Positions 1 through 58,513 of a DNA stretch of 58,513 bases are shown here, piece after piece. The DNA is from Candidatus Uhrbacteria bacterium (lineage in GTDB: Bacteria > Patescibacteriota > Patescibacteriia > UBA9934), in contig DOZH01000006.1 of assembly GCA_003518105.1 (NCBI GenBank), positions 1-58,513 of the forward strand, given 5' to 3'. How positions within the stretch are numbered: position 1 is the first letter of the stretch; each line of letters begins with the position of its first letter. Under the pieces are notes generated by a model that was not told where the DNA came from, searched no databases, and worked only from the letters and a program-made list of their open reading frames with translations. A program made the position numbers and the translations under genes.

Positions 1-88
1 GTCGGCAGTCGCTCGCTCCTACAAGGCTCTGGCTCACTAATGAATCAAGCTACCAACTACCGACTACTATCTACCAACTGCATATTTT

Positions 89-652
89 ATGGCAATCATG
101 ATCGTGGGGCTCGGTAATCCAGGAGAACAGTACAAAAAGACCCGCCACAATGCGGGTTTTTTGGCGCTTGATAAGTTAGCAGAAGAATGGGGCGGCAGCT
201 TCCGCGTCAATAACTCGGCGAAGGCTGAGGTAGCTGAGGTGATAGTTGGCGAGATGAAGATAGTTCTCGTGAAGCCACAAACTTTCATGAATAATTCTGG
301 CGTCGCGGTGGCGTCGCTCATGCACCGCTACAAGATTACGATTGAACGGGTATGGGTGGTTTATGACGACGCTGCGATTGCCAATGATCAGGTGCGAGTA
401 CGACGTGGTGGCAGTGCTGGTGGTCATAACGGACTCAAGTCGATTATTGCGCATAATGGAGATCCGTTTGCTCGTTTCCGCATAGGACTCGGCAACCCAC
501 CAGAACGCGTACCATTGGAGGAGTTTGTGTTGCAGAATTTTGCGGCGACTGAACTGCCACTGCTTGAGAATAAACTAGATGTCGTGATTGAACTTATTAA
601 TGAAGCGCGAGTGACGGGAGTCCAAGAAAAAACTGTAACTATCGCCACATGA
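89..652 (+). CDS. pth: peptidyl-tRNA hydrolase
   Basis: IVGLGNPG, TRHNAGF, KPQTFMNNSG and GGHNGLKSI motifs. Confidence 0.97.
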   Translation: MAIMIVGLGNPGEQYKKTRHNAGFLALDKLAEEWGGSFRVNNSAKAEVAEVIVGEMKIVLVKPQTFMNNSGVAVASLMHRYKITIERVWVVYDDAAIANDQVRVRRGGSAGGHNGLKSIIAHNGDPFARFRIGLGNPPERVPLEEFVLQNFAATELPLLENKLDVVIELINEARVTGVQEKTVTIAT

Positions 653-1737
653 TTTCCCCCTACCGACTAGCCTTGACCTATTTTAATGACTTAGCGATTG
701 GCCCGGTGCGCCACGCTAGCCTGCTTGAAGTTTTAGGTAGTGACGAAAATATTTGGCGAGCCAGCGCAGACGAATTACAAAGTGGCGGACTGACACGAGA
801 CATGGCTATAAAGTTTATTGAGTGGAGGGCTACGCAAGACCCGCAGGCTTTGCTCGACGATACGCTCAAGCGTGGAATTAGTTTGGTGACGCTCGACGAT
901 CCGGAATACCCGCAACTGCTCCGCGCCATTCACGACGCACCGTACGTGCTGTACTACCGCGGTACGTTGCCGCCGGCGGATGCATTGTTGGTGGGCGTAG
1001 TGGGGTCGCGTCGAGCAACTGATTATGGTTTGCGAGTAGCAGCCGATTTGTCAGAGAAACTGGCGCGTCATCATTTAGTAATTGTGAGTGGCTTGGCCTG
1101 GGGAATCGATGAGGCGGCGCATAAAGCAACGGTGAAGGCGAATGGTAAGACAATTGCCGTACTGGGCTGCGGACTCGATGCTAATGATTCTTATCGGAAA
1201 ATACAATTAGCCGAGGAGATAGTAAGCAAGGGTGGCGCAATAATTAGCGAGTATCCACCAGAGATGCCTTCGTATACTCATCATTTCCCGATCCGTAACC
1301 GCATAATTTCTGGCATGAGCAAGGGAACACTCGTAGTTGAAGCGGCGGAAAAGTCCGGCTCGTTAATAACAGCCCGAGCAGCTTTAATGGAAAATCGTGA
1401 GGTATTCGCTGTACCTGGCTCGATTCACTCCCCTACTTCTGTCGGTACTAATCGTTTGTGTCGCGATGGTGCCCACGTAGTAACTTCCGCGGAAGACATT
1501 CTTAATGTGCTCGGTGTAACGCCAAGGGAAACTGCCAACGAAGCTCGGGCCACCATGATTCCACCAGCCACCCCAGAAGCTAGAGCAATTCTTGAGTTAC
1601 TAAACCATGAACCAAAACATATTGATGATCTTGCTATAGCAGTCGCACTGCCAAGTCATACCGTCGGCGGAACATTGACTATTATGGAGATTGAAGGCTA
1701 CGCTCGACACGTTGGTGGTGGAAACTACACCAGATAA
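649..1737 (+). CDS. dprA: DNA-processing protein DprA
   Basis: VVGSRRAT, VSGLAWGID, FPIRNRIISG, EAAEKSGSLITA motifs and a C-terminal winged-helix-like region. Confidence 0.96.
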   Translation: MISPYRLALTYFNDLAIGPVRHASLLEVLGSDENIWRASADELQSGGLTRDMAIKFIEWRATQDPQALLDDTLKRGISLVTLDDPEYPQLLRAIHDAPYVLYYRGTLPPADALLVGVVGSRRATDYGLRVAADLSEKLARHHLVIVSGLAWGIDEAAHKATVKANGKTIAVLGCGLDANDSYRKIQLAEEIVSKGGAIISEYPPEMPSYTHHFPIRNRIISGMSKGTLVVEAAEKSGSLITARAALMENREVFAVPGSIHSPTSVGTNRLCRDGAHVVTSAEDILNVLGVTPRETANEARATMIPPATPEARAILELLNHEPKHIDDLAIAVALPSHTVGGTLTIMEIEGYARHVGGGNYTR

Positions 1738-1800
1738 GCCTTTCGTGAGTTGTGGCTAACGCTTCGCTTCACCGAAGTCGTCAACCGCGCCAGCTGGCTC

Positions 1801-1944
1801 ACCTCGTCTGACTCGGGAGCTGGCACAGGGCCGACTTCGTCTCAGCTCATCGTCAGTCACAACTCACTTTTGAGTCAGATGATACTGATAGCAATGAGAC
1901 GAACGAATGCCGGCCCTGCGGAATCCCTCCGAGTCAGACGAGGT
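1801..1944. repeat. long nested imperfect inverted repeat
   Basis: Arms 1801-1816/1929-1944 (16 bp perfect), 1826-1833/1911-1918, 1836-1844/1895-1903, apical 1862-1866/1871-1875. Confidence 0.85.
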
Positions 1945-2015
1945 ATGGTCGGGGATTCTGCGGTTGACGGCATGAGTGAGGCGAAGTGCTATCAGTATCA
2001 TCTGAATCTGTGAAT

Positions 2016-3272
2016 ATGAAAAATTACAAAGAAGCGGTGCAGCGGCTCATTTCGCTAAGCAACCTGGAGACGTCGTGGCGCGGGAGCCAAGAGAGTTTAC
2101 AGGCTTCGTTGAACAGAACGAGACAATTATTAGCCAAGCTCGAACACCCCGAGCGTGAGTTGAAGTTTATTCATGTCACGGGGACAAGTGGCAAAGGAAG
2201 TGTCACCAATCTCATTCATGAGATGCTGTTGGCTGATGGTCGAGCCGTGGCTAGCTACACGTCGCCGCATACGACGACGCTACTTGAGAGATTTAGGGTG
2301 AGCGAGAAACTCATTGAACCGAAGTTGTTAGTACAGGCGATCGAGTTAACGATTGCGGGTTATGAGGCGCACCTTGTAGAAGGCAAACAGGCGTTGAGTT
2401 ATTTTGAATTAGCTACCGTGGTCGCGTTGGTGGCCTTCGTGCTTGCCAAGGTTGAATGGTGCGTGCTGGAAGTTGGTTTGGGTGGACGCTGGGACTCTAC
2501 GAATGTGATTCCTAAGAAAGAGGTGGCGGTGATTACCAACGTCGACCTGGATCATACGGATATTTTAGGGAATAGTGTGGAAGAGATTGCGCAGGAGAAA
2601 GTAGGAATTATTACTGGGCGCTGCGCCGTGATTTCTGGCGTCGTGCAACCAAATTTAAGGGAATTGATAAGTGACGTGGCGAGTGACAAGAAAGCGAGTG
2701 TGCTGTTTGTTGAGGCACCTAACGATGATCACAGATTACATAATGCGTTGCTGGCGACAGCGGCGGCCCAGGCGGTTGGCGTGAAAATCGAGGTTATAGA
2801 GAAGGCGCTAGCGAAGAGCAAGGGACTCCCCTGCCGCTTTGAGGTGATGAGCCAGAAGCCGCTTGTGATTGTCGACGGGGCGCATAATGAGGCCAAGATG
2901 AAAGGGACGGTGCAGCTCCTGAAATCGATGAAACGCGGAAGAGTACATGTCATCTTTGGCTGCAAACATAGTAAGGATGCGGGGGCGATGCTCAAGCTAT
3001 TAGCGCCACTGGCCAACGTCGTCCACACCACGCGCTACCAGCATGGCTATGGCGCACCAGAAAATCCGGCCATGCTGGCTAAGCTGATTACTAAGAATAA
3101 GCGAGGTAAGACGTGGCTCTTTGCTGACGAGGCGCTGCAGTTTGTGCTAGGCGAAATGAAGCCAGAAGATACGCTCTTAATAACTGGGTCGTTGTATTTG
3201 GCTGGAGAATTAAGGACGCACTGGGTGAGCGAAGAATCGATTGTTAAGAAGCAGTCGAGTCAGGTTAAATAA
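2016..3272 (+). CDS. folC: folylpolyglutamate synthase / Mur-ligase family (FolC-like)
   Basis: IHVTGTSGKGS, EVGLGGRWDSTNV, DLDHTDILG, VDGAHN, TGSLYLAG; start placed at ATG 2016. Confidence 0.9.
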   Translation: MKNYKEAVQRLISLSNLETSWRGSQESLQASLNRTRQLLAKLEHPERELKFIHVTGTSGKGSVTNLIHEMLLADGRAVASYTSPHTTTLLERFRVSEKLIEPKLLVQAIELTIAGYEAHLVEGKQALSYFELATVVALVAFVLAKVEWCVLEVGLGGRWDSTNVIPKKEVAVITNVDLDHTDILGNSVEEIAQEKVGIITGRCAVISGVVQPNLRELISDVASDKKASVLFVEAPNDDHRLHNALLATAAAQAVGVKIEVIEKALAKSKGLPCRFEVMSQKPLVIVDGAHNEAKMKGTVQLLKSMKRGRVHVIFGCKHSKDAGAMLKLLAPLANVVHTTRYQHGYGAPENPAMLAKLITKNKRGKTWLFADEALQFVLGEMKPEDTLLITGSLYLAGELRTHWVSEESIVKKQSSQVK

Positions 3273-3306
3273 TACACATTCCAGTCAACGCGAGACTCGG
3301 GCATAA

Positions 3307-3444
3307 AGGCCACGACTCGGGTGACTCTTTCTTTACTCGGTCGGGCATTTTAACGATCCTCGACCCTTATTCCTGAAGTGGAGTCTCCGGCCTGTAAAAT
3401 GCAGTTCCTCCCTCGACAGAAAGAGTCGCCACTCGTCGTGGCCT
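3307..3444. repeat. long imperfect inverted repeat between folC and the topA promoter
   Basis: 3307-3316 pairs with 3435-3444 and 3323-3332 with 3418-3427 (both 10 bp perfect). Confidence 0.75.
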
Positions 3445-3457
3445 AGGCTCGTCCAGT

Positions 3458-3486
3458 TTGACATAACGCTCTCTCAAGGCTATCGT
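3458..3486 (+). promoter_or_regulatory. sigma70-type promoter for topA
   Basis: TTGACA-17 bp-TATCGT, 11 bp before the ATG. Confidence 0.7.
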
Positions 3487-3497
3487 TCGCCTCAACT

Positions 3498-5783
3498 ATG
3501 TCTAAACTTGTCATCGTCGAGTCCCCTACTAAAGCCAAAACAATTACCAAATTTTTAGGGAAAGAATACACAATTCTTTCTTCTTTTGGTCATATTCGCG
3601 ACCTCCCAAAGAAGTCCACAGCGGTGGATGTGGAGCATGGTTTTACGCCAACCTATGAGGTGCCACCAGACAAAAAGGCTAAGGTGACGGCGCTCAAACA
3701 AGCGGCCAAAGGCGTGGATGAAGTGTACCTGGCAACCGACGAAGACCGTGAAGGAGAAGCCATTGCCTGGCACATTGCTGAGGTGCTTAAGCTTAACGTC
3801 GCCACAGCCAAGCGCATTACTTTCCACGAAATTACTAAGGCCGCGATTGTGAATGCGGTTGAGCACCCACGGACCATAGACATGAACATGGTCAACGCTC
3901 AGCAGACTCGTCGAATCTTGGACCGCTTGGTTGGTTACGAACTGTCGCCCTTGTTGTGGAAGAAGGTGCAACGCGGACTTTCGGCTGGACGTGTGCAGAG
4001 TGTGGCTGTGCGTTTGGTAGTGGAACGCGAATTGGAGCGCAACGCTTTTAAGAGCGACGAGTACTGGACGATTGAAGCGACGTTTGAGAAAGGTGGAGCC
4101 GTGCTTGAAGCTAAGTTGAACAGCATCGACGGCAAGAAACTGGAGAAGCTCGACATCAAAAATGAGGCGGATGCTCAAAAAATCGTCGACAACGTGACAG
4201 GTGTTAGCTTTGTGGTAGATAAGATTGAGTTGAAAGATGCCTCACGCAAACCACCAATTCCTCTCACAACGTCGAGCTTACAGCAGGACGCTTATAACCG
4301 CTTAGGCATGAGTGCTAAGCAGACCATGACCTTGGCGCAGAAGTTGTACGAAACCGGTAAGATTACTTACATGCGTACTGACTCACAGAATTTGGCGGAA
4401 CAGTTTACGGGTGCTACGCAGGAATATCTCAAGTCGACTTTTGGTGCCGAGTTTGCGACTGGTGCGGTGAAGTACGCCACCAAAAGTAAAGGCGCGCAGG
4501 AAGCGCACGAAGCTATTCGTCCGACTGATGTGACAGCGTCACCAGAAAGTCTGCAAGCGAGTCTCGAAAGCGGTGAATGGAAACTGTACGATTTGATTTG
4601 GCGGCGCACGGTAGCCAGCCAGATGCCGAGCGCTAAGATTCGTCGCACCGCCGTGGATCTGTTGGGTAACAAGCATATTTTCCGCGTGAACGGTAGTACA
4701 GTGGTGTTCCCAGGCTTCATGAAAGTGTGGCAAGCAAGCGAGGACAAGCTTTTGCCGACCATGGCGCAAGGTGACGTGATTGGTGAGGCTAAGGAGATTA
4801 AGCCAGAGCAACACTTCACGGAACCAGCCGCGCGTTATAGCGACGCGACGTTGATTAAGGCACTGGAAGAATACGGCATTGGCCGCCCTTCTACTTATGC
4901 GCCGACGTTGACGACGATTATTGATCGCGGCTACGTGTTGCGTGACGATAACAAAAAACTTTTCCCGAGCGACATTGCGATCATCGTGACGGATTTGCTC
5001 AAGACGCATTTCCCGAATATTGTCGGCTATGATTTTACGGCGGACATGGAAGGCAAGTTGGACGAAGTAGCCGAGGGCAAACAGGACTGGCAGAAAATTT
5101 TGGGTGAATTTTACGGCCCTTTCCACGCCCAGATTGTGGAGAAGACAGGCGACCTGACGAGAGCTGACGTCATGAAGGAGCGCAGCTTGGGCGTCGACCC
5201 GAAGGACGGCCTCGAAATTATTGTGCGTACGGGTCGCTTTGGACCGTATGTCCAGCGCGGGATTGTCAGCGATGAGAATCCAAAACCACCTCGTGCTTCG
5301 CTGACCAAAGACCAGTTGATGGATACCATTACGCTCGACCAAGCCTTGAAGTTATTGCTTCTCCCCCGCTTGGTTGGTAAGCACACTAACGGCGAGGATA
5401 TTATTGCTAACCTCGGTCGCTTTGGCCCGTATTTAAAGTGTGGTGCCGTGAACATCACTTTGCCGCCGGAAGATCACCCAGCCGAGGTGACGTTAGAACG
5501 GGCGATTCAGATTTGTACGGAAGGCGTCGCTAAGAAAGCAGCAGCCATGAAGCCGTTGGCGGAGCTTGGCACTGACCCGACCAGTAAAGGTGAGATTGTA
5601 ATTCGCAGTGGACGGTTCGGCGATTATATTACAGACGGTAAGACTAATGTGACGGTACCCAAGAAAATGACTTGGCAGGACGTCACTTCTGAAATGGCGA
5701 TTGAGATGCTCACGAAGAAGCGGGCGTCGCCCAAGAAGGCTTGGGGGAAGAGAAAGAAGAAGGGTGAGGATAGTGAGGAATAA
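3498..5783 (+). CDS. topA: DNA topoisomerase I
   Basis: LVIVESPTKAKTI, LATDEDREGEAIAWH, SAGRVQS, ITYMRTDS, GIGRPSTYA, and C-terminal repeats with GRFGPY. Confidence 0.98.
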   Translation: MSKLVIVESPTKAKTITKFLGKEYTILSSFGHIRDLPKKSTAVDVEHGFTPTYEVPPDKKAKVTALKQAAKGVDEVYLATDEDREGEAIAWHIAEVLKLNVATAKRITFHEITKAAIVNAVEHPRTIDMNMVNAQQTRRILDRLVGYELSPLLWKKVQRGLSAGRVQSVAVRLVVERELERNAFKSDEYWTIEATFEKGGAVLEAKLNSIDGKKLEKLDIKNEADAQKIVDNVTGVSFVVDKIELKDASRKPPIPLTTSSLQQDAYNRLGMSAKQTMTLAQKLYETGKITYMRTDSQNLAEQFTGATQEYLKSTFGAEFATGAVKYATKSKGAQEAHEAIRPTDVTASPESLQASLESGEWKLYDLIWRRTVASQMPSAKIRRTAVDLLGNKHIFRVNGSTVVFPGFMKVWQASEDKLLPTMAQGDVIGEAKEIKPEQHFTEPAARYSDATLIKALEEYGIGRPSTYAPTLTTIIDRGYVLRDDNKKLFPSDIAIIVTDLLKTHFPNIVGYDFTADMEGKLDEVAEGKQDWQKILGEFYGPFHAQIVEKTGDLTRADVMKERSLGVDPKDGLEIIVRTGRFGPYVQRGIVSDENPKPPRASLTKDQLMDTITLDQALKLLLLPRLVGKHTNGEDIIANLGRFGPYLKCGAVNITLPPEDHPAEVTLERAIQICTEGVAKKAAAMKPLAELGTDPTSKGEIVIRSGRFGDYITDGKTNVTVPKKMTWQDVTSEMAIEMLTKKRASPKKAWGKRKKKGEDSEE

Positions 5784-5791
5784 TTAGGGCT

Positions 5792-5821
5792 AATACCAGA
5801 CGTAAAATTGCGTCTGGTATT
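5792..5821 (+). terminator. hairpin after topA
   Basis: AATACCAGACG/CGTCTGGTATT 11-bp stem. Confidence 0.55.
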
Positions 5822-5864
5822 GTCTTGCCACAAAATGGTTTTGGGCCTATTCTGAGTAGAGTAT

Positions 5865-7334
5865 ATGCAAATGCCTTCGTTTGACGATTTAAAGGTGGTG
5901 CTGGATGCGAGATATAGCGAGTTTGATTTTATTTTGCTACAGACAGCGTACGAATATGCCAAGCTGGCGCACGAGGGCCAGACGAGGAGTACTGGCGAAC
6001 CGTATTTCAATCACGTGTTTCAGACTGGCGTAAAGCTAGCTAAGTTGCGTTTGCCGAGCGAGGTTATTGCGGCTGGTTTGTTGCATGATGTGCCGGAAGA
6101 TACGGAGAGGACGCTTGAAGATGTAGAACGCGAATTTGGGGCAGACATTGCCGGCATGGTGGCCTCCTGCACCAAGCTTGGTAAAGTGAAGTACCGTGGC
6201 GAGGAGCGCTACATTGAAAACTTGCGCAAGATGTTCGTGGCGATGGCAGAAGATGTGCGCGTGATTTTCATTAAGTTTGCGGACCGCATGCACAACATGG
6301 AGACGCTCTACGCCCGGCCGGAGCATAAGCGTTTGCGCATTGCTAAAGAAGTGATGGAGATTTACGCGCCGATTGCTAACCGTTTGGGCATGGCGGAATA
6401 TCGCGGTCAATTTGAAGACCATGCTTTTAAGTACTTGTTCCCTCGTGACTATACCTGGACGCAGCATTTACTAGAGGAACGGGTACGTAAGTTTGGGCCA
6501 GCCATGAACCGGGCTATTCCAACAGTGGAAGCAGCTCTGCGTGAACATAACGTCAACTATGTCGACATCCACGGCCGCATGAAGCACTGCTATAGTTTGC
6601 ATAAGAAGCTCAAGAAGTACGGCAACGACATCGACAAAGTTTACGATATTGTGGCCCTGCGGATAATTGTGCCCACGGTGGCTGACTGCTATGCCGCGCT
6701 CGGCATTCTACATAGCCTGTACACGCCGTTGCCTGGCCGTATCAAAGATTATATCGCACAGCCCAAACCAAACGGTTATAGCTCACTCCACACCACCGTG
6801 TTCGACGACCAAGGCGCGATTGTTGAGTTCCAGATTAGAACACAACAGATGCATGAGGAGGATGAATACGGTATTGCGGCGCACTGGCGTTACAAGGAAG
6901 GGGCAGCTAAGAGCAAGCACGTGACCTGGATGGAAGAGTTCGCTAAAATCCAAAAAGAAATTAGCGGCGATACCTTCATGGACCATTTAGACAACATGAA
7001 GCTCGACATGTTCCGCGACCGTATTTTCGTATTTACGCCACGGGGCGACGTCATCGACCTGCCAGAGGAATCGACGCCGGTTGATTTTGCTTACGCTGTA
7101 CACACAGACATTGGCAACAAGGCGACGATGGCGCAGGTGAACCGCGAAGTAGCGCCGCTTGATACCACACTCAAAAGTGGTGACGTGGTGGAAATCGTCA
7201 CGGACAAGAACCGCAAGTTGCCGAATGAGGATTGGCTACGGTTTGTGAAGACGCACCAGGCGAGGGAGAAAATAAAAGACGCGCTGCGAGCGACAAAGCG
7301 GTCTTTCATCTCCAAAATGCTCGGCCGAACTTAG
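5865..7334 (+). CDS. RelA/SpoT-family (p)ppGpp synthetase/hydrolase (HD + synthetase + TGS, no ACT)
   Basis: GEPYFNH, LLHDVPED, IKFADRMHN, RIKDYIAQPKPNGYSSLH, EFQIRT, FVFTPRGD. Confidence 0.93.
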   Translation: MQMPSFDDLKVVLDARYSEFDFILLQTAYEYAKLAHEGQTRSTGEPYFNHVFQTGVKLAKLRLPSEVIAAGLLHDVPEDTERTLEDVEREFGADIAGMVASCTKLGKVKYRGEERYIENLRKMFVAMAEDVRVIFIKFADRMHNMETLYARPEHKRLRIAKEVMEIYAPIANRLGMAEYRGQFEDHAFKYLFPRDYTWTQHLLEERVRKFGPAMNRAIPTVEAALREHNVNYVDIHGRMKHCYSLHKKLKKYGNDIDKVYDIVALRIIVPTVADCYAALGILHSLYTPLPGRIKDYIAQPKPNGYSSLHTTVFDDQGAIVEFQIRTQQMHEEDEYGIAAHWRYKEGAAKSKHVTWMEEFAKIQKEISGDTFMDHLDNMKLDMFRDRIFVFTPRGDVIDLPEESTPVDFAYAVHTDIGNKATMAQVNREVAPLDTTLKSGDVVEIVTDKNRKLPNEDWLRFVKTHQAREKIKDALRATKRSFISKMLGRT

Positions 7335-8251
7335 GTTAGGTGCTCGATGAGGGCTTTTAAGTCGTCCTTGGAGTAGAAATGAATGACTACTTGGCCGCTG
7401 GCTTGCGTGGTCATTTTGATTTCTACTTTGGTGCCGATTTTCTCGCGGAGCTCACGCTCGATGGCTTCCAAGTTCGGGTCGCGGAAAAGGTGGGGCTGAC
7501 GGACGTGGGCACGGACGGTGCGTTCCGCTTCACGGATGCTGACGCCGCCTTTGAGCATACGCTCAAAGAGGTCGCGCTGACGAGCCACGTTGCCTTCCTG
7601 CAAGAGCGTGCGACCGGCGGACTTGCTGATCTTGCCGTCTTTGATAGCGTCGAGAATATCATTTGGGAGGTCGAGCAAGCGGAGGGCGTTCGTGATAAAC
7701 GGGCGACTCTTGCCGACGCGCTGGGCCATGTCGTCCTGACTCAAACCGAAGTCCTCCATGAGGGCTTTGTAGGCCAAGGCTTCCTCGACTGGATTGAGGT
7801 CTGAACGCTGGACGTTCTCGATGATGGCGAGCTCGAGCTTTTCACGGTCTGTGGCTTCGCGGACGACGACCGGAACTTTCTCTAGGCCGGCCATGGTACT
7901 GGCACGGAGACGGCGCTCACCGGCTATGAGTTCATACTGACCGTTGCCCTTGTCGGTGACAGTAAGAGGCTGTAATACGCCGTGCTCTTTGATGCTGTCG
8001 GCCAAGTCACTCAGCTCTTCCGGCGCGAATTCGCGGCGCGGCTGACGAGGATTGGGAACGATTTGTGAAGGAGAAATGTGAATGAGGCGAAGGCCCTCGT
8101 CGACCACACTTTCCAAGATGTTAGGTTGTTCGATGGCTGGAGCTGGCGACTCGGTGGCAGCAGGTGAAGACTGAGTTGGAGCGTGAGCTGGGGTCATTTG
8201 GGGAATTAACGAGCCGAGTCCCCTGCCGAGTCCTCCGAATTGTTTGGCCAT
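7331..8251 (-). CDS. parB: ParB/Spo0J partition protein
   Basis: GLGRGLGSLI, PNPRQPRREF, LIAGERRLRA, ENVQRSDLNPVEEA. Confidence 0.96.
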   Translation of the reverse strand: MAKQFGGLGRGLGSLIPQMTPAHAPTQSSPAATESPAPAIEQPNILESVVDEGLRLIHISPSQIVPNPRQPRREFAPEELSDLADSIKEHGVLQPLTVTDKGNGQYELIAGERRLRASTMAGLEKVPVVVREATDREKLELAIIENVQRSDLNPVEEALAYKALMEDFGLSQDDMAQRVGKSRPFITNALRLLDLPNDILDAIKDGKISKSAGRTLLQEGNVARQRDLFERMLKGGVSIREAERTVRAHVRQPHLFRDPNLEAIERELREKIGTKVEIKMTTQASGQVVIHFYSKDDLKALIEHLT

Positions 8252-8260
8252 ATTTCTACT

Positions 8261-9043
8261 TTATTGTTGAACAGGAACTGCAACGTCCTCACGGGTGACG
8301 AACTCTCGAGCCAAGCGTTCGTAAGCCTTGGCAGCTTTGCTTTCGGGGTCGTAGTGCAGAATGGATTTGCCGAAGCTCGGGGCTTCCGCCAAGCGAATAC
8401 TGCGGGGAATGACGGAACGGAAGATTTTACCTGGGAAGTGTTTGTAGAGTTCCTGCAGGACTTGGTTACTGAGATTGGTGCGGGTGTCGAACATGGTAAT
8501 GACCGCGCCCATGACCTCCAGTTCTGGCTTGAGGTTGGTGCGGATGAGGTTGACGGTGTGCATGAGCTGGCCGATGCCTTCGAGCGCATAGTACTCGGCT
8601 TGGACAGGAATGAGGACGCTGTCGCTGGCCACCAAGCCGTTGATGGTGAGGAGACCGAGGGATGGTGGGTTGTCGATGATAATGTAGTCGTAGTCGTTCC
8701 GGACTTCCAACAAGGCTTTGGCAAGTTTGTGTTCGCGGTTGAATTCGTTGACCAATTCCACGGAACTACCGGCCAGGTTGGCACTGCCGGGCAAGATGGA
8801 GAGGCCGTCGTGGGCGGTGGCGATAATGACGTCTTTAGCTTTTTGGGAACCAGAGATAACTTCGTAGGTACCCATGAGGTCGCTGACGTCGTGACCGAAG
8901 CCACTCGTCGCGTTGCCCTGGGGGTCAAGATCCACTAACAAAACACGTTTGCCGAAACTGGCAAGATAAGCAGATAAATTGATAGATGTGGTGGTTTTGC
9001 CCACCCCACCCTTTTGATTGACGACGGAGACGATATAGGCCAT
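8261..9043 (-). CDS. parA: ParA/Soj ATPase
   Basis: NQKGGVGKTTT, DLDPQGNATSG, IDNPPSLG, IPRSIRLAEAPSFG; start placed at ATG 9043. Confidence 0.96.
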   Translation of the reverse strand: MAYIVSVVNQKGGVGKTTTSINLSAYLASFGKRVLLVDLDPQGNATSGFGHDVSDLMGTYEVISGSQKAKDVIIATAHDGLSILPGSANLAGSSVELVNEFNREHKLAKALLEVRNDYDYIIIDNPPSLGLLTINGLVASDSVLIPVQAEYYALEGIGQLMHTVNLIRTNLKPELEVMGAVITMFDTRTNLSNQVLQELYKHFPGKIFRSVIPRSIRLAEAPSFGKSILHYDPESKAAKAYERLAREFVTREDVAVPVQQ

Positions 9044-9130
9044 AAGGATAGGAGGAGTATAGCACGGTAGTTGGTGGTGGCTCAAACTTCATCGTGACCA
9101 AAAATAGATGCTGTATGGTTAGGTAAATTA

Positions 9131-9159
9131 TTGACAAAAGTGGATATTTATTGTAGCTT
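9131..9159 (+). promoter_or_regulatory. sigma70-like promoter
   Basis: TTGACA-17 bp-TAGCTT upstream of ORF 9177. Confidence 0.55.
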
Positions 9160-9176
9160 TTTTTGCGGAGGTTCGA

Positions 9177-9545
9177 ATGACCGACGAAGAACATCGTGAA
9201 ATCGTAAAGTGTGCCGCAACCGCTGCATTCCATATCGCCAGAGGAGACATCGCCCTGAAGTTGGTGGCTCCCCTGCTCGGAAGGACGGTGGAGACAAACG
9301 AAGATCCTGGAATGGTGGGTCACCGAGTAGCCCACCGAGTACTGTGTCGAGGTGTATCTCGAGAGTTCGTAAACCAATACCTGGCGATTGCCCTGGCAGG
9401 TACGTGTGCACAACGCATGGGTGCCAGCCAAGAGTTCGTCGGCCGATTCCTGACGTTGCTTGACGAACTGCGTCCCGAACACACTAGTCTGGCTGAAAAG
9501 CTCAAGCAGATGCTCGGTGAGATCGAGACTTCCCCCGCTACGTAG
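9177..9545 (+). CDS. hypothetical protein (122 aa)
   Basis: ORF with GGAGG Shine-Dalgarno, own promoter and a downstream hairpin. Confidence 0.7.
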   Translation: MTDEEHREIVKCAATAAFHIARGDIALKLVAPLLGRTVETNEDPGMVGHRVAHRVLCRGVSREFVNQYLAIALAGTCAQRMGASQEFVGRFLTLLDELRPEHTSLAEKLKQMLGEIETSPAT

Positions 9546-9546
9546 A

Positions 9547-9618
9547 ACTCGACCCTGTGCTACGCGACAAATCCCCCTGGGGACGCCGTCGTTCTCAGTG
9601 CGGGGTTTGTTGTTTTTA
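9547..9618 (+). repeat. 70-bp structured 3' element, copy 1 (terminator-like)
   Basis: 63/70 identical to 10974-11044; ACAAA-CCCC...GGGGTTTGT stem followed by a T-rich tail. Confidence 0.85.
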
Positions 9619-9622
9619 GGTA

Positions 9623-10267
9623 TTAAGACAAAATGAACTTCCGTAAATCGCTCTCAATTAATACTCGTTGCCTGTCGCTGCGACCGATAAGAGCTTGCGT
9701 CGGACGGACGCTTTGACCACCACCAGTTTTGTCTTCTATGGAAAATCCTATATACTCAACCTTTTTCTTTAAGCGAAAACGGATCCAATCAATCATCGGT
9801 ACTAAATCAGTGTCTGAACTAACCAGGATAGCTAAATCGAACTTATCATCGACGGCACCAGCCATAATATCTGTAGCGATTTTTACATCAATGCCCTTTT
9901 CACGAAAGGTGTGAATGACTATCTCATGAATCCCTTGTCGCTTAATGTGTTGATAATTTTCTATGCGAGCGTCAATCTTAACTTTTTCTGTTCTTTCTCG
10001 TAGTTTACTGGTTTTGATCTGCCACAACGTCTTTTTTAAAGTATTAAATAGCTTAGTCTGTAATGACATAAGATATTTACTGCGAAGGTCACCCTCCTTC
10101 TCACGAACAGTGCCAACATAATAGCGTTTGCCATTTTCAGAAATGGTTCGCTCATCGGCTAGAAAGTTAGCAAAAGCGTCAAAATCAAAATTGTTCTCTG
10201 TGATGCCTAAGGGCTTTAAGGCGAGGAAATGGAAGTTGCCGCCGTCAATATAAATTTGAACTCTCAT
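9623..10267 (-). CDS. NYN-domain (PIN-like) ribonuclease
   Basis: IYIDGGNF, REKGIDVKIATDI, AILVSSDTDLVP. Confidence 0.9.
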   Translation of the reverse strand: MRVQIYIDGGNFHFLALKPLGITENNFDFDAFANFLADERTISENGKRYYVGTVREKEGDLRSKYLMSLQTKLFNTLKKTLWQIKTSKLRERTEKVKIDARIENYQHIKRQGIHEIVIHTFREKGIDVKIATDIMAGAVDDKFDLAILVSSDTDLVPMIDWIRFRLKKKVEYIGFSIEDKTGGGQSVRPTQALIGRSDRQRVLIESDLRKFILS

Positions 10268-10293
10268 GGACCATTTTTACTAAGTGAATTTAC

Positions 10294-10381
10294 CATAAAA
10301 AGAAAAGTCCTGCACACTCCCCCGAAGGGCAGGCACAGGTGACTTTCTTATATAATAAACTGATAAATGGAGCCGTGTCAA
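10294..10381 (-). promoter_or_regulatory. promoter plus terminator-like leader hairpin before the NYN gene
   Basis: TTGACA-18 bp-TATTAT, then an AAGAAAGTC...GACTTTTCTT stem with a cUUCGg loop and a U-tract. Confidence 0.55.
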
Positions 10382-10437
10382 GCGGCTAGTCCTGAGTTCA
10401 AACTTGGCTGGTGTTAGGTTTGGACTGGTTGATGAGG

Positions 10438-10466
10438 TTGACTTTTTGAGGTTTTACGGCTAGTAT
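10438..10466 (+). promoter_or_regulatory. sigma70-type promoter
   Basis: TTGACT-17 bp-TAGTAT. Confidence 0.65.
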
Positions 10467-10510
10467 GGCGGGTCGCTGGCAACCGCCGCGATGCAACCAC
10501 AGGAGTCTAC

Positions 10511-10948
10511 ATGTCTGATTTGAAGACGCCGAAGCAATACCTCGAAGAACTGATCGCTGCCATCGCCGAGTGGCAGCACAGATCCATGACGGAAGCGAAG
10601 TTCGCCAGCCAGAACAATCTGCGACAACAGTTTGTCTTCGCCCTCAGGGACGGCGAGTGTCAAGTTGCTAGGTGTGACGGCGAGAAAGTGTTCGCCAAGC
10701 AAGACAGACGCTACCAGAAGATCGACTATCTGTGTCGGCGGCACGGCATTCTCGGCTTCTTGCAGGCCGCCGAAGACCAACAGCGAGCCGATCCACGCAA
10801 CGCGCCGGAACCGGTGAAGGTCAACCGTGTATACCTGCATAGTGCGATGAAACAGTTCCAGCAAGCTCTCGAGCTCAGTGGCGCGGCCAAAGATCCGCAA
10901 GTCGAGGATCTACACAACCAACTCATGATGCGCCTGCTCGCGCTCTAG
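10511..10948 (+). CDS. hypothetical protein (145 aa)
   Basis: ORF with AGGAG Shine-Dalgarno and own promoter. Confidence 0.75.
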   Translation: MSDLKTPKQYLEELIAAIAEWQHRSMTEAKFASQNNLRQQFVFALRDGECQVARCDGEKVFAKQDRRYQKIDYLCRRHGILGFLQAAEDQQRADPRNAPEPVKVNRVYLHSAMKQFQQALELSGAAKDPQVEDLHNQLMMRLLAL

Positions 10949-10973
10949 TGAAAATCGGAACTCACCGCCACCT

Positions 10974-11044
10974 ACTCGGCCCCGTGCTGAGCGACAAACT
11001 CCCCTGGGGACGCTGTCGTTCTCAGTGCGGGGTTTGTTGTTTTA
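10974..11044 (+). repeat. 70-bp structured 3' element, copy 2
   Basis: Near-identical to 9547-9618. Confidence 0.85.
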
Positions 11045-11074
11045 ATTGGTGCAATATTGGGAATCGACCGCGCA

Positions 11075-12034
11075 TCAACGGCGACTTGGCCCTGATGGAC
11101 GAAACTCGCTTTCGATTTCACGCCGCTTCCCTTCTGCTATTTCAGCCCTGAGCTCCTTGAGTTTCTCGTCCCATATTTCGCGTCCATACTCATAAATACC
11201 AGACTCGCCGAGTGCGTTTCCGTATTCTTCCCCTGTAATACCGATATCACTATATAAATTCGTCCCGCCTGACTTAAACTCTTGCGCTACTCGGGCATTA
11301 ATCCAGCCTTCTTTATCCTGCGCCAGCGGTTCCGCAAGCGCGGATTGCAAAACATACTCTTTTTGCTCATCAAGAGCATCGCTGTGTAAGGTTTCTAGCG
11401 CGCTATCCATTCTGCCGATTGCAATTTCTATTTTGGACATCTCATCATCAGCAAAGGTGAAATATGCTGACATGAGATACGAAAAATCGCGTTCTTCAGC
11501 GTATGTATCGAAAGCTGCTTTATTATTCTCTTGCGTATATTCCGGTCCACGAACAAAGGCCCGAACTTTTCCGTCATGTGCACCAAATGGGTGTGCACCT
11601 TCATGCATTATTACTTCCATTGGCCAGCCTCCGTCTGCGCGGATGGCAATATAAGATGGTTGAAAAATTGCTGGATGATAGATTCCTCCGAGTTTCGACC
11701 CATCGGTTCCCGCGAATTTCCAGCCATCATCAGGATCAAGCGCAAAAATGTTTCCTTCACTCTTTTTTTGTAAGACTAAATCAAAGGTTGCTTGTACATC
11801 GGCGACAAAATGATCTGCTCCTTTCTTGTTTCCGCCAAAGGCAAATTTTTCGTCTGCTGATTTTCCAAGACTCTCTACAAAAGGAAGGGATGCTTCAATC
11901 TGGCTCAAACGATCATCGAACACAATTTCTTCTGCTTCTGTTAGGTCGCGAATTGGGATGCCCTGGCAGGCGGCGGAACAAAGAGCCATACCTACCGCTA
12001 ATGCTTGATGGGAATGTGTAGTCATAATACACAC
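11075..12034 (-). CDS. hypothetical protein with an HExxH motif (possible zinc metallopeptidase)
   Basis: 319-aa ORF containing VIMHEGAHPF; start uncertain. Confidence 0.6.
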   Translation of the reverse strand: MCIMTTHSHQALAVGMALCSAACQGIPIRDLTEAEEIVFDDRLSQIEASLPFVESLGKSADEKFAFGGNKKGADHFVADVQATFDLVLQKKSEGNIFALDPDDGWKFAGTDGSKLGGIYHPAIFQPSYIAIRADGGWPMEVIMHEGAHPFGAHDGKVRAFVRGPEYTQENNKAAFDTYAEERDFSYLMSAYFTFADDEMSKIEIAIGRMDSALETLHSDALDEQKEYVLQSALAEPLAQDKEGWINARVAQEFKSGGTNLYSDIGITGEEYGNALGESGIYEYGREIWDEKLKELRAEIAEGKRREIESEFRPSGPSRR

Positions 12035-12109
12035 CAGTGTAGCAGACCTCGGGTGGCATTAGTAGGGATTTGTAACTACACTAAAAAAACAGCCCGGAGG
12101 CTGTTCTTT

Positions 12110-12186
12110 TGGTAGCTGGGGCGGGAATCGAACCCGCGACCTAAGGCTTATGAGTCCTTCGCTCTAACCGACTGAGCTACCCAGCT
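12110..12186 (-). tRNA. tRNA with CAT anticodon (elongator Met or Ile2)
   Basis: AGCTGGG/CCCAGCT acceptor stem, CTCATAA loop, GGTTCGATTCC T-arm, encoded CCA. Confidence 0.9.
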
Positions 12187-12431
12187 ATGCTATGACTTCC
12201 TGAATTGGCCTATTTTGGGCTTGTTGCTACGCCGACTTTTTAACTCACGGCTCTAGTGAGTCTCAAAAGCTCGGCTTGCTCCGCACCCAAACTAGTCTCA
12301 ATTCAGAAAGTCCTAGCTGATAATCGTTAACGATTGCGGCGGTACTATAGCAAGAGCTAGGCTTTTTGACAAGGCTAGGGGTTGCCTAAATCGCCCCAGT
12401 TTGTTACTATTTTCCCGCGTTGAACTATCCG

Positions 12432-12517
12432 GCCGCGGTGGCGGAATGGTATACGCGACGGACTCAAAATCCGTTTCCCGTAAGGGATTGAGGGTTCGAG
12501 TCCCTCCCGCGGCACCA
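12432..12517 (+). tRNA. tRNA-Leu(CAA)
   Basis: GCCGCGG/CCGCGGC acceptor stem, ACGGA-CTCAAAA-TCCGT anticodon arm, long variable arm, encoded CCA. Confidence 0.95.
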
Positions 12518-12581
12518 ATAATCTCTAGCTCAGCTAGGGATTTTTGTTTGACCAATTTCTCTAAATACGCTATTATCCCGC

Positions 12582-12658
12582 TGCAGGGTAGAGCAGCCCG
12601 GCAGCTCGTCGGGCTCATAACCCGAAGGTCGTCGGTTCAAATCCGACCCCTGCAACCA
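12582..12658 (+). tRNA. initiator tRNA-fMet(CAT)
   Basis: TCGGG-CTCATAA-CCCGA with three consecutive G-C pairs, GGTTCAAATCC, encoded CCA. Confidence 0.93.
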
Positions 12659-12709
12659 AAAGTCCCCCGCCTAGGCGGAGGATTTTTGTTTATGCTATAA
12701 TTTAAGCAA

Positions 12710-12919
12710 ATGGTTGCGGTCCTCCTCGAAAGAGGTAAAAACGGTAATATGGTAAAAAAGATTAGAAATACAAAGAGTGATGCTTTGATAAGAACAATTG
12801 AGAGAGATTTAGGTTATCGACCTCGCTACAAGAATGACGCCGATTTGCATGCCAGTCTTATAAAAAGTGGCTTGCCGTCGCTATCAAAACTACTGAAAAT
12901 GATCAGGTTGGAAGCTTAG
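12710..12919 (+). CDS. small basic hypothetical protein
   Basis: ORF after TGcTATAAT; start may be the internal ATG (MVKKIRN). Confidence 0.45.
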   Translation: MVAVLLERGKNGNMVKKIRNTKSDALIRTIERDLGYRPRYKNDADLHASLIKSGLPSLSKLLKMIRLEA

Positions 12920-12923
12920 ACTC

Positions 12924-13463
12924 ATGGGAATACTTGATTTTGTTACTGATGATAAGCTCCGTAAAACTCTAGAAATTTCTCTGGAGTATATTTTTAGACT
13001 ACATAATCGATCAGTCGACGAGACAGAGAGTAGCTTTTATAAAGAGGAAACTTGTCGAGTGATCATTCTATACGTAATTTCTTTCATCGAAGCTATTCTG
13101 CTTTTCATTTATCGGACTAGAGGCGATAAAATGGAGAGATTTGAATACAAGTATATTCAGCACTTACCTAGCGAATACAAACATAAAGGAAGAATTAATC
13201 ACCCAGTAGTGATTGCTGTACAGGAAAAAATTGAGAGAAAAGATTACGAGATTGGTCTCAATGATCTGGTAAAATTCTTTGAAAACAAAAAGCTTTTACT
13301 CAGCGAAACGGCCACGAATATACTGTCATTGAACGATGTGAGAAATACTTTTCATTTTAGTAAGGCGCGCAATCAGGTTTGTGATATTGAGCGAGTGGAA
13401 GAAGCCTTGTCGTTGCTGGTTTATATTATTGATAAGGCACCACGAGCTCTGCGAAAAAATTAG
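12924..13463 (+). CDS. hypothetical protein, possibly HEPN-like
   Basis: AT-rich, predicted-helical ORF with a C-terminal NDVRNTFH motif. Confidence 0.6.
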   Translation: MGILDFVTDDKLRKTLEISLEYIFRLHNRSVDETESSFYKEETCRVIILYVISFIEAILLFIYRTRGDKMERFEYKYIQHLPSEYKHKGRINHPVVIAVQEKIERKDYEIGLNDLVKFFENKKLLLSETATNILSLNDVRNTFHFSKARNQVCDIERVEEALSLLVYIIDKAPRALRKN

Positions 13464-13951
13464 AACCAGGCGTTGGCGCCGGCTGTGATGAGGGTGACTA
13501 AACCGCCAGCCACGAGAGTGCCGAGGCCGATGGCGACGAAGGTTGTGCGGAACGGGATTTTGAGGGCGACAGCGACGAGGGCGGAAGACCAGAGGCCGGC
13601 AAGCGGCAGAGGAATGCTGGCAAGGAGGAAGAGAGCGATGGCACCGTAGCGTTCGTACTGTTTTTTAAGTTTGTGTTCACCGTGGACGAGGAGGCGGTCG
13701 ATGGGGGCAACAAGCTTGGGGAGGTGCTTGGCACAAAAGTCGCGCAACGCCTTGAGACCGAAGAAGATGGGAAAGAATGGGATCATGGTACCGAGCACGG
13801 CCAAGCCGTAAGCGTCCATCGGGCTAATGTTCCAGGAATGGATGGCGAGCGGAATAGTTAAGCGGAGCTCAGTCAGCGGGAGGCCGGAGAGCAACATGGT
13901 GGCTAGCCAATGTGGCCAAGAGTCAAAGAAGTTGATGATGAGGTCGACCAT
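13460..13951 (-). CDS. small multidrug-export-like membrane protein (COG2426 type)
   Basis: LPLTELRLTIP and IPLPLAGLWS motifs; hydrophobic segments. Confidence 0.8.
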   Translation of the reverse strand: MVDLIINFFDSWPHWLATMLLSGLPLTELRLTIPLAIHSWNISPMDAYGLAVLGTMIPFFPIFFGLKALRDFCAKHLPKLVAPIDRLLVHGEHKLKKQYERYGAIALFLLASIPLPLAGLWSSALVAVALKIPFRTTFVAIGLGTLVAGGLVTLITAGANAWF

Positions 13952-14013
13952 ATTTATTAATAGATTTGAACAAACATTACAACGAACGACCTGACCCCGT
14001 TATTTATCCCCAG

Positions 14014-14967
14014 TTACCAACTAAAAGTTTTGAAGGCCCAGGCGGCGAGGCCTTTGGCGTCCTTGAAACGGGCGGATTTGGACTCGGCGCCAAGGACGAC
14101 GACGCGCAAGGCATGACCATCGTGCTTGATGAGCGTGGCAAAGCAGTAGCCAGCTTCGGGAATGAAGCCAGTCTTCCCTGCTACCACTTGATAATCTCCG
14201 GTATTGAGGTAACTCGTCAAGAGCTCGTCCGTAGCGTCGATGTCGACCGAGTAACCGCTGGCCTGTGTGACCGAAACCTGACTCTTGGGCATGATTTGTG
14301 CCATGATGGTGTTAGCGGCGGCGGCTGATAAGATTTTAGTGAGGTCGCGGGCAGTGGAGACGTTACCCGCATCCACGCCGCTAACGTCGACGTAGTGAGT
14401 GGAGGTCATGCCGAGTTCTGCGGCTTTTTTGTTCATGGCGGTTAAGAAATCTTCGGGCGATAAGTTTGAGAAACGCGAGAGAGCTTTAGTGGCTGTATTA
14501 TCGGAGCCAACGAGGCTCGCTTTTAAGACGTCGCGCATGGTGACGGCGTCGTCAAAACGGAGGTAGACGCGTCCCCCGCCAACGTAATCGTCGCCGATAA
14601 TGCGCACGCTTTGATTGAGATTGGGGTTGGAGTCTAGGAAGACGAGGACGGTCATGAGCTTGGTAATACTGCCGATAGCACGAACGTCGTCGGGCTGCTC
14701 GGAGTAAAGAATGGCACCGCTCGCGTCGTCGACCACGATGGCGCTGGCGGCGGAGGTGACAATACCGTAAGAATCGAGATCTATTTTAGTAGGTGGGGTG
14801 ATGCGGTCCGCGGCGACAGGCAAAGTAGCGAACCAGGAGGTGGCGAAATTTATGGGCGCTGGACCAGTAGAATCTGTGGCCTGCCAAGCTAAAACTGACC
14901 CGTCAACGGGAAAGAGTTGTACGAGGCTCGAGGCTAGTAGAAGTTGAGCGATGATGTTGGGGATCAT
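14014..14967 (-). CDS. D-Ala-D-Ala carboxypeptidase/endopeptidase (peptidase S11)
   Basis: SITK (SxxK), SDN (SxN) and KTG motifs. Confidence 0.9.
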   Translation of the reverse strand: MIPNIIAQLLLASSLVQLFPVDGSVLAWQATDSTGPAPINFATSWFATLPVAADRITPPTKIDLDSYGIVTSAASAIVVDDASGAILYSEQPDDVRAIGSITKLMTVLVFLDSNPNLNQSVRIIGDDYVGGGRVYLRFDDAVTMRDVLKASLVGSDNTATKALSRFSNLSPEDFLTAMNKKAAELGMTSTHYVDVSGVDAGNVSTARDLTKILSAAAANTIMAQIMPKSQVSVTQASGYSVDIDATDELLTSYLNTGDYQVVAGKTGFIPEAGYCFATLIKHDGHALRVVVLGAESKSARFKDAKGLAAWAFKTFSW

Positions 14968-14981
14968 ATGTAGAGTTTACG

Positions 14982-15062
14982 AGTTGGTAGTTAGTAGTTT
15001 GTAGTTGGTAGCTTCCGTAATCAGTGAGCCAACTACCGACTACCTACTACAAACTACCAACT
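14982..15062. repeat. inverted pair of ACTAC(N)N heptamer arrays
   Basis: 14982-15011 reads (GTAGTTN)n and 15029-15062 reads (AACTACN)n. Confidence 0.8.
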
Positions 15063-15616
15063 GCTAAGCTACTGAGCAACGCATCAATTTTAGCGTTGAC
15101 GTGGAGGGTGGCGTAGTCGGGTAGTTCCGATACTTCGTGGACGCCGAAGAAGCGGAGGGCGTCGGTCGAGAGACGATAGGTGGGTTGCATTTTGACGACG
15201 TCGTCGCGTTCGTCGACCAGGCCACGGAGCTGCAGGTTGCGCAGGATGAGGGAGCAGTTAACGCCGCGAATGGCTTCGATTTCTGGTTTGGTGAGGGGGC
15301 CACGGTAAGCGACGATGGTGAGGGTTTCGAGGGAGGGGCGGGTCAGTTCCGTGTCGAGCTCGACGTTCGTAGCTTTGGCGACGAGATCCGCGTGCTCAGG
15401 ATTTGTAACTAGCTGCACGAGGTCGTCGCTGATGAGGAGATGAATGCCTGAGGTCGATGAGTTGCGAGACCCAGCTAGAGACTCGACGGCAATGCGAACT
15501 TCGGCCTCAGTGACGCCGATAAGTTTGGCAAGCTGCTTAAGCGCCAGTGGCTTCGTCAGCACGAAGAGCAAGCTTTCGATTTGGCCGATGAGAATTTCTT
15601 GATCCATATTAGTCAA
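15047..15616 (-). CDS. scpB: SMC-Scp complex subunit ScpB
   Basis: IESLLFV, LETLTIVAYRGPLTKPEIEAIRGVNC, FFGVHEVSELP. Confidence 0.93.
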   Translation of the reverse strand: MTNMDQEILIGQIESLLFVLTKPLALKQLAKLIGVTEAEVRIAVESLAGSRNSSTSGIHLLISDDLVQLVTNPEHADLVAKATNVELDTELTRPSLETLTIVAYRGPLTKPEIEAIRGVNCSLILRNLQLRGLVDERDDVVKMQPTYRLSTDALRFFGVHEVSELPDYATLHVNAKIDALLSSLAVGSL

Positions 15617-16325
15617 TGCGGTGAATCATGATGTCGCCCCAAGTGTTCTGTTGCGATGCGCGGATGATGTTGCGACGTAGAAGCTCGAGAAGAGCAAGGA
15701 AGCTCATGACGACGTCGATCTTCTTTTGCGCGCCGGCCGTGACAGTCGAGAAGCTCATGCTAGCGTTTAAGGCGATGGCCTCGCGCATTTCTTCGATACG
15801 TTCTTCTACGGATTTGACACGTTCGAGCGAGACAGCGGTTAAGGCGAAGAAGGGTTCCAGGCGTTTTTGCACGTCGCGATAGGCTTGGGCCAATTCGCTA
15901 GCCGTCGGTGGCCTCCCGCCGAAATTAAAGCCCCCTCTAGCTCCCCCATAGCTGGGGGAGGATTTAACGTACGGTCGCGGGAACAGGAGGTGGGCACCGT
16001 AACGTTCCTCGAGTCGCTCAGCGGCGTCCACGAATTCGCGGTAAATGCGGAGTTGCTCGGCTAAGACGTCGGAGGCGATGTCCTCGTCGACGAGGCGCAG
16101 GAATGGGAGTAGTTCGCGGCTCTTGAGATAGATGAGGCGGGAGGCGACCAGCAGGAAGTCTGCCAGGCCGTCGGCAGGAACGTGAGTTTCCTGTAAGTAC
16201 AGCAAAAAATCGTCAGCAACTTTGGCTAACGAAATTTTGGCGATCTCTAAGTCTTTCTTCTCGATAAGTTCGAGGAGGAGTTCTAGAGGACCGGCGAATT
16301 CTTCGTTTTTGACAGCGAAATCCAT
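15609..16325 (-). CDS. scpA: segregation/condensation protein ScpA
   Basis: FAGPLELLLELI, LIYLKSRELLP, SFLALLELLR; start placed at ATG 16325. Confidence 0.92.
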   Translation of the reverse strand: MDFAVKNEEFAGPLELLLELIEKKDLEIAKISLAKVADDFLLYLQETHVPADGLADFLLVASRLIYLKSRELLPFLRLVDEDIASDVLAEQLRIYREFVDAAERLEERYGAHLLFPRPYVKSSPSYGGARGGFNFGGRPPTASELAQAYRDVQKRLEPFFALTAVSLERVKSVEERIEEMREAIALNASMSFSTVTAGAQKKIDVVMSFLALLELLRRNIIRASQQNTWGDIMIHRID

Positions 16326-16342
16326 GACGGCAGTATAGCATC

Positions 16343-16351
16343 TGTGGATAA
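16343..16351 (-). promoter_or_regulatory. perfect DnaA box upstream of scpA
   Basis: TTATCCACA on the minus strand next to a TGcTATACT extended -10. Confidence 0.5.
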
Positions 16352-16376
16352 AGGTGAATACGTTGAGCGTCTTCAC

Positions 16377-17687
16377 CTACGGTCTCAGTCTCTGTACATC
16401 TCGAGGAAAAATCGTGGCTTCTTTGACGTTCGCGAGGCCCAGGATGTTTTGGGTGAGGCGCTGGAGACCAATAGCAAAACCGCCTTCGGGTGGGATGCCG
16501 TACTTGTGCATGGTCAAATAGTCCTCAAAGTCGGCTGGGTTCAAGCCCTTCTCCACAATGCGGGCGAGCTGCTCGTCGTAGCGGTTAATGCGCATGCCGC
16601 CGGAAGTGATTTCACTCCCCCAACCGATGACGTCGAAAGTGAGGGTGTTGTTCGGGTCGGCCGGATCCACCTTGGCGTAGAACGGGCGCTTGCCTGGCGT
16701 CCAGTCGGTGACGAAGACAAAGCCGCAGTTGTGGTGCTTGGGTGCCCATTCTTTAGAGAGCCAACGCTCGGCGGCTGGTGAGAGATCTGGCTCCCCTGTT
16801 TCGTCGACTCCCCCTTCGTCGCGGTAGGCAGCGAGGGCGTCGGCTAGCTTGATGCGGGGGAAACGCTCGCCAAGTGGCGGGAGAACGGTTTCGAGGAGCT
16901 TGAGCTCGACGGCGCAATCACTCTGCACAGTAGCGACCATCTGGCGAATGGCAGCTTCTTCGATGTCCATCAACTCCTCGATGTTGTCGATAAAGCCAGC
17001 TTCAAACTCGAGCTGATTGAACTCGGTTAAGTGACGTGAGGTGGCGAACTTTTCGGCTCTAAACGAATAACTGAGACCGTAAACGCCTTCGTAGACGCCC
17101 ATGGTGATTTGCTTGTAGAGCTGGGCCGACTGGGTGAGTGTGGCTTCACGGCCGTAATAGTCGACCTTAAAGAACTCGGCGCCGCCTTCGCTAGCCGCAC
17201 CAGCCAGCACAGGGAAGAAAATTTCCGTGTAGCCTTGTGCTTCCATGAAAGCGCGATAACCGTGGACCAAAGCGGCCTGCACGCGGAAGATGGCGCGCTG
17301 CTTGGGGTGGCGGAGGGTGACCACGCGGTTGTCGAGTAAGGTATCTAGATTGACATCGAGCACTGGCTTGCCGATTTCTACTGGCACAACGTCGACGACA
17401 GGTGAGAGGACTTCGAGAGTCTCGACTTGCATTTCGACCTCCTTAACCAATGGGTCTTTGGACTTCTTTTCCACGATGAGGCCAGTGACGGCTACAACAG
17501 TCTCAACCTGTAAACCGTGGAGTTGCGTGAGCTGTTCGGCGTTAAGCACGGTTTGCGCGAGGCCAGAGCGATCGCGGATGATGGCAAAACCGAACTTGCT
17601 CATATCGCGGAGAGTGTTGAGCCAGCCTTTGATGGTGACGACTTCACCGAGTTTTGAGGGGAGGTCTTTGACGAGAGTTCTGGACAT
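16377..17687 (-). CDS. aspS: aspartyl-tRNA synthetase, short archaeal-like (probably non-discriminating) type
   Basis: OB fold, LTQSAQLYKQ, FRAEKFATSRHLTEF, EITSGGMR, PPEGGFAIGLQR. Confidence 0.88.
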   Translation of the reverse strand: MSRTLVKDLPSKLGEVVTIKGWLNTLRDMSKFGFAIIRDRSGLAQTVLNAEQLTQLHGLQVETVVAVTGLIVEKKSKDPLVKEVEMQVETLEVLSPVVDVVPVEIGKPVLDVNLDTLLDNRVVTLRHPKQRAIFRVQAALVHGYRAFMEAQGYTEIFFPVLAGAASEGGAEFFKVDYYGREATLTQSAQLYKQITMGVYEGVYGLSYSFRAEKFATSRHLTEFNQLEFEAGFIDNIEELMDIEEAAIRQMVATVQSDCAVELKLLETVLPPLGERFPRIKLADALAAYRDEGGVDETGEPDLSPAAERWLSKEWAPKHHNCGFVFVTDWTPGKRPFYAKVDPADPNNTLTFDVIGWGSEITSGGMRINRYDEQLARIVEKGLNPADFEDYLTMHKYGIPPEGGFAIGLQRLTQNILGLANVKEATIFPRDVQRLRP

Positions 17688-17743
17688 ATATTAGAAGTTA
17701 GTAGTTTGTAGTCGGTAGTTGGTAGTGGCGCCGTGAATAATAT

Positions 17744-19048
<1,305 letters not shown>

Positions 19049-19100
19049 AAATAATATTGACTTTTTAAGGTTTTATTGTTATGATGATCACATCACGAGG

Positions 19101-19142
19101 AAAAGAGTTCCTGAAGGGTTTCGTCCCGCTAGGAGCTCTTTT
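19101..19142 (-). terminator. hairpin overlapping the NYN stop codon
   Basis: AAAAGAGCTCCT...GGG-ACGAAA-CCC...AGGAACTCTTTT. Confidence 0.55.
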
Positions 19143-19662
19143 CATTTGTATGGTCATTTGTATGGTCATTTTTAGCGATTTTACTCTTAAGATCGTTCAT
19201 AAAGTGAAAGATGTTGTTTTCTGGTGGACAAAGTGTTTTCAAGAGAACGGAATGCTTTTGACGATTAGGAATGAGAACTTTTTCAAGCTTATTCTGTCCC
19301 ATGAGGTACTCGACAAGGCACCTGAAATCGCCGTCCCCCGTCACTATAACTGCTTTCTCATAATTCGAAAGTTCGATCATACTGTGCAGAACCAGCTCGG
19401 CATCGACGTTTCCTTTTATCGTTCCATCCTTTAATATCAGTGTCGGTTTAAAAATGCAGATAAATCCTGCTCGTTGTAAGAAATGATAAAGCTGTTCATT
19501 ACCTGTTTTATAGCCAATGAAAATAAAGGCCTGTGTCACTGAATATTTATCCTGGAGATATCGACGGAATTTTCGCATGTCCAAAATCCAGCCTTGGCTC
19601 TTGACCCCAAGATGCACATTTTGTGCATCGATAAATGCAAAGTTGTTCGGTTTTGGAGTCAT
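19129..19662 (-). CDS. NYN-domain (PIN-like) ribonuclease
   Basis: AFIDAQNV, KGNVDAELV, VIVTGDGDFRCL. Confidence 0.9.
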   Translation of the reverse strand: MTPKPNNFAFIDAQNVHLGVKSQGWILDMRKFRRYLQDKYSVTQAFIFIGYKTGNEQLYHFLQRAGFICIFKPTLILKDGTIKGNVDAELVLHSMIELSNYEKAVIVTGDGDFRCLVEYLMGQNKLEKVLIPNRQKHSVLLKTLCPPENNIFHFMNDLKSKIAKNDHTNDHTNEKSS

Positions 19663-19676
19663 ATTTGTATTATTCC

Positions 19677-19753
19677 AACTGTCCGATTATTTCGGACAGT
19701 TCATTTCAACTGGTGACAAATTGTCACCAGTTGGTCACAGAACGTGACCAACT
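19677..19753. repeat. cluster of three perfect palindromes upstream of NYN
   Basis: AACTGTCCGA/TCGGACAGTT (10 bp), CAACTGGTGACAA/TTGTCACCAGTTG (13 bp), CAGTTGGTCAC/GTGACCAACTG (11 bp). Confidence 0.8.
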
Positions 19754-19948
19754 GAAAATAAAAATTCACCCGTACAGAACAACCATCGATGATGATTATC
19801 TTGTAAGGGCGAATCTTAGATAAGATCGCGGTGCCACCTCACTTTAGGCTTTTCAGCAGTTGTGCGCGCTGGTCGTTAAGCAGCGAGAGGTGTGTCAGGC
19901 CTGGTTAGACTATAGCTGAAGAGGAGGACGCTGACAAGCGGTCGCGCT

Positions 19949-20400
19949 AAAACACAAAATCCCCAAAATGGGGATATGTGCCACAGTGAAGAGACTAGCG
20001 GGACCGCCATCGGATTCAGGCGATTGAAGTCGTTGCTCAGCCAGTTGAGGTTGACGTAGACCCGACCCTCGTGGCGGTAGACGTACCGGACCACGCGGTT
20101 GCCATCCGAGTTGCGAATCTGCGCACTACACCATCCAGGACACCGCCCCTCGAATAGCTCTCAGCTGCTCTTGAGGTTGAATATTATGTGCGATCTCGGA
20201 GCCCGGCACAGTGTGAGCAGTTCGCAAACCGCTCGGCAAGGGCTCACTAATCGACCAGTGTAGTGCACCGAGTAATCTTCATGTTAGAGATGGCCCAAGA
20301 GACGCTGTCGTCAACCGTAATCAACGCCATTCTGCCCAAGTGCGCGCACCGAGTCAGGTAGGGGGAAGCCGTAACCGCCCCCGTATTCACCCGACCTACC
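19949..20400 (-). ncRNA. putative stand-alone TR-containing DGR RNA
   Basis: Bounded by the target-gene terminator and a 3' hairpin with U-rich tail (19949-19980); stem 20268-20258/20131-20121 closes just 5' of TR. Confidence 0.55.
19998..20118 (-). repeat. DGR template repeat (TR)
   Basis: 121 bp, 110/121 identical to VR; all 11 mismatches are TR adenines; 7 AAY codons and no A at any third codon position. Confidence 0.95.
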
Positions 20401-20413
20401 ATCATGTTACCAC

Positions 20414-20463
20414 AAAAAACGAAATGAGGATCCCGACACAGCTTGCGCAATGTGGGATCCTCA
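20414..20463 (-). terminator. intrinsic terminator after the DGR target gene
   Basis: TGAGGATCCC/GGGATCCTCA 10-bp stem followed by TTTCGTTTTTT. Confidence 0.75.
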
Positions 20464-20548
20464 ACGGAACGGGTTGGCTCGGGCCTGCCAGCAGGGCCTA
20501 AGGGCTAAGGGTCTGAGAGCTAAGAGTCTCAGGCTCAGAGCAAAGGCT

Positions 20549-21094
20549 CTAAGGGCTTACTCGCGGGACCGCCATCGGATACAGGCGATAGAAGTCGTCG
20601 CTCAGCCAGTAGAGGTTGACGTAGACCCGACCCCCGTGGCGGTAGACGCACCGGACCACGCGGTCGCCACCCGAGCGGCGAAAGACCGAGCCGCAGATGA
20701 CGTACTTGCCCTCCCAGCTGTCCTGGAAGAGGGTCGGATCCGCCTCGATGCGATCGATGACGTGACTCGACAGGATGACCGCGTGCTCGAGGAGCATGGC
20801 CTCGCCGCCGACCACACCCTTATCAATCTGTGTGGGGCAGAGCTGAACGTCGATCTTGGTGAGGTCGACTAGACCACGGAACAGGTTCTCGGGCTGCTCG
20901 GCCTCGTCGTAGGTGCAGCCAGCCGGGATGTTGGGCCTGCCCGAGCAGTCCACCAACACGGGGTTGACCCTGCCGATGAGGTAGCGGCTGAGCGCGGGCT
21001 GCTGGGCGATGGCCGCCAGATTCTCCGAGGTGCCGCCTTCGGCTGCAAAGGAAGCGAGGAAGACGTCGACATCAGCGGGGTTGAAGTTGGTCAT
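20549..21094 (-). CDS. DGR target (variable) protein, probable C-terminal C-type-lectin-fold VR
   Basis: 181 aa, GGAG Shine-Dalgarno; VR encodes FRRSGGDRVVRCVYRHGGRVYVNLYWLSDDFYRLYPMAVP. Confidence 0.9.
   Translation of the reverse strand: MTNFNPADVDVFLASFAAEGGTSENLAAIAQQPALSRYLIGRVNPVLVDCSGRPNIPAGCTYDEAEQPENLFRGLVDLTKIDVQLCPTQIDKGVVGGEAMLLEHAVILSSHVIDRIEADPTLFQDSWEGKYVICGSVFRRSGGDRVVRCVYRHGGRVYVNLYWLSDDFYRLYPMAVPRVSP
20563..20683 (-). repeat. DGR variable repeat (VR) ending in the IMH
   Basis: Aligns ungapped to TR; shared GC-rich 3' end CCGATGGCGGTCCCGC. Confidence 0.95.
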
Positions 21095-21147
21095 GATGAA
21101 CTCCGGGGGTAGTGAGTGGGGTGGATGAAAAGAAGTTGACGAAAAGT

Positions 21148-21176
21148 AGTATAGCAAAAAAATGGCCTTTTGTCAA
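21148..21176 (-). promoter_or_regulatory. sigma70 promoter of the DGR target
   Basis: TTGACA-17 bp-TATACT. Confidence 0.8.
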
Positions 21177-21213
21177 GCCATGGTGGCGATTATTTGGCTA
21201 AAATTGGCTTAAT

Positions 21214-22002
21214 TTATGGAGTTGTGGTGAGGGGTAAAATGCCGGTCCAGAAAGGTTGCGTCGGGTGGCCGGGGACGTGGTAAAGGACGGTGTCGTGGAC
21301 GCAGGAGGCCAGAGAGGCGACGTCGGCGCCTTTGAGGGGATAGCGGAAAAGGCCATCGTAAGAGCTGTCGCGAGCCAGGCGAAGGAGTTGAACCACCTCT
21401 TGGCGCAAGGGAGTGGCCAAGAACCACTCGCCAGGGTTTTTGGCGATGCAGGAGGAGCAGACCAGTCCCCCACGGCCGCCATGCCAACGGAAAGATAAGG
21501 GCACGATCTCCCCTTCACAACCAACGCAATGGTCCAGGGCAACGTTGTAGCCAAGTTGGCGCATTAAACGGAGAAGAAAGCCGCTCAGCAAAAAAGTGCT
21601 GCGGGTGGGGTGCAGAGATTCTTGAGAATTGAGAAAGTGGAGCCAGGTGGTCAGCTCGCCGTAGAGCACGGCGTCCTCCTGTTCTTCGTGCATGATTTTA
21701 TCGAGGAGGCCGAGCGAGGTGAGGACGAGCAGACGGTGGTCGATGTTGTCCGCCAGGCGTTTGAAAGCGTGCTTACGCTCGACGCCGATGACGGTGACGG
21801 AGTGTGCGCCGCGGATTATTTCGAGCTCGAGGATGGCGCAAGGTTCCAGGTGCGGGGCGAGTTTAGCGAGGGGCTTAGCGCCACCACGACCGAAGAACTC
21901 GAGCTTGCCGTGGCCGGGCGTCAAGGCGGAATAACGCCTGTCAGCTTCGCGCCAGGGTGAGACCGAAAGGATGATAGCTTCAGTCTTAATGCTCGCCCAC
22001 AT
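21214..22002 (-). CDS. recO: DNA repair protein RecO
   Basis: EAIILSVSPWREADR N-terminus, C-x2-C...C-x2-C zinc motif, SFRWHGGRGGLVC. Confidence 0.85.
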   Translation of the reverse strand: MWASIKTEAIILSVSPWREADRRYSALTPGHGKLEFFGRGGAKPLAKLAPHLEPCAILELEIIRGAHSVTVIGVERKHAFKRLADNIDHRLLVLTSLGLLDKIMHEEQEDAVLYGELTTWLHFLNSQESLHPTRSTFLLSGFLLRLMRQLGYNVALDHCVGCEGEIVPLSFRWHGGRGGLVCSSCIAKNPGEWFLATPLRQEVVQLLRLARDSSYDGLFRYPLKGADVASLASCVHDTVLYHVPGHPTQPFWTGILPLTTTP

Positions 22003-22019
22003 ACGTCAACAATAACAAA

Positions 22020-22421
22020 CTAAGCGAGGCGGCGAAGATCGTCTAGGTGGGCTTGAAGAACTAATTGTGCGGCGATGGCGTCTTCCTGGGCTTTGACGCC
22101 GAATTCCTGCTGCATACGCCGAGCTTCCGAAGAGGAGAATTTTTCGTCGGCCTGGATGATGGGCAGCTTGGTGGCGGCGGTGAGAGCCTCGATGAACTTC
22201 AAAGTAAGATCGACCTGAGTTGAGGAATGTTCAGGATTGCTTTGATATGGCACGCCGACCACGAGAGCGTCGAGGCCTTCGGCTTTAACGAGTTTGAGAA
22301 TGTACGGAATTGACTCGATGCCACCTGGGATGACTTCTAAGGGGAACGCTAAGCCAGAGCTATCGTCGCCAATAGCTAAGCCGATTTTTTTGAGGCCGAA
22401 GTCGATGCCGAGGAAGCGCAT
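22020..22421 (-). CDS. ruvX: YqgF/RuvX family nuclease
   Basis: LGIDFGLKKIGLA, ADEKFSS, DAIAAQLVLQ. Confidence 0.92.
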   Translation of the reverse strand: MRFLGIDFGLKKIGLAIGDDSSGLAFPLEVIPGGIESIPYILKLVKAEGLDALVVGVPYQSNPEHSSTQVDLTLKFIEALTAATKLPIIQADEKFSSSEARRMQQEFGVKAQEDAIAAQLVLQAHLDDLRRLA

Positions 22422-22483
22422 ACAGAAATAAAGTTGGTAGTTTGTAGTAGGTAGTTGGTAGTTGGGAAGTAAAATTTGAGTAA

Positions 22484-22945
22484 TTACGGACTTACGGCTA
22501 CATCAGACTGGAAGTCGACGCGGAGGACGGTGCCGTCCACGCTGACTGGGAGGTCGTCGGTGACATTGAAGAGTTGGTCGCCGTTGTCGACGTGAAGCAA
22601 GGCGATGTAGCTCTTGGTTGGGTCAAGCGGAGTATTGAGTCTGACGCCGGTGCCGTCGTGGAGGCCGGGGTCGAGATAACCTGAGGTGGCGATAATTGGA
22701 CCAGGGGCGCTACCGATAGCATCGTGGATGGTGATGAAGCCGCCTTTACCTAGATTAACGGTGAAGAGTTGCATGTTGGCCCAACTGGCGCCGGGGGTGA
22801 TGGCGAGGGTGGAACCTGGAACGTCAACGGGAACGTAGCCCAGGCCGACGGGGGCGGTGGGAGCAGCAAAGAAGAGGGCGCCGAGGCCAGCGATGACTAC
22901 GAGGATAACGGCGAGGACGACGAGGTCGGCTTTTTTGAAGATCAT
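22484..22945 (-). CDS. membrane-anchored hypothetical protein
   Basis: N-terminal transmembrane segment followed by a beta-rich-looking domain. Confidence 0.7.
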   Translation of the reverse strand: MIFKKADLVVLAVILVVIAGLGALFFAAPTAPVGLGYVPVDVPGSTLAITPGASWANMQLFTVNLGKGGFITIHDAIGSAPGPIIATSGYLDPGLHDGTGVRLNTPLDPTKSYIALLHVDNGDQLFNVTDDLPVSVDGTVLRVDFQSDVAVSP

Positions 22946-23151
22946 ATTTTGGTTAATTGATTGTCCATGAGGGAGGTGTCGGCCGCGTCGATGCTCTCGT
23001 AGTCGACGAAAAAGTCCAGGCTGCCGACGCGCACTTCGTAGCCGCCGTCGTAGTGGTTGGGGGTGATGTAGACGGCCTCTGTCGTATTTTGGCTGCTAAC
23101 TTTAGCGATGTGTTGGCGGATGAAGGCTTCGTCGGTAGGTTGATGGCGCAT
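22942..23151 (-). CDS. small hypothetical protein
   Basis: ORF with a 4-bp overlap into the next gene. Confidence 0.55.
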   Translation of the reverse strand: MRHQPTDEAFIRQHIAKVSSQNTTEAVYITPNHYDGGYEVRVGSLDFFVDYESIDAADTSLMDNQLTKI

Positions 23152-23171
23152 ACGAGGGTAGTTTAGCTTAC

Positions 23172-24008
23172 TTAGCCGCGAATGCCAATGTAGTTGCCGC
23201 TTTCGTAGCGACGGACGGAGCCGTAAAAGGCGGCGATGCTGAGGAGGAGCCAGAGGGCGGCGATGAGCCAGACGAGGCCGAGGGTGAGGAGGCTGTGGCC
23301 CATAACGGCTTCCACGGGGAGGCCGCCGACAGTGAGAGATGGAATGAGGACGATGAAAATGAAACGGGCAACTTTAGGAAAGAGGGCCGAGGGATACATG
23401 GTGGGGTTCATGAAGACCTTGAAAGCAGCCATGATGGTATGGTTGGAGTCGGGAAGATAAAAAGCGGCGGTACTACAAACTACGCTGACACTCAAAAAAA
23501 GAATCATGGTGGCCGGCAACATGGCAGCAAACCAGACTAGCGATAAGGCCGAGCCAGTCATGACGGCGTAGGCGATAATGAGAATTACGCCAAGCACAGC
23601 GTCGCCCAAACCAGCGAGGTCAAAACGACTGGCAACGGTGCGAATATAGAGATTACGGGGTGATAAGAGAAAACCGTCAAATGTTCCCTGTTCAACATAG
23701 CGTGGCATCCACAGGCTACCGCCAGCAAAACCAAAGGCGAAACCGTAACACATGAGGTTCATGCCGAGCAGCGCGAAAATTTGCGCACTACCCCAGCCGT
23801 TAACATTGCCCATGACCTGAAAGAATAAAATCCAGAGGGCTAGAAAGGCACAGTCGTTAATCATCATGCCGACGATTTGCAGGACGAAAGCCGTACGGAA
23901 CTCCATGGCTGCCCGAAAGTTGGTCAGCCAGACAATACGGGCGACGTTCAACTCGGCGATTACGCCTGACACGAAAGATCGTTTAATTATTTTACGTTTA
24001 ACCGCCAT
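23172..24008 (-). CDS. ABC-2 type permease
   Basis: GTFDGFLLSPRN and YPSALFPK motifs; multiple transmembrane segments. Confidence 0.88.
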   Translation of the reverse strand: MAVKRKIIKRSFVSGVIAELNVARIVWLTNFRAAMEFRTAFVLQIVGMMINDCAFLALWILFFQVMGNVNGWGSAQIFALLGMNLMCYGFAFGFAGGSLWMPRYVEQGTFDGFLLSPRNLYIRTVASRFDLAGLGDAVLGVILIIAYAVMTGSALSLVWFAAMLPATMILFLSVSVVCSTAAFYLPDSNHTIMAAFKVFMNPTMYPSALFPKVARFIFIVLIPSLTVGGLPVEAVMGHSLLTLGLVWLIAALWLLLSIAAFYGSVRRYESGNYIGIRG

Positions 24009-24786
24009 AAATTGATAAAATCTTTTTCGCTCGACGCCAACTGAAAATTGCTAACGAGAGGATGATGACGCACCAGAGTAACTGCGAGAGAAGCAAGGTA
24101 GGAAATTGCGCGGCGAAGTCGCTAGTAAAAGCGCGGGCAAAAGAGATCATAGCACCCATCGGCAGCCAAGTCGCCAAAAGTTTCAACCAGTCTGGGAAGA
24201 AAATGACGGGCACGATTGAGCCGCCAAGAATCATGACGCTTTTGTCAAAAATCCACATGACTGGTTCGGGGTCGTCCAACCAGAATGAGGTGATACCGAT
24301 GAGAGCGAAGGAGAACATCGACAGGAGAAAACCGAAGAAACCGAGGCTTAGGAATTCGACCAACCAGATGAACGAAAAGTCCACTGGTGGTGCGCCAGCC
24401 ATGACGAAGAGGACGATGAAGGCGATTGTTAGCGTGGAGATACAAACCCAGGTTTGACGACCCAGACGCTTGCAAACCGTGAGGACAATGTAGTCGACTG
24501 GCTTGTTTAGAATGCCCTCGACACTGCCATTTTTGACGTCGAAAGCAATGTCGCGATAGACGTTACGAACGCCAGTTGACCAGTAGACTGTATACATGCC
24601 AATCGACCAGAGGGCCATGGATAAAGTAACGCCCTGAACCGATGGACGAGCAGCAAAGGCAAAATGATAGACCGAAAATAAGGCTACGAGAGTGACCAGG
24701 ACAGCGCAGGAGTTGGAGAAAATCGTCGCATAATTACTAGAACTGTCGCGGGCAGAAATGCGAGCGGCGACCCAGTATTTGCGCAA
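23998..24786 (-). CDS. ABC-2 type permease
   Basis: DVKNGSVEGILNKPV and LGGSIVPVIFFP; start re-placed at TTG 24786 (MRKYW). Confidence 0.82.
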   Translation of the reverse strand: MRKYWVAARISARDSSSNYATIFSNSCAVLVTLVALFSVYHFAFAARPSVQGVTLSMALWSIGMYTVYWSTGVRNVYRDIAFDVKNGSVEGILNKPVDYIVLTVCKRLGRQTWVCISTLTIAFIVLFVMAGAPPVDFSFIWLVEFLSLGFFGFLLSMFSFALIGITSFWLDDPEPVMWIFDKSVMILGGSIVPVIFFPDWLKLLATWLPMGAMISFARAFTSDFAAQFPTLLLSQLLWCVIILSLAIFSWRRAKKILSIYGG

Positions 24787-24805
24787 CCTGGAGAAATTAG
24801 GGAGA

Positions 24806-25630
24806 CTACTTTTTAGCCCCATAAATATCTTGAATGATTTCTTCGAGCGAGGGCTCCACGGCGACCATTTTGACCGGGCGATGAGCGAAGTAATCCTTTT
24901 TGAGGGCGTCTGTGCTTTCGTCCACCACAATGCGGCCGTGGTTGACGACCATGGTGCGTGTGCAGAGGGCTTCGATGTCGCCGACGTCGTGACTGGTGAG
25001 GAAAAGCGTGACGCCTTCTTCGCGGTTAATGCGACCCAAGACTTCGCGGAGGGATTTTTTGGCGACGATATCGAGGCCGATGGTGGGTTCGTCGAGGAAG
25101 ATAATCTCCGGCTTGTGAATGAGGGCGACGGCGATTTCTGCCCGCATGCGTTGGCCGAGGGAGAGTTTACGGACGGGCCGGTCCACAAATTCGGCGAGAT
25201 CGAAGAGGCCAATGAGTTCTTTTTGGCGTCGACGGACGGTGGCAGGCGAGAGTTCGTAAATGGCGCCGAAGAGCTCGAAGCTGTCGCGGACGGGAAGATT
25301 CGGCACGAGCTGTGAGCGTTGGCCGAAGAGCGTGCCGATGCGGAAGGCTAGCTCGCGGCGGTTTTTGTAGGGATGCAGGCCAGCCACGGTCATGTCGCCA
25401 GAAGTGGGATAGAGAATGCCGGTGAGCATTTTAATGGTCGTCGACTTCCCCGCGCCGTTGGGGCCAATAAAAGCCACGGCCTGACCCTCGGGCACCGTAA
25501 AGCTGATGTCGTCCACGGCGGTGACAATCTCCTTTTCGGGCTTAAAGAAGTTGCGGAGTCTCCCCTGCTCGGGCTGGCGGACGGCGAGACTGAAGCTTTT
25601 GACGAGGTGGCTGACGGTGATGGCGGGCAT
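24806..25630 (-). CDS. ABC transporter ATP-binding protein
   Basis: GPNGAGKST, LSLGQRM, FLDEPTIGLD, LTSHD. Confidence 0.95.
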   Translation of the reverse strand: MPAITVSHLVKSFSLAVRQPEQGRLRNFFKPEKEIVTAVDDISFTVPEGQAVAFIGPNGAGKSTTIKMLTGILYPTSGDMTVAGLHPYKNRRELAFRIGTLFGQRSQLVPNLPVRDSFELFGAIYELSPATVRRRQKELIGLFDLAEFVDRPVRKLSLGQRMRAEIAVALIHKPEIIFLDEPTIGLDIVAKKSLREVLGRINREEGVTLFLTSHDVGDIEALCTRTMVVNHGRIVVDESTDALKKDYFAHRPVKMVAVEPSLEEIIQDIYGAKK

Positions 25631-25761
25631 ATTGGCTCTATTGTAGCACGAACGTCTTGCGCTTCGCTAAAGCCCCCTCTAGCTCCCTCATAGCTGGGAG
25701 AGGACTTACGAACTACGCCGAACTTAAAGGCTAATTTTAGCCAAATTTGCAGTTATTAACA

Positions 25762-25790
25762 TTGACAAAGTGGCGTTTTTATGGTATATT
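25762..25790 (+). promoter_or_regulatory. sigma70 promoter heading the cassette array
   Basis: TTGACA-17 bp-TATATT. Confidence 0.75.
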
Positions 25791-25864
25791 TCGCGGTCAT
25801 GAGCAACCGCTCCTCTGACGAAAAATCCACCTGAATTGGCCCGAAATGGGCTTTGGAGTTAAGA

Positions 25865-26134
25865 ATGAACATCTTCAGGAATATGGTCACGATGGCCCTC
25901 GTCGGCTTTCTTGTACCCGAGAGCGAGGTCGATCCTCAGCCGGACGAGAATGACCCCGAGCCGGATGACGACCGCTACGGGTCGGTTCCGGACATCGACA
26001 GATGCGACCAGATGCCGATCTTCAACTTCTACACTGCCTATTTCCCGATGTCGTCCTTCGACTTCGGTTACGGCCGTGAGGAATCGCGCGACTACTTGAC
26101 CTGGGCTGCAAGCTGCATCCCTCGCCCCCGGTGA
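25865..26134 (+). CDS. acidic hypothetical protein (array ORF1)
   Basis: GGAG Shine-Dalgarno; strong C/G third-position bias. Confidence 0.6.
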   Translation: MNIFRNMVTMALVGFLVPESEVDPQPDENDPEPDDDRYGSVPDIDRCDQMPIFNFYTAYFPMSSFDFGYGREESRDYLTWAASCIPRPR

Positions 26135-26153
26135 GCCGCCCCCGCTCACCACC

Positions 26154-26222
26154 TCCGGCAGTACACCTCGTGTGCTGCCGGACCCTTCATTGCTTGCGAG
26201 GTAACTCGTGGGCAGCGAAGGG
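26154..26222 (+). repeat. intergenic hairpin module M1
   Basis: TCCGGCAG...CTGCCGGA stem then CCCTTC...GAAGGG stem. Confidence 0.85.
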
Positions 26223-26281
26223 TGCAATTCTGCCCCGAAGTTTCTAGAGTCAACGTCAACCACTCCCAACAAGAGGCCATC

Positions 26282-26716
26282 ATGATCCCCTTCTCCCTCC
26301 TCACCATCCTCGCCTGTTCCGGCCGTAGCCCGGTGCATAACCTCAACCGGAGCGACGTCTTGCATATCGCCGACGACGCGCACGGTCAGTACATCTGGAC
26401 GGTGGCGAGCTTGACCGGCCACCCCATCGAGGCTGACAAGAGCCTGGAGATCGGCCTGGTTGGTCTGGGTACTGGCTACATGGTGCGCGGCGACAGGGTC
26501 GTGAATGGCGAGCACACGAGCAATCTCCCTGTCGTGGCCAGCTACCTGAACGCTGACTTCGAGCCGCAGAACTACTACAACCTGCAAGGCTGGAGCAAAT
26601 GCATCAACGCGAACAAGCCGCTGACCGGCGACTGCCTGGCCGAAGCCAACCAGTTTGTCGAGCTGGCCTTCGTCTCTTTCGGAGCGCGTCGCAGCAACGT
26701 CGACGCTGACAAGTAG
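26282..26716 (+). CDS. putative lipoprotein (array ORF2)
   Basis: MIPFSLLTILAC lipobox-like N-terminus; GAGG Shine-Dalgarno. Confidence 0.7.
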   Translation: MIPFSLLTILACSGRSPVHNLNRSDVLHIADDAHGQYIWTVASLTGHPIEADKSLEIGLVGLGTGYMVRGDRVVNGEHTSNLPVVASYLNADFEPQNYYNLQGWSKCINANKPLTGDCLAEANQFVELAFVSFGARRSNVDADK

Positions 26717-26734
26717 CCTGCCCCGCCTCCCCTC

Positions 26735-26838
26735 GGCTGGCACTCCCCTCACGGGTTTGAGTGCCGGCCACGCCACGTCGTCGAGAGATGACGTGGGCCC
26801 TTCATTCGGCATGAGATTGGCTCGTGCGTAGTGAAGGG
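26735..26838 (+). repeat. intergenic hairpin module M2
   Basis: GGCTGGCACTC/GAGTGCCGGCC, CCACGTCGTC/GATGACGTGG, CCCTTCA/TGAAGGG. Confidence 0.85.
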
Positions 26839-26883
26839 CGGAGTCATTCGCTCGATAATCAACCTACTGAAACGAGGTCAAAC

Positions 26884-27471
26884 ATGAAAGGATTGCGCAA
26901 CCCCAAAGTCATCCGCTTCTCCGGCTCGATCGCCGATGGCAGTGACTTCGAGAAGACAAGTGACTACATCTGTCGTCGCAAGGACGGCAACAGGCCACTC
27001 GCCGTCATTGGCAACTTGCTCAGCGACCGACTAGCCAAGCCGCCAGTGCTCGACATCCCAGTCGAGGCGGTGCTGGTAGAAGTGGGCGGCGACACCAGCC
27101 TGTGGGGCATGACCGAGCTCCACTCCTTCCACCAGTCACTCGGACTGCGCAACGCCACGGCAAGTGAGATGATCGACCTATTGCCAATCATCGACCGAGC
27201 TTTCGGCACAGATGACGAGGTCGAGATCATGGCTCTGACGTCGCGCTGGCACAACTTGACCGCCGCGCCAGGCGGTATGAGCGGTGGCATGGTACCGTGG
27301 ACGCCGATCGTCTGGCTGAAACAGGTCGTGGTCACCTTTGGCCAGTGGCACGGCGCCCTCAACGGCTGGCGTCATCCGCGCTTCGCTCTGGCCTTGCCGA
27401 CCAGCACGCCTCAACCAGGCTGCATCATAGCCGAACACCGCAACCACATGTCGTTGTTCAACTACTGCTAG
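26884..27471 (+). CDS. hypothetical protein (array ORF3), possibly CLec-like
   Basis: GAGG Shine-Dalgarno; LGLRNATASEM...IMALTSRW...VPW...W...RFALA pattern. Confidence 0.7.
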   Translation: MKGLRNPKVIRFSGSIADGSDFEKTSDYICRRKDGNRPLAVIGNLLSDRLAKPPVLDIPVEAVLVEVGGDTSLWGMTELHSFHQSLGLRNATASEMIDLLPIIDRAFGTDDEVEIMALTSRWHNLTAAPGGMSGGMVPWTPIVWLKQVVVTFGQWHGALNGWRHPRFALALPTSTPQPGCIIAEHRNHMSLFNYC

Positions 27472-27500
27472 GTTGATGACTCTTCTGTCCACGTCCCCCC

Positions 27501-27573
27501 GGCTAGCACTCCCCTCGTGGATCAAGTGTCAGGCCCTTCATTGCTTGCGAGTTAGCTCGTTGGCAGCGAAGGG
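27501..27573 (+). repeat. intergenic hairpin module M3
   Basis: CCCTTC...GAAGGG hairpin is 37/40 identical to that of M1. Confidence 0.85.
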
Positions 27574-27635
27574 CAGATCCTCTGCTCTACTTTCCCGCTA
27601 GTCAACATCAAACAACTAAATGAACAGGAGTCCAC

Positions 27636-28355
27636 ATGAACGACACGCGTCGAGAGATTGTCCACGTATCTTTCCTCAAGGAGTGGCTGGAGATTGCGCG
27701 CAAGATGCTCGGTCAGCCGATTGAGGTGCAAAAAGGCCTGGTGGCTAGGGCCCTCCGTCGCAACGACCACGCCGAGCGCCCGAGTGCGATCATCCGCGAA
27801 TTGACCGAGCAGCTCAAACACCACCACCTGATGGCTGAGCATCTCGGCAGCAGCGCCAAGGAGTTCGACAAGATCGCGCGTCAGGCTGACGTGGAGTACT
27901 TGCGGGCGGAGCTGGCGAAGGCCTACGAGTACGACGCCGAGGAACACGGTAGCAGCTGGCTGGCTGTAGTGCGCGGCCTGATGCAGCAGCTCGAGATCCG
28001 ACCCGAGGAGATCGGGACGACCAGGGACAAGCTGGACGCCGACGTGGCATCCGCACGGCTGACGCGTGACCGATACCTGCTCAAGCAGGCCCGGCAGATG
28101 CCCGACCCACGGACCTACGTGCGCCAGATCATCAGCCGGCCGGAGGCGCTTGGCTCCAGCGCCAAGGAGTTCGCACAGCTGAGCGAGATGACCAACGCCT
28201 GCTGGCACCTGAAGATGTTCCGCATTGCCCTGGGCCGCGGTCGCGAGATCGACGCCAAGAGCCACGCGCGGGTGCTGTTCGTTATCCTGATCGAGCATGA
28301 CGTCGACCCCGAGCGCATCGGTACGACCTACGAGGAGTTCGAGAAGTACGTCTAG
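27636..28355 (+). CDS. hypothetical protein with a two-fold internal repeat (array ORF4)
   Basis: LGSSAKEF twice and PEEIGTT/PERIGTT; AGGAG Shine-Dalgarno. Confidence 0.8.
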   Translation: MNDTRREIVHVSFLKEWLEIARKMLGQPIEVQKGLVARALRRNDHAERPSAIIRELTEQLKHHHLMAEHLGSSAKEFDKIARQADVEYLRAELAKAYEYDAEEHGSSWLAVVRGLMQQLEIRPEEIGTTRDKLDADVASARLTRDRYLLKQARQMPDPRTYVRQIISRPEALGSSAKEFAQLSEMTNACWHLKMFRIALGRGREIDAKSHARVLFVILIEHDVDPERIGTTYEEFEKYV

Positions 28356-28358
28356 ATT

Positions 28359-28480
28359 GGCCGGTAACTCCCCTCACTGGTTTGAGTGCTGGCCACGCCA
28401 CGTCGTTTAGCAATGACGTGGGCCCTTCCGCCTTGAGAAGACCTGAGAGTCTTGTCAGCGCAGAAGGGTTTTTGTTTTCT
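28359..28480 (+). repeat. intergenic hairpin module M4, ending in a U-tract
   Basis: Similar to M2; CCCTTC...GAAGGG followed by TTTTTGTTTTCT. Confidence 0.85.
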
Positions 28481-28535
28481 GAAAGTTCTATTTATTTTGC
28501 GTAGTGTGCTACGATAGGCGTAATAATTTTGATTT

Positions 28536-29240
28536 ATGTCGCTGATCCGTAAAGTACAATCGATAATCGAAAAACCAACCGCTGTTGGCTCGGCTGTGGA
28601 GTGCGCTTGTTGCGGACGAAAGAGTCGGCGGTTCTTGCCGGCGGGAGTTGAGAATAAGCGACCGTTTGCCAGGTGTGCGTGGTGCAGTAGTTTGGAGAGA
28701 CACAGACTAGTGGCGTTGATGCTCAAGAAGAATCCCTTACTGGCGAACTCGAGGATACTCGTGATTGCGCCGGAGATTCCCCTGCTCCGGATATTTAAGG
28801 ATGTGACTGGTGGCAAGGTGACGACGGCGGATTTGTTTATGGCTGGCGTCGACGTGCAAGCCGACATTTGTGCGTTGCCGTTTGCGGATGGTGAGTTCGA
28901 CGTAGTGGTTGCCAATCATGTGCTCGAGCATATTCCCGACGATAGACTCGCGATGAAGGAACTGCGACGCGTGACGAAGGCTGGTGGACGGGCGATATTG
29001 CAAACGCCGCTGTGCTGGGAGAATGAGGTGACGGATGAAGACGCGCAGGCCAACGAGGCGGAACGGGTGCGACGTTTTGGCCAGGCGGATCACGTGCGGT
29101 TGTATGGACGAGATTTTGTGACGAGGTTGCAAGCGGCTGGTTGGATTGTGACGGCGAAGGAGGTGAGTGCAATGTTTACCGCGGAGGAGATGGCGAGATA
29201 TGGGCTGGAGAGTGATGAGGTGTGGTGCGAGATTAGCTAA
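28536..29240 (+). CDS. class I SAM-dependent methyltransferase with N-terminal Cys motifs
   Basis: ADICALPFADGEFDVVVANHVLEHI; CACCG and CAWCSS. Confidence 0.88.
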   Translation: MSLIRKVQSIIEKPTAVGSAVECACCGRKSRRFLPAGVENKRPFARCAWCSSLERHRLVALMLKKNPLLANSRILVIAPEIPLLRIFKDVTGGKVTTADLFMAGVDVQADICALPFADGEFDVVVANHVLEHIPDDRLAMKELRRVTKAGGRAILQTPLCWENEVTDEDAQANEAERVRRFGQADHVRLYGRDFVTRLQAAGWIVTAKEVSAMFTAEEMARYGLESDEVWCEIS

Positions 29241-29258
29241 AAATAATCTGTCCACAAC

Positions 29259-29287
29259 TGGACAAAAGTGCTGTTTTGTGATATTGT
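29259..29287 (+). promoter_or_regulatory. sigma70-like promoter
   Basis: TGGACA-17 bp-TATTGT. Confidence 0.5.
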
Positions 29288-29309
29288 GTATAGTTACATA
29301 GAAGCAATA

Positions 29310-29544
29310 AAATTCTCATGCCTTGTCCACTAGGGGTGGACGCCAACGGCAGTGAACACAGTAAACAGTTATCGCTGGCCAAGTCTGTTACGGACTTGGA
29401 CAATGGCGGGCCAAGCTCGTCGTAGTCCGGATTCTCAAAGTGAGATGAAGTAGGAAGCGAAAGTAATCGCGCGAGCGGTGAATAACTAACCCTTAGTGTG
29501 TAAGCCTGCGTAAAAGAACAAGCTGAACCCTGTGCCAACAGGGT
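29310..29544 (+). ncRNA. unidentified structured leader RNA or ncRNA
   Basis: Nested stems 29328-37/29489-98, 29368-77/29476-86, 29379-99, 29415-19/29472-76, 29527-33/29538-44. Confidence 0.6.
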
Positions 29545-29871
29545 ATGAGGAAAAATTTCCTAAGTAGTGGCAACGACGCCTTTGTTTGCGAGAACTGCAA
29601 ACTGGCTGTTACGCCGCTAACCAATGGGAGCTACCGCAATCATTGTCCACGCTGCTTGTACTGCAAACATGTCGACGTGGTACCAGGCGATCGCTTGGCT
29701 ACTTGCCAGGGGTTGATGGAGCCGGTAGGTGTAGAGTATTCGCCCAAAAAGGGTTGGGTTATTCTCCACCGTTGCACCACCTGTAACGAACTACGGCGCA
29801 ATAAAGCAGCGTTGAATGATGCTGAGGCGGATGATTACGAATTGATCATCGCGCTTGCTAGCTCACCATAA
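29545..29871 (+). CDS. RNHCP-domain protein
   Basis: FVCENC...YRNHCPRCLYCKHVD...HRCTTC. Confidence 0.92.
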   Translation: MRKNFLSSGNDAFVCENCKLAVTPLTNGSYRNHCPRCLYCKHVDVVPGDRLATCQGLMEPVGVEYSPKKGWVILHRCTTCNELRRNKAALNDAEADDYELIIALASSP

Positions 29872-29903
29872 AGAAAACCACCCGTAGTTGGGTGGTTTTC
29901 TTG
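29872..29903. terminator. bidirectional terminator
   Basis: AAGAAAACCACCC-GTAGTT-GGGTGGTTTTCTT between convergent genes. Confidence 0.75.
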
Positions 29904-30308
29904 TTAGGCTTTGTTGTGATTGAAAAATGCATCGAAGAATGTTCTATCGTCGCTGGGTACAGGACCAAACATATTATCCTTATCGGCTTCGTGAAATAAT
30001 AAGAAAATATAAGTTAGCAAATTTATAAGAGGAATGAAGAAAAAAAATGTATAAAACCAGTTCCAGGATATACCAATATCTTGAAAACGCCTGGCCTGCA
30101 ATGATAGAAAGTGTATCGCTGAAATTAATAAAATTACTAATGCTGGTATTTTGAGAAAAATGAAGGAAGATATTAATAATAAATACGCTATAAAGCCGAT
30201 GAATAAAATAAATAAAATACTGAAAAAATATTCAACTCTATTTAATCGACCTTTAAAAATTCTGCAAAGATAATTGTTTACCTTTAAATATATACCTAAT
30301 AATGACAT
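29904..30308 (-). CDS. DUF805-family membrane protein
   Basis: GRLNRVEYF, ARRFQDIGISW, DNMFGPVP. Confidence 0.85.
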   Translation of the reverse strand: MSLLGIYLKVNNYLCRIFKGRLNRVEYFFSILFILFIGFIAYLLLISSFIFLKIPALVILLISAIHFLSLQARRFQDIGISWNWFYTFFFFIPLINLLTYIFLLFHEADKDNMFGPVPSDDRTFFDAFFNHNKA

Positions 30309-30326
30309 AAAAATGTTTTGATGTAC

Positions 30327-31109
30327 TTAAATCCTCACTTTTGGCTGCGGGGTCAGAATTTCTAAGCCGGAGTCGGTGATAGCCACGGTGACTTCGAAGT
30401 GAGCGGCGTCGGAGCCGTCCAGGGTTTTTATGGTCCAGCCGTCGTCCGCGGTGGTGACGTCGGAGTCGCCGGTGGTGAGCATTGGTTCGATGGCGAGCAC
30501 CATGCCGGGAACGATTTTGACGGTGGGAAAGGCTTTGCCGGCGCGGTAGTTAGGAATGTGGGGTGGCTCGTGGACTTTGTGGCCCACGCCGTGGCCGACG
30601 AGAGCGGTGACGATGCCGTACTGGCCGTCCACTGCGTCTTCGATAGCGTCGCCGATATCTGAGATGTTGCCGCCGAGTTTGATGGCGTCGAGACCGGCGT
30701 ACATGGAGTCGCGGGTGAGGCGCAGGAGGGCGAGACGTTCTTGACTGATGTTGCCGACGGGAACGGTGACAGCCATGTCCGTGGCGAGATTTTCAAGCCA
30801 GAGGCCAATGTCCAAGCCGACGATGTCGCCTTCTTTGAGGACCAAGTTGCGGTTGCCGAGGCCGTGGACAATTTCGTCGTTGACGGAGATGCAGACGGTT
30901 GACGGGAACGGAATGGAGCCGCCAGCTTTGTAGCCGCGGAACGAGGGCTTACCGCCGCCTTTTTCGATGACTTCAGTCGCGATAGCATCGAGCGACCGAA
31001 TAGTAACGCCCGGTTTGACGGCGTCGACCGCAGCTTGGAGAGCTTGCGAAAGTAGCAGTCCCCCGCGGCGCAAGGAGTCAATTTCGGTAGAGGTTTTGGT
31101 TAGAGACAT
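30327..31109 (-). CDS. map: methionine aminopeptidase type I
   Basis: CISVNDEIVHG, GHGVGHKVHEPP, AIEPML, AAHFEVTV. Confidence 0.96.
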   Translation of the reverse strand: MSLTKTSTEIDSLRRGGLLLSQALQAAVDAVKPGVTIRSLDAIATEVIEKGGGKPSFRGYKAGGSIPFPSTVCISVNDEIVHGLGNRNLVLKEGDIVGLDIGLWLENLATDMAVTVPVGNISQERLALLRLTRDSMYAGLDAIKLGGNISDIGDAIEDAVDGQYGIVTALVGHGVGHKVHEPPHIPNYRAGKAFPTVKIVPGMVLAIEPMLTTGDSDVTTADDGWTIKTLDGSDAAHFEVTVAITDSGLEILTPQPKVRI

Positions 31110-31174
31110 ATTTTTTATAGCTCGCTTCGTTGACAAATTAGCGAAAACCAGACGATCGACGACCTGACCCCAGT

Positions 31175-31720
31175 CTAAAATATTTTGGTGATATCAGCGG
31201 AAACTTCTTCTACGGTACGAGTACCGTCGATGGTGTGAACGAGACCACGGGCGGCGAAGTGAGCAATGACGGGCTTAGTGTCCTGTTCGTAGATGTCGAG
31301 GCGGCGGGCCATGGCCTCTGGAGAGTCGTCGTTGCGAACTTCAACGCCGGCACGGGCGTGCATACGGGCGATGGAGACTTCGCGAGGAACTTCGATGACA
31401 ATGACTTCAGTTGGGGCATCGAAAGTTAAATAAACTTTGTACTGCTCCTCGTTGCGAGGATAGCCGTCAAGAATGTAGCCGTTCACCATGTCGTCCTTGG
31501 CTAAGCGGCGCTTGAGCACGGTGGCAGCAACTTCGTCGGACACGAGGTGGCCAGCGGCTTGAATGGCGTGAATGGATTCGCCGAATTCCCCACCCTCCGC
31601 TGCGGCGTCACGCAACAAGGCACCCATGGAAAGTTCCGGGATGCCGAGTTTTGCGGATAAGATTTTAGCTTGAGTACCTTTGCCGCAACCCTGAGGGCCT
31701 AAAATTAAGATCTTGTGCAT
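31175..31720 (-). CDS. adk: adenylate kinase (short-LID type)
   Basis: GPQGCGKGTQA, ILDGYPRN, RNDDSPE. Confidence 0.94.
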   Translation of the reverse strand: MHKILILGPQGCGKGTQAKILSAKLGIPELSMGALLRDAAAEGGEFGESIHAIQAAGHLVSDEVAATVLKRRLAKDDMVNGYILDGYPRNEEQYKVYLTFDAPTEVIVIEVPREVSIARMHARAGVEVRNDDSPEAMARRLDIYEQDTKPVIAHFAARGLVHTIDGTRTVEEVSADITKIF

Positions 31721-31723
31721 AAT

Positions 31724-31993
31724 TTAAGCGGCCAACTCTTTTTGTTGCTCGTCGTAGAGGGCCTCAATTTTAGCAATAACACGATTAGCCGCACCACCTG
31801 AAAGCAAGTTACGGCTGAGGTCATCCATGGCTTCCTCGAAGTAGCTAATGTCCACTTTGCCACCAGAACGCCTATCCTTCAAGACGATATCTAAGGCGAA
31901 TTCGGCTAGACCGCGTTCGCGGGATGAGCCAAAGCTGGAACTACGGACAATAGAAGCAAGATCTCTTTCTGTTATCTTGACGTACTTAGCCAT
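31724..31993 (-). CDS. small hypothetical protein between secY and adk
   Basis: 89-aa ORF tightly packed in the operon. Confidence 0.65.
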   Translation of the reverse strand: MAKYVKITERDLASIVRSSSFGSSRERGLAEFALDIVLKDRRSGGKVDISYFEEAMDDLSRNLLSGGAANRVIAKIEALYDEQQKELAA

Positions 31994-32010
31994 AGAGCGA
32001 GGTTTAAGAA

Positions 32011-33276
32011 CTAAACATCGTAGCTGCGCATGGTGAGCTGGGACTCCATCTGTTTGATGATGTCGATAACGACCGATACTACGATGATAACACTACTACC
32101 GCCAATCACGAAGTTAGCGTTATTTGTGATGCCTTGGACGAGAATTGGGAGAACGGCGATAACACCCAAGAAAGTGGCGCCAGTTAGGAGCAAACGGTTG
32201 GAAACCCACTCGAAGTACTTAGCAGTTGGCGCACCTGGGCGAATACCTGGGACGAAACCACCTTGCTTTTGGAGGTTCTCGGCAATGTCGGTTGGCTTGA
32301 AGACGATTGAGGCGTAGAAGTAGGTGAAAGCCACGACCAAAACGAAGTAGAAGATGCCGTAGAAGGTTTGGTTGGCGAAGAGCTGGATGATGAAGGTAGC
32401 AGCGTCGCGGATAACTTGCGTTCTAGCGTCGACGAAGAACTGGGCGATAAGTGGTGGCAAGACGACAATGGACAGCGAAAAAATGATAGGGATCATGCCG
32501 ACCATGTTGACGCGGAGTGGTAAGTGAGACTGGACCTTGGTCGAGCCGATACGAGCACCACGAGCGTATTGTACTGGGACGTTGCGCTGGCCTTCAGTGA
32601 TAACGATGACGCCGATCAAGGTGATCACGGCCAAGGCTAGGAAAACGAGCACGTTCATGAGCTGGCTCGAGTTGTAGGTAGCGACGGATTGACCAATGAA
32701 TGATGGGAGGCCAGCGATGATACCGGCGAAAATCATGAGGGACACACCGTTACCGATTTTGCGTTCGCTGATAAGTTCACCTAACCACATGAGGAAGATG
32801 GTACCAGCAACCATGGAGACCAAGGCGACGACCCATTCGAAACCAGTCAACTGAATGTTGACGCCGAAGGAAGTGCCTTGTTGACTAATGAGTTTAAGCA
32901 AGGCGAAACCCTGTAAGAGGGCCAACGGCACCGTGGCGACACGCGTCCAACGGTTGAGCTTTTGGCGACCTTGCTCTTCCTTTTGCATTTCTTCCATGCT
33001 CGGGAAAATCATACCGAGAAGCTGGAAGACGATGCTCGAGGTAATGTAAGGCGAGACACCCAGAGCGACAATGGAGAAGCTCATGAGTGTACCACCTGAA
33101 AAAACGTTCAACAGGCCCAAGAACTGGTTCCCGCTCAACAAGGCACTGAGGCCGTCTGTGTTGATACCAGGAACCGGAATATGAGCGGCAATACGGAACA
33201 AAGTCACCGCGAACAGCACGAAGAGCACACTCTGACGAATCTCTTTAGTTCGCCAGATACGGAGCAATGTTTCCAT
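32011..33276 (-). CDS. secY: preprotein translocase SecY
   Basis: SIVALGVSPYITSSI, IGNGVSLMIF, GGFVPGIRPG. Confidence 0.97.
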   Translation of the reverse strand: METLLRIWRTKEIRQSVLFVLFAVTLFRIAAHIPVPGINTDGLSALLSGNQFLGLLNVFSGGTLMSFSIVALGVSPYITSSIVFQLLGMIFPSMEEMQKEEQGRQKLNRWTRVATVPLALLQGFALLKLISQQGTSFGVNIQLTGFEWVVALVSMVAGTIFLMWLGELISERKIGNGVSLMIFAGIIAGLPSFIGQSVATYNSSQLMNVLVFLALAVITLIGVIVITEGQRNVPVQYARGARIGSTKVQSHLPLRVNMVGMIPIIFSLSIVVLPPLIAQFFVDARTQVIRDAATFIIQLFANQTFYGIFYFVLVVAFTYFYASIVFKPTDIAENLQKQGGFVPGIRPGAPTAKYFEWVSNRLLLTGATFLGVIAVLPILVQGITNNANFVIGGSSVIIVVSVVIDIIKQMESQLTMRSYDV

Positions 33277-33289
33277 ATAGAAAGAAATG

Positions 33290-33724
33290 TTATTCAACCT
33301 TACCGCCAGCAGCCACAATTTTGGCTACAGCCGACTCTGACACCAAACAACCCTTAACGACGACAGCGACAGCAATGTCACCTTGGCCCAAAACTTTGAC
33401 TGGAACCTTGGTGGTAGTGATGAGGCTCTTGTTGAGGAGAGTCTTTGGGGTGACCATCTCGCCCGCAATATACATGCGGCCAATGTCGGCCAAGTTAACC
33501 ACGACTGCCTTTGGAGCGAAGGAACGGAAACCGCGCAACTTTGGCGTTGACAAGATAAGCTTGCGCATACCGAGACGCTTCAAGTTACCGACACCGGAAC
33601 GGGAGGTCTGACCCTTTTGACCGCGACCTGCAGTGGTACCCTTACGACCGAGACCGCGACCATTGCGCTGGACAGTCTTACGAGCACCGAAAGCGGCCTG
33701 GATTGTGTTTAGAGAAATGGCCAT
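33290..33724 (-). CDS. rplO: 50S ribosomal protein L15
   Basis: GRGLGRKGTTAGRGQKGQTSRSG. Confidence 0.95.
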   Translation of the reverse strand: MAISLNTIQAAFGARKTVQRNGRGLGRKGTTAGRGQKGQTSRSGVGNLKRLGMRKLILSTPKLRGFRSFAPKAVVVNLADIGRMYIAGEMVTPKTLLNKSLITTTKVPVKVLGQGDIAVAVVVKGCLVSESAVAKIVAAGGKVE

Positions 33725-33729
33725 ATCCG

Positions 33730-34413
33730 TTATTTAGTCTCGGTGGTTACTGCTTCCACTACCTTAGGTGCCTTGGCGACGAATGGACGAAGAGCCTTCA
33801 GCGCAGCCATGACAGCTTTAGCGTTGTTAATTTTGTTGTTGGAACCCATGACCTTGGAGACAGCGTTAGGGACGCCAGCAAGTTCCAAGATAACACGGAT
33901 TGGACCACCACACTTAAGACCGGTACCTTGAGGAGCTGGCATCAGGAGGACGCGAGCGGCCGCAAACTTACGATCGACAATGTGAGGGATGGTTTCGTTG
34001 TGGAGTGGGATGGTGACCATGTCTTTCTTAGCCTTACGGAAGGCCTTCTCGACTGACATAGCGACGTCAGCGCCCTTAGCAACGCCCATACCAACGCGAC
34101 CACGACGGTCACCGATAATGAGACAGGCTCGAAAACGCATGCGCTTACCACCCTTGGTAACACGGGTCACGCGGGCAAGCTCCAAAATCTTTTGCTCGAA
34201 CTCGCGTGGTTCACGCTCTGGACGGCCACCGCCGGAACGACGATCACCACCTGCACCTGGACCACGTCCGCTACCGCCTTGGCCTCCTGGACCACGGCTA
34301 CCACCTTGTCCAGCGGCACCACCTGGAGCGCGTCCCCCACCGGTGCGAGTTGCACGTTGTGGACCACGGCCAGCTGGGGCTGGAACTGCTGCTGATTTGA
34401 TTGCTTCAGTCAT
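33730..34413 (-). CDS. rpsE: 30S ribosomal protein S5 (Gly/Arg-rich N-terminal extension)
   Basis: RVTRVTKGGKRMRF, PAPQGTG. Confidence 0.96.
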   Translation of the reverse strand: MTEAIKSAAVPAPAGRGPQRATRTGGGRAPGGAAGQGGSRGPGGQGGSGRGPGAGGDRRSGGGRPEREPREFEQKILELARVTRVTKGGKRMRFRACLIIGDRRGRVGMGVAKGADVAMSVEKAFRKAKKDMVTIPLHNETIPHIVDRKFAAARVLLMPAPQGTGLKCGGPIRVILELAGVPNAVSKVMGSNNKINNAKAVMAALKALRPFVAKAPKVVEAVTTETK

Positions 34414-34416
34414 AAT

Positions 34417-34773
34417 TTAGAATTCGAGGCCAGCGGCACGAGCGGCAACGGCCACTGCTTCCACACGACCATGGTAAAGGTATGGTCCGCGATCGAAGAC
34501 GACCTTGGTGACACCAGCGGCCTTGGCCTTGGTAGCAACTTCGGTACCGACGATAGCAGCGGACTCAAGTGGCTTCTTGTCGCCCTTGTTCTTCAAGTCT
34601 GAAGCGGCGGCTAGCGTCTTGCCAGTTTCGTCGTTAATGACCTGGGCGTACATGTGGGCGCCAGAACGGAAGACGGTCAAGCGTGGGCGTTCAGCGGACC
34701 CGCTAATCTTAGCACGAGTGCGGATGGCACGGCGCTTAGCAGCTGCTCGCTTTTTGAGAATTGGTTTTAACAT
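34417..34773 (-). CDS. rplR: 50S ribosomal protein L18
   Basis: [23 protein letters not shown]. Confidence 0.96.
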
Positions 34774-34782
34774 AGAGGCGGA

Positions 34783-35352
34783 TTATTCCGAGGTCTTAGA
34801 CGCCTTACCAGCCTTACGACGGATAATTTCGTCAGTGTAACGGAAGCCCTTACCCTTGTATGGTTCTGGCTTCTTCAAGGAACGGATTTCAGCCGCACAT
34901 TGACCCAAGACTGCGCAGTTGGCAGAGGTGAGAGTCAAAATGTTCTGCTCAATCTTACCCGCAACTTCAGCTGGCAAGGTGTAGCGAACTTCGTGGGAGA
35001 AGCCGAGCGCCATGACGAGCACCTGACCCTGCAAGTTCATTTTGAAACCGACACCGTTCAGCTCAAGAGCTTTCTTGAAGCCGGTAGTGACGCCTTCGAC
35101 CATCTGCGCCAAAAGTGCACGCATGGTGCCCCACATAGCGCGGTCTTCGCGTTCGCCGTCCAAGACGGTGACGTCGAGATAGTCACGACCTTCGTCGTCC
35201 TTTTGCTGCGTTACCGCAGCGTGAGGATGGAGGCTGAGGGTGAGCTCGCCCTTCGGGCCCTTAACCGTAACAGTGGTGACGTCCATAGTTTGCACCATGG
35301 TAGCAGTCACACCTGCTGGGAGGAACACCGGTTTTTTTCCAATGCGCGACAT
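34783..35352 (-). CDS. rplF: 50S ribosomal protein L6
   Basis: MSRIGKKP, PEPYKGKG. Confidence 0.97.
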   Translation of the reverse strand: MSRIGKKPVFLPAGVTATMVQTMDVTTVTVKGPKGELTLSLHPHAAVTQQKDDEGRDYLDVTVLDGEREDRAMWGTMRALLAQMVEGVTTGFKKALELNGVGFKMNLQGQVLVMALGFSHEVRYTLPAEVAGKIEQNILTLTSANCAVLGQCAAEIRSLKKPEPYKGKGFRYTDEIIRRKAGKASKTSE

Positions 35353-35353
35353 A

Positions 35354-35749
35354 TTAGTAGATTTCGCAAATCAACTCACCGCCCAAATGACGCTTGCGCG
35401 CTTCGGCTCCGGTCATAAGACCGTTTGGTGTGGAGACAATGGAGAAGCCCATGCCTGAACGAACGCGGTGCAAATCCGTTGACTTCACGTAAACACGCTG
35501 ACCAGGCTTGCTGATACGGGTGATAGCGCTAATCATTGGGGAGTTGCCTTCGTCGTACTTCAAGGTAAGACTCATCATTGGTTTATTACCGTCTTCAAAC
35601 GCTTCTACATTCGACACATAACCTTGGCCCTGAATAATCTTCGCAATGGCGAATTTCATAATAGAGCGAGGCATGGCCACAACCTTCGCGCGGCTCATGC
35701 CGGCGTTACGGATGCGGGTAAGCATGTCAGATACTGGATCGGTCATCAT
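35354..35749 (-). CDS. rpsH: 30S ribosomal protein S8
   Basis: TDPVSDMLTRIRNA, SKPGQRVY, GGELICEIY. Confidence 0.97.
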   Translation of the reverse strand: MMTDPVSDMLTRIRNAGMSRAKVVAMPRSIMKFAIAKIIQGQGYVSNVEAFEDGNKPMMSLTLKYDEGNSPMISAITRISKPGQRVYVKSTDLHRVRSGMGFSIVSTPNGLMTGAEARKRHLGGELICEIY

Positions 35750-35750
35750 A

Positions 35751-35936
35751 TTACCAGCTAGCTTTACGAATGCCTGGAATTTCGCCAACGTTGGCTAATT
35801 CACGGAAGCAGATACGGCACAAGCCGAAGTCACGGAGGAAGAAACGGTTACGGCCACAGCGCCAGCATCGGTTGACCTTACGGGTCATGAATTTTGGCGT
35901 CTTTTTGGATTTCGCAATTTGGTTTTCTGTTGCCAT
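35751..35936 (-). CDS. rpsN: 30S ribosomal protein S14 (type Z, zinc-binding)
   Basis: RCWRCGR...LCRICFRE...KASW. Confidence 0.95.
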   Translation of the reverse strand: MATENQIAKSKKTPKFMTRKVNRCWRCGRNRFFLRDFGLCRICFRELANVGEIPGIRKASW

Positions 35937-35937
35937 A

Positions 35938-36483
35938 TTACTTTTTTTCGGTCGGGGCGAACGGGAACCCGAGACCCTTGAAGAGTGCCAACCCTTCGGC
36001 ATGATTCTTGGCGGTGGTGGTGATCGTCACCTGCAAACCATGCAACGACTCGACTTCGTCAGGACGAACTTCAGGGAACGGTGTGTGTTCTGTGAAACCG
36101 TAGTTGAAGTTACCCTGCTTGTCGACTGAAGACTCTGGGATGCCACGGAAGTCGCGGATACGAGCAAAGACGACGTGCGCTAGCTTGTCCAGGAAGTGCC
36201 ACATGTGCGGACCACGGATAGTAACCATGGAACCGACCACCTGACCTTCGCGGAGCTTGAAACCGGCGACTGACTTACGAGCCTTGGTCATAACTGGCTG
36301 TTGACCAGTGATGCGCTTCAAGGTGTCAGCGACGATGTCGGCGAACTTGGAGTCCTTACCCTTGCCGAGGCCAGCGTTCAAAGTCACTTTGACGATGTGC
36401 GGTGTCTCGTGGATGTTGGTGCGGCCGAACTGTTCGCGCAAGCTGGCGGACAGGGCGCTAAATTTTTCTTTAAGCATTTGCAT
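35938..36483 (-). CDS. rplE: 50S ribosomal protein L5
   Basis: ITGQQPVMTKARKSVAGFKLREG. Confidence 0.96.
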   Translation of the reverse strand: MQMLKEKFSALSASLREQFGRTNIHETPHIVKVTLNAGLGKGKDSKFADIVADTLKRITGQQPVMTKARKSVAGFKLREGQVVGSMVTIRGPHMWHFLDKLAHVVFARIRDFRGIPESSVDKQGNFNYGFTEHTPFPEVRPDEVESLHGLQVTITTTAKNHAEGLALFKGLGFPFAPTEKK

Positions 36484-36484
36484 A

Positions 36485-36790
36485 TTAGCCGAGTTCTTCA
36501 GTGCCCTTCTTGGAGTGGAGCACGCGAATCTTGCGACCTTCCTTGACGACGTAGCCGACGCGTCCTGGACCATTCTTGCCGACCATCTGAACGTTTGAAG
36601 CGTTCATAGGTGCCGAGAAAGTGAGACGTTGACCGGCTTGCGTGCCGCGTGGTTTTAAGTGCTTAACACGTTGGTTAAGACCTTCAACGACGACTTGGTT
36701 CTTGTCAGGAAAGACCTGGACAATCTTGCCTTCCTTGCCCTTGTCCTTGCCAACCATGACACGGACGTTATCCCCAGTTTTAATTTTCAT
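36485..36790 (-). CDS. rplX: 50S ribosomal protein L24
   Basis: MKIKTGDNVRVMVGKDKGKEG. Confidence 0.96.
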   Translation of the reverse strand: MKIKTGDNVRVMVGKDKGKEGKIVQVFPDKNQVVVEGLNQRVKHLKPRGTQAGQRLTFSAPMNASNVQMVGKNGPGRVGYVVKEGRKIRVLHSKKGTEELG

Positions 36791-36800
36791 AATATGGGAA

Positions 36801-37172
36801 TTAGAGCACCTCTGGCGCTAAGGAAATAATCTTGTTGAAACCGAGGGCGCGCAACTCGCGAGCGACTGGGCCAAAGATACGAGTACCTTTTGGCTCTTTG
36901 CTTTCGCGGTTAATGATCACCGCTGCGTTTTCGTCGAACATGATGTAGGAACCGTCCTTACGACGCACTTCCTTGCGGGTGCGGACAATGACCGCATGAA
37001 CCACATCACTCTTTTTTACTGCCATGTGCGGCGAAGCCACTTTGACTGCGCACGTCACAACGTCGCCCAAACGGGCATAACGCTTTTTGTAGCCACCAAG
37101 GACGCGGATAACCTGGAGTCTTTTGGCTCCGGAGTTATCGGCGACGTGGATCATGGATCGATGTTGCAACAT
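36801..37172 (-). CDS. rplN: 50S ribosomal protein L14
   Basis: [27 protein letters not shown]. Confidence 0.97.
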
Positions 37173-37183
37173 ATACTTGAGGG

Positions 37184-37447
37184 CTAGTTAGTTGCCGCGA
37201 CCACGCGGAAACGTTTCTTAGCCGAAAGTGGACGGGTTTCTTCGATGGTCACCCTGTCACCAACCTTGACCTCAGGATTCTCATTGTGAGCGAGGTAAGT
37301 TTTGCTGACAGTGTAACGCTTCTGATACTTGCTGTTGAGCACTGTGCGGTCGATTTTGACCGTCACAGTCTTTTGCATCTTGGTGGCCACGACGACGCCC
37401 GTTAAGCGACGACGACCGGTTGCTGGAATAATTTTGTCAGTCGTCAT
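37184..37447 (-). CDS. rpsQ: 30S ribosomal protein S17
   Basis: [19 protein letters not shown]. Confidence 0.96.
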
Positions 37448-37448
37448 A

Positions 37449-37649
37449 CTAAACTTTTAATGGGGCTTTAATCGTGTTAAGAGCCGTCATGAGATGAGCG
37501 ATGCTCTTCTTAGCGAGGGTGATTTCACGAACATTTTTAAGCTGTCCGATGGAATGCTTGAATACGAGCTCGTGCAAGAGTCCGCGAGTTTCCGCGAGGA
37601 GGCCTTGCAATTCTGCTGCGTCTTTGCCTTTATAATCGAGGTATGCCAT
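37449..37649 (-). CDS. rpmC: 50S ribosomal protein L29
   Basis: Position between rplP and rpsQ; LKNVREITLAKKSIA. Confidence 0.88.
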   Translation of the reverse strand: MAYLDYKGKDAAELQGLLAETRGLLHELVFKHSIGQLKNVREITLAKKSIAHLMTALNTIKAPLKV

Positions 37650-37652
37650 ACA

Positions 37653-38066
37653 TTACATTCGGGTAACAACTTTGGTCTGAACTGGAAGTTTGTGCATGGC
37701 CAAGCGGAAAGCTTCTTTAGCTGTGGCTTCGTCGACACCGTCCATTTCGAACATGACTGTACCAGCACGAACTGGGGTCATGTAATAATCGACGGCACCT
37801 TTTCCTTTACCCATAGGAGTTTCCGAACCGTGGTTCGTAACTGGATGGTCGGGGAAAATGCGGATCCAGATTTTGCCACCGCGCTTGACGGCACGCGTCA
37901 TAGCGCGACGAGCAGCTTCGATCTGACGAGCTGTGACCCAACCTTCGGTGATGGCCTTAAGACCAAAGAAACCAAAGGCGACACTGACTTTTTGCGTAGC
38001 CAAGCGATCACCCTGCGTGTGACGCTTCTGCCACTTGCGATATTTCATCTTTTTAGGAAGCAACAT
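37653..38066 (-). CDS. rplP: 50S ribosomal protein L16
   Basis: [26 protein letters not shown]. Confidence 0.97.
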
Positions 38067-38075
38067 ACAAATGGG

Positions 38076-38819
38076 TTAAGCGCGACGCGCTGCTGGACGA
38101 CCACCCTTAGAAGGTGCGCGGCCTTGATTTGGACTTGGGTTTGGAACACGAGGAGCAACGGCTTCGTTCTTTACTACACCGTCGAATACTTCACCGCGGT
38201 AGATCCAGACCTTGATACCAATCACACCCTGAAGTGTGGTGGCACGAATACGAGCAAACTCGATGTCGGCGCGCAAGTTGTGGAGTGGAATAGAACCTTG
38301 AGAAAGAGTTTCGACACGGGCGATTTCAGCACCGTTCAAGCGGCCAGAGAGAGTCAACTTAACTCCCTTTGCACCGGCTTTCATGACGCGTTCAATGGCC
38401 ATCTTCATGGAGCGACGGAAAGCCATGCGGCTCTCGAGTTCGCGAGCGATTTGCTCACCAACGACGACACCAGAGAGAGCGGGACGAGCGATCTCGTGAA
38501 CATTCAAGTTCATAGTGACGCGACGGCCGCGGTAGAACTCGCCCATGAGCTTCTTCTTAAGCTCTTCGATACCAGCGCCGGCGCGTCCGATGACGAAACC
38601 AGGCTTGGCGGCGTAGATGTTGACGGTGACGTTCTTGGGCGTACGGTCGATTTCGATATGGTCGACACCGGCGTCGCGCAAGTTCTTGCGGAGATAGTCA
38701 CGAATGCGGACGTCTTCCGAAAGAGAGGTCACGAACTGCTTGCCCTTGGCAAACCATTTGGATTCCCAGCCGTAGATTGTCCAGAGACGAAAGGCTCGTG
38801 GATGTACTTTATTTCCCAT
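38076..38819 (-). CDS. rpsC: 30S ribosomal protein S3
   Basis: MGNKVHP, SGRLNGAEIAR, GVIGIKVWIY. Confidence 0.97.
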   Translation of the reverse strand: MGNKVHPRAFRLWTIYGWESKWFAKGKQFVTSLSEDVRIRDYLRKNLRDAGVDHIEIDRTPKNVTVNIYAAKPGFVIGRAGAGIEELKKKLMGEFYRGRRVTMNLNVHEIARPALSGVVVGEQIARELESRMAFRRSMKMAIERVMKAGAKGVKLTLSGRLNGAEIARVETLSQGSIPLHNLRADIEFARIRATTLQGVIGIKVWIYRGEVFDGVVKNEAVAPRVPNPSPNQGRAPSKGGRPAARRA

Positions 38820-38822
38820 AGG

Positions 38823-39158
38823 TTAGGCTTTAGGCGCAACCACGATGGTGATATGCGACATACGATGACGAATTGGAGTGGCACGACCGTGGGCTTTTGG
38901 CGTGAAGCGGAAGAAGGAAGGACCTTCGTCAACCCAAGCCTTGGTGACCACGAGACTGGCTGGATCAAGTTTCAAGTTCTCCGTAGCGTTGGCCACGGCA
39001 GAGTTGAGAACCTTGAGGATTGGGAGAGATGATTGCTTTTTGGAGAATGTTAACTGCGCGCGGGCTGCAGCCACGTTAAGACCGCGAACGAGTGCCACAA
39101 GCAACCGCGTTTTTCGCGGGGCCATGCGGACAAATCGTGCTTTTGCAAAGGCTTCCAT
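38823..39158 (-). CDS. rplV: 50S ribosomal protein L22
   Basis: RMAPRKTR, SAVANA, VDEGP, SHITIVV. Confidence 0.96.
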   Translation of the reverse strand: MEAFAKARFVRMAPRKTRLLVALVRGLNVAAARAQLTFSKKQSSLPILKVLNSAVANATENLKLDPASLVVTKAWVDEGPSFFRFTPKAHGRATPIRHRMSHITIVVAPKA

Positions 39159-39167
39159 AAGACGGTA

Positions 39168-39494
39168 TTAACGGGTGAGCTTTTTGGCGGCAGGAGCAGG
39201 TGCTCCCTTCGCGGCTGGAGCGGCAGCAGCGGCTGCGGCCTTACCAGCGTGACGAACGAACTTACGAGTTGGTGAAAATTCACCAAGCTTGTGTCCAACC
39301 ATGTTCTCGACGACACGGACAGGAATGAAATCCTTACCGTTATGGACGGCGATGGTGAATCCAACCATTTCTGGTGTGATTGAACAAGCGCGGGCCCAGG
39401 TTTTGATAATGGTCTTATCGCCTTGGCGGAGCTTACCAACTTTGATGGCGAGCTTAGCGTCGACGTAAGGACCTTTTTTGATGCTACGAGACAT
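39168..39494 (-). CDS. rpsS: 30S ribosomal protein S19
   Basis: [23 protein letters not shown]. Confidence 0.97.
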
Positions 39495-39497
39495 AGA

Positions 39498-40343
39498 TTA
39501 AACGCCACTCTTCTTAGCGCCACGGCGGCGGACAATGAACTTGTCAGTGCTGGTGCGACGACGTGACTTAACACCGTGCGCTGGCTTACCCTGTGGGGTC
39601 TTAGCGTGCTTGAGACCAATGGAGTTACGAGCCTCACCACCACCGTGTGGGTGATCGACTGGGTTCATAGCCTTACCACGAACGGTTGGGCGAATAGAAC
39701 GGTGACGGGTGCGGCCGGCTTTACCCCAACGGACTAAGCGCCAGTCTGGGTTGCTGACCGTACCAATGCTGGCCATACAGGTCCTTGGGACCATGCGCAT
39801 TTCGCCACTTGGCAATTTGAGCGTGGCCATTTCACCTTCGATGGCGAGGAGCATGGCACTAGTGCCGGCACCACGAACCATCTGGGAGCCACGACCTGGC
39901 TGCAATTCAACGTTGTAAATGGTCATACCAACTGGAATCTTCTCCAGTGGGAAACGGTTACCAACGCTTGGTTCACCCTTCTCTTTCGAGCTGACGAAGA
40001 CGGCACCAACGGTGACACCTTCTGGGGCTAGGACGTAACGCTTTTCACCGTCCTTGTAGGCGACGAGAGCGATACGAGCACCGCGGTTTGGATCGTATTC
40101 GATGGTCTGAACAGTGCAAGGGATGTCGTACTTCTCTTGCTTCCAGTCGATGGTACGGATGTGACGCTTAGCACCACCACCACGATGACGAACGCTGATC
40201 TGACCACTGCTACCACGACCGGCATTCTCTTTCTTCGAGACGAGCAACTTCTTGTATGGCTCGTTGGTGGTCAAGTCTTTGAACGATTGAACGCTCGAGA
40301 CGCGACGACCAGCTGAGGTTGGTTTATAAATCTTGATTGCCAT
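39498..40343 (-). CDS. rplB: 50S ribosomal protein L2
   Basis: IEYDPNR, AMNPVDHPHGGGE. Confidence 0.98.
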   Translation of the reverse strand: MAIKIYKPTSAGRRVSSVQSFKDLTTNEPYKKLLVSKKENAGRGSSGQISVRHRGGGAKRHIRTIDWKQEKYDIPCTVQTIEYDPNRGARIALVAYKDGEKRYVLAPEGVTVGAVFVSSKEKGEPSVGNRFPLEKIPVGMTIYNVELQPGRGSQMVRGAGTSAMLLAIEGEMATLKLPSGEMRMVPRTCMASIGTVSNPDWRLVRWGKAGRTRHRSIRPTVRGKAMNPVDHPHGGGEARNSIGLKHAKTPQGKPAHGVKSRRRTSTDKFIVRRRGAKKSGV

Positions 40344-40352
40344 ACAAGGGGG

Positions 40353-40778
40353 TTAGACCGTTTCGAAGATGTCGAGGTGACTGCCCAATGGCAAGGTCAC
40401 GAGCGCCTTCTTCAGGTTATTGGTGCGACCATTGAAACGACCGAAGCGACGAGCGGTGCCACGGATGTTCATGATATTCACCTTAACTGGGGTGACGTTG
40501 TACAACTCACGAATAGCCTGCTTGACCGTGATGCGGTTGGCGTCGACGGCGACGTAGAAGGCGTAAACGTTCTTAGCGGCCAACATCGCTGACTTCTCGC
40601 TAGCAACTGGGCCGACGATGGTGCGAGCAGTGAGAACCGAGAGCGAACGAGCGGCGCGAGTGGTTTTGACAGGAGCAGTAGCTTCCACGACCTTAGCAGC
40701 TTTGACCGACTTTTTGATTGGCTTAGCAGCGGCGTCTGGAGCGTTGTCCTTTTTGGCTGTTTTCTTAAAAATTGGCAT
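40353..40778 (-). CDS. rplW: 50S ribosomal protein L23 (Lys/Ala-rich N-terminal extension)
   Basis: PVASEKS, KVNIMNIRG, KKALVTL. Confidence 0.92.
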   Translation of the reverse strand: MPIFKKTAKKDNAPDAAAKPIKKSVKAAKVVEATAPVKTTRAARSLSVLTARTIVGPVASEKSAMLAAKNVYAFYVAVDANRITVKQAIRELYNVTPVKVNIMNIRGTARRFGRFNGRTNNLKKALVTLPLGSHLDIFETV

Positions 40779-40779
40779 A

Positions 40780-41412
40780 TTACGAGGCAAAGGTTTCCGT
40801 CATCGCGGCCAAACCGGCAGCTGACACGATCAGGAAACGATACTTGACGATGTCGCGGACGTTGAGACTACCAGCGCGGATGATTTCCGTTCCTTCGATA
40901 TTCTTAGCGGCGCGGGCCATCATTTCTTCACCCGGGGCCAACACGAGCAAGGCGGACTGCTTGGCACCTGGCAAGGCCTGGCGCATAGCGGCGACCAACT
41001 TGGTCTTGGCGGCTGGCAAGGTGAAATCCTTGACGGCGATCAGGGCACTGTCTTGAACCTTGTCGGTTAGGACCATGCAGAGAGCCAAACGCTTAGTGCT
41101 CTTGTTAACTTTGAGGGTGTAGACGCGATCCTTGATTGGACCGAAGGTGACACCACCACCCGACCAGATTGGTGAACGGGAGGAACCGTGACGAGCACGA
41201 CCGGTGCCCTTCTGACGCCATGGCTTCTTACCACCACCGCGGACTTCACTGCGGTCTTTGGTGTGGGCGAGGACCTGACGGCTGTTAGCATCTTGAGCGA
41301 CAATCACGGAGTGAATGACGCTCTTTTTTGGTTTGACGGCAAAGAGTGCGTCGGACAGGGTAAGCTGACCGGCTGACGAGCCATCGAGATTATAGAGGTT
41401 TACTTCTGCCAT
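40780..41412 (-). CDS. rplD: 50S ribosomal protein L4
   Basis: KPWRQKGTGRARHGS, GGGVTFGP. Confidence 0.97.
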   Translation of the reverse strand: MAEVNLYNLDGSSAGQLTLSDALFAVKPKKSVIHSVIVAQDANSRQVLAHTKDRSEVRGGGKKPWRQKGTGRARHGSSRSPIWSGGGVTFGPIKDRVYTLKVNKSTKRLALCMVLTDKVQDSALIAVKDFTLPAAKTKLVAAMRQALPGAKQSALLVLAPGEEMMARAAKNIEGTEIIRAGSLNVRDIVKYRFLIVSAAGLAAMTETFAS

Positions 41413-42023
41413 ACATTTCCTTCAGTGGCGAATATCGTGATAGCACTGTTACGTGCTCCAGGAATGGCACCTTTGATAGCGATAATGTTCTTTTCCACGT
41501 CGATCGACACAACTTCGAGGTTCTTGACCGTGACCCGATTGCCACCCATGCGGCCGGCCATGCGCATTCCTTTGAACACGCGCTGGATGCCACCGGCTCC
41601 AATGGAACCGGACTTACGCAATTGGTCTTTGTGACCGTGCGTAGAAGGGTGACCGCGGAAGCCGTGACGTTTGACCACACCCTGGAAACCACGACCCTTG
41701 GCCGTACCCACGATGTTGACCATGTCGCCCAGGGCGAACACGTTAGCGTCTAGCTTAGCTCCACGTTCGACCGTTTCGCCCTCAGCGAGAGGAAACTCTT
41801 GAGTTTCACGGAAGTTGCCAAGATCTCCGAACTGTCCTTGTTGTGCCTTGTTGAGGAGGTGACGAGTGCCGAACCCGAGGACCATCGTAGTTTTGCCGTT
41901 AGGCGAAACGCGTGTGGCGACCACGGTGCAAGGACCAGCCTCTACCAAGGTGACTGGGATAACGTTGCCGTTGTCCGCAAACACCTGTGACATGGCGATT
42001 TTTTTACCGAGAAGTACCTTCAT
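41400..42023 (-). CDS. rplC: 50S ribosomal protein L3
   Basis: KGRGFQGVVKRHGF, GMRMAGRMG. Confidence 0.97.
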   Translation of the reverse strand: MKVLLGKKIAMSQVFADNGNVIPVTLVEAGPCTVVATRVSPNGKTTMVLGFGTRHLLNKAQQGQFGDLGNFRETQEFPLAEGETVERGAKLDANVFALGDMVNIVGTAKGRGFQGVVKRHGFRGHPSTHGHKDQLRKSGSIGAGGIQRVFKGMRMAGRMGGNRVTVKNLEVVSIDVEKNIIAIKGAIPGARNSAITIFATEGNVWQK

Positions 42024-42320
42024 AAAGTGAGTCAACCGTTGGAGCACTTAAGGTTGGGGGGCCTGATAACGAAAAAGCGTGAAGTTGCATTAAAATGCAG
42101 CTTCCGCCTTCAGCAGTTACCCTTCCTAAAATTGCTGTCGGTCTTTGATTAATCTGAGTTGTAAAACTTCTAGAACACTCTCGCGAAGCTGCGGTAAGGT
42201 TTTCTCACGGTGAGATCTTTCTTTCCGGTTCACTATTGAGTGGGATGTCCGAGCCTCCGTGCTGTGCTCGCCCTAAATATTCAGGAGTCGAGGACATGAC
42301 GGAGGCTCGGACGGGTAAAA

Positions 42321-42665
42321 TTACATTTTGATTTCGATGTCGACGCCGGCTGGCAAGTTGAGTGACATGAGGGCGTCGATGGTGCGCTCTGTTGGACCGA
42401 CAATGTCGATGATGCGCTTGTGGATACGCATTTCGTACTGGTCGCGGGAAGTCTTGTCGATGAAGGTTGAACGGTTCACCGTGTAGCGACGTCGTTCCGT
42501 AGGCAATGGCACTGGACCAATGACCGTAGCACCAGAACGGATGGCCGTTTTGATGATGGTGTCCGTGGCGGTGTCGATGATCTTGTGATCATAGGCCTTG
42601 ATACGGATACGAATGCGCTGTTTAGGAGCTTCCGCTTCAGTAGTTGTCTTTTTGGTGTCAGTCAT
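42321..42665 (-). CDS. rpsJ: 30S ribosomal protein S10
   Basis: [27 protein letters not shown]. Confidence 0.97.
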
Positions 42666-42693
42666 AAGAGCAAAGAAAGAACAAGGTAACTAA

Positions 42694-43884
42694 TTACTCA
42701 ATGATTTTGACAACCACACCAGCGCCGACGGTACGGCCACCTTCGCGGATAGCGAAGCGCATCTTGTCTTCCAAGGCGACTGGGTTGATGAGGGTAACGG
42801 TACAGTTGACGGTGTCACCTGGCATAACCATTTCGGTGCCTTCTGGAAGGGTGATTTCACCAGTTACGTCCGTAGTACGGATGTAGAACTGTGGCTTGTA
42901 GCCCTTGAAGAATGGCTTGTGACGACCACCTTCTTCCTTGGTCAAAGCGATGATTTCAGCTTCGAACTTGGTGTGTGGCTTGACCGAACCTGGTTTGGCC
43001 AAAACCTGACCGCGCTGTACGTCTTCCTTCTTAATACCACGGATCAAGATACCAGCGTTGTCGCCAGCCATACCGGAATCCAAAGACTTGTTAAACATTT
43101 CGATACCAGTAACGGTGGTCTTGGCGGTGTCGACGATACCGACGATTTCTACTTCTTCACCAACCTTGATCTGACCGCGCTCGATACGACCGGTAACGAC
43201 GGTACCACGACCTTCAATGGAGAAGACGTCTTCGATAGGCATCAAGAAAGTCTTGTCGAGGTCGCGGACTGGTTCTGGGACGTAGGCGTCCAAAGCGTCC
43301 AAAAGGTCGCGGATTGGCTTGCTGGCAACTTCGTCAGCTGGAGCGGCCAAGGCCTTGGAGGAAGAACCGCGGATCACAGGAACGGTGTCGCCTGGGAAAT
43401 CGTACTTCTTCAAAAGGTCGCGAACTTCCTGTTCGACGAGGTCGATAAGTTCTGGGTCGTCAACCATGTCAACCTTGTTCAAGTAGACAACGATAGTTGG
43501 CACACCAACCTGCTTGGCCAAAAGAATGTGCTCGCGGGTCTGTGGCATTGGACCGTCAGCAGCAGAAACTACGAGAATAGCGGCGTCCATCTGGGCAGCA
43601 CCAGTGATCATGTTCTTCACATAGTCAGCGTGGCCTGGACAGTCGACGTGAGCGTAGTGACGCTTGGCAGTCTCGTATTCACAGTGGGCGGTAGAAATAG
43701 TGATACCGCGGGCCTTGGATTCAGGTGATTTGTCCAAACCGTCCATGCCCTTTGTAGAGGCAGAGTTACCCATAGCTGCGGCTACCGCCAAAATAGCTGC
43801 CGTAGTGGTGGTCTTTCCGTGGTCGACGTGACCAATGGTACCAACGTTAACGTGCGGTTTTGCTCGGGAGAACTGTTCGGCCAT
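42694..43884 (-). CDS. tuf: elongation factor Tu
   Basis: [35 protein letters not shown]. Confidence 0.98.
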
Positions 43885-43953
43885 AGAAAGGTGGGCGGTC
43901 AGGAGACCTTAAATGTGAGGGATTAAAGGATTTCTTGTAAAGTACGTGGCAGG

Positions 43954-43982
43954 AGTATAGCAAAAGCTTACATTTTATGCAA
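43954..43982 (-). promoter_or_regulatory. sigma70 promoter for tuf
   Basis: TTGCAT-17 bp-TATACT. Confidence 0.7.
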
Positions 43983-44008
43983 GGGCTTTGCTGTGTTCAG
44001 GCTGACCT

Positions 44009-44557
44009 CTAAAGTGGTTCGAGGTAGAACTGCTCTTCCCCGCCGTTATTTTTGGCTTGAGCAAGCGGTTGACGGGGCGGTTCTGGGGGTCGAGTTGGAG
44101 GTGACAATGGCGTATTGACGACTGACCGAGGTTCAGCTCGTGGCTCAGCCTGCGGAACGGGACGAGGCTCGGGGCGCGGCTCGGGTTCGTAGCGAGGACT
44201 GGGGCTAGGCTCGATGATTTCGAGGACTGGTGCAGCTGGCTGGGCTAGAAAGATTGGGTCGATCTCGATTTCCCCGATTTCCTCTTCCCCTTCCGCCTGG
44301 AACTCGACCTCGACCTCCGGTTCAGCCTCCACCTCGGCTGAGCGACCATGCGGATGGCTATGACCGGCGTGGTCATGTTCGGCCTCGAGCTCAGCCATCT
44401 CCCCTTCATCCGGGCCCAAAAAGCCGTTGACCAAGGCCTCGTACTGCTCAAACGGGAGAATGACTAGTGGTTCCCCACCGGTTTGATCGGTCACGATCAG
44501 TCTATCCCCCGTCCGCCTAGCAAACCGCAAGAGTTTCTGGAATTGGTCATTGGCCAT
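44009..44557 (-). CDS. hypothetical protein with acidic and Pro-rich C-terminus
   Basis: ORF ending EEQFYLEPL. Confidence 0.75.
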   Translation of the reverse strand: MANDQFQKLLRFARRTGDRLIVTDQTGGEPLVILPFEQYEALVNGFLGPDEGEMAELEAEHDHAGHSHPHGRSAEVEAEPEVEVEFQAEGEEEIGEIEIDPIFLAQPAAPVLEIIEPSPSPRYEPEPRPEPRPVPQAEPRAEPRSVVNTPLSPPTRPPEPPRQPLAQAKNNGGEEQFYLEPL

Positions 44558-44627
44558 ATGAGGCCATCTTAGTACGATGGGCCGGAATGTCAAAACCGAG
44601 GCACGAGGCCCCGGCTTCTTCTACTGA

Positions 44628-45656
44628 CTATGCCTCGTAATCAGATAATTTTTCTCCACTTTTTTCTTCGACTGTCTGCAAGGCACTAGCTGCGGCTGCT
44701 CTCCGCTTCTGAGTTAATGAACGCTCGTCAAGACCATTAGCCACAAGCAATTCTTGTATCTTACGTTTCACAGAATCACTGTCAAGTCCCTGTTGAACAA
44801 GTGCGTCTAGTGTTAAATCGTGAGCTTCACTCTTTAGGGCATAGGCCCGATTGGCGAGACCTTGGAGTTGAGCTGCTTCTTTAAGAAGTGCGATCATTCT
44901 TGGGTCTTGATTTACGAGATCATTCACCTTGTTCTCAAAGTCGCGAGCTTGCCTTAACTCTAATGTATCCTCAGCTCTACTATCTGTAAGATGATAGGCG
45001 CTATCGCCATAAAATTGCTCTACCGCTTGAAAGGCAGGATGTGAAGTGTTGCCCTCTAGTTGCTGTGGGGTGCTGAACCTTTCGCCGGTACGTTTACTTG
45101 CGAGAAGGGCATCGACAAACCGGGTGACTATTTGGTCAGCAACCGCTGTTGTTACTTCTGTCGGGACCTCCCATGTTTGCCTAAAAACAGCGCTCTTGTC
45201 ATTATCACCATACCGCCAATCATGAATAGTCTCTTCAAGAGCAGCACGACGTTCCCCTTCTTTGATTTTTGCAAGGTAAAGCGGATGCTGCTCGATACCT
45301 TCAGCTAAAGCTAACAGGTCAGCTGGCTGCCAGTTCTCATAAGCATTTTTTTCTCCCTCCGATATTCCCTTAGCCGATACTCCCTTTTCTGCTATTTCTC
45401 TAAGTTTCTTAATTTTCTCGCCGAAGCCCCCAGTATTCCAAACTGCGATACCAGGTGTTACGTGCGGTGCTTTATTAAGCTCGGCGAGTAATTCAGCAGC
45501 TTTCATCTGAAAATCAGCCGGGCGACCTTCGCTATCTGGTAAAATTGCTAATACTTCGTTGGGGATTGCGTTGTCTGGATAATGATATTTATGATTATCG
45601 ACTAAATCAGGATCACGGTTTGGTATGCCTTCTCTCTTACCTTCACTTTTCTTCAT
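44628..45656 (-). CDS. hypothetical protein (predicted helical, AT-richer)
   Basis: Long ORF; start placed at MKKSEG. Confidence 0.75.
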   Translation of the reverse strand: MKKSEGKREGIPNRDPDLVDNHKYHYPDNAIPNEVLAILPDSEGRPADFQMKAAELLAELNKAPHVTPGIAVWNTGGFGEKIKKLREIAEKGVSAKGISEGEKNAYENWQPADLLALAEGIEQHPLYLAKIKEGERRAALEETIHDWRYGDNDKSAVFRQTWEVPTEVTTAVADQIVTRFVDALLASKRTGERFSTPQQLEGNTSHPAFQAVEQFYGDSAYHLTDSRAEDTLELRQARDFENKVNDLVNQDPRMIALLKEAAQLQGLANRAYALKSEAHDLTLDALVQQGLDSDSVKRKIQELLVANGLDERSLTQKRRAAAASALQTVEEKSGEKLSDYEA

Positions 45657-45754
45657 ACAACAACTAAAGATTAAACTTGTTAACATTTTCTCATGTACAC
45701 CCCCCCAATACAAGGTTCCCTGGGGATAAACGAAAGTGGCAGCAGTGAATTAAA

Positions 45755-46234
45755 CTAAAGTTTAGGGGCTATTCTAATACCCTCCGCAATCTGAAGGATG
45801 TGAGCTTTGGGGACGAGATAAGTGGGATAAGTAAGGCCGTCGACGAGGGTGACTTTTTGCTTGGCGAGGTGTTCCGTTTCGGCGTCGACCAAAAATTTAA
45901 GGCCGAAGAGACTGATTTTTACTTTAACTTGGACGTTATGTGACCAGGAGCCGATGAACTCCCAATCGTGAATGGCCTGACGTTGAGCGTTGGTGAGAAG
46001 CCAGAGGGTACCAGTGACGCGACTGGAGGGTTCTTTGACGATGCCATAGGAGACAAAGCTGTCGCCCCACGCCCGACGCAGCAGACGCTGAACTTTTTTG
46101 GGGATGTCGTTTAGTTGCTGGACACATAAATGCCAGCCATCGAGAGAAGCTGGTAAGTGTAAGGCGGAACGGCCAGTGATTGCCTTAATGACTGTTGCGT
46201 CGCGATTAGCACCAAAGCCGAAGTAGAGTTTCAT
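45755..46234 (-). CDS. gamma-glutamylcyclotransferase-like protein
   Basis: LYFGFGAN N-terminal motif, VTGTLWLL, IHDWE. Confidence 0.7.
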   Translation of the reverse strand: MKLYFGFGANRDATVIKAITGRSALHLPASLDGWHLCVQQLNDIPKKVQRLLRRAWGDSFVSYGIVKEPSSRVTGTLWLLTNAQRQAIHDWEFIGSWSHNVQVKVKISLFGLKFLVDAETEHLAKQKVTLVDGLTYPTYLVPKAHILQIAEGIRIAPKL

Positions 46235-46332
46235 AGGCCTGTATTGTCCCCTGTCGCAAAAAGTAACGCAACAAGTTGTGGGGATAAACGAGGAACCGTG
46301 CTAGACTGATATTAGAAGTAATTTATAGCCCT

Positions 46333-47097
46333 ATGGATAAGCAAAATAATTGGGCAGTAGCAGGCGGAATGGTGGTAATCGTAGGGGTGATTATCGCGAT
46401 CGTGCTAATGACAAGAACGTCGTTAGAGCCAGATGGCAAAGGTGACTACCCAACAAACGTGGTTGATGAGACTACAACTGGCGGTGCTGTGAAAGAGGAT
46501 CAACAGCCTGAGGTTACAGGAACGGTCTACGAAAATGCGAAGTTGAGTATTACTGTGCCAGTAGGTTGGACGGCCAGCGAAGTAATAACCAACGTCGACA
46601 GCAAATCAGATGGCGCGACCACAAAATTAAATCCGTCCGCGGTGAATATCACTAATGGCAAGTGGATTCTCTACATCAACGTCGACGCTAGCCAAGCCAG
46701 TGGTGTGGAAGGCGGACGGTTTGCGGAGATTGCTATGGGTGCGCCGAGCGTTGATGCGGTGGTGACTGTGCAACCGAATGAATGTGGCCAGACGACCAGG
46801 ACGCCGGCCTTTGATAACTACACCCGTGTTGACTATACGATTAACTATAGCTTAGCCAACGACGTTTGTAAGGCGCCGACTAATAGAACGACTGTTTGGT
46901 TCTTCTCGTATTTGACGAGTCCGGGCAATGGCTACTTTAATGATTACGTGCCAGGTCAGAATCCTGGCTTGGTCGTGACGATGGCGTATAACGACACGGT
47001 CGTGAATGACTTCCCTGTTGCTGAATCAGATGAACTGACCGTAGCGCTTAAGGAAATGACGGATATTGCGAGTACGTTGAAGGTGAAGAATCGCTAG
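46333..47097 (+). CDS. membrane-anchored/exported hypothetical protein
   Basis: N-terminal transmembrane segment, Thr/Val-rich body. Confidence 0.75.
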   Translation: MDKQNNWAVAGGMVVIVGVIIAIVLMTRTSLEPDGKGDYPTNVVDETTTGGAVKEDQQPEVTGTVYENAKLSITVPVGWTASEVITNVDSKSDGATTKLNPSAVNITNGKWILYINVDASQASGVEGGRFAEIAMGAPSVDAVVTVQPNECGQTTRTPAFDNYTRVDYTINYSLANDVCKAPTNRTTVWFFSYLTSPGNGYFNDYVPGQNPGLVVTMAYNDTVVNDFPVAESDELTVALKEMTDIASTLKVKNR

Positions 47098-47112
47098 ATG
47101 ACAAATTAAATT

Positions 47113-47143
47113 CACGTCCCGGACGAGCCTCGTCCGGGACGTG
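47113..47143. terminator. perfect 15-bp palindrome between convergent genes
   Basis: CACGTCCCGGACGAG-C-CTCGTCCGGGACGTG. Confidence 0.7.
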
Positions 47144-47150
47144 AATTGTT

Positions 47151-47585
47151 TTAGTGAGCGATGGCAGCGAGAGCCCTGGCTTGCTGGGCTGGCGTGCGGT
47201 GTTCCGCAGTGAAGGTTTCGGATACGAGGAGATCTGCAGCGTCGTCGTGTTGTTTGCTGGCGAGGTGGATGGCGTCAAGGATAGCGTCGAGCTCGGCGAG
47301 CTGGGACGCGATGGCATATTGCTTGACGTTGTGAATTTCTTGCGACATGTCATGAAGTGATGAACTATCAAGGTGGCGGCCGTCGGCGAAAGCGGTGAAG
47401 ACTGGTTGCAGGCGTTGTAGTTTGGCGATGTGTGACTTGTCGATATACTGCGCGATGATAGCTGGGATGATACTGTCAGCGATATGGCTGGCGTGTTTGG
47501 CGATGGCGACTAGGCGTTCGTGACGAGCAGGGTCGGGTTGTTCGGGCTGTGCGCATGAATGCATCATATGGATAGATTCTACCAT
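47151..47585 (-). CDS. hypothetical protein sharing a C-terminal module with the upstream gene
   Basis: ASKQHDDAADLLVSETF resembles AAKQYDDASALLDSETF. Confidence 0.65.
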   Translation of the reverse strand: MVESIHMMHSCAQPEQPDPARHERLVAIAKHASHIADSIIPAIIAQYIDKSHIAKLQRLQPVFTAFADGRHLDSSSLHDMSQEIHNVKQYAIASQLAELDAILDAIHLASKQHDDAADLLVSETFTAEHRTPAQQARALAAIAH

Positions 47586-47588
47586 ATA

Positions 47589-48638
47589 TTAAGCTGCTTT
47601 ATTATTAGCAACTTTATCGTGCTTTGTTTGAGCCAGGGCGCTGATCTGCTGACGTAAGGTTTTGTGGCGGGCGGCGAAAGTCTCTGAGTCGAGCAGAGCT
47701 GAGGCGTCGTCATATTGCTTAGCAGCAAACCCTAGAACTTCGGTGACGTGTGGGAGGTCGGCTGCAGATATCTGACCGTCGACCAGTCGTTTGGCAATTA
47801 GTTCCGCTTTGGCGAGTGAGGCCTGTTGCATTTTATTACCCTGTTCGGTGAGTGCCGCGCGCGTGCCTTGGTGTGAAGTACTGGCAAACGAAGTTTTGGC
47901 ACCATATTCATGCACACCAGTCCATCCTTCGCTATGCAGCCAAGGCAGTAAGTCAGTGTCGTCTTGAAAACCAAGTTGCTTGATCTCGTGAAAACTAAAT
48001 ATGCCTCGACCTAAGACTTTAGCCGTTTGCGGGAAAGCACTTTTAATAGCTGACATGGCTGTAAGTAATGATTGTCCGGTATCAGTTAGGTCATCCACGA
48101 CTAAAACTTTTTCTCGATCAAAAATATCATGCCCTAAACGTTGGTTAAGTATCTCAAGCGACTCAGTTTGTTCACTGATAGTCGCCTGCCATTCGCTTGG
48201 CAAATCGTCAACATCGAGTAAACCAGCGCCCTCGGCAGCCGTTTTTACTTTAGTTTCCAGCTGACGAAGTTTAGCTGGTTCGCGGTTCATCATGACGCTA
48301 GTCGAAGGGACAGCAAAACCCCCTCGTGCACTACTCTGTTCGTCTGCCCCACGCCCGATATTCAGATAACGAATTATTGGTAGTGGTTGATTGGGTACCT
48401 GCCGTTGCCACAAATCACGAAAGAGCCAGGACAATGGTCGTGCGCTTTTATCCAGGAAGATAATTACTCCAATATTTTGGTCGACAACCTGATTAATGAG
48501 TTGTTCTACCCGCCCACGAACCAATTCCTGAGCTTCTGGCGACCAGTCTAGCTCCTGAACTTCAACTTTATTTTTAGCTATTTCTGGCGAATGCGGAGGT
48601 TGAGGAGCGCGTTCATTCATATGATAGAATTTTAACAC
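47589..48638 (-). CDS. phosphoribosyltransferase-like protein
   Basis: VLVVDDLTDTGQSL PRPP-binding motif; IIFLDKSARP. Confidence 0.7.
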   Translation of the reverse strand: MLKFYHMNERAPQPPHSPEIAKNKVEVQELDWSPEAQELVRGRVEQLINQVVDQNIGVIIFLDKSARPLSWLFRDLWQRQVPNQPLPIIRYLNIGRGADEQSSARGGFAVPSTSVMMNREPAKLRQLETKVKTAAEGAGLLDVDDLPSEWQATISEQTESLEILNQRLGHDIFDREKVLVVDDLTDTGQSLLTAMSAIKSAFPQTAKVLGRGIFSFHEIKQLGFQDDTDLLPWLHSEGWTGVHEYGAKTSFASTSHQGTRAALTEQGNKMQQASLAKAELIAKRLVDGQISAADLPHVTEVLGFAAKQYDDASALLDSETFAARHKTLRQQISALAQTKHDKVANNKAA

Positions 48639-48693
48639 TTTATCAAAAATCCGTCCCGAATAAATCGGAACGGATTTTTTTGAGCATTATCGA

Positions 48694-50781
48694 CTAGCGA
48701 GCCGAGCGCTTTTTGATGATTTCTTCCGCGATGTTGCGTGGGACTTCCTGGTACTCGTGGAATTCCATGGAGTAGCTAGCGCGACCCTGGGTCATGCTAC
48801 GGAGGGAAGTTGAGTAGCCGAACATTTCAGCGAGAGGCACGAGAGCTTTAACGAACTTGATGTTGCCGCGGTCGCCCATCTCCTGGATTTGACCACGCTT
48901 GGCGTTCAAGTCGCCGACGACGGTACCCATGAAGTCTTCCGGGGTGACAGCTTCGACCTTCATGATAGGCTCGAGAATGACTGGCTTAGCTTTGCGGACA
49001 GCGTCCTGGAAAGCCATAGAACCAGCGATTTTAAAAGCTGATTCGTTACTGTCGACGTCGTGGTAGGAACCGTCAAAGACAGTGGCCTTGATGTTGATGA
49101 GCTGGTAACCAGCCAAGACACCGCGGTCCATAGCTTCCTTAGCACCCTTACCGATTGGCGCGATGTACTCCTTTGGCACCGAACCACCCTTGGTTTCGTC
49201 CGCAAAGACGAAGTTCTCGCCTTCTGGGTCCACAAATGGTTCAACACGGAGACAGGCGTGACCGTACTGACCGCGACCACCGGACTGTTTGACGTACTTA
49301 CCTTCACCTTCGGCGCTGTCGCGAATGGTTTCGCGGTAGCTGACCTGGGGGTTACCAACGTTGACTTCTACGCCGTATTCACGCTTCATGCGGTCCACCA
49401 TGATTTCCAAGTGGAGCTCACCCATACCAGCAATGATGGTCTGGTTGGTGTCTGTGTCCGTGTGGACGTGGAAGGTTGGATCTTCTTCAGAAAGCTTGCT
49501 GAGCGCCATGCCCATCTTTTCCTGGTCGCCCTTGGTCTTTGGTTCCAAGGCCTGGGAAATAACTGGCTTGGCGAAGTTGATGCTTTCCAGAACTACTGGG
49601 TGATCTGGGTCACAGAGAGTGTGGCCGGTGGCGGTGGCGCGCAAGCCGACGGCAGCGGCGATTTCACCAGCAAAGACTTCCTCTACGTCCTCGCGGCTGT
49701 TGGCGTGCAAACGGACAATGCGGGAAACGCGTTCCTTTTCACCGTTGGCGGTGTTGAGAACGTAGCTACCAGCCTTGACGGAACCAGAGTAAACGCGGAA
49801 GAAACAGAGCTTGCCGACGAATGGATCTGCCGCAATTTTGAAAGCGAGAGCGGCGAAAGGAGCGTCGTCCTTAGGCAAACATGGGATTTTGACGTCAGTG
49901 TCATCTGGATCGAAACCGGTGATTGGTGGAACATCAAGTGGGGATGGGAGGTAGTCGACAACAGCGTCGAGCATTTGCTGTACGCCCTTGTTCTTGAGGG
50001 ATGAGCCACAGAGAACTGGGAAGATTTTGAGAGCGACGACGCCCTTACGCAAAGCTGGTTTAAGTTCGGCGACTGGAATATCTTCACCACCCAAGTAACG
50101 TTCCATCAAGTTCTCGTCGTTCTCGACGATGGCTTCCACGAGCTTAGCACGGAATTCAACAGCCTTAGCGGTGTACTCTTCAGGGATTTCGATTTCGTCT
50201 ACCACCTTGCCCATGTCGTCGCGGTACATGTAGGCCTTGCGGGTCAAGAGATCGATGATACCCAAGAAGTCGCTTTCCACGCCGATTGGCAACTGGATTG
50301 GGTGAGCGTTCAAGGTCAAGCGCTTGTGAATGGAGTCCAAGTCCTTGTAGAAATCAGCACCGGTGCGGTCGAGTTTGTTGATGTAGCAAATGCGAGGCAC
50401 GCCGTACTTGTCGGCCTGGTGCCAGACAGTTTCCGACTGTGGCTCAACGCCAGCAACTCCGTCAAAAACGGTGACACCGCCGTCCAACACACGGAGAGAA
50501 CGTTCAACTTCTACGGTGAAGTCAACGTGGCCTGGGGTGTCGATGATGTTGATGCGGTGACCCTTCCAAAAACAGGTGGTGGCAGCGGCGGTGATAGTAA
50601 TACCGCGCTCTTGCTCCTGTTCCATCCAGTCCATGGTAGCCTCACCTTCGTGCACTTCACCAATCTTGTGCTTCTTGCCGGTGTAGTACAAAACGCGTTC
50701 GGTGGTGGTGGTCTTACCAGCGTCGATGTGAGCGATGATACCAATATTTCTGACATGGTCTAGAGGGTAATCACGATTCAT
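48694..50781 (-). CDS. fusA: elongation factor G
   Basis: [31 protein letters not shown]. Confidence 0.98.
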
Positions 50782-50872
50782 ATGAATTTAAAGAGAAATG
50801 AGGGAGAGAAAAGCTCTGTAAAACGAGAACGGAGAAAGCCCATCCGAGCTTTCTCCATTCGTCTTCCTAGAT

Positions 50873-51340
50873 CTAGCGGGCCAAGTGAGCGAAGGCTCGG
50901 TTCGCTTCAGCCATACGTTGTACGTCGTTGCGCTTGCGGACTGCTTCACCTTCACCCTTAGCAGCAGCCATGATTTCTTCAGCGAGCTTTTCAGCCATAC
51001 CGCGACCCTTCTTGCTGCGAGCAGCGAGGAGAACCCAGCGGAAGGCCAAAGCGTTGCGACGTTCGCCACGAACTGGCATAGGTACCTGGTAGTTCGCACC
51101 ACCAACGCGCTTGCTCTTCACCTCAACGCTTGGGGTGACGTTCTTCAAGGCGTTGTCGAAGACTTCCATCGCGTCGGCCTTAGTTTCCGCAGCGATGATG
51201 TCAAAACAATCGTAGACAATGCGTTCTGCGGTGGTCTTCTTGCCGTCCTTCATGACGTAGTTGACCAACTTGGTAACGACGATGCTGTTGAACTTGTGAT
51301 CTGGGATGATGATTCGTTTTGGTGCTTGCTTACCTCGCAT
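50873..51340 (-). CDS. rpsG: 30S ribosomal protein S7
   Basis: DGKKTTAE, RVGGANYQVP, MAEANRAFAH. Confidence 0.97.
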   Translation of the reverse strand: MRGKQAPKRIIIPDHKFNSIVVTKLVNYVMKDGKKTTAERIVYDCFDIIAAETKADAMEVFDNALKNVTPSVEVKSKRVGGANYQVPMPVRGERRNALAFRWVLLAARSKKGRGMAEKLAEEIMAAAKGEGEAVRKRNDVQRMAEANRAFAHLAR

Positions 51341-51409
51341 ATCAGTGTGGCTCACGATCTTCCCGGCGATGCGGTACTCGTAAGTATAAATTTATTTTAG
51401 AGTTGGAGC

Positions 51410-51838
51410 TTACTTCTTCTTTGCTTTTGGACGCTTGGCACCGTACATGGAACGGCTGCGGTTGCGACCTTCGACACCAGTGGCGTCGTAGCGACCACGA
51501 ACGATGTGGTAACGGACACCTGGCAAATCTTTGACGCGACCACCACGGATCATGACGATTGAGTGCTCCTGCAAGTTGTGGCCTTCACCTGGGATGTAGG
51601 CGGTAACTTCAGTGCCGTTGCTCAAACGTACGCGGGCGATTTTACGCAAAGCGGAGTTTGGTTTCTTTGGCGTCATGGTGGTCACTTTGACGCACACACC
51701 ACGCTTAAATGGGGCGCCCTTGGCCAAAACCGTACGGCTACGGTGCAATGAGTCGAGGGTGTACTGCAGGGCGGGTGACTTCGACTTTACTTTCGAGGTC
51801 TGTCGGCCCTTGCGGATAAGTTGATTGATGGTTGGCAT
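51410..51838 (-). CDS. rpsL: 30S ribosomal protein S12
   Basis: [30 protein letters not shown]. Confidence 0.98.
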
Positions 51839-51935
51839 AAGTGGCGAAAGCCTATCATAAGGAGGAAAAGTGGTCAACCGAGCGCCAGGCTGAAAAGCGA
51901 CGACCACCCCCGAATGACTGGGAGTGGTCGAGAGG

Positions 51936-52160
51936 TCAGTCGCCGTAGGGGCTGGGCGGAGGGTGGATGCTGTAGCTGGTCGAGCCGGAACGAGACCGGC
52001 AGAGTTCGTCATAACCACGCCGTAGACTCACAAGCTCGGCGGTGAGGCGCTCGATGCTGGTGTTGGCCTCGGCCAGCTGTCTGTGGAGCTCGGCGTTCTC
52101 GGCTCCCAGATTGGCGATGCGTTCGGCGTCTGTCTGAGGGGGTGAGGTGGTCTTGGACAT
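51936..52160 (-). CDS. small coiled-coil hypothetical protein
   Basis: AGGAGG Shine-Dalgarno; heptad pattern [22 protein letters not shown]. Confidence 0.6.
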
Positions 52161-52213
52161 TGAGCCTCCTTGAAGGCGTTTGCCGACGACGGTCGGATCA
52201 AAGTGAGGTGAAA

Positions 52214-52432
52214 TTAGCTTAAAAATGCGTCGATGTCAACGCCAGCGTCTTTAATCAACTGTGACAATAACCCGACCCTGATTTCCTTGTGGAGTGGGAT
52301 GGTGAGCTTTTTGTGGGCAGGATTGGGGTGGACGAGTCTGACGTGGCTTCCCCGCTGACGAACGAGCCTGTACCCCAGTCGCTTAAAACGACGGACTACT
52401 TCACGACCGGAAAAACCGGCTAAAATGGTCAT
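52214..52432 (-). CDS. hicA: HicA-family toxin
   Basis: GYRLVRQRGSHVRL...TIPLH...LLSQLIKDAG. Confidence 0.9.
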   Translation of the reverse strand: MTILAGFSGREVVRRFKRLGYRLVRQRGSHVRLVHPNPAHKKLTIPLHKEIRVGLLSQLIKDAGVDIDAFLS

Positions 52433-52677
52433 ACTCGAACGGTGTGGAGGCTGACGTTTGGTACCCATTGACGACGAGCTTTTGGAGCGTCGGCCACGCA
52501 GAGCTCGATAGCCTCCTGAATGTTGGCCAGAGCCTGGTCGATGGTCTTACCCTGACTGTAGCAACCCTCAAAGGCCGGGCATGAAACCCAATAGCCACCA
52601 GCGGCTTCTTCCTGGACGATTACTGGATAGTCGGCTAATTGATGACGCACCAGTGGCGTTTTTTGCAAAGCCTTCAT
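52429..52677 (-). CDS. hicB: HicB-family antitoxin (short)
   Basis: GGYWVSCPAFEGCYSQGKTIDQALANIQEAI. Confidence 0.9.
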   Translation of the reverse strand: MKALQKTPLVRHQLADYPVIVQEEAAGGYWVSCPAFEGCYSQGKTIDQALANIQEAIELCVADAPKARRQWVPNVSLHTVRV

Positions 52678-52751
52678 ATATCTAAACTATAGCTTATCCG
52701 GTGGCTGTTTTCAACTGACTGTATATTTAATTATATGAAGCTAGTCTCAAT

Positions 52752-53279
52752 TTAGCGCGGAAGTAAATAGAATGCTGCCTCGTCCTTTATTTTAACTGAG
52801 GCGACAAGATGAGCGAAAACTGCATCATTATTGGAAGTGGGTTCTCCGTGTAGTGCTGTTCCGGTCTGTTTGTCGACACGGATGCTGGTGACTGGCGTGT
52901 TACTAGTGAAAAATACTTCAGTTGAGGCTACGCCAAACAATGAGTAGATTGTTCTGTCAGCCAACTTCTCGATTTGAACTGCTTTGGCTGGCTGAGCGTC
53001 GTCCCAAGCAGCATACATGCCCGAACCGTCTTTGAATTGATTAAAAGAAACGAGGTAACTATTCCCATTATATTCAAACTTCCACATATCATCGAGGCCG
53101 TTCACGCCGTCGTGTAAGGTGGCGGTGGCAGGAACGTCGAAAGAGATACCAGTTGCCGAATCGCTGTAAGTCACGTAGGCGGGGCTTGATGCTGGTGGCT
53201 GTAGGTTAGTCGGCAAACAGCCAGCGCCAGTTAGCGCTAAGCTTAAGACGGCGACAAAAAATAGATTACGGGTTCGCAT
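52752..53279 (-). CDS. putative lipoprotein
   Basis: LALTGAGC lipobox. Confidence 0.75.
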   Translation of the reverse strand: MRTRNLFFVAVLSLALTGAGCLPTNLQPPASSPAYVTYSDSATGISFDVPATATLHDGVNGLDDMWKFEYNGNSYLVSFNQFKDGSGMYAAWDDAQPAKAVQIEKLADRTIYSLFGVASTEVFFTSNTPVTSIRVDKQTGTALHGEPTSNNDAVFAHLVASVKIKDEAAFYLLPR

Positions 53280-53335
53280 ACAATAGATAAGTTATTACTG
53301 CTGACATCTTTAGTCTGACTTGATGATAAGGTCAA

Positions 53336-54010
53336 CTAAAACAACTGCACCAGCTGGGCCTCGCAGGAAGTGCCAATAAGGTTATTACAGAGGTTAAAGG
53401 CCGCGGAGGCGATAAAACCAAAAGGATTGAAGGTGGTCAAAAGCGAGAGGATGACGAGAACAAAGAGCAAACGTGGGCCAAATTCGGTGAAGAAGGCAGC
53501 GGCGCGATTGAGGCGGAAGTGGGAAAAAAAGGCTTCCAGGAGGCGGCTGCCGTCGAGGGGTGGGACCGGTATGAGGTTAAAAAGGGCGAGGGCGAGGTTG
53601 GTAAAGATGAGGAGGATGAGAAAGGCGGCCAGGAGGCTGGTGCCACTAACAAGCCCGGTCGTGATGAAAGCGCGCCAAGCTAGGCCAGATAATATAGTTA
53701 AGACTAGATTGCTAGCCGGGCCGGCGAGGGCGATGAGGACGGAGTCGCGAACGGGGTGTTTTAAGGCGTAAGGGCTGAACGGAACGGGTTTAGCCCAACC
53801 AAAGCCGAGGATGAGCAGCATGGCAAAGCCCCAGGGGTCGAGGTGTTTGAGTGGGTTTAGTGAGAGTCGGCCAGCTTCTTCCGCGGTGTTGTCGCCAAGT
53901 GACTTCCCCGCCAGAGCATGGCAGAACTCGTGAAAGGTTAAGGAGATGATGATAGCGAGGAGCCAGACTAGAGCGACAGCTGGAGCTGTTTGGAAGAGAG
54001 TAAACAACAT
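53336..54010 (-). CDS. site-2 protease (M50 family)
   Basis: HEFCH, AGPASN, NLIPVPPLDG. Confidence 0.93.
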   Translation of the reverse strand: MLFTLFQTAPAVALVWLLAIIISLTFHEFCHALAGKSLGDNTAEEAGRLSLNPLKHLDPWGFAMLLILGFGWAKPVPFSPYALKHPVRDSVLIALAGPASNLVLTILSGLAWRAFITTGLVSGTSLLAAFLILLIFTNLALALFNLIPVPPLDGSRLLEAFFSHFRLNRAAAFFTEFGPRLLFVLVILSLLTTFNPFGFIASAAFNLCNNLIGTSCEAQLVQLF

Positions 54011-54038
54011 AATTACTAGTTAACGAGATTAACCGAAG

Positions 54039-55337
54039 CTAGCCGCTCATGGAGACGTCGGCGCCAATGCTGACCAACTTACCAAAGAGATCTTCGTAGC
54101 CGCGTTCGAGGTTCTCGAAGCCAGTGAGGGTGGAGGTGCCTTCAGCGACGAGGGCGGCGATAACGCAGGCCAAACCAGCCCGGATGTCGAGTAATTCGAT
54201 GGTGGCAGCATGCAAGGGCGTTGGACCCTTGATGATGGCGGAGTGCTTATGATTGTGGTCTTTGAAGCGGCAGTCGACTTCACCTAAGCATTTGTCGAAC
54301 AGAGTGATGTCGGCGCCCATCTCCTTAAGGGTTTCGGTGTAGCCAAAACGTTCTTCGTAAACGGTTTCGTGGATAACAGAAGTGCCGTCAGCTTGCGTCA
54401 TGGCGACGAGGAATGGCTGCTGCCAGTCGGTCATGAAGCCGGGATGGGTATCAGTTTCAATTTGAATGCCCTGATACTTTGGGGCGCCGCGGAAAAGAAT
54501 TCCGTCTTCTTTTACTTCGTAGTCACCACCAATTAGACGGACGGCGTTCAAGAAGGTCACCATGTCACGATGTACGGCACCAACGCAGAAAATTTCGCCG
54601 CGAGTGGCAAGAGCTATACAGGCAAAGCTAGCTGCTTCCATGCGGTCGGCGACAACCGTGTGTTCACAGCCATGAAGTTTGGCAACACCGACGATTTCAA
54701 TGTGACGACCAGCGCCGAGCTCGATAATAGCGCCCATCTTTTGGAGCATCATGATGAGCTCGACGACTTCTGGTTCGATGGCGGCGTTTTTAATGACAGT
54801 GCGGCCTTTGGCTAAGACGCCAGCAAAGAGGGCTGTTTCCGTGGCGCCGACCGAGGGATACGGGAGGTCGAAGATACAACCTGTTAAGCCGTTAGGAGAT
54901 TTGGCGTGATAACCGTCCGCGTCGGCCATAATGGTGGCGCCCATTTTTTCTAACAAGTCGATGTGAAAATTTACTGGCCGTGGACCAATCTTGTCGCCTC
55001 CCAGGGATGGCACGAAGGCCTCGCCTGTGCGATGAAGTAAAGGCGCTAAGGCTAAAATAGCTAAACGATTCTTACGAGAAAGTGACATGGCGGAGGAGGA
55101 TGCGATAGTCGCAACTTGGAGCGTGAGTGAATGGTCGACGAGACTCGAGGCGGCACCGAGCGTGGTCACTAGTTCACGAGCGATCTCGGACTCTTTTTGC
55201 AATGGTATGTTGTGCAGAGTCACTTCCCCATCCGTCAACAAACAAGCGATAATCATTTTACTGGCGGCGTTTTTAGCACCACCAATTTTGACGCGACCGT
55301 TAAGTGGTTTGCCGCCGGTAATCAATAATTTTTGCAT
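54039..55337 (-). CDS. murA: UDP-N-acetylglucosamine 1-carboxyvinyltransferase
   Basis: GAKNA, PSVGATE, TDTHPGFMTDWQQ, DIRAG, ERGYE. Confidence 0.95.
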   Translation of the reverse strand: MQKLLITGGKPLNGRVKIGGAKNAASKMIIACLLTDGEVTLHNIPLQKESEIARELVTTLGAASSLVDHSLTLQVATIASSSAMSLSRKNRLAILALAPLLHRTGEAFVPSLGGDKIGPRPVNFHIDLLEKMGATIMADADGYHAKSPNGLTGCIFDLPYPSVGATETALFAGVLAKGRTVIKNAAIEPEVVELIMMLQKMGAIIELGAGRHIEIVGVAKLHGCEHTVVADRMEAASFACIALATRGEIFCVGAVHRDMVTFLNAVRLIGGDYEVKEDGILFRGAPKYQGIQIETDTHPGFMTDWQQPFLVAMTQADGTSVIHETVYEERFGYTETLKEMGADITLFDKCLGEVDCRFKDHNHKHSAIIKGPTPLHAATIELLDIRAGLACVIAALVAEGTSTLTGFENLERGYEDLFGKLVSIGADVSMSG

Positions 55338-55460
55338 ACGGAACTAACAGAAATAACAAAATCAAGTCTGGTGAGAGTATAACTGAGCCTCGACCGTAAC
55401 GCTAGGGACTTCCCTCTTGACGAGGTGAATACAAAAAATATCAATGAGGATAACCTTGAA

Positions 55461-56462
55461 TTAATGAGAACCGTAGAAACCGCGCTCGTTGGCCGGTAAT
55501 TCGTCAGCAATGTCCTGCATGATGCCGTGAATATTGTAGGCTTCTTCACCGATGGTTACGGCTGGTAAGACGCGTACTCGACGGTCGCTAATAGCCACTG
55601 GTAAGATTTTGATGTCCTTGCCGGTTAAACGCTGGTATTCACGGGCGACTAATTCTATACCACCGTAGGCTTGGCGGAGTTGATGAGGACCGCCTTCCGC
55701 CTCCCCTTCGTAGAGCCATAGGCCTTCGGGCATGATGGCGACTTTGTCACCGCGGGCTAACAAGGCTGCAGTTTCTTTGGCGAATTTTAAGACGTCGGAA
55801 GCACTGGATTTACGTTCGGCGACACTTTTATAATATGGACGTTCGTGAATTGGGACGCGCTTGAGCAAGGCGTCGACCTCCCCCTCATGACCTGGGCCAC
55901 GCAGATTACCGAGGCTGGCTTTAACCTCATACATGCCAATGGCTTTATGGAACCAACTGGAGAGTGCCGTTTTGAAATGAATGTCCGCGGTGGCAATGCG
56001 TAACGGGCTGCGAGCGATGTCGGCGATAACAAAGGGGTCGTTAGGACGCGAGTGATTAGCGACTAAAATGTAGGGCTCGTCCTTAGGCACATTCTCACGA
56101 CCATCAGTCTTACGACCACCGAATTTTTCTGAGAAATAGCCAACGGTGCGCAACAAAGCCGAAGCGGCCGTAGCCATGACACCTGGTTTTTTAAGATTGT
56201 CGGGAATGTTTTTAGCAATGTAGTCGACCACTGAGACCATGGCACGGGCCTTGGGTGGTTCGGGGATGGCCTTAAGTTGGTCGAGCTTGCCCCTGCCCTG
56301 TTCCCTATCTTCCTTTTCCTGTTCTCGCAACGCTTCGCCCTCGGCAGCGAGTTGTTCGGGGGATTTAGGTGATTCGCGGTGTGGTGCTCTCTCTAGAAGC
56401 TCGTTCGATGTTTCTGAGGGTGATTCTTGATTGTGGATTGCTCCGTTGTCATGCTTACTCAT
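55461..56462 (-). CDS. lysophospholipid acyltransferase-family protein
   Basis: VANHSRPND (HxxxxD) and IMPEG motifs; start placed at MSKHD. Confidence 0.75.
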   Translation of the reverse strand: MSKHDNGAIHNQESPSETSNELLERAPHRESPKSPEQLAAEGEALREQEKEDREQGRGKLDQLKAIPEPPKARAMVSVVDYIAKNIPDNLKKPGVMATAASALLRTVGYFSEKFGGRKTDGRENVPKDEPYILVANHSRPNDPFVIADIARSPLRIATADIHFKTALSSWFHKAIGMYEVKASLGNLRGPGHEGEVDALLKRVPIHERPYYKSVAERKSSASDVLKFAKETAALLARGDKVAIMPEGLWLYEGEAEGGPHQLRQAYGGIELVAREYQRLTGKDIKILPVAISDRRVRVLPAVTIGEEAYNIHGIMQDIADELPANERGFYGSH

Positions 56463-56570
56463 ATATAAATGAATTATAACACAATCCCGATCTCGCTGAG
56501 ACCGGGATTGCAAACAAACAGCTCCCGGAGGTGACACCTCCCGGAGCTGAATTGCCAATGTGAATAAGTT

Positions 56571-57035
56571 TTACGCGCCGAAGTGGTAGCGGTCCGTGAG
56601 TTTGCCGTAGGTGAAGACCTCAGCGGTTGAGAAGAAGCGGTTGATTTCGATGCCGGCGTTCTCGAGGGTGTCGGAAGCGTGGACGATGTTGCCGGCCATG
56701 CTCATGGAGAAGTCAGCGCGGATGGTGCCAGCGTCGGCCATAAGAGGATTGGTGGCGCCAACTACTTTACGCACTTCGTCGACAGCGCCCAAGCCTTCCA
56801 AGACCATGGCGACGACTGGAGTTTCGCGCATGAATGCGACGAGGCCTGGGAAAAATGGCTTTTCCTTGTGGTGGCCGTAGTGCTCGGTCAAAACTTCCTC
56901 GGTCAAGTGGGACAACTTCATACCGACGATCTTGAGGCCCTTGCGTTCAAAGCGGGTGACGACGTCGCCGACCAATTCGCGCTGGAGTGCATCGGGTTTA
57001 ATGAGGACGAGGGTTCGTTCGATAGCTGCTCCCAT
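56571..57035 (-). CDS. ndk: nucleoside diphosphate kinase
   Basis: LIKPDA, GTIRADF, NIVHASD. Confidence 0.96.
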   Translation of the reverse strand: MGAAIERTLVLIKPDALQRELVGDVVTRFERKGLKIVGMKLSHLTEEVLTEHYGHHKEKPFFPGLVAFMRETPVVAMVLEGLGAVDEVRKVVGATNPLMADAGTIRADFSMSMAGNIVHASDTLENAGIEINRFFSTAEVFTYGKLTDRYHFGA

Positions 57036-57093
57036 AAGAAAATATTAAGTAAATTTGTGCGAATTATAACTAGAATGTGAATAATCGTCAATG

Positions 57094-57336
57094 CTAAAGG
57101 CCACGATAGGTGCCCTCGTTGCGACCACGAACTTTGAGCAAAATTGGCCTGTGCTCATTATTAAAAGTGAAAATGACCCTAAAGTCACCAACTCTGACAC
57201 GAAATAAATTGGAGTTCGTAAGCCTTTTGATATTTAAACCGCGTAGCTCGCCAGCTGAAATAGCCTTCATTACTGCACGAAGCCGTTCGCGATCCACCCG
57301 ACTGGTTTTATTTAAGAGCTTCTCGATTTCGTCCAT
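57094..57336 (-). CDS. RelE/ParE-family toxin
   Basis: IKRLTNSNLFRVRVGDFRVIF. Confidence 0.85.
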   Translation of the reverse strand: MDEIEKLLNKTSRVDRERLRAVMKAISAGELRGLNIKRLTNSNLFRVRVGDFRVIFTFNNEHRPILLKVRGRNEGTYRGL

Positions 57337-57337
57337 A

Positions 57338-57589
57338 CTAGGCTAAGGTTTTGTCGAGTGCGGCAATAAAATCATCAATCGGCAGGCCCTGCCCGTGATT
57401 GTCTCGATTAGAGTCAAAGACAGTCACCCAATTCTCATCATCTTCATCGAGTTCAGCGATGTGAATTGGCGTTAGCAATAAAGAATCTCCCTGTGATTTA
57501 ACAATAAAACTATCAGTCTTCTGCTTTTTGCGCCAAGCAGCTGGGAGAGTAATTTGGCCTTTGGTTGATGTTTTGAGGATGGTAGTCAT
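57338..57589 (-). CDS. AbrB/MazE-type antitoxin
   Basis: STKGQITLPAAWRK. Confidence 0.85.
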   Translation of the reverse strand: MTTILKTSTKGQITLPAAWRKKQKTDSFIVKSQGDSLLLTPIHIAELDEDDENWVTVFDSNRDNHGQGLPIDDFIAALDKTLA

Positions 57590-57701
57590 AAAGTAGGATT
57601 AGCTTACTTCCCTACTTTACCACTTTCCGCCTATTAAATCAAAAGTAATAGGGCCGACGCAGGTTAGTGCGGCGGCCCTCGAGGAGATTGCTGGCGGCGG
57701 C

Positions 57702-58400
57702 TTACCTGGTGCCCAACCAGATGTCGGCGTAGCCTTGGTATGGGGCTGGCAAACGCGAGCGCTGGTAGCGGACGCCGGCTGGTCCCTGCAGCTTGGCGAG
57801 GAGATCAAACATACGGCACCAGTCAGGCGACGAGACCACGAGGCTGAGCGGCCAGGGCGTAGTGAAGGCGCCCTTCTCGTCTAGGCAAAAGTGCCAGACA
57901 GAGGGCCAGAAAACCATGGCCAGCTCTCGGTTGACGCTCTGGTATTGGTCGAGCTTGGGGCTGACGTTACGCAACAACCTGAGAGCACGATTGAAGCAGT
58001 CCGCGGTTTGTTGCCAGTCGCCGGCCAGGAGATAATGGCGGGCGACGACCGCTTCACGCCTGGCTTGGGTGAGCTCATAGCGGCCAGGCCAAGGGAACAG
58101 GTGCGCCTGCTGGAAAAGCAACTTGATGGTCTGGCCCGTCCAGCAATCAATCTTCATGTACTCCACGCTCGGCGTGATTGGCTCCAGCAACGCCTGCTCG
58201 TCGAGCCAGGTCAACCGTCTGTCGACCAAGCCCACGAGGAAGTCCCCGGCGGCGTCGACTCGCCTGGTAGGAAACCAGTTGCGGTGACGGATGATGCGCT
58301 CGGCCAGTGCTTCGTCCAGCGGCTGGAAGAAGGCCCAGCGAGCCCAGATGGTGGTGAAAATGGCGAGGAGGATGAGTGAGGTGTAAAAGGCGATGGTCAT
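57702..58400 (-). CDS. hypothetical membrane-anchored protein
   Basis: AAGGAG Shine-Dalgarno; N-terminal transmembrane segment; strong GC third-position bias. Confidence 0.7.
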   Translation of the reverse strand: MTIAFYTSLILLAIFTTIWARWAFFQPLDEALAERIIRHRNWFPTRRVDAAGDFLVGLVDRRLTWLDEQALLEPITPSVEYMKIDCWTGQTIKLLFQQAHLFPWPGRYELTQARREAVVARHYLLAGDWQQTADCFNRALRLLRNVSPKLDQYQSVNRELAMVFWPSVWHFCLDEKGAFTTPWPLSLVVSSPDWCRMFDLLAKLQGPAGVRYQRSRLPAPYQGYADIWLGTR

Positions 58401-58513
58401 GAAACACTCCTTTGTGCGGTAATACCGTAATGTAAAAGGCTATTTTTAGCAATTAGTGAGGCTCGGGGAGTCGGCCAAGGCTCGGGTTCCCGTCAACGCG
58501 AGACTCGGGGAGT

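Follow-up and report, generated by a model that had tools for sequence, protein, structure and literature searches.

The window, that is, the whole stretch of DNA that was analysed, is the entire contig C6 (58.5 kb) of a Candidatus Uhrbacteria genome, and its minus strand carries a target gene encoding a protein of 181 aa (20549..21094; ATG at 21094, stop codon at 20549-20551) and, downstream of it, the template repeat (TR; 19998..20118) of a DGR. The variable repeat (VR; 20563..20683) consists of codons 142-181, the last 40 codons of the target ORF, and lies at the 3′ end of a coding gene, as expected of a DGR. The ungapped alignment of the TR (20118-19998) with the VR (20683-20563), both on the minus strand, extends over 121 nt and contains 11 mismatches, which affect 11 of the 24 TR adenines (6 A>G, 4 A>T, and 1 A>C) and none of the 97 other bases; the chance that all 11 would land on the 24 adenines is about 2e-9. 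All of these changes fall at codon position 1 or 2, and the TR contains 7 AAY codons and no third-position A. These values, obtained from a recomputed alignment and a recount, agree with those of an earlier reading of the letters (the sequence-only reading), which had also described the homology as ending at a GC-rich, IMH-like sequence. The GC-rich end was found as described (20559..20578, minus strand; CCGATGGCGGTCCCGC-G-AGT in the VR), but the homology does not stop at 121 nt: it runs 3-4 nt past this core, to a total of 124 nt, across a single difference, G in the VR and T in the TR (CCGC-G-AGT versus CCGC-T-AGT). An RT-linked DGR on contig C10 of the same genome has the same CCGC-G/T-AGT boundary pattern, and a DGR on contig C8 has G/CTAGT; the GC-rich 3′ boundary of the C6 repeats, with its G (VR)/T (TR) difference, has a putative IMH/IMH* role. 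The fraction of TR adenines changed in C6 is 46%, as compared with 45-66% in the three RT-linked DGRs of this genome, and the number of non-A mismatches (0) is the lowest of the four, the RT-linked DGRs having 1, 3, and 7.

The target protein is a homolog of the C10 DGR target, and its exact sequence is present on 8 contigs from several samples. No Pfam family and no PDB sequence match was found for it, and an AlphaFold model built from a two-sequence alignment (mean pLDDT 42) was unusable for the question of a C-type lectin or Ig-like fold.

The elements surrounding the repeats, all on the minus strand, were compared with those of the complete DGRs of the genome and with those of L087, an orthologous cassette from another sample that is 80% identical over the whole cassette. 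The target-gene promoter (21148..21176), which consists of TTGACA, a 17-nt spacer, and TATACT with a TG extension (11/12 consensus matches), adjoins the RecO terminator and is conserved in L087 as well as in sister genomes, where it occupies the same site. The VR is followed by a cluster of five CCYTWRG words on one strand within 59 nt (20494..20556), which is 95% identical to that of L087, as compared with 62% identity at 4-fold sites; every DGR of the clade has CCYTWRG-like runs after its VR, and the cluster is a candidate target-site recognition element. Pattern scans for this conserved element among metagenome contigs and genome contigs, collections that may lack records of this genome, returned 0 matches. 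An intrinsic terminator of the target gene, read from the sequence (20413..20462; GAGGATCCCACA ... TGTGTCGGGATCCTC, then a T run), is 88% conserved in L087, and it is followed by an extended -10 promoter for the TR RNA (20404..20412; TG-G-TAACAT), which was recognized in alignments, since TGnTAnnnT occurs at the same place in C10 (TATACT), C8 (TATAAT), L087 (TACTAT), and other genomes. The TR-RNA gene that begins here is self-contained and about 450 nt long, and it ends in a terminator hairpin (19949..19975; AUCCCCA-UUU-UGGGGAU, then a U run); a hairpin is found at this place in all loci, with compensatory changes in L087. The cassette ends cleanly about 30 nt ahead of the next promoter (19909..19937), or about 12 nt when counted from the U run; this promoter belongs to the NYN/AsnRS leader and serves only to mark the boundary; from position 19920 on, the sequence is homologous to sister genomes that have no cassette, and the flanks consist of housekeeping genes that are syntenic in seven sister genomes. 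The orthologous target of the sister species G004 is a truncated one without a TR. The order of promoter, target, terminator, and TR RNA within ~1.2 kb is as the sequence-only reading had described it. The C6 cassette retains all of the RNA-side and DNA-side parts of the complete DGRs of its genome, including the promoter, 5′ domain, boundary motif CCGC-T/G-AGT, closing duplex, and terminator hairpin, and lacks only avd and the RT gene.

The 5′ domain of the TR RNA (20266..20400) consists of two tandem hairpins with GGYUAC(U)GG-type loops, followed by the conserved AUGAAGAUUACUCGGUG. The model built from it, R1, which represents the TR-RNA family of this CPR DGR clade as defined in this analysis, had 65 matches in 44 of 162 genomes, and 43 of these 65 elements are situated 802-991 nt upstream of an RT gene. 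In the R1 alignment, 88.8% of cells are paired, 35 of 37 pairs have changed on both sides, and the covariation score is 0.715, as compared with 0.12-0.16 in slid controls; the 5′ domain is a real structured RNA supported by covariation. The copy in the window, which was used in building the model, scores 121.5 bits, and that of L087, which was not used, scores 104.6 bits. Rfam gave no family match of any weight in the region 18500-22000, and the TR-RNA domain is absent from Rfam 15. Within the 5′ domain, strand a (20276..20283; CAUGAAGA) is complementary to UCUUCA immediately after the TR, and this long-range a/a′ duplex encloses the inner domain and the TR. Support for this pairing comes from compensatory variants seen on inspection of other loci; in an automated comparison of cognate with non-cognate strands, which was noisy owing to poorly anchored 3′ windows, 24 of 42 cognate pairs were better. 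The inner domain (20119..20275) contains a GUCGAUU/AGAUCGC stem and the motifs AUAAUAUUCAAC, UAUUCGAG, and CUGGAUGGUG, and is 85% identical to that of C10 over 68 nt and 85% identical to that of L087. The TR-side boundary (T-AGT) together with strand a′ occupies 19986..19997 (UCUCUUCAC), and the motif GC-TAGTCTCTTCA is common to C6, C10, C8, and most loci of the clade. The C6 RNA thus shows the whole layout of the R1 family, namely the double-hairpin 5′ domain, closing duplex, TR, and terminal hairpin, all on the TR sense strand.

The sequence-only reading had found neither an RT nor an Avd gene in the window, and homology searches bear this out. A Pfam RVT_1 search of the whole genome identified three RTs, all on other contigs and none beside the TR on C6; bAvd-like genes are present only beside these three RTs, and no Avd-like sequence was found in the window. 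When the three RTs and three Avds were compared with the window by tblastn, no gene or remnant was detected near the cassette, the best match having an E value of 0.16 at 39.4 kb. An RT remnant beside the TR was therefore rejected, as this search was empty and only about 12 nt lie between the U run of the TR-RNA terminator and the next promoter. The NYN gene was also considered as an RT replacement and was rejected, as it lies downstream of the AsnRS leader and is present in the sister genome G001, which has no cassette. The same 6 kb, comprising RecO, the target, the TR, NYN, and AsnRS, has one and the same sequence (100% identity) in four assemblies made independently from different samples; therefore, the RT-less layout is not a misassembly. 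The source metagenomes encountered were JGI 3300009031, PRJNA292723 (runs SRR2177986, SRR2177968, and SRR2177956), SRR6487970, and SRR5855242. The membership of C6 in this genome rests on binning and sample co-occurrence, because the MAG is 85% complete.

The genome-wide search identified complete DGRs on contigs C1, C8, and C10, which share one layout: the target with its VR, about 360-445 nt, the TR (TR-RNA gene), avd on the opposite strand, and the RT gene. The RT and avd ORFs of all three are intact and match RVT_1 and bAvd, and the C10 DGR was found together with the C6 cassette in three samples. The VR of C6 is identical in every assembly, and the 90% protein cluster of the target consists of one sequence; since the three RT-linked targets are equally invariant in their 90% clusters, the invariance of the C6 VR is evidence neither for nor against activity. 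When metagenome contigs were scanned with the TR (A->N), 0 matches to VR variants were obtained, and a search of genome contigs revealed no related loci; records of this genome may be absent from both collections.

The comparison with L087 provides evolutionary evidence, beyond anatomy, on whether the cassette stays functional without a linked RT. L087 and C6 share one RT-less junction downstream of the TR terminator; hence, the RT-less state predates the split of the two, which differ at 4-fold sites by a neutral divergence of JC 0.54. Noncoding parts of the cassette have diverged 3-10 times less than this (post-VR element, 0.05; 5′ domain, 0.12-0.17; TR, 0.17), and purifying selection has thus acted on both the noncoding TR-RNA gene and the post-VR element in the RT-less state. 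Ten fixed differences between C6 and L087 are common to the TR and the VR within a lineage and are interleaved with the A-mismatch sites; at the 91 sites that are non-A in both templates, there are 10 TR-TR differences, 12 VR-VR differences, and 0 differences between the TR and the VR within C6. The TR and the VR have therefore evolved in concert since the split, and at least some of the ten concerted changes appear to have arisen in the L087 lineage. A neutrally drifting TR was rejected, as ~5-22 non-A differences between the TR and the VR would be expected and 0 were seen (P 7e-3 to 3e-10). L087 itself shows decay, with 4-7 non-A mismatches and a TR that has lost four A, and relatives contain decayed, deletion-damaged DGRs as well as a solo TR-RNA gene with no VR in its genome; RT-less loci can therefore be steps toward loss. 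Taken as a comparison of sequences, these data support the view that the C6 cassette was kept in working order long after losing, or without ever having, a linked RT.

On this evidence, the C6 locus is probably a non-autonomous (“satellite”) DGR cassette on which an RT acts in trans. The sequence-only reading had offered such a cassette or a recently disabled DGR; the concerted evolution of the TR and the VR and the purifying selection on the RNA gene in the RT-less state favor service in trans over a fossil. That an RT served the cassette until recently, whether in cis or in trans, that its TR is no longer copied, and that decay has yet to become visible is an unlikely account, even though it would fit the lack of variation among assemblies, the visible decay of the L087 ortholog, the solo TR-RNA gene and deletion-damaged DGRs of related genomes, and the truncated target without a TR in G004. 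The RT-less junction is common to a lineage with a divergence of JC 0.54, yet C6 has 0/97 non-A mismatches; in addition, purifying selection acts on the RNA gene and the post-VR element, the candidate helper RT and Avd genes are intact in the same genome, and the RT-linked DGRs are equally without consensus variation.

Concerted evolution alone is no proof of reverse transcription, and gene conversion is possible between direct repeats 565 nt apart, so that the 121-nt repeats could have been homogenized independently of an RT, with the A differences being old and dating from a past as a complete DGR. Conversion would, however, also erase the differences at A sites or strip A from the TR, whereas 24 A and 7 AAY codons are still present in the C6 TR, and the ten concerted sites lie between or next to the 11 retained A mismatches (49 beside 48; 7-8 between 5-6 and 12), a pattern for which conversion would require numerous tracts a few bases long; this explanation is highly improbable. 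Least credible, to the point of being nearly dismissible, is an assembly or binning artefact, in which avd and the RT gene truly adjoin the TR or the cassette comes from another organism: the four independent assemblies, the housekeeping synteny in seven sister genomes, and the same junction in L087 all speak against it, although assemblies frequently break at DGR repeats, many related elements are situated at contig ends, and the genome is an incomplete MAG.

For a cassette served in trans, the RT is most likely borrowed from one of the three complete DGRs of the genome. The C10 and C8 DGRs would be the likeliest sources of Avd-RT, judging from sequence, because their TR RNAs belong to the RNA family of C6. 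Naming the helper by RNA similarity was tried and rejected, as the C6 hairpin region shares only about 50% identity with its C10 and C8 counterparts, which resemble it no more than elements from other genomes do. In the proposed mechanism, the TR RNA would be transcribed from its own extended -10 promoter and would fold into the double-hairpin 5′ domain and the inner domain, ending with the hairpin and U run, while the inner domain and the TR would be enclosed by the short duplex AUGAAGA/UCUUCA. This RNA would be bound by an Avd-RT pair whose genes lie elsewhere in the genome, most plausibly that of C10 or C8, and the RT would copy the TR into adenine-mutagenized cDNA. The cDNA would then replace the VR, and the shared GC-rich end (CCGC-G-AGT), perhaps together with the conserved post-VR element, would guide this replacement. 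The roles assigned here to the RNA parts are predicted ones, and service in trans presumably continues today.

The locus resembles the DGR of Bordetella phage BPP-1 (mtd-VR, avd, TR, Sp, brt) in its A-specific transfer from TR to VR, in the position of the VR at the 3′ end of the target, and in a homology that ends in a GC-rich stretch with a difference between TR and VR (IMH versus IMH* in BPP-1, with a putative counterpart in C6), but differs from it in lacking avd and the RT gene. The BPP-1 template RNA depends on structured flanks, among them a duplex formed by sequences on either side of the TR and a stem-loop immediately 3′ of it (bioRxiv 10.1101/2023.10.23.563531), and BPP-1 avd-TR-brt can work in trans from a plasmid (PMC5758913). 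Whereas BPP-1 has a 140-nt 3′ spacer, C6 has a large structured RNA domain 5′ of the TR, which may represent the Bordetella DGR RNA in permuted form, and the C6 terminator hairpin is situated at the place of the Avd-binding stem-loop of Bordetella; unlike that of BPP-1, the C6 TR RNA is transcribed as a short unit by itself, from its own promoter to its own terminator. DGRs of the same host group are known from CPR/Patescibacteria (the “CPR set”, Wu et al., 2018, PMC5758913; clade 2, Roux et al., 2021, PMC8144416), and these likewise have small single targets whose function is not known; their parent architecture is represented here by the three complete DGRs of the genome and by the 43 RT-linked RNA elements in the order. 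These surveys describe non-adjacent targets and not RT-less TR cassettes (PMC5758913, PMC8144416), and they cannot list a TR/VR pair without a nearby RT, because the search starts from the RT gene.

In the remote-target DGRs of Treponema denticola, Legionella, and Trichodesmium erythraeum, one RT likewise acts far from its gene, and the TR of Trichodesmium is an abundant ncRNA with its own promoter and a main transcript of 265 nt (PMC4143802). The remote VRs of these systems all use a single RT-adjacent TR, whereas the C6 locus brings its own, different TR, so that a single enzyme would need to work with several template RNAs. Among the incomplete DGR loci of Thiohalocapsa PB-PSB1, the clear trans cases are VRs that match the TR of another locus, and structural variants retaining an intact RT were invoked for loci that have a TR of their own (Dore et al., 2024, PMC10907252). 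For C6, by contrast, the four assemblies and the ortholog show no RT-carrying structural variant. By analogy only, the cassette is comparable to the members of SINE/LINE pairs, in that an enzyme-less RNA-coding module depends on an RT encoded elsewhere. In such pairs, non-autonomous retroelements borrow the RT of a partner, with recognition through RNA structure. The C6 cassette differs in that it neither multiplies nor inserts anew, and rewrites a fixed 121-nt stretch of a host gene.

It is tentatively proposed, as a possibility somewhat short of an even chance, that the CPR DGR is a split, modular system composed of relocatable target and TR-RNA modules, a shared Avd-RT, and a post-VR address tag. 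One Avd-RT pair may recognize different template RNAs through the shared 5′ domain (double hairpin and closing duplex) upstream of the TR, and the post-VR CCYTWRG array may be the address tag on the DNA side. If the cassette does borrow its enzyme, one RT-Avd pair would be programmable by several unrelated template RNAs, and the RNA rules for such borrowing, if confirmed, could aid the design of multiplexed DGR-based mutagenesis tools. DGRs have been catalogued by finding the RT first; therefore, an RT-borrowing cassette is invisible to surveys, and if the split, modular reading is true, RT-anchored surveys undercount DGR targets. The covariation-supported RNA domain marks the TR-RNA genes of the CPR clade independently of the RT. 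The same RT-less layout was found in L087 and in other genomes of the order: at least three further RT-less cassettes have an intact A-type TR/VR pair (G117:C18, G117:C69, and G067:C18), and the genomes G117 and G067 contain 4-5 RT matches elsewhere. Such target and TR-RNA modules may be free-standing at hot spots of variable content, between RecO and AsnRS in C6 and between SecY and Adk in G117, and may last for long evolutionary periods while encoding no enzyme themselves.

The TR (20118–19998, minus strand) and the VR (20683–20563, minus strand) align without gaps over 121 nt, and each of the 11 mismatches falls at a TR adenine (six A>G, four A>T and one A>C); 11/24 adenines and 0/97 other bases differ, which confirms the adenine-specific divergence described in the sequence-only reading. 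The chance that 11 random mismatches would all fall on the 24 adenines is ~2e-9. The last 40 codons of the 181-amino-acid target ORF (21094–20549) constitute the VR, all of the changes are located at codon positions 1 or 2, and the TR contains seven AAY codons and no third-position adenine. The pair stands as originally delimited except at its end: the homology covers 124 nt overall, 3–4 nt more than was reported, and this extra stretch contains a single non-A difference (TR CCGC-T-AGT, VR CCGC-G-AGT).

A Pfam RVT_1 search of the whole genome (0.8 Mb, 13 contigs, 85% complete) identified three RTs, located on contigs C10, C8 and C1, and none on C6, the contig that makes up the window. A tblastn search with these RTs and their neighboring Avd-like genes, which had been proposed as a means of finding RT remnants, yielded no match near the cassette. 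The reported absence of RT and Avd beside the TR was thus borne out, and the profile search suggested with it recovered three RT/bAvd-like sets on the other contigs. These three loci are complete DGRs of one common layout, comprising, on the TR sense strand, a target with a terminal VR, a spacer of 359–413 nt, the TR, an oppositely oriented bAvd-like gene, and the RT. C6 carries the first half of this layout, with a 444-nt spacer, and then stops. A hairpin and T run follow the TR (19975–19949, minus strand), the promoter of the next transcription unit, the NYN/AsnRS leader, starts 12 nt after the T run (19937–19909, minus strand), and the sequence from 19920 onward is homologous to that of sister genomes lacking the cassette; together with the negative tblastn result, this leaves no space for an RT or avd remnant beside the TR. 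An assembly artefact was ruled out, since four independent assemblies (JGI, ENA, Logan) give the same 6 kb (RuvX-RecO-target-TR-NYN-AsnRS) at 100% identity. The C10 DGR was found, among housekeeping genes, in three of the samples that contain the C6 cassette.

The VR–TR spacers of the four loci in this genome were aligned with their counterparts in DGRs of other families within the order, and a common plan was observed: a run of CTTNG-like words directly 3′ of the VR, the terminator of the target, an extended −10 promoter (TGnTAnnnT), a noncoding domain of ~260 nt, the TR, a GC-TAGTCTCTTCA motif, and a hairpin followed by a U run. The noncoding domain opens with 135 nt that fold into two tandem hairpins, and compensatory changes were found in 29/77 predicted pairs of this 5′ domain among three sequences only. 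A covariance model of the 5′ domain, R1, which was built from five sequences, detected 65 elements in 44 of the 162 genomes of the order, although the TR RNA of C1 was too divergent to be matched. In an alignment of 48 copies, pairing occurs in 88.8% of cells and 35/37 pairs show changes on both sides, counts that are biased towards the model because the alignment was fitted to R1's own structure; the covariation score is 0.715, compared with 0.12–0.16 with slid partners. A long-range duplex, in which the conserved AUGAAGA terminating the hairpin region pairs with UCUUCA immediately 3′ of the TR, was recognized by inspection, the automated test being poorly anchored; matching double changes occur in other loci (CAUGAAAU/AUUUCAUG, AAAUGAAGC/GCUUCAUUU, UGAAAA/UUUUCA, AAUGAAUA/UAUUCAUU, CAGC/GCUG, CUUUUC/GAAAA, UGCCUGU/ACAGGCA and AGUACU/AGUACU). 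These features indicate that the spacer encodes a structured TR RNA, whose structured domain is newly defined here for this DGR clade's template RNAs. The C6 cassette carries each part (promoter, 5′ domain, duplex, TR, boundary motif and terminal hairpin); having every RNA and DNA part, it is complete on those sides, and only the two protein genes are missing. A cluster of CCYTWRG/CTTNG words (20494–20556, minus strand) follows its VR, as similar clusters do in C10, C8, C1 and the compared loci L012, L014 and L016, and may serve as a DNA-side recognition element for retrohoming. The hairpin region of C6 shares only ~50% identity with its C10 and C8 counterparts (61% between the latter two); recognition of the C6 TR RNA by a helper RT would have to depend on structural features and motifs in the loops.

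A 1269-nt Logan contig from another sample, L087, encodes the target's closest homolog (66% identity); the alignment of L087 with C6 (21177–19912; 80% identity) runs through the promoter, target, VR, post-VR element, terminator, TR-RNA gene and TR terminator. Both also share the same ~35 nt after the TR terminator, extending into the next promoter; by parsimony, the RT-less junction therefore predates the split of the two lineages. If the cassette were a fossil in which nothing copies the TR any more, its useless RNA gene would be expected to drift at the neutral rate. Fourfold degenerate sites in the non-VR coding part are 62% identical (JC 0.54), whereas the post-VR element is 95% (JC 0.05), the 5′ domain 89% and 85% (JC 0.12–0.17) and the TR 85% identical (JC 0.17), which shows that the TR-RNA gene and the post-VR element have been conserved against this neutral background. 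At ten sites, the TR and VR agree within each lineage and differ between lineages. When only the 91 sites at which neither template has an A are counted, the orthologs differ at 10 TR and 12 VR sites, and the TR and VR differ from each other at none in C6 and four in L087, a pattern indicating that the two repeats have evolved in concert since the split. Neutral drift of the C6 TR since the split would have produced 5–22 non-A mismatches to the VR, according to how much of the divergence is assigned to the C6 branch, and the probability of observing zero is 7e-3 to 3e-10. In favor of a fossil, the TR of L087 (1069–1186) has G or T at four positions that are adenines in the C6 TR, two of which also mismatch its own VR (T vs G); the L087 cassette looks partly decayed, and its template may itself have been mutated at adenines.

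RT-independent gene conversion could in principle produce the same concert, but is unlikely given that concerted sites 7–8 lie between retained A mismatches 5–6 and 12, that concerted site 49 adjoins retained A mismatch 48, and that the C6 TR has kept all of its AAY codons. The simplest reading of these comparisons is that whole-template, adenine-mutagenic copying went on after the cassette had already become RT-less, which would require an enzyme supplied in trans. The earlier suggestion of a non-autonomous cassette served in trans is thus supported by concerted TR/VR evolution, conserved noncoding parts and the shared RT-less junction, an evolutionary argument for long-term function in the absence of a linked RT. 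A single VR sequence is present in all assemblies of the C6 cassette, and each of the four targets forms a protein cluster of one sequence; as the RT-linked targets are equally invariant, such consensus data are uninformative on activity. Pattern and related-locus scans of metagenome and genome contigs, collections that may omit records of this genome, detected no VR variants or further orthologs.

The Bordetella DGR RNA depends on a duplex that joins sequences on either side of the TR and on an Avd-binding stem-loop directly downstream of the TR (bioRxiv 10.1101/2023.10.23.563531); its large structured domain is 3′ of the TR, whereas that of the C6-type RNA is 5′. Expression of the TR as a separate non-coding RNA from its own promoter has been shown in Trichodesmium (PMC4143802). 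Non-adjacent and remote targets, as well as avd-TR-brt acting in trans from a plasmid, have been described, but RT-less TR cassettes are not among them (Wu et al., 2018; PMC5758913), and a later survey likewise begins at the RT (Roux et al., 2021; PMC8144416). Service in trans has been proposed for incomplete loci, those with their own TR being attributed to variants carrying an intact RT (Dore et al., 2024; PMC10907252). No closer precedent emerged when the literature was searched for DGR cassettes described as "orphan" or "non-autonomous"; what is added here is the evolutionary case for RT-less function and the structured domain of the clade's template RNAs.

The interval separating RecO from the AsnRS leader (window 19949–21213; loci L028 and L035–L040) varies in content within the genus: it is empty in genomes G006 and G007, and contains NYN only in G001, a truncated homolog of the target with no TR in G004, an unrelated small ORF in G003, and other inserts in G005 and G002. 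As the promoter directly after RecO is common to all variants, and the content is so variable, the cassette sits in a gene-turnover hot spot, controlled by a promoter that is conserved at this site. The NYN-domain gene (19129–19662, minus strand), between the leader and AsnRS, occupies this place only in the genome of the window and G001, and represents an insertion that has nothing to do with the absence of an RT. The leader itself (19706–19937, minus strand) has its own promoter, is 82–94% conserved in the sister genomes G004 and G003, and contains the word AAAGTGAGGTGGCACCGCGA, which is tentatively T-box-like; no T-box match was found in the leader in Rfam at E ≤ 1.

Across the order, an RT lies 802–991 nt downstream of 43/65 R1 elements; the other 22 have no RT nearby, including seven that cannot be judged because of a contig start. 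The proposed search of related genomes for the RT-less layout located it in the L087 lineage and in three other loci with an intact A-type TR/VR pair (G117:C18, G117:C69 and G067:C18), whose genomes have 4–5 RT matches at other places. The G117:C18 cassette (L078), consisting of target and TR, is flanked by SecY and adenylate kinase, where the ribosomal-protein gene cluster ends. In G050:C42 (L083) and G077:C6 (L084), only the 3′ parts of the divergent avd and RT are left after deletion, consistent with a single internal deletion, and A-type TR/VR pairs are still present. Several R1 loci are solo RNA domains; a solo TR-RNA gene with a 5′ domain and an A-rich TR (G111:C5:316243–316590; L073/L088) lies 86 kb from the sole complete DGR of a 99%-complete genome, in which no VR for it was found anywhere. 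These loci show that RT-less cassettes recur and that decay occurs as well. At another locus (L076, G064:C20:18708–21225), two R1 domains are arranged in tandem 1.9 kb apart, the first with no detectable TR/VR and the second forming part of a DGR truncated by the contig end.

Follow-up and report, generated by a model that had tools for sequence, protein, structure and literature searches.

To our knowledge, the mechanism of diversity-generating retroelements (DGRs) is known in structural detail from that of Bordetella phage BPP-1 alone, in which the enzyme is wrapped by an RNA segment located downstream of the template. The cDNA of retrons is primed in cis from an internal 2'-OH. The BPP-1 RNA is laid out as the avd 3' end, the TR and a 140-nt spacer, Sp (RT-10 motif; Weinberg et al. 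2017 PMC5737381). Within the spacer, Sp47-56 is base-paired to TR117-129, A56 being the priming nucleotide. After a linker of two bases, Sp59-70 forms a stop duplex with the part of avd that immediately precedes the TR, at which the enzyme halts, and the spacer continues with a short stem-loop and unpaired adenosines (Handa et al. 2018 PMC6182149; bioRxiv 10.1101/2023.10.23.563531). Using a TR scan that took in 40 nt upstream and 100 nt downstream only, Handa et al. also recorded, in many DGRs including those of CPR bacteria, stem-loops immediately following the TR, which they took to be putative Avd-binding elements. As for gene order, 90% of CPR DGRs follow the B3 arrangement (target, TR, antisense avd, RT), one TR beside the RT serves several distant VRs in the remote-target DGRs of Treponema and Legionella, and a plasmid-borne avd-TR-brt functions in trans (Wu et al. 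2018 PMC5758913). The B3 gene order, the service of remote VRs by one TR and the BPP-1 RNP are already known; the template-RNA 5' domain, the pairing of the TR 3' flank and the RT-less cassettes of template RNA and target reported here are undescribed in the literature searched, a search that was not exhaustive, and in Rfam 15.

The cassette in the window and the complete DGRs of its genome

The window, meaning the whole stretch of DNA analysed (58,513 nt), carries on its minus strand a target gene with a VR, ~280 nt without a conserved ORF, a TR, and a hairpin followed by a U-tail, in that order. The copy on the window's contig is called C6 here, and C10, C8 and C1 are other contigs of the same genome, a bin of 800 kb in 13 contigs that is 85% complete. 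All coordinates of the cassette refer to the minus strand. The target gene (20549-21094) encodes 181 aa when read from ATG, the length also called in public assemblies; a TTG-started form of the ORF extends to 21157, and no Pfam domain was found in the product. Its 3' end is formed by the 124-nt VR (20559-20682), with the stop codon 10 nt beyond the VR end, and the 124-nt TR (19994-20117) repeats it 565 nt further downstream. The two repeats are 91% identical over 124 nt. Ten of the 11 mismatches replace a TR adenine by another base in the VR, and such A-specific mismatches are the signature of a DGR. The eleventh, close to where the repeat ends on its 3' side, exchanges T for G (GCTAGT in the TR, GCGAGT in the VR); it is identical in C10 and C8 and constitutes the IMH/IMH*-type difference by which DGR cassettes are recognized.

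Directly after the VR, an array of CT(T/C)NG words (20470-20548) is found in the whole clade of related DGRs described below. These words occur 4.4 times per 80 nt after the VR compared with 0.9 times in shuffled sequences, and they are spaced by 7-8 nt, with distances of 7, 8, 15 and 16 nt dominating in nearly all clade loci (L004-L083). The array is a possible target-recognition element, and it may be the clade's counterpart of the BPP-1 post-IMH hairpin or else a protein-binding array. It is followed by the terminator-like hairpin and T-run of the target gene (20414-20463), which is present just as the first-pass annotation of this DNA had described it. Its stem is formed by GAGGATCCC (20462-20454) and GGGATCCTC (20434-20426) ahead of the T-run, and an equivalent stands at the same position in the aligned loci.

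The surroundings of the cassette hold several further features. A promoter-like TTGTCA-17-TATAGT lies at 19909-19937 (-), just past the terminator of the TR-containing RNA, and is partly kept in L107, the ortholog discussed below. Overlapping inverted repeats (19709-19773, minus strand) precede an NYN-domain gene downstream of the TR unit (19662-19129, minus strand; Pfam E = 1e-13). Directly downstream of the cassette there are also tandem genes for class II aminoacyl-tRNA synthetases of the Asp/Asn type (16377-17687 and 17744-19048, minus strand; 436 and 434 aa), and a 43-nt direct repeat, 84% identical and rich in GTAGT/GGTAGT, occurs at two intergenic sites 4.7 kb apart (17695-17737 and 22431-22473).

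The genes for the enzymes were sought by profile and protein searches. With the RVT_1 profile no match was obtained anywhere in the 58.5-kb window, so that no RT stands next to this TR, and the genome gave three matches, on C10, C8 and C1 only. These RTs are intact ORFs of 338-353 aa, each beside an antisense avd, and avd was likewise found on C10, C8 and C1 only and not in the C6 cassette: a tblastn search with the three Avd proteins against 19000-20700 returned nothing better than E = 0.45. All three complete loci are ordered as target, ~400 nt of non-coding sequence, TR, avd on the opposite strand, and RT; on C10 the RT and avd genes occupy 33214-34275 and 34232-34615. They thus have architecture B3, which C6 lacks, its cassette ending after the TR. 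The DGR on C1 (G000:C1:10960-11499, L003), the fourth of the genome, has the same gene order as the others.

An RNA domain upstream of the TR

To place the sequence between target and TR in a wider context, an RT-based search was run with one genome per species. It yielded 80 Patescibacteria loci, about 70 of them with the same layout, and the 300 nt before the TR were aligned with MAFFT for 68 loci, C6 among them. The resulting consensus has seven helices comprising 46 pairs. Across the alignment 94.7% of the cells of these pairs are paired, compared with 70.0% in shuffles (none of 500 reached the observed value) and 37-52% when the partners were slid. Changes on both sides were seen in 42 of the 46 pairs, which answers the call of the first-pass annotation for a covariation check among homologs. 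Folding energy alone does not support the stems, since the 289-nt domain scored z = +0.33 relative to shuffled sequences. The earlier observation was that these ~280 nt contain no convincing ORF, and none is conserved among the 68 homologs: taking all frames of each domain, the longest run without a stop codon has a median of 59 aa. C6, C10 and C8 can be aligned 5' of the TR, with runs such as ATGAAGATTACTCGGTG identical in all three and the helices covarying, and the C1 region is weakly alignable.

The 3' half of the domain, from a primer-like strand through the elements P3, P4, an A-rich strand and P5 (see below), was built into a covariance model, R1. It matched 82 of 301 genomes and 74 of the 237 genera of the class. 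C6 scores 68.3 bits (20287-20118; E about 1e-11 to 1e-12), a match by construction because C6 belongs to the training set; the ortholog L107, which is outside that set, scores 59.8 bits. Against the 5' region of C1, which aligns weakly, the model gave no match at E<=1, and C1 may carry a divergent form of the RNA in which GAGTACT faces AGTACTT after the TR. A search of Rfam 15, another check that had been proposed, turned up no relevant family for the unit: at the gathering score only three tRNAs were detected in the whole window, and at E<=10 only chance snoRNA and gut-2 matches in 19800-20700. By the criteria of alignment and covariation, the 280 nt are the standard template-RNA 5' domain of the CPR/Patescibacteria DGR clade.

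The predicted C6 RNA of ~450 nt is composed of this 280-nt structured domain, the 124-nt TR and a 45-nt tail ending in a terminator hairpin. The proposal of a discrete, structured non-coding unit around the TR is borne out by the conserved helices and their covariation. The individual stems proposed from the single sequence required more revision. The first hairpin, P1 (20355-20400), contains helix 1 of the consensus, which is 95% paired with seven of nine pairs changed on both sides. Its outer stem GGTA/TACC (20400-20397 with 20360-20357) fits the clade consensus, but the last two pairs of the proposed GGTAGG/CCTACC stem compete with a covarying inner stem, GGGGG/CCCCC (20382-20378 with 20365-20361); an apical stem (20376-20373 with 20370-20367) is capped by a loop of the GGYUACGGY type. 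The second hairpin, P2 (20294-20344), accounts for helices 2-4 (85-95% paired, 16 of 16 pairs changed on both sides) and has a similar loop. In P2, 20329-20320 pairs with 20315-20306 inside a stem of 20344-20335 with 20301-20294, and it is this inner pairing that covariation favours over the suggested GGCGTTG/CAGCGTC stem, possible as the latter is in C6.

P2 is followed by an unpaired primer-like strand, CAUGAAGA (20276-20283; clade consensus AAAUGAAGA), and, 7 nt further on in C6 (5-6 nt in the consensus), by P3. This long-range stem, in the position of a stop duplex, joins 20257-20268 to 20121-20132 and is 96.6-96.8% paired, with both-side changes in 10 of 12 pairs. The first-pass annotation had recognized it as an 11-bp stem closing 2 nt before the TR; the stem is real, but it has 12 bp and ends 3 nt short of the TR. 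The loop of P3 encloses the short stem P4 (20191-20253; 20253-20250 with 20194-20191), which is helix 6 and 98% paired, then a conserved, unpaired A-rich strand, CACAUAAUAUUCA (20178-20190; consensus GAAUAcGAUaCA), and finally hairpin P5 (20145-20177; helix 7, 94% paired). A GTGAGC/GCTCAC hairpin (20247-20242 with 20218-20213) is indeed present within P4, but as an insertion seen in few loci, namely C6, L107 and partly C8. In the DGR on C10 (G000:C10:34768-34757, L001), TR/VR homology also covers ~10 nt of the 3' strand of P3, and the stop duplex there overlaps the template start.

Signals for transcription flank the RNA on both sides. An extended -10-like box, TGGTAACAT (20404-20412), aligns with TGnTAnAAT boxes of other loci; the TGgTAACAT motif noted earlier is present, and its position is conserved in the clade, with TGnTAnnnT in 39 of 68 loci and a TA-type hexamer in 60 of 68. 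The template RNA would start near 20400-20396. At the other end, the hairpin AUCCCCA/UGGGGAU (stem 19975-19959) and its U-tail (19949-19975), which had also been described correctly, form the predicted terminator of the template RNA. In 67 of 69 loci a GC-rich hairpin and T-tail stand 23-51 nt past the TR, versus 2 control windows 300 nt further downstream, and in complete DGRs this hairpin puts the RNA 3' end just before the antisense avd. The stem differs from that of L107 by two compensatory pairs and possibly doubles as a protein-binding stem-loop. Because the positions of promoter and terminator are both conserved, the template RNA is probably its own transcription unit, and 20412-19949 (-) can be read as a stand-alone DGR template-RNA gene.

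These results bear on two further explanations of the 280 nt. Because classical DGRs have their avd gene between the VR and the TR, a decayed avd or other pseudogene might be expected at this place. The tblastn search described above, proposed earlier as the test of this idea, detected no avd remnant, however, and the lack of a conserved frame, a substitution pattern that is that of RNA helices, and the intact avd that each complete locus of the genome carries elsewhere, antisense between TR and RT, leave a pseudogene with a negligible probability. The other explanation, that the domain stands in for Avd or for the genes that C6 is missing, is suggested by the absence of both avd and RT from the window, and the unit had at first been described as standing in place of avd and RT. 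That description did not hold, since the same domain lies beside an intact avd and an RT in C10, C8 and about 70 other CPR DGRs, and we consider such a substitution very improbable. The replacement of Avd by the 5' domain, one of the two roles first offered for it, is thus set aside, and the evidence is best explained by an RT being used in trans.

The primer-like strand, AAAUGAAGA, is the best-conserved unpaired strand of the domain, and in nearly all loci it is complementary to UCUUCAUUU just 3' of the TR. Where one partner diverges the other diverges with it, as in the combinations of AAUAAUAAA with UUUAUUAUU, CUUGG with CCAAG, and CAUACGA with UCGUAUG. In C6 the pairing involves TGAAGA (20281-20276) and TCTTCA (19992-19987), the latter, as UCUUCA, being the predicted binding site of the primer-like strand directly 3' of the TR (19987-19992). 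When duplex energies within each locus were compared with those of permuted partners, none of 10000 permutations matched the observed result, which also holds in the 31 loci with a divergent motif. In a fixed register, all nine pairs of the duplex have changed on both sides and 83% of cells are paired, the unpaired 17% reflecting in part register shifts of 1 nt, C6 included. Taken together with P3, the combined 21-pair structure is 90.9% paired, compared with 38-58% when slid. A single strand is paired to either end of the TR, with covariation in both duplexes.

By analogy with BPP-1, these elements suggest the following course of events. The RT-Avd complex would bind the template RNA, in which (A)AUGAAGA would pair with UCUUCA 3' of the TR in the fashion of a primer on a template. 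The cDNA would be primed in cis from the last nucleotide of the primer-like strand, predicted to be A20276, or else from the invariant A that follows three to four bases on, with C19993 as approximately the first template base, and the TR would be copied with errors at adenines until reverse transcription stopped at the 12-bp stem, before 20121. The cDNA would then replace the VR in the neighbouring target gene. For the C6 RNA, cis-priming as well as the priming nucleotide and the stop site are predictions. It is conceivable instead that the domain, though a genuine structure, has a part in stability, processing, regulation or localisation, and that priming depends on elements outside it, such as ones in the short 3' tail. 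Handa et al. count stem-loops after the TR as putative Avd-binding elements with CPR included, and the sequence of the 3' hairpin, CUCUCC/GGAGAG, is conserved in most loci. On the other hand, the tail is only ~45 nt long and mostly terminator, the order of elements in the domain equals that of the BPP-1 spacer, and one strand forms covarying pairings on both sides of the TR; we therefore regard a different function as rather doubtful.

Supply of enzymes and state of the RT-less copies

That C6 shares a cell with the RT-bearing contigs depends on the binning, but this co-residence is supported by the finding that the C6, C10 and C8 RNAs are each other's nearest relatives. The most likely source of RT and Avd is one of the paralogous complete DGRs on C10 or C8, which would act in trans. 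The C6 RNA is 62% identical to the C10 RNA and to the C8 RNA alike, an equal distance that favours neither RT.

A scan of metagenome contigs with the target protein detected no relative, and a protein homolog search gave only the identical protein and one relative at 66% identity. The latter is encoded on a public contig, L107, that represents an ortholog: the DNA is 80% identical over 1275 nt, and the shared stretch includes ~37 nt past the terminator that are not avd, after which the L107 contig ends. On the strength of this ~37-nt downstream flank, the orphan state is apparently older than the split of C6 and L107. At 10 non-A positions TR and VR are the same within each of the two loci, yet the two lineages differ. 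Such concerted changes indicate that sequence has moved between TR and VR after the split. Moreover, with the outer P1 stem left out of the comparison, all 10-11 substitutions between C6 and L107 at paired RNA positions leave the pairing intact, and three of these are double changes. About 18-20 concerted positions are also seen in another orphan pair, which occupies a syntenic site in two genera (G163/G229).

RT-less units are not confined to this genome. Among the R1 matches in other genomes, 27 of 101 had no downstream RT, and 20 of the 27 were inspected. Eight proved to be clean orphans with an A-biased TR/VR pair, seven had avd or RT remnants (avd fragments, truncated or frameshifted RTs), three stood at a contig edge and two had no clear A-biased TR/VR pair. 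The eight clean orphans are spread over seven genomes, and in four of these a complete DGR is present at another locus. Mismatches of the A type make up 79.9% of the total in orphans versus 94.4% in RT-linked loci (p = 6e-10).

These observations have to be weighed against the possibility that C6 is a dead relic, that is, a complete DGR which lost avd and RT by deletion and in which the A-only pattern predates the loss, reverse transcription having ended. The continuum of remnants is in keeping with such a history, as are the greater share of non-A mismatches in orphans as a class and the seven non-A TR/VR mismatches of L107, and these mismatches imply that some orphans are decaying. The exact target protein, including the VR, was also found on eight public contigs from at least three samples, with 1301 nt being 100% identical in three of the eight, so that these consensus sequences show no present-day variation of the VR; assemblies containing the locus include SRR5855242, SRR2177968/ERZ909576 and JGI 3300009031. 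However, C6 itself has no non-A TR/VR mismatch other than the IMH-type T/G despite 20% divergence from its orphan ortholog, and its promoter, terminator and every helix are intact. The 10 positions at which TR and VR changed together and the preservation of pairing by every substitution at a paired position argue for continued rewriting in trans, and the orphan state has been kept across two genera in the G163/G229 pair. A relic is accordingly unlikely, though it deserves to be kept in mind, and we judge it likely that C6 is a working satellite cassette served by RT and Avd in trans. The orphans as a class are best read as a mixture of working and decaying copies. For the locus as a whole, a stand-alone template-RNA gene of the CPR clade that obtains its enzymes in trans is the best explanation, and a probable one.

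Several additional features of the orphans were noted. The idea that an orphan RNA generally resembles the complete DGR of its own genome was considered and rejected: C6 is nearest to a complete DGR of its genome (C10), and the orphans of G217, G279, G039 and G163 are not. Orphans of different genera can be closer to each other than to the complete DGR of their own genome, as seen for G163:C48 (L093), G229:C21 (L095), G279:C13 (L089), G131:C1 (L090), G246:C6 (L102) and G039:C22 (L092). G229, a genome 95% complete, has no RT that could be found at all. A search for a conserved partner gene beside the orphan cassettes found none. At G003:C6:19210-23797 (L100), two template-RNA/target cassettes stand in tandem, 3.1 kb apart, before a single avd-RT, and the first of them is followed by an avd fragment only.

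A proposed permuted template RNA and its place among known systems

Combining these results, we lean, by a modest margin over an even chance, towards the view that the CPR/Patescibacteria DGRs, which form the most numerous clade, use a permuted, autonomous RNA of ~450 nt, and that RT-less satellites, some of which persist across genera, share RT-Avd in trans. In such a permuted RNA the primer strand, the stop-duplex strand and the protein-binding hairpins would all lie 5' of the template. Since the RNA gene would be autonomous, it could be duplicated together with its target gene as an RT-less satellite cassette, and several template/target modules would then depend in trans on a single RT-Avd pair. 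C6 and roughly 170 relatives point to a different RNA arrangement in the CPR clade, with a two-duplex core built from an upstream strand, and the permuted RNA makes testable predictions about the priming site, the stop site and compensatory mutants. The RT-less copy amounts to a natural experiment, suggesting that a template RNA and its target together make up a portable module used with a shared enzyme. If this is true, DGR loci and their targets would have to be counted differently, because searches anchored on the RT miss such cassettes. The arrangement might also offer a compact template-RNA design for engineered targeted mutagenesis.

The comparison with BPP-1 reveals the same parts in a different place. 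As in BPP-1, the divergence of TR and VR is adenine-specific, and a single bridging strand takes part in two neighbouring duplexes, pairing both with the template's 3' end and with the nucleotides that immediately precede the TR. The elements also come in the same order, namely primer strand, linker, stop-duplex strand, stem-loop and unpaired adenosines, and the stop duplexes are of similar size (11 bp in BPP-1, 12 bp in C6). Unlike in BPP-1, however, the bridging strand and the bulk of the folded RNA precede the TR rather than follow it, and keeping this order upstream of the TR corresponds to a circular permutation of avd-TR-Sp. There is also no 3' spacer of the BPP-1 type, as only a 45-nt tail follows the TR, and no sequence or Rfam similarity to the BPP-1 RNA was found. 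The primer-binding site of C6 is just outside the TR/VR homology whereas that of BPP-1 is inside the TR, and the linker is 5-7 nt in the C6 clade but 2 nt in BPP-1. Finally, with a putative promoter and a putative terminator to itself, the C6 RNA would be transcribed separately and not within an avd-TR-brt transcript.

Compared with the B3 DGRs of CPR bacteria (PMC5758913), which correspond to DGR clade 2 (Roux et al. 2021 PMC8144416), C6 has the same RNA domain and a small target protein without Pfam domains, and it differs in that its cassette contains neither avd nor RT. The likeness to remote-target DGRs is that RT and Avd would act away from their own locus. In the latter systems, though, it is the template that is shared, whereas C6 has its own TR-RNA gene and VR, and the enzyme would be the shared component. 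The msr-msd RNA of retrons provides a further parallel: it too is a stand-alone structured RNA with a priming element 5' of the template and with the template closed by long-range pairing. Cis-priming from an internal 2'-OH is established for the retron and would be predicted for the C6 RNA. In contrast to retrons, the resident RTs are of the DGR clade with Avd, as judged from their location beside bAvd-like genes and TR/VR pairs, and the product of reverse transcription would rewrite a gene by mutagenesis at adenines.

Follow-up and report, generated by a model that had tools for sequence, protein, structure and literature searches.

Here we describe a four-gene accessory operon of Candidatus Uhrbacteria (CPR), an ultra-small groundwater bacterium, in which every ORF is followed by a composite sense-strand module (that is, one or two variable hairpins abutting a conserved hairpin, H3). 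With moderate confidence, we suggest that these modules act as intercistronic RNA punctuation (3′-end protection or processing, and insulation) and that their repeated copies also serve as recombination substrates driving a cassette-like turnover of genes. The modules consist of adjacent hairpins directly after the stop codon on the sense strand of accessory operons, covary, and are restricted to one lineage. CPR bacteria are uncultured episymbionts whose host-interaction genes change fast and are mostly of unassigned function.

The operon and its promoter

The operon occupies a variable hotspot of the window (that is, the whole stretch of 58,513 nucleotides analysed), with an ABC transporter on one side and the secY-adk-map cluster on the other. 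Its features, all on the + strand, are as follows.

25762-25790, +: sigma-70 promoter TTGACA-17-TATATT with a TG extended -10; 11/12 positions match
25838-25858, +: leader hairpin GGCCC-GAAAU-GGGCU, then Shine-Dalgarno GGAG; read from the sequences
25865-26134, +: ORF1, 89 aa, hydrophobic N terminus, stop codon inside hairpin H0; no known family
26130-26239, +: module M1, with H0 26130-26150, H1a 26154-26182, H3 26183-26222 and a weak H4 at about 26220-26239; covariance model 72.7 bits
26282-26716, +: ORF2, 144 aa, probable lipoprotein (LLTILAC); no homolog in the 68 family genomes
26735-26851, +: module M2, with H1b 26735-26769 (loop CCCCUCACGGGUUUG), H2 26773-26796, H3 26798-26838 and H4 26838-26851; 70.2 bits
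26884-27471, +: ORF3, 195 aa; the sole cargo gene common to a congener (G003)
27501-27585, +: module M3, with an imperfect H1b′ 27501-27535, H3 27534-27573 and H4 27573-27585; 70.3 bits
27636-28355, +: ORF4, 239 aa, all-alpha, four internal repeats of about 50 aa each; no homolog in the 68 family genomes
28359-28479, +: module M4, the operon terminator, with H1b 28359-28394, H2 28398-28421, an H3 variant 28423-28468 and a U-tract 28469-28479; from fold and sequence

The single strong promoter that the original prediction placed at the head of the array is the only sigma-70-like site within 25500-28700, and the same scan detected neither internal promoters nor promoter remnants between the four genes. 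Its spacer (AAGTGGCGTTTTTATGG) is kept in congeners and at a second locus of the same genome, and the leader hairpin is kept, with wobble changes, in G003 and in a second relative, G001. Searching metagenomes for the promoter pattern returned 12 loci, none of which carried H3; we therefore regard the promoter as a general feature of the lineage that stands outside the module system.

The four genes lack mutual similarity in pairwise comparison, and their GC3 of 0.79-0.85 exceeds the 95th percentile of the genome (0.776; median, 0.58), in agreement with their earlier description as unrelated high-GC3 ORFs. Across 7 contigs from the same strain the array is identical, samples JGI 3300009031 and SRR5855242 contain exactly this array, and independent gene callers predicted these four genes on further contigs of that strain. 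The ORFs of the window gave no match in Pfam, PHROGs or PADLOC, and BLAST found no similarity in phage and plasmid collections. As the single-sequence AlphaFold models of ORF3 and ORF4 reached a pLDDT of only 36 and 48, respectively, they were too poor to be used for a fold search.

Anatomy of the modules

All four predicted modules are present at the coordinates listed above and fold much better than shuffled sequences (z = -6.4, -7.0, -2.6 and -5.4 for M1 to M4, respectively). H3 has the form CCCUUC-A-UUG...CAG-C-GAAGGG, a stem of 17-18 bp with a conserved 1x1 mismatch that stacks directly on H1. The H3 hairpins of M1 and M3 are identical at 37/40 positions, as had been predicted, and M2 and M4 share 90% identity across 62 nt; the predicted additional stem of M2 and M4 does show the C-G to U-A compensatory change (CCACGTCGTC/GATGACGTGG versus CCACGTCGTT/AATGACGTGG, read directly). 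In H1b, where stems of the M2 type are out of register with those of the M3 type, the compensatory changes were read by eye. Less uniform than predicted is the stem with a CCTC-containing loop in every module: the hairpins are there, but the loop of the first hairpin of M1 is a 3-nt CUC, with the CCUC motif spanning stem and loop, and in M3 the first stem is interrupted by one mismatch and one bulge, in a region for which RNAfold favours another pairing.

The end of the operon is distinguished by a U-tract (TTTTTGTTTT, 28469-28479), which follows M4 only, as originally noted; among the 8 nt following H3, M1-M3 have 1-3 U. M4 alone thus combines a GC-rich hairpin with a U-tract (28423-28479) in the manner of an intrinsic (Rho-independent) terminator, and H3 with a U-tract forms terminators in G077/G078 as well. 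Two small hairpins had escaped the original prediction, namely H0, which contains the stop codon of ORF1, and H4, which directly follows H3 in M1-M3 and has the U-tract in its place in M4. H4 is followed by a CA-rich leader that is free of structure and contains a Shine-Dalgarno sequence. The Shine-Dalgarno regions stay open in the predicted folds, which lend no support to their masking by CCUC or anti-SD-like boxes; the 16S 3′ end was not found in the assembly.

Covariation and distribution of H3

The covariance-model check proposed with the original prediction collected 26 copies of H3 from 13 genomes of one Uhrbacteria family and revealed strong covariation. Across these copies, 88.9% of cells are paired and both sides change in 14/18 pairs; the covariation score of 0.380 (versus 0.192 for shuffles) was reached by 0/500 shuffles and fell to 0.14 or less once the pairing register was slid. 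On the sense strand, G-U pairs outnumber A-C by 58 to 14. H3 is a lineage-restricted hairpin family with a patchy distribution, being present in 13/68 genomes of the Uhrbacteria family and in none outside it. It is distinct in sequence from a hairpin module on contig C3 of the same genome. Rfam yielded nothing at gathering thresholds, nor did the array match any of its families at E<=1. Among viral contigs, the H3 end pattern matched only within a coding gene of a single phage group, which we attribute to chance; of its 44 matches in the genome_contigs collection, those beyond known Uhrbacteria contigs were rejected as chance or pattern-forced, including a REP-like hairpin of Chloroflexi.

This genome has five sense-strand matches, all in arrays (3 in the window, plus one each on contigs C10 and C13); the H3 variant of M4 scores below the covariance-model threshold. 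The arrays on C10 and C13 are likewise high in GC3, with post-stop hairpin modules that end in an H3-like hairpin. Every H3 copy examined sits after the end of an ORF on the same strand: all are sense, directly post-stop and in accessory arrays, and no copies in opposite orientation or scattered elsewhere were found.

Gene turnover at a fixed scaffold

At this site, G003 and G001 share the promoter and module scaffold of the window but have mostly different genes, and in G004 the site is empty, so that the proposed comparison of flanking genes between strains gave a positive answer. Of the four cargo genes, one (ORF3) is common to relatives, being present in the window and G003 only, at 88% amino-acid and 90% nucleotide identity. 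Because relatives hold different genes on the same scaffold at the same site, the array works like a gene-cassette rack, not an integron. Nearly identical module copies recur within and between arrays, and we therefore regard them as portable homology.

The modules themselves are mosaics with breakpoints at the H1|H3 boundary (that is, the base of H3): M2 and M4 share 88% identity before H3 and 66% within it, M1 and M3 show the reverse, and the window's M1 (W_M1) compared with G1_b has 97% identity before H3 and 80% within it. Inside one genome, H3 copies are 93-95% identical, and H3 thus evolves in concert within each genome. The left breakpoints of replaced genes lie at varying distances after H3, and comparison with the empty site of G004 revealed no direct repeats or att-like scars at the array borders.

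The layout of promoter, gene, site, gene and site, which had suggested an integron-like array, is real, and cassettes without promoters of their own do share one upstream promoter and differ in content from relative to relative; membership of the integrons fails on cores, hairpin form, strand and integrase. In a regular-expression search that covered 25700-28520 on both strands, attC cores (RYYYAAC/GTTRRRY) never occurred as an R''...R' pair, and the one isolated core lay inside ORF3. In place of a single imperfect bottom-strand hairpin of 57-141 nt, each site has two or three separate ones. The prediction that the sites lack attC cores and the window an integrase was borne out: none of the arrays in the window, G003 and G001 has an intI integrase as a neighbour, and the only match to tyrosine recombinases (PF00589) in this 85%-complete genome is on contig C3. 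The modules are not attC sites, given the lack of R''/R' cores, of a single long hairpin and of a nearby integrase, and the wrong folding strand.

Proposed mechanism

We propose that H3 supplies the stem for a hairpin of the terminator type, at which transcription would end where a U-tract follows (M4), and through which RNA polymerase would read in M1-M3, which have none. In the resulting polycistronic mRNA, the hairpin block may serve as a barrier to 3′ exonucleases and/or as a processing site for a double-strand-specific (RNase III-type) enzyme, and may insulate the next ribosome-binding site against the upstream coding sequence, so that any ORF placed between modules would be expressed. 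A T7-type RNase III site is expected to span roughly two helical turns of double-stranded RNA and to include an internal loop, with which the length, mismatch and stacking of H3 on H1 can be compared, and an rnc (RNase III) homolog is present at C9:36680-37309. Gene conversion would homogenize H3 within a genome, and recombination at or beside the modules would swap the intervening genes, producing an integron-like turnover of cassettes without integron parts. The conserved sequence blocks and mismatch of H3 imply a specific, so far hypothetical reader, either a protein or an RNase; the clustering of breakpoints at the base of H3 is not obviously predicted by plain homologous recombination; and the homology tracts (12-40 nt) are short for RecA-dependent exchange. 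All three observations weigh against this account.

Alternative explanations

The original prediction had left two roles side by side, a new family of cassette recombination sites or RNA processing/stability elements. The latter fits the evidence better, and the former is a possible function with no recombinase or precise junction behind it. In its full form, the former would make the modules the recombination sites of a CPR-specific cassette system, acting as folded single-stranded DNA or as duplex on behalf of an unlinked enzyme (the single Xer-type tyrosine recombinase or one of four Y1/HUH (RAYT-like) proteins) that inserts and excises at the base of H3. Such a system would account for the common locus, sites and promoter with different genes in congeners, the empty site in G004, the position of the mosaic breakpoints and a cargo as rich in ORFans as that of chromosomal integrons, and the genome does encode four Y1_Tnp genes, two of them flanked by hairpins of their own. 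We nevertheless consider it unlikely, as attC cores and border scars are missing, none of the three syntenic arrays has a recombinase in or beside it, the array does not differ among the 7 same-strain contigs, and left breakpoints are not fixed relative to H3; moreover, the G-U bias lies on the coding strand and the terminal copy is evidently a terminator. The strand bias is strictly compatible with a top-strand DNA hairpin too, because G-T pairs also form in single-stranded DNA. Similarly improbable, in our judgement, is a combined form in which the H3 modules are junctions of an integrase-independent CPR cassette platform, being at once RNA expression signals (3′ hairpin, insulator and terminator stem) and the DNA crossover point for surface or accessory cassettes, exchanged by an unlinked Xer-type/HUH (Y1) enzyme or by hairpin-stimulated template switching.

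It is also doubtful that the modules are repeats of the REP/BIME, BOX or Correia type, selfish or neutral, which spread or persist between genes with incidental effects on RNA. Like pneumococcal BOX A-B-C and E. coli BIMEs, they are assembled from units of which the middle one is optional, the genome carries RAYT-like genes and further families of hairpin repeats, and the distribution is patchy; yet the copy number is low, the copies keep to one orientation and one kind of site, and covariation indicates selection on the fold. Furthermore, the stretch from the ORF3 stop to H1 is conserved at 32/33 positions, more than the 4-fold degenerate sites of ORF3 (83%), and, unlike in a REP/BIME-RAYT pair, H3 is absent from the flanks of all four Y1_Tnp genes, which have either different hairpins or no hairpins there.

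That the modules are decayed terminators, left by the fusion of single-gene units (promoter, gene and terminator) and now acting as partial attenuators that impose a 5′-to-3′ expression gradient, is likewise unlikely: the same genome and metagenomes do contain numerous units of one gene each, equipped with this promoter and a structured terminator, and H3 with a U-tract is a working terminator form, but internal modules regularly replace the U-tract with an additional conserved H4 and leader motifs, no promoter remnants lie between the genes, and internal copies are conserved and covary at least as well as terminal ones.

Comparison with known systems

If RNA punctuation coupled to recombination is correct, a foldable junction that marks gene swaps and doubles as a terminator stem would explain the reliable expression of new orphan genes in tiny CPR genomes, and the diversification of surface and accessory repertoires without integrons. 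The covariance model is a practical finder of variable arrays, with their cargo as candidate host-interaction proteins. Should the junction prove to be a recombination site, it would represent a second, independent invention of the integron principle.

Integron attC/cassette arrays (including CALINs) share with the Uhrbacteria array a fixed promoter, promoterless and mostly ORFan cassettes with a structured site after each, and a cassette content that differs among close relatives at one locus. The Uhrbacteria array differs in having no R''/R' cores, single bulged hairpin, IntI or attI, in sites of two to three separate hairpins of which the last is an intrinsic terminator, and in folding on the coding strand, whereas attC folds on the bottom strand.

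Among modular intergenic repeats, pneumococcal BOX (A-Bn-C), E. coli BIME/REP and Neisseria Correia elements resemble the modules in their units with optional middle parts, co-transcription, stable folds and capacity to alter mRNA stability, and Correia hairpins are cut by RNase III. These repeats occur in tens to hundreds of copies, in both orientations and genome-wide; H3 copies are few, all sense and confined to accessory arrays.

Intercistronic hairpins that process or stabilize mRNA are known from phage T7 (R0.3-R1.3, with RNase III), the Rhodobacter puf operon and the malE-malF REP of E. coli. Like the modules, they are strong sense-strand hairpins between co-transcribed genes, directly post-stop, with an internal loop or mismatch and no U-tract, and the upstream RNA that they leave behind ends in a protective hairpin; cleavage and stabilization are predicted for the Uhrbacteria modules as well. 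The Uhrbacteria module differs from them in being a multi-hairpin composite that recurs after every gene and belongs to a lineage-specific sequence family, and its H3 doubles as a terminator stem and coincides with the points of gene replacement.

Array structure and module anatomy

The window is contig C6 of a genome of 800 kb (13 contigs, GC content of ~50%). As originally predicted, it contains a near-consensus sigma-70 promoter, which is the only sigma-70-like site within 25500-28700 and precedes four genes (ORF1-ORF4), each followed by a hairpin module (M1-M4).

Features of the array (window coordinates)
25762-25790: promoter, TTGACA-17-TATATT, 11/12 matches, TG extended -10
25865-26134: ORF1
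26130-26222: M1, with H0 26130-26150 (includes ORF1 stop), H1a 26154-26182, H3 26183-26222
26282-26716: ORF2
26735-26838: M2, with H1b 26735-26769, H2 26773-26796, H3 26798-26838
26884-27471: ORF3
27501-27573: M3, with H1b' 27501-27535 (imperfect), H3 27534-27573
27636-28355: ORF4
28359-28479: M4, with H1b 28359-28394, H2 28398-28421, H3 variant 28423-28468, U-tract 28469-28479

The four ORFs were correctly described as unrelated (all-against-all BLASTP) and of high GC3 (0.79-0.85; the genome median is 0.58 and the 95th percentile 0.776), which strongly signals coding and is at the same time unusual in composition. Independent gene callers predicted the same four genes on seven further contigs from this strain. 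None of the four ORFs had matches in Pfam, PHROGs or PADLOC. Within ORF4, a motif (LGSSAKEF...) is repeated four times at a spacing of 147-168 nt (27843-28341), and the AlphaFold model of this ORF is all-alpha with low confidence. Genome-wide, 53 ORFs of at least 70 amino acids have a GC3 of at least 0.78 and form an accessory-gene class distinct in composition; the ones inspected (that is, in the window array and on contigs C10 and C13) all lie in hairpin-punctuated arrays.

The claim of a module after every ORF stands as regards folding, which is strong relative to dinucleotide shuffles (z-scores of -6.4, -7.0, -2.6 and -5.4 for M1-M4), and needs amending as regards anatomy, which is richer than described: H0 and a further small hairpin (H4) are added, and H1b' of M3 is imperfect. 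H4 directly follows H3 in M1-M3, its 5' arm sharing the terminal G's of H3, and is followed by an unstructured CA-rich leader, in which motifs recur (AGTCAACGTCAAC) and whose Shine-Dalgarno sequence is of the GGAGTCAAC-ATG type. Pairing in H1 and H2 has been kept by compensatory changes, as read directly from the sequences of the window and two congeners, G003 and G001 (UCCGG/CCGGA versus UUCGG/CCGAA, CACU/AGUG versus CAUU/AAUG, and CCACGUCGU/AUGACGUGG versus CCCCGUAGU/ACUACGGGG), and the reported C-G to U-A compensation in H2 can be read off the sequence. Within the array, a U-tract follows H3 in M4 alone, as had been noted; with this tract H3 forms a terminator, both here and in two further relatives (G077 and G078), whereas internal copies lack it.

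Gene turnover and concerted evolution

In G003 and G001, the same promoter and module family immediately precede the gene for the same ABC-transporter ATPase (amino-acid identity to the window protein of 99% and 95%, respectively).

Gene order at the site
Window: ORF1, ORF2, ORF3, ORF4
G003: O1', X, O3', Y
G001: A, B, C, D

All-against-all BLASTP of these twelve genes recovered ORF3/O3' as the sole homologous pair (88% amino-acid identity), so that the proposed test of whether flanking genes shuffle between strains comes out positive, and ORF2 and ORF4 have no homologs in 68 genomes of the family. In another congener (G004; L113, G004:C25:47500-53500 compared with window 25631-29290), the ATPase is 99% identical, both the array and the methyltransferase gene are absent, and an RNHCP leader and gene directly follow the ATPase gene; comparison of this empty site with the window revealed no direct repeats at the array borders. 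In the more distant G005, map immediately adjoins the transporter. Given these differing genes, the empty site and the position of map in G005, the locus is therefore a gene-turnover hotspot with a retained scaffold. Two genes missing from the window, one tRNA-Ser(tga)-like and one NUDIX, separate the methyltransferase gene of G003 from the array terminator (L021:8178-8253).

Module parts assort independently of each other. M1 and module copy b of G001 are 97% identical upstream of H3 and 80% inside it, and M2 and M4 (90% identity over 62 nt) are 88% identical upstream of H3 and 66% inside it. H3 copies of one genome are 93-95% identical (M1/M3 of the window, for which the reported 37/40 identity was reproduced, m1/m2 of G003 and b/c of G001). 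H3 is thus evolving in concert, that is, through gene conversion among copies, with frequent breakpoints near its base. The segment linking the ORF3 stop with H1 is identical in the window and G003 at 32/33 positions, versus 83% identity at four-fold degenerate sites of ORF3, suggesting that the module is under purifying selection. A dedicated DNA-level cassette system would accommodate the gene replacement and the breakpoints at the H3 base, yet it lacks a supporting recombinase, core site or scar, and we consider it unlikely. The integron reading is rejected, given that the sites are multi-hairpin, lie on the coding strand and have neither a core pair (no RYYYAAC...GTTRRRY on either strand of the array region) nor a neighbouring recombinase; the only tyrosine recombinase of the genome is Xer-like and encoded on contig C3, and none adjoins any of the three arrays.

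Distribution and covariation of H3

A covariance model (R1) was built from nine copies of H3+H4. The scan of related genomes, as proposed with the original prediction, found matches in 13 of the 68 family genomes (4/15 genera), and across 101 genomes of the order matches were confined to this family. Scores of 68-73 bits occur solely at the syntenic locus of the three congeners; copies with lower scores (18-41 bits) are found after other small genes, some of them in arrays on C10, C13 and contig C12 of G003. In a 26-copy alignment, 88.9% of cells pair, 14/18 pairs have changed on both sides, and the covariation score is 0.380 versus 0.192 for shuffles (0/500 reach 0.380) and at most 0.14 in slid registers. 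Conservation also extends to a 1x1 mismatch, six pairs up from the base, and to the flanking blocks UCAYUG and CAGCGA. On the gene strand, G-U pairs number 58 versus 14 A-C; it is therefore the sense-strand fold that is under selection, as would be the case for RNA.

Every H3 copy whose context was read lies shortly 3' of the end of a same-strand ORF. The stop-to-H3 distance is 45-81 nt in 9/10 core copies, and the next start follows 45-69 nt after H3 in all nine internal copies. Cargo reading frames can extend into the module: the ORF1 stop lies inside the 5' arm of H0 (26130-26136), and in the tenth core copy the frame of G001 gene A (L022:4798-5238) continues through H1 and stops within H3 (CTCGTGA). 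Rfam yielded no family matches, phage and plasmid records no similarity, and literature searches no published description or other relevant report.

Selfish REP/BOX-like repeats would be expected neither at such low copy number nor in uniformly sense orientation and with such covariation, making this reading improbable. The genome encodes four Y1_Tnp (RAYT-like) genes, none flanked by H3. Two are bordered on both sides by their own perfect hairpin repeats (AGCTCCGGGAGGTG..CACCTCCGGGAGCTG, and AGGACGACGTCGAACGTCGTCCT), the latter also found 3' of the sole tyrosine recombinase gene (loci: C5:34046-34645; C3 ~105.3-106.1 kb, minus strand; C3:67678-68607). The layout is reminiscent of REP-RAYT systems, here in a member of the CPR. 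A REP-like hairpin, CCCCTTCACTGYGTTCAG...CAGCGAAGGGG, occurs in several Chloroflexi MAGs (L055, L058, L074, L080 and L097), including three contigs of one MAG, and was retrieved only because the search pattern fixed both ends.

Other arrays and promoter units

Contig C10 (78000-83500; L017, L046) carries a string of mini-units, each comprising a promoter of the same conserved sequence (CATTGACAAA..TTTTTATGGTATATT), a gene of high GC3 for a lipoprotein or membrane protein, and a long-hairpin terminator that is conserved and has six copies genome-wide (GTGCACCCGCAC...GCTGCTCGTGTCGGGTGCTTCTGTTTTT); an H3-like hairpin lies at one junction (C10:81046-81124). In a high-GC3 array on C13 (8000-11700; L049), several genes are followed by a three-hairpin module (CCAGG..CCTGG; CTCGCGCGTATGCACATGCACGCGAG; H3-like GACTTTCACAGC..GCGAAAGC). 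On a Hainich groundwater contig (L103, 2257-3230 and 3777-4000), the same promoter precedes just one gene, which encodes a lipoprotein, is of high GC (28% identity to gene C of G001) and has a structured terminator, and a RAYT-like ORF starts ~550 nt downstream. H3 was found at 0/12 metagenome loci with the array promoter.

That the modules are decayed terminators working as attenuators would fit the abundance of single-gene promoter-gene-terminator units both in this genome and in metagenomes, but leaves the regular kit of H4 and leader unexplained; we doubt this reading.

Proposed role of the modules

We suggest that the post-stop hairpins most likely serve in exonuclease protection, as a processing site and in insulation of ribosome-binding regions. 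The four genes would be co-transcribed from one promoter, with RNA polymerase passing M1-M3, which lack a U-tract, and halting at M4. The stacked hairpins would shield the upstream cistron against 3' exonucleases and provide double-stranded RNA for processing (the genome has an RNase III homolog). They would also insulate the ribosome-binding region of the following gene, which is CA-rich and, judging from predicted folds, open. Any ORF placed between modules could then be expressed independently of context, and the repeated modules may provide the homology for gene conversion and gene replacement.

New here are the use of the same hairpin as operon terminator, the concerted evolution of H3 within each genome, and syntenic congener arrays that are directly comparable, one congener having an empty site. 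Integron attC sites consist of one long bulged hairpin, whereas these modules consist of several hairpins that fold on the coding strand; we rate them as intercistronic structured elements, a known kind, with a cassette-like twist.

Follow-up and report, generated by a model that had tools for sequence, protein, structure and literature searches.

What is the long untranslated leader that precedes the gene for a small zinc protein with an RNHCP domain in this stretch of Candidatus Uhrbacteria DNA, and how might it act on the gene behind it? A sequence-only reading of the window (the whole stretch of DNA analysed, 58,513 nt) had proposed a structured RNA with mutually exclusive folds at this place, either a conformational switch, possibly a riboswitch, or an independent non-coding RNA. 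By combining comparative searches, covariance models and constrained folding, we find that the leader holds a miniature of part of 16S rRNA, carried on helices of its own that extend to the start codon of RNHCP. The locus comprises the following features.

28536-29240: methyltransferase gene, the upstream neighbour of the leader
29259-29287, + strand: promoter-like, sigma-70-like site from a consensus scan (-35 TGGACA, 17-nt spacer, TG-extended -10 TATTGT)
about 29296-29553, + strand: whole leader of the RNHCP mRNA, ~250 nt, 5' untranslated
29545-29871, + strand: gene for an RNHCP-domain protein of 108 aa (Pfam PF12647, E = 6e-33; conserved-residue alignment A2)
29873-29903, + strand: GC-rich hairpin GAAAACCACCC-GUAG-UUGGGUGGUUUUC followed by a U-run, adjoining the stop codon (direct reading)

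No credible open reading frame was found on the + strand within 29245-29544 in an ORF check of the window. The protein encoded behind the leader belongs to the RNHCP family (113 bits against PF12647, where the Pfam cutoff is 24) and carries the RNHCP motif. A DUF805 gene lies downstream, and no ribosomal protein gene is adjacent. In alignment A1, compared by eye, hexamers resembling TTGACA and TATNNT line up in each of the five CPR orthologues, and we infer that the transcript starts near 29294-29297. The promoter stands upstream of the element, with no terminator between the element and the RNHCP reading frame. The hairpin at 29873-29903, which the strict rule of our terminator scan did not call, is likely a terminator, making RNHCP a monocistronic gene.

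That this leader is a structured RNA is supported by folding and by conservation. The + strand folds better than 200 of 200 dinucleotide shuffles (z = -3.65; z = -2.43 for the - strand), and a DNA search of 60 related genomes recovered the element as non-coding DNA in four relatives at 91-70% identity: G004 (91%), G005 (73%), G021, from another genus (70%), and G043, from another family, where the 74% identity covers part of the query. Alignment A1, which holds the five CPR copies, consists of invariant blocks divided by visibly covarying hairpins, and a structured RNA is indeed kept upstream of orthologous genes. Known families offered no identity for the window copy: at Rfam gathering scores only three tRNAs elsewhere in the window match, and at E <= 10 the interval 29150-29700 gives chance matches only (mir-4520, RT-2, RMST). 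It is not a member of the tmRNA, RNase P, SRP, 6S, raiA or other Rfam families, in agreement with the earlier statement that no riboswitch or housekeeping RNA fits.

The identity of the element emerges from its orthologues, which we found by profile search and then with a covariance model, R1. Eighty RNHCP loci from other phyla were fetched, and 20 of them were scanned with Rfam. The bacterial small-subunit model (SSU_rRNA_bacteria, RF00177) matched the leader of Ureibacillus galli at 64.4 bits and that of a Pseudonocardiales MAG at 54.6 bits, both above its gathering score, and that of the CPR relative G021 at 35.8 bits (E = 2.7e-7). These alignments run from model positions 913/929 to 1367/1385, with ~275 positions (h31-h40) collapsed to a 4-nt loop and ~33 positions of h41 removed. 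[quoted passage not shown] The core retains h28, h29, h42 and h43 together with stubs of h30 and h41, and these build the two junctions of the platform to which uS7 binds in 16S (PMC9958902); both the h28/h29/h43 and the h29/h30/h41/h42 junctions are kept with their universally conserved strands, the peripheral helices being reduced to stubs. The junction strands preserved in the window are ACAAUGG, GUAGUCCGGAU, GAAGUAGGA, AGUAAUCG and CGGUGAAU.

The resemblance also holds in the opposite direction. Model R1 (243 positions), which scores true leaders at 94-235 bits, detects real 16S in 261 Patescibacteria genomes and all Bacilli rrn copies at 35-65 bits, the Patescibacteria genes scoring roughly 50-65. 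A second model, R2, for which the five CPR cores were the sole input, recognises non-CPR leaders at 54-79 bits and, with weak scores of 14-21 bits, picks up the corresponding part of real 16S in 23 of 29 loci; searched against leaderless RNHCP loci, it gave no match. The window copy did not match the Rfam SSU model at E <= 10, and plain BLAST of it against CPR 16S did no better than shuffles, so its own likeness to 16S rests on family membership and the covariance models. We looked for a 16S gene in the window's own assembly for comparison, and none is present. Neither is the leader itself an SSU rRNA gene, since leaders match only 913-1385 of RF00177 with ~310 positions deleted, and the element forms part of an mRNA leader, stands away from the rrn copies and occurs once in each genome. 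There are also systematic differences between leaders and host 16S at a handful of junction positions (ACAGUGG vs ACAAUGG; GRAAGUAAUCG vs GCUAGUAAUCG). The sequence-only reading had held that a hit to a known Rfam family would remove the novelty; the orthologues do match RF00177, as a mimic rather than as an rRNA gene, while the window copy does not, and we regard the novelty as intact because no such leader family is present in Rfam 15 or in the open-access papers and preprints searched. The parts of the leader are these.

29313-29326, + strand: Pa 5' strand, UUCUCAUGCCUUGU, pairing with 29538-29551 including the AUG (constrained folds)
29325-29341, + strand: P0 hairpin, GUCCAC-UAGGG-GUGGAC, an alternative fold seen in the unconstrained MFE
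29331-29339, + strand: P1 5' strand UAGGG (29331-35), a G-U step (29336-37) and P1b 5' strand GG (29338-39), from covariation
29349-29354, + strand: Pc 5' strand, GCAG-U-G, pairing with 29505-29509; 99% paired
29356-29368, + strand: h28-like 5' strand, lower part 29356-64 and upper part A29367 G29368 (16S match from the cmscan alignment)
29373-29376, + strand: h29-like 5' strand CGCU, pairing with AGCG at 29456-59; 99% paired, compensatory changes in 5/5 pairs
29377-29401, + strand: h30 stub hairpin, whose short loop replaces 16S h31-h40; 99% paired, 6/7 pairs compensatory
29400-29432, + strand: junction ACAAUGG, h41 stub and junction CGUAGUCCGGAU (cmscan/cmsearch alignments)
29433-29445, + strand: h42-like hairpin UCUCA-AAG-UGAGA; 5/5 pairs compensatory
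29446-29485, + strand: junction UGAAGUAGGA, h29 3' strand, junction AAAGUA, h43 and GAAUAA (cmscan/cmsearch; covariation)
29486-29509, + strand: h28-like 3' strand with bulge AACCC, then AAG and Pc 3' strand CCUGC
29510-29532, + strand: A-rich linker GUAAAAGAACAAG, P1b 3' strand CU (29523-24), GAA and P1 3' strand CCCUG (29528-32)
29527-29544, + strand: Pt hairpin ACCCUGU-GCCA-ACAGGGU, 7 bp, an alternative fold (folding)
29538-29551, + strand: Pa 3' strand, ACAGGGUAUGAGGA, holding the start codon at 29545-47 (duplex energies, constrained folds)

Covariation supports this arrangement throughout. Pairs were counted in a model-based alignment of 25 distinct leaders with h29 in the correct register (51 pairs): standard pairs fill 95.5% of the pair cells, against 72.7% in shuffles and at most 42% with the partners slid, and 39 of the 51 pairs show compensatory double changes, a number reached by none of 500 shuffles. 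Within the core, the h28-like 5' strand pairs with 29493-29501 and with U29487/C29486, with compensatory changes in all eight pairs of helix 4, and its upper pair is AG/CU in the window and AC/GU in others. The h41 stub (29406-11/29415-20) is 98.5% paired and is flanked by ACAAUGG, identical to 16S 1236-1242, and by CGUAGUCCGGAU, which matches 16S at ~1297-1308. Further on, h43 (AUCGC-GCGA-GCGGU, 29466-79) is followed by GAAUAA, and the strands of 29446-29485, comparable with 16S GAAGUCGGAAUCGCUAGUAAUCG...CGGUGAAUACG, form invariant blocks in alignments A1, A4 and A5.

Beyond the rRNA-like helices, the family possesses three of its own, Pc, P1 and P1b. Pc takes the form NCAG/CUGN plus one G-C pair, its outer pair being CG in 10, UA in 7, AU in 3 and GC in 3 members. 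P1 is NAGGG/CCCUN, with pair tallies of CG:12 GC:3 AU:2 UG:2 and AU:19 GU:4 UA:1 UG:1. P1b adds two pairs beyond what may be a tandem G·A step; the covarying one is mostly C-G, with G-C or G-U in the CPR members (CG:16 GC:4 GU:2 UA:1), and it was the one exception in a naive column scan for additional pairings that was otherwise too noisy. The GAACCC that runs into the 3' strand of P1 is invariant family-wide.

Set against these data, the sequence-only reading had its coordinates and letters right, but its choice of helices was only partly borne out. Direct reading places CACTAGGGGT at 29328-37, ACCCTTAGTG at 29489-98, GTCCAC/GTGGAC at 29325-30/29336-41 and ACCCTGT/ACAGGGT at 29527-33/29538-44, the last ending one base before the ATG at 29545. 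The 9-bp hairpin it drew at 29379-99 is the h30 stub, and its TCTCA/TGAGA stem is h42. Its terminal hairpin, our Pt, recurs in a compensatory CCUGC/GCAGG version in G043, and its local hairpin at 29325-41, our P0, is present in five of five CPR copies with compensatory changes in G005 (CAUC/GAUG) and G043 (UCCUC/GAGGA), as judged by eye in A1. Its central proposal, a 10-bp long-range pairing of 29328-37 with 29489-98, exists only in the window and the 91%-identical relative, and across the family these positions are paired in 51% of cases against 47% in shuffles; the conserved partner of AGGG (29332-35) is instead CCCU at 29528-31. Counted on the family alignment, the long-range helices it drew behave like shuffles. 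The nested stems 29368-77/29476-86, GCTCG/CGAGC and GCGA/TCGC clash with the strongly covarying h29, h41 and h43. The idea of mutually exclusive folds at the ribosome-binding region thus survives in principle, but the competing helices are not the ones first proposed. Nothing points to the metabolite binding that a riboswitch would entail; since the core reproduces the 16S 3' major domain in miniature, the expected ligand shifts from a small molecule to an rRNA-binding protein.

How the core could be coupled to translation is suggested by the helix that encloses it. In the window, the Pa duplex UUCUCAUGCCUUGU:ACAGGGUAUGAGGA has an energy of -24.7, compared with -12.8±2.8 in shuffles, none of 200 reaching it. 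Among the 25 family members tested, most have a duplex between the 5' flank and the start-codon region, its sequences being unrelated between lineages; for 14 of the 25, the window included, its energy is matched by at most 6 of 200 shuffled flanks. Pa reaches 16 bp in two Chloroflexota, and in G021 it reads CUUCAUACC:GGUAUGAAG, a change in codon 2 being compensated in the flank. Behind the invariant GAACCCUG, every non-CPR member has a hairpin in which the Shine-Dalgarno sequence is sequestered by an anti-SD stretch and whose base uses the CCUG of P1. CPR copies have this hairpin reduced to the 7-bp Pt, which abuts the AUG and is equivalent to that base.

These elements can be modelled as two states. 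The closed architecture is a three-way arrangement in which a Pa-P1-P1b-Pc stack bears the 16S-like domain and the Shine-Dalgarno hairpin forms a side branch; in this state the Shine-Dalgarno sequence and the start codon are both paired. The predicted open fold of the CPR copies consists of P0 (29325-41) and Pt (29527-44) and breaks P1 and Pa, since P0 takes the 5' strand of P1 into its loop and that of P1b into its stem, and Pt re-uses the P1 3' strand together with the first half of the Pa 3' strand. Under constrained folding of G000, G004, G005 and G021, the AUG is paired in the closed fold and unpaired in the open one, and in CPR copies the two folds differ by 1-4 kcal/mol. These state energies are rough, because nearest-neighbour folding fails to reproduce the rRNA-like junction fold. 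Counting against a simple switch of this kind, the non-CPR Shine-Dalgarno hairpin is very stable in either state (-17 to -38 kcal/mol in 80-nt folds).

The distribution of the element ties it to a single gene. It occurs in 26 of 84 RNHCP loci (98-235 bits with R1), always immediately upstream of RNHCP, in CPR, Bacillota, Actinomycetota, Chloroflexota and Alphaproteobacteria, and is absent from Trueperaceae, Oscillospiraceae, Saccharimonadia and some others. Fourteen whole genomes contained exactly one leader each, their other matches (35-60 bits) being rrn copies. Searches that began with the nucleic acid show the same linkage: an RNA-first search of 400 Bacillota genomes turned up four further leaders, each with an RNHCP reading frame behind it, and the four DNA-first CPR matches likewise have RNHCP directly downstream, with other neighbours differing. 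Among 400 evenly sampled Patescibacteria, the leader was found only in the window's genome. Leader-bearing genes are spread over the whole RNHCP protein tree, with the leaderless ones in about five clusters; the leader label requires five changes on the tree, as few as which were seen in none of 500 shuffles. The association thus looks old, with repeated loss, and because about two thirds of the sampled RNHCP genes have no leader, the control is dispensable. The protein tree largely follows taxonomy, with no rampant transfer, and only a few scattered RNHCP genes were found in plasmids and phages. Conserved neighbours were sought around both leader-bearing and leaderless RNHCP genes, and none was found.

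The protein itself provides a partial guide to function. RNHCP proteins are ~100 aa long and 52-69% identical to that of the window (35 aligned sequences), with invariant C15, C18, C34, C37, H42, D44, P47-G48-D49-R50, C54, K69, C77, C80 and N86 and an invariant R31-N32-H33-C34-P35. An AlphaFold model (pLDDT 83) places the conserved CxxC and CPxC cysteines in an N-terminal region and has, in addition, a small beta-barrel and a helix at the C terminus; a Foldseek comparison of this model with the PDB gave no match below E = 0.1, the nearest, insignificant neighbours being zinc ribbons of RNA polymerase subunits and SH3/eIF5A-like barrels. Searches of NCBIfam, PDB sequences and PADLOC returned no match, and PHROG matches were insignificant. 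The invariant His, Asp, Arg, Lys and Asn hint at catalysis, judging by sequence. With a median pI of 8.5, only mildly basic, and with enzyme-like residues, RNHCP does not have the typical profile of a ribosomal protein. Our search of open-access papers and preprints on RNHCP or PF12647 found nothing relevant.

Taken as a whole, the explanation that fits best, and that we consider fairly probable, is that the leader belongs to a wide family of protein-responsive translational operators. A protein that recognises 16S-like junctions would bind the folded mimic and stabilise P1 and Pa, and the stabilised helices would shut off initiation of RNHCP translation. With the regulator engaged instead by its real target on 30S or pre-30S particles, the leader would relax to the open fold and RNHCP would be made. 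By analogy with known rRNA-mimic operators, and since the element stands only before RNHCP, RNHCP is the likeliest regulator, and the ligand could quite possibly be RNHCP itself, acting in autogenous feedback. If so, RNHCP would be a factor or enzyme that works at the uS7 site of the 30S head or close to it. More tentatively, and at odds that we regard as rather long, RNHCP may be an unrecognised 30S-head factor or enzyme whose leader, a "mini pre-16S", reports the balance between rRNA and head proteins. RNHCP would then dock on the h28/h29/h43-h41/h42 platform, next to or instead of uS7, and the leader would be a descendant or a convergent copy of the 16S 3' domain with a leader-trailer-like stem, loadable with RNHCP and perhaps with uS7, uS9, uS13 and uS19. 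If true, this would be the largest natural rRNA mimic known and the first rRNA-mimic operator of a non-ribosomal-protein gene across five phyla.

The main rival, which we think less likely, is that the leader senses free uS7, possibly with uS9, uS13 and uS19, rather than RNHCP: 30S-head proteins in excess of 16S would assemble on the mimic and alter RNHCP translation, coupling RNHCP to ribosome-assembly status. Indeed, the published uS7 site on 16S comprises H28-30/H38-43 (926-986/1219-1393), with crosslinks to U1240 and C1378, and the helices retained in the leader are those of this site, H28-30 and H41-43 (PMC9958902). The leader also keeps the U1240 equivalent and the GGUGAAU strand. Moreover, uS7 is a primary binder of naked 16S, nucleates the 3' domain and, in E. 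coli, represses its own operon via a similar, 16S-like mRNA site (PMC10931766), and conservation of the 16S-like junction nucleotides goes well past anything that a small new protein might require. The element, however, stands before one gene per genome and never before a ribosomal protein gene, control of a non-ribosomal gene by a ribosomal protein would be unusual, and the leaders show the systematic junction differences from host 16S given above. That the same similarity to 16S reflects a decaying, functionless 16S gene fragment is scarcely credible, given covariation in every helix, deletions and a placement ahead of RNHCP that recur in five phyla, and added non-rRNA helices (Pc, P1 and Pa) that covary with the start-codon region.

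Two further explanations have lower odds than uS7 sensing. The catalytic look of the invariant RNHCP residues, the monocistronic gene with its variable neighbours and a long Pa and P1 stem that resembles a processing stalk would suit an RNA that acts as a decoy, titrating a harmful or tightly controlled RNHCP enzyme that targets the 30S head, in the manner of a type III antitoxin or substrate mimic, the abundant leader perhaps being cut out at the Pa stem, or else an independent small RNA acting in trans. We consider this improbable: RNHCP matches no defence or toxin model, its tree mostly follows taxonomy rather than showing rampant transfer, and the lack of a terminator between RNA and reading frame, together with a start codon built into the structure, argues for control in cis. 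Poorer still are the prospects of a small-molecule riboswitch, or of a sensor for an antibiotic or ion that binds the 16S head. Such an RNA would be large, highly conserved and multi-junction, as the leader is, with a P1-like helix as the competitor of its expression platform, and no known riboswitch class was matched; but the conserved nucleotides form the protein-binding platform of rRNA with no novel pocket, the single target gene in each genome is always RNHCP, neither a transporter nor a metabolic enzyme, and its neighbours are unrelated. We also know of no drug whose binding site lies wholly within the retained helices.

Returning to the protein-responsive operator, its implications reach beyond this locus. 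RNHCP is widespread and uncharacterised, and the leader offers a first functional clue, from which we hypothesise an interaction with the 16S 3' major domain. It would represent a new cis-regulatory RNA class of ~200-300 nt, in which rRNA mimicry can span multi-junction subdomains and extend to non-ribosomal genes, and it provides a natural minimal uS7 platform on which RNA folding and 30S assembly could be studied. Since some leaders exceed the Rfam SSU gathering threshold, they may be annotated as partial 16S genes.

How the leader relates to its model and to known regulators can be summarised by comparison. With the lower half of the 16S 3' major domain it has in common the same helices in the same order, the same two junctions and the junction strands ACAAUGG, GUYCGGAU, GAAGNNGGA, AGUAAUCG and CGGUGAAU. 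It differs in length (~160 nt vs ~470), with h31-h40 replaced by a loop, h41 by a 6-bp stub and the lower stem of h28 free to vary, and in context, its core lying within an mRNA leader outside the rrn operon and bearing the extra helices Pc, P1/P1b and Pa. Our searches of Rfam, open-access papers and preprints found no other two-junction, ~160-nt replica of the 16S 3' domain before a non-ribosomal gene.

Autogenous leaders that mimic rRNA are known for S8 (spc), S15, L1 and L20 and from the S7 operator of the E. coli str operon. The RNHCP leader is likewise an mRNA structure that imitates the rRNA site of its proposed regulator to control translation initiation, a conserved 5' UTR structure, immediately ahead of the gene, that resembles a defined protein-binding site on rRNA. 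To our knowledge, the established examples copy a few nucleotides or one helix, are missed by rRNA homology models and control ribosomal protein genes, whereas the RNHCP leader copies two multi-helix junctions, adds a family-wide long-range helix to the start codon, and precedes a gene whose product is no known ribosomal protein and, in searches of NCBIfam, PDB sequences and PDB folds, showed no significant match to one. The E. coli S7 operator imitates the same 16S region as the RNHCP leader (PMC10931766). That operator lies between rpsL and rpsG, which is not where the window element is found. Comparable in logic are the ErmC methyltransferase, which autoregulates on a 23S-like leader site, and the ThrRS operator, which mimics the anticodon arm of tRNA-Thr. 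As proposed here, a non-ribosomal, RNA-acting protein uses a mimic of its target RNA to repress the mRNA that encodes it. In those two cases the mimic is a single hairpin, and the role of RNHCP as an RNA-acting protein is a proposal. Finally, as in the leader-trailer stem of pre-16S rRNA, the RNase III stalk, the flanks of the RNHCP core pair into a long stem (Pa and P1, up to 16+5 bp), but in the leader a protein gene has its translation start on the 3' strand of that stem. Altogether, the RNHCP leader is a probable ribosome-mimicking control element, of which we found no earlier description in Rfam or in open-access papers and preprints.

The genes on either side of the RNHCP leader, the 16S-mimic RNA that precedes the RNHCP-domain gene, and the tRNA genes of the window are as follows.

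12113-12655, both strands: three-gene tRNA cluster (Rfam)
28536-29240, + strand: SAM-dependent methyltransferase (Methyltransf_11), just 5' of the RNHCP leader
29904-30308, - strand: DUF805 membrane-protein gene, markedly AT-rich, flanked by the RNHCP and map genes

The methyltransferase carries a Cys-rich CxxC...CxxC stretch at its N-terminal end, and as a neighbour of the leader it is not kept in relatives. On the downstream side, the slot of the DUF805 gene, at the end of the adk-map block, is occupied by a different 187-aa ORF in G004, a close relative with a 91%-identical leader, and appears to be a site of variable insertion.

Among the leaders of other genomes, the lowest-scoring Bacillota leader, L133 (G611:C56:42705-42915; 94 bits against the leader covariance model), is followed by an RNHCP match that spans residues 10-56 only, and this RNHCP copy may be decaying or frameshifted. 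Where the start codon is expected in the Actinomycetota leaders L053, L089 and L083, no ATG, GTG or TTG is present; the reading frame apparently begins at an ATC (CCAUCAGC) within Pa, the helix that pairs the 5' flank of the leader with the start-codon region, and this ATC may serve as a non-canonical start codon.

A 16S rRNA gene was not detected in the window's own assembly (G000; 13 contigs, 85% complete). Elsewhere, the leaders of Ureibacillus galli (L087:1228-1401; 64 bits) and a Pseudonocardiales MAG (L053:1234-1372; 55 bits) exceed the gathering threshold of the Rfam SSU rRNA model (50 bits), and annotation pipelines may label such RNHCP leaders as partial 16S rRNA genes.
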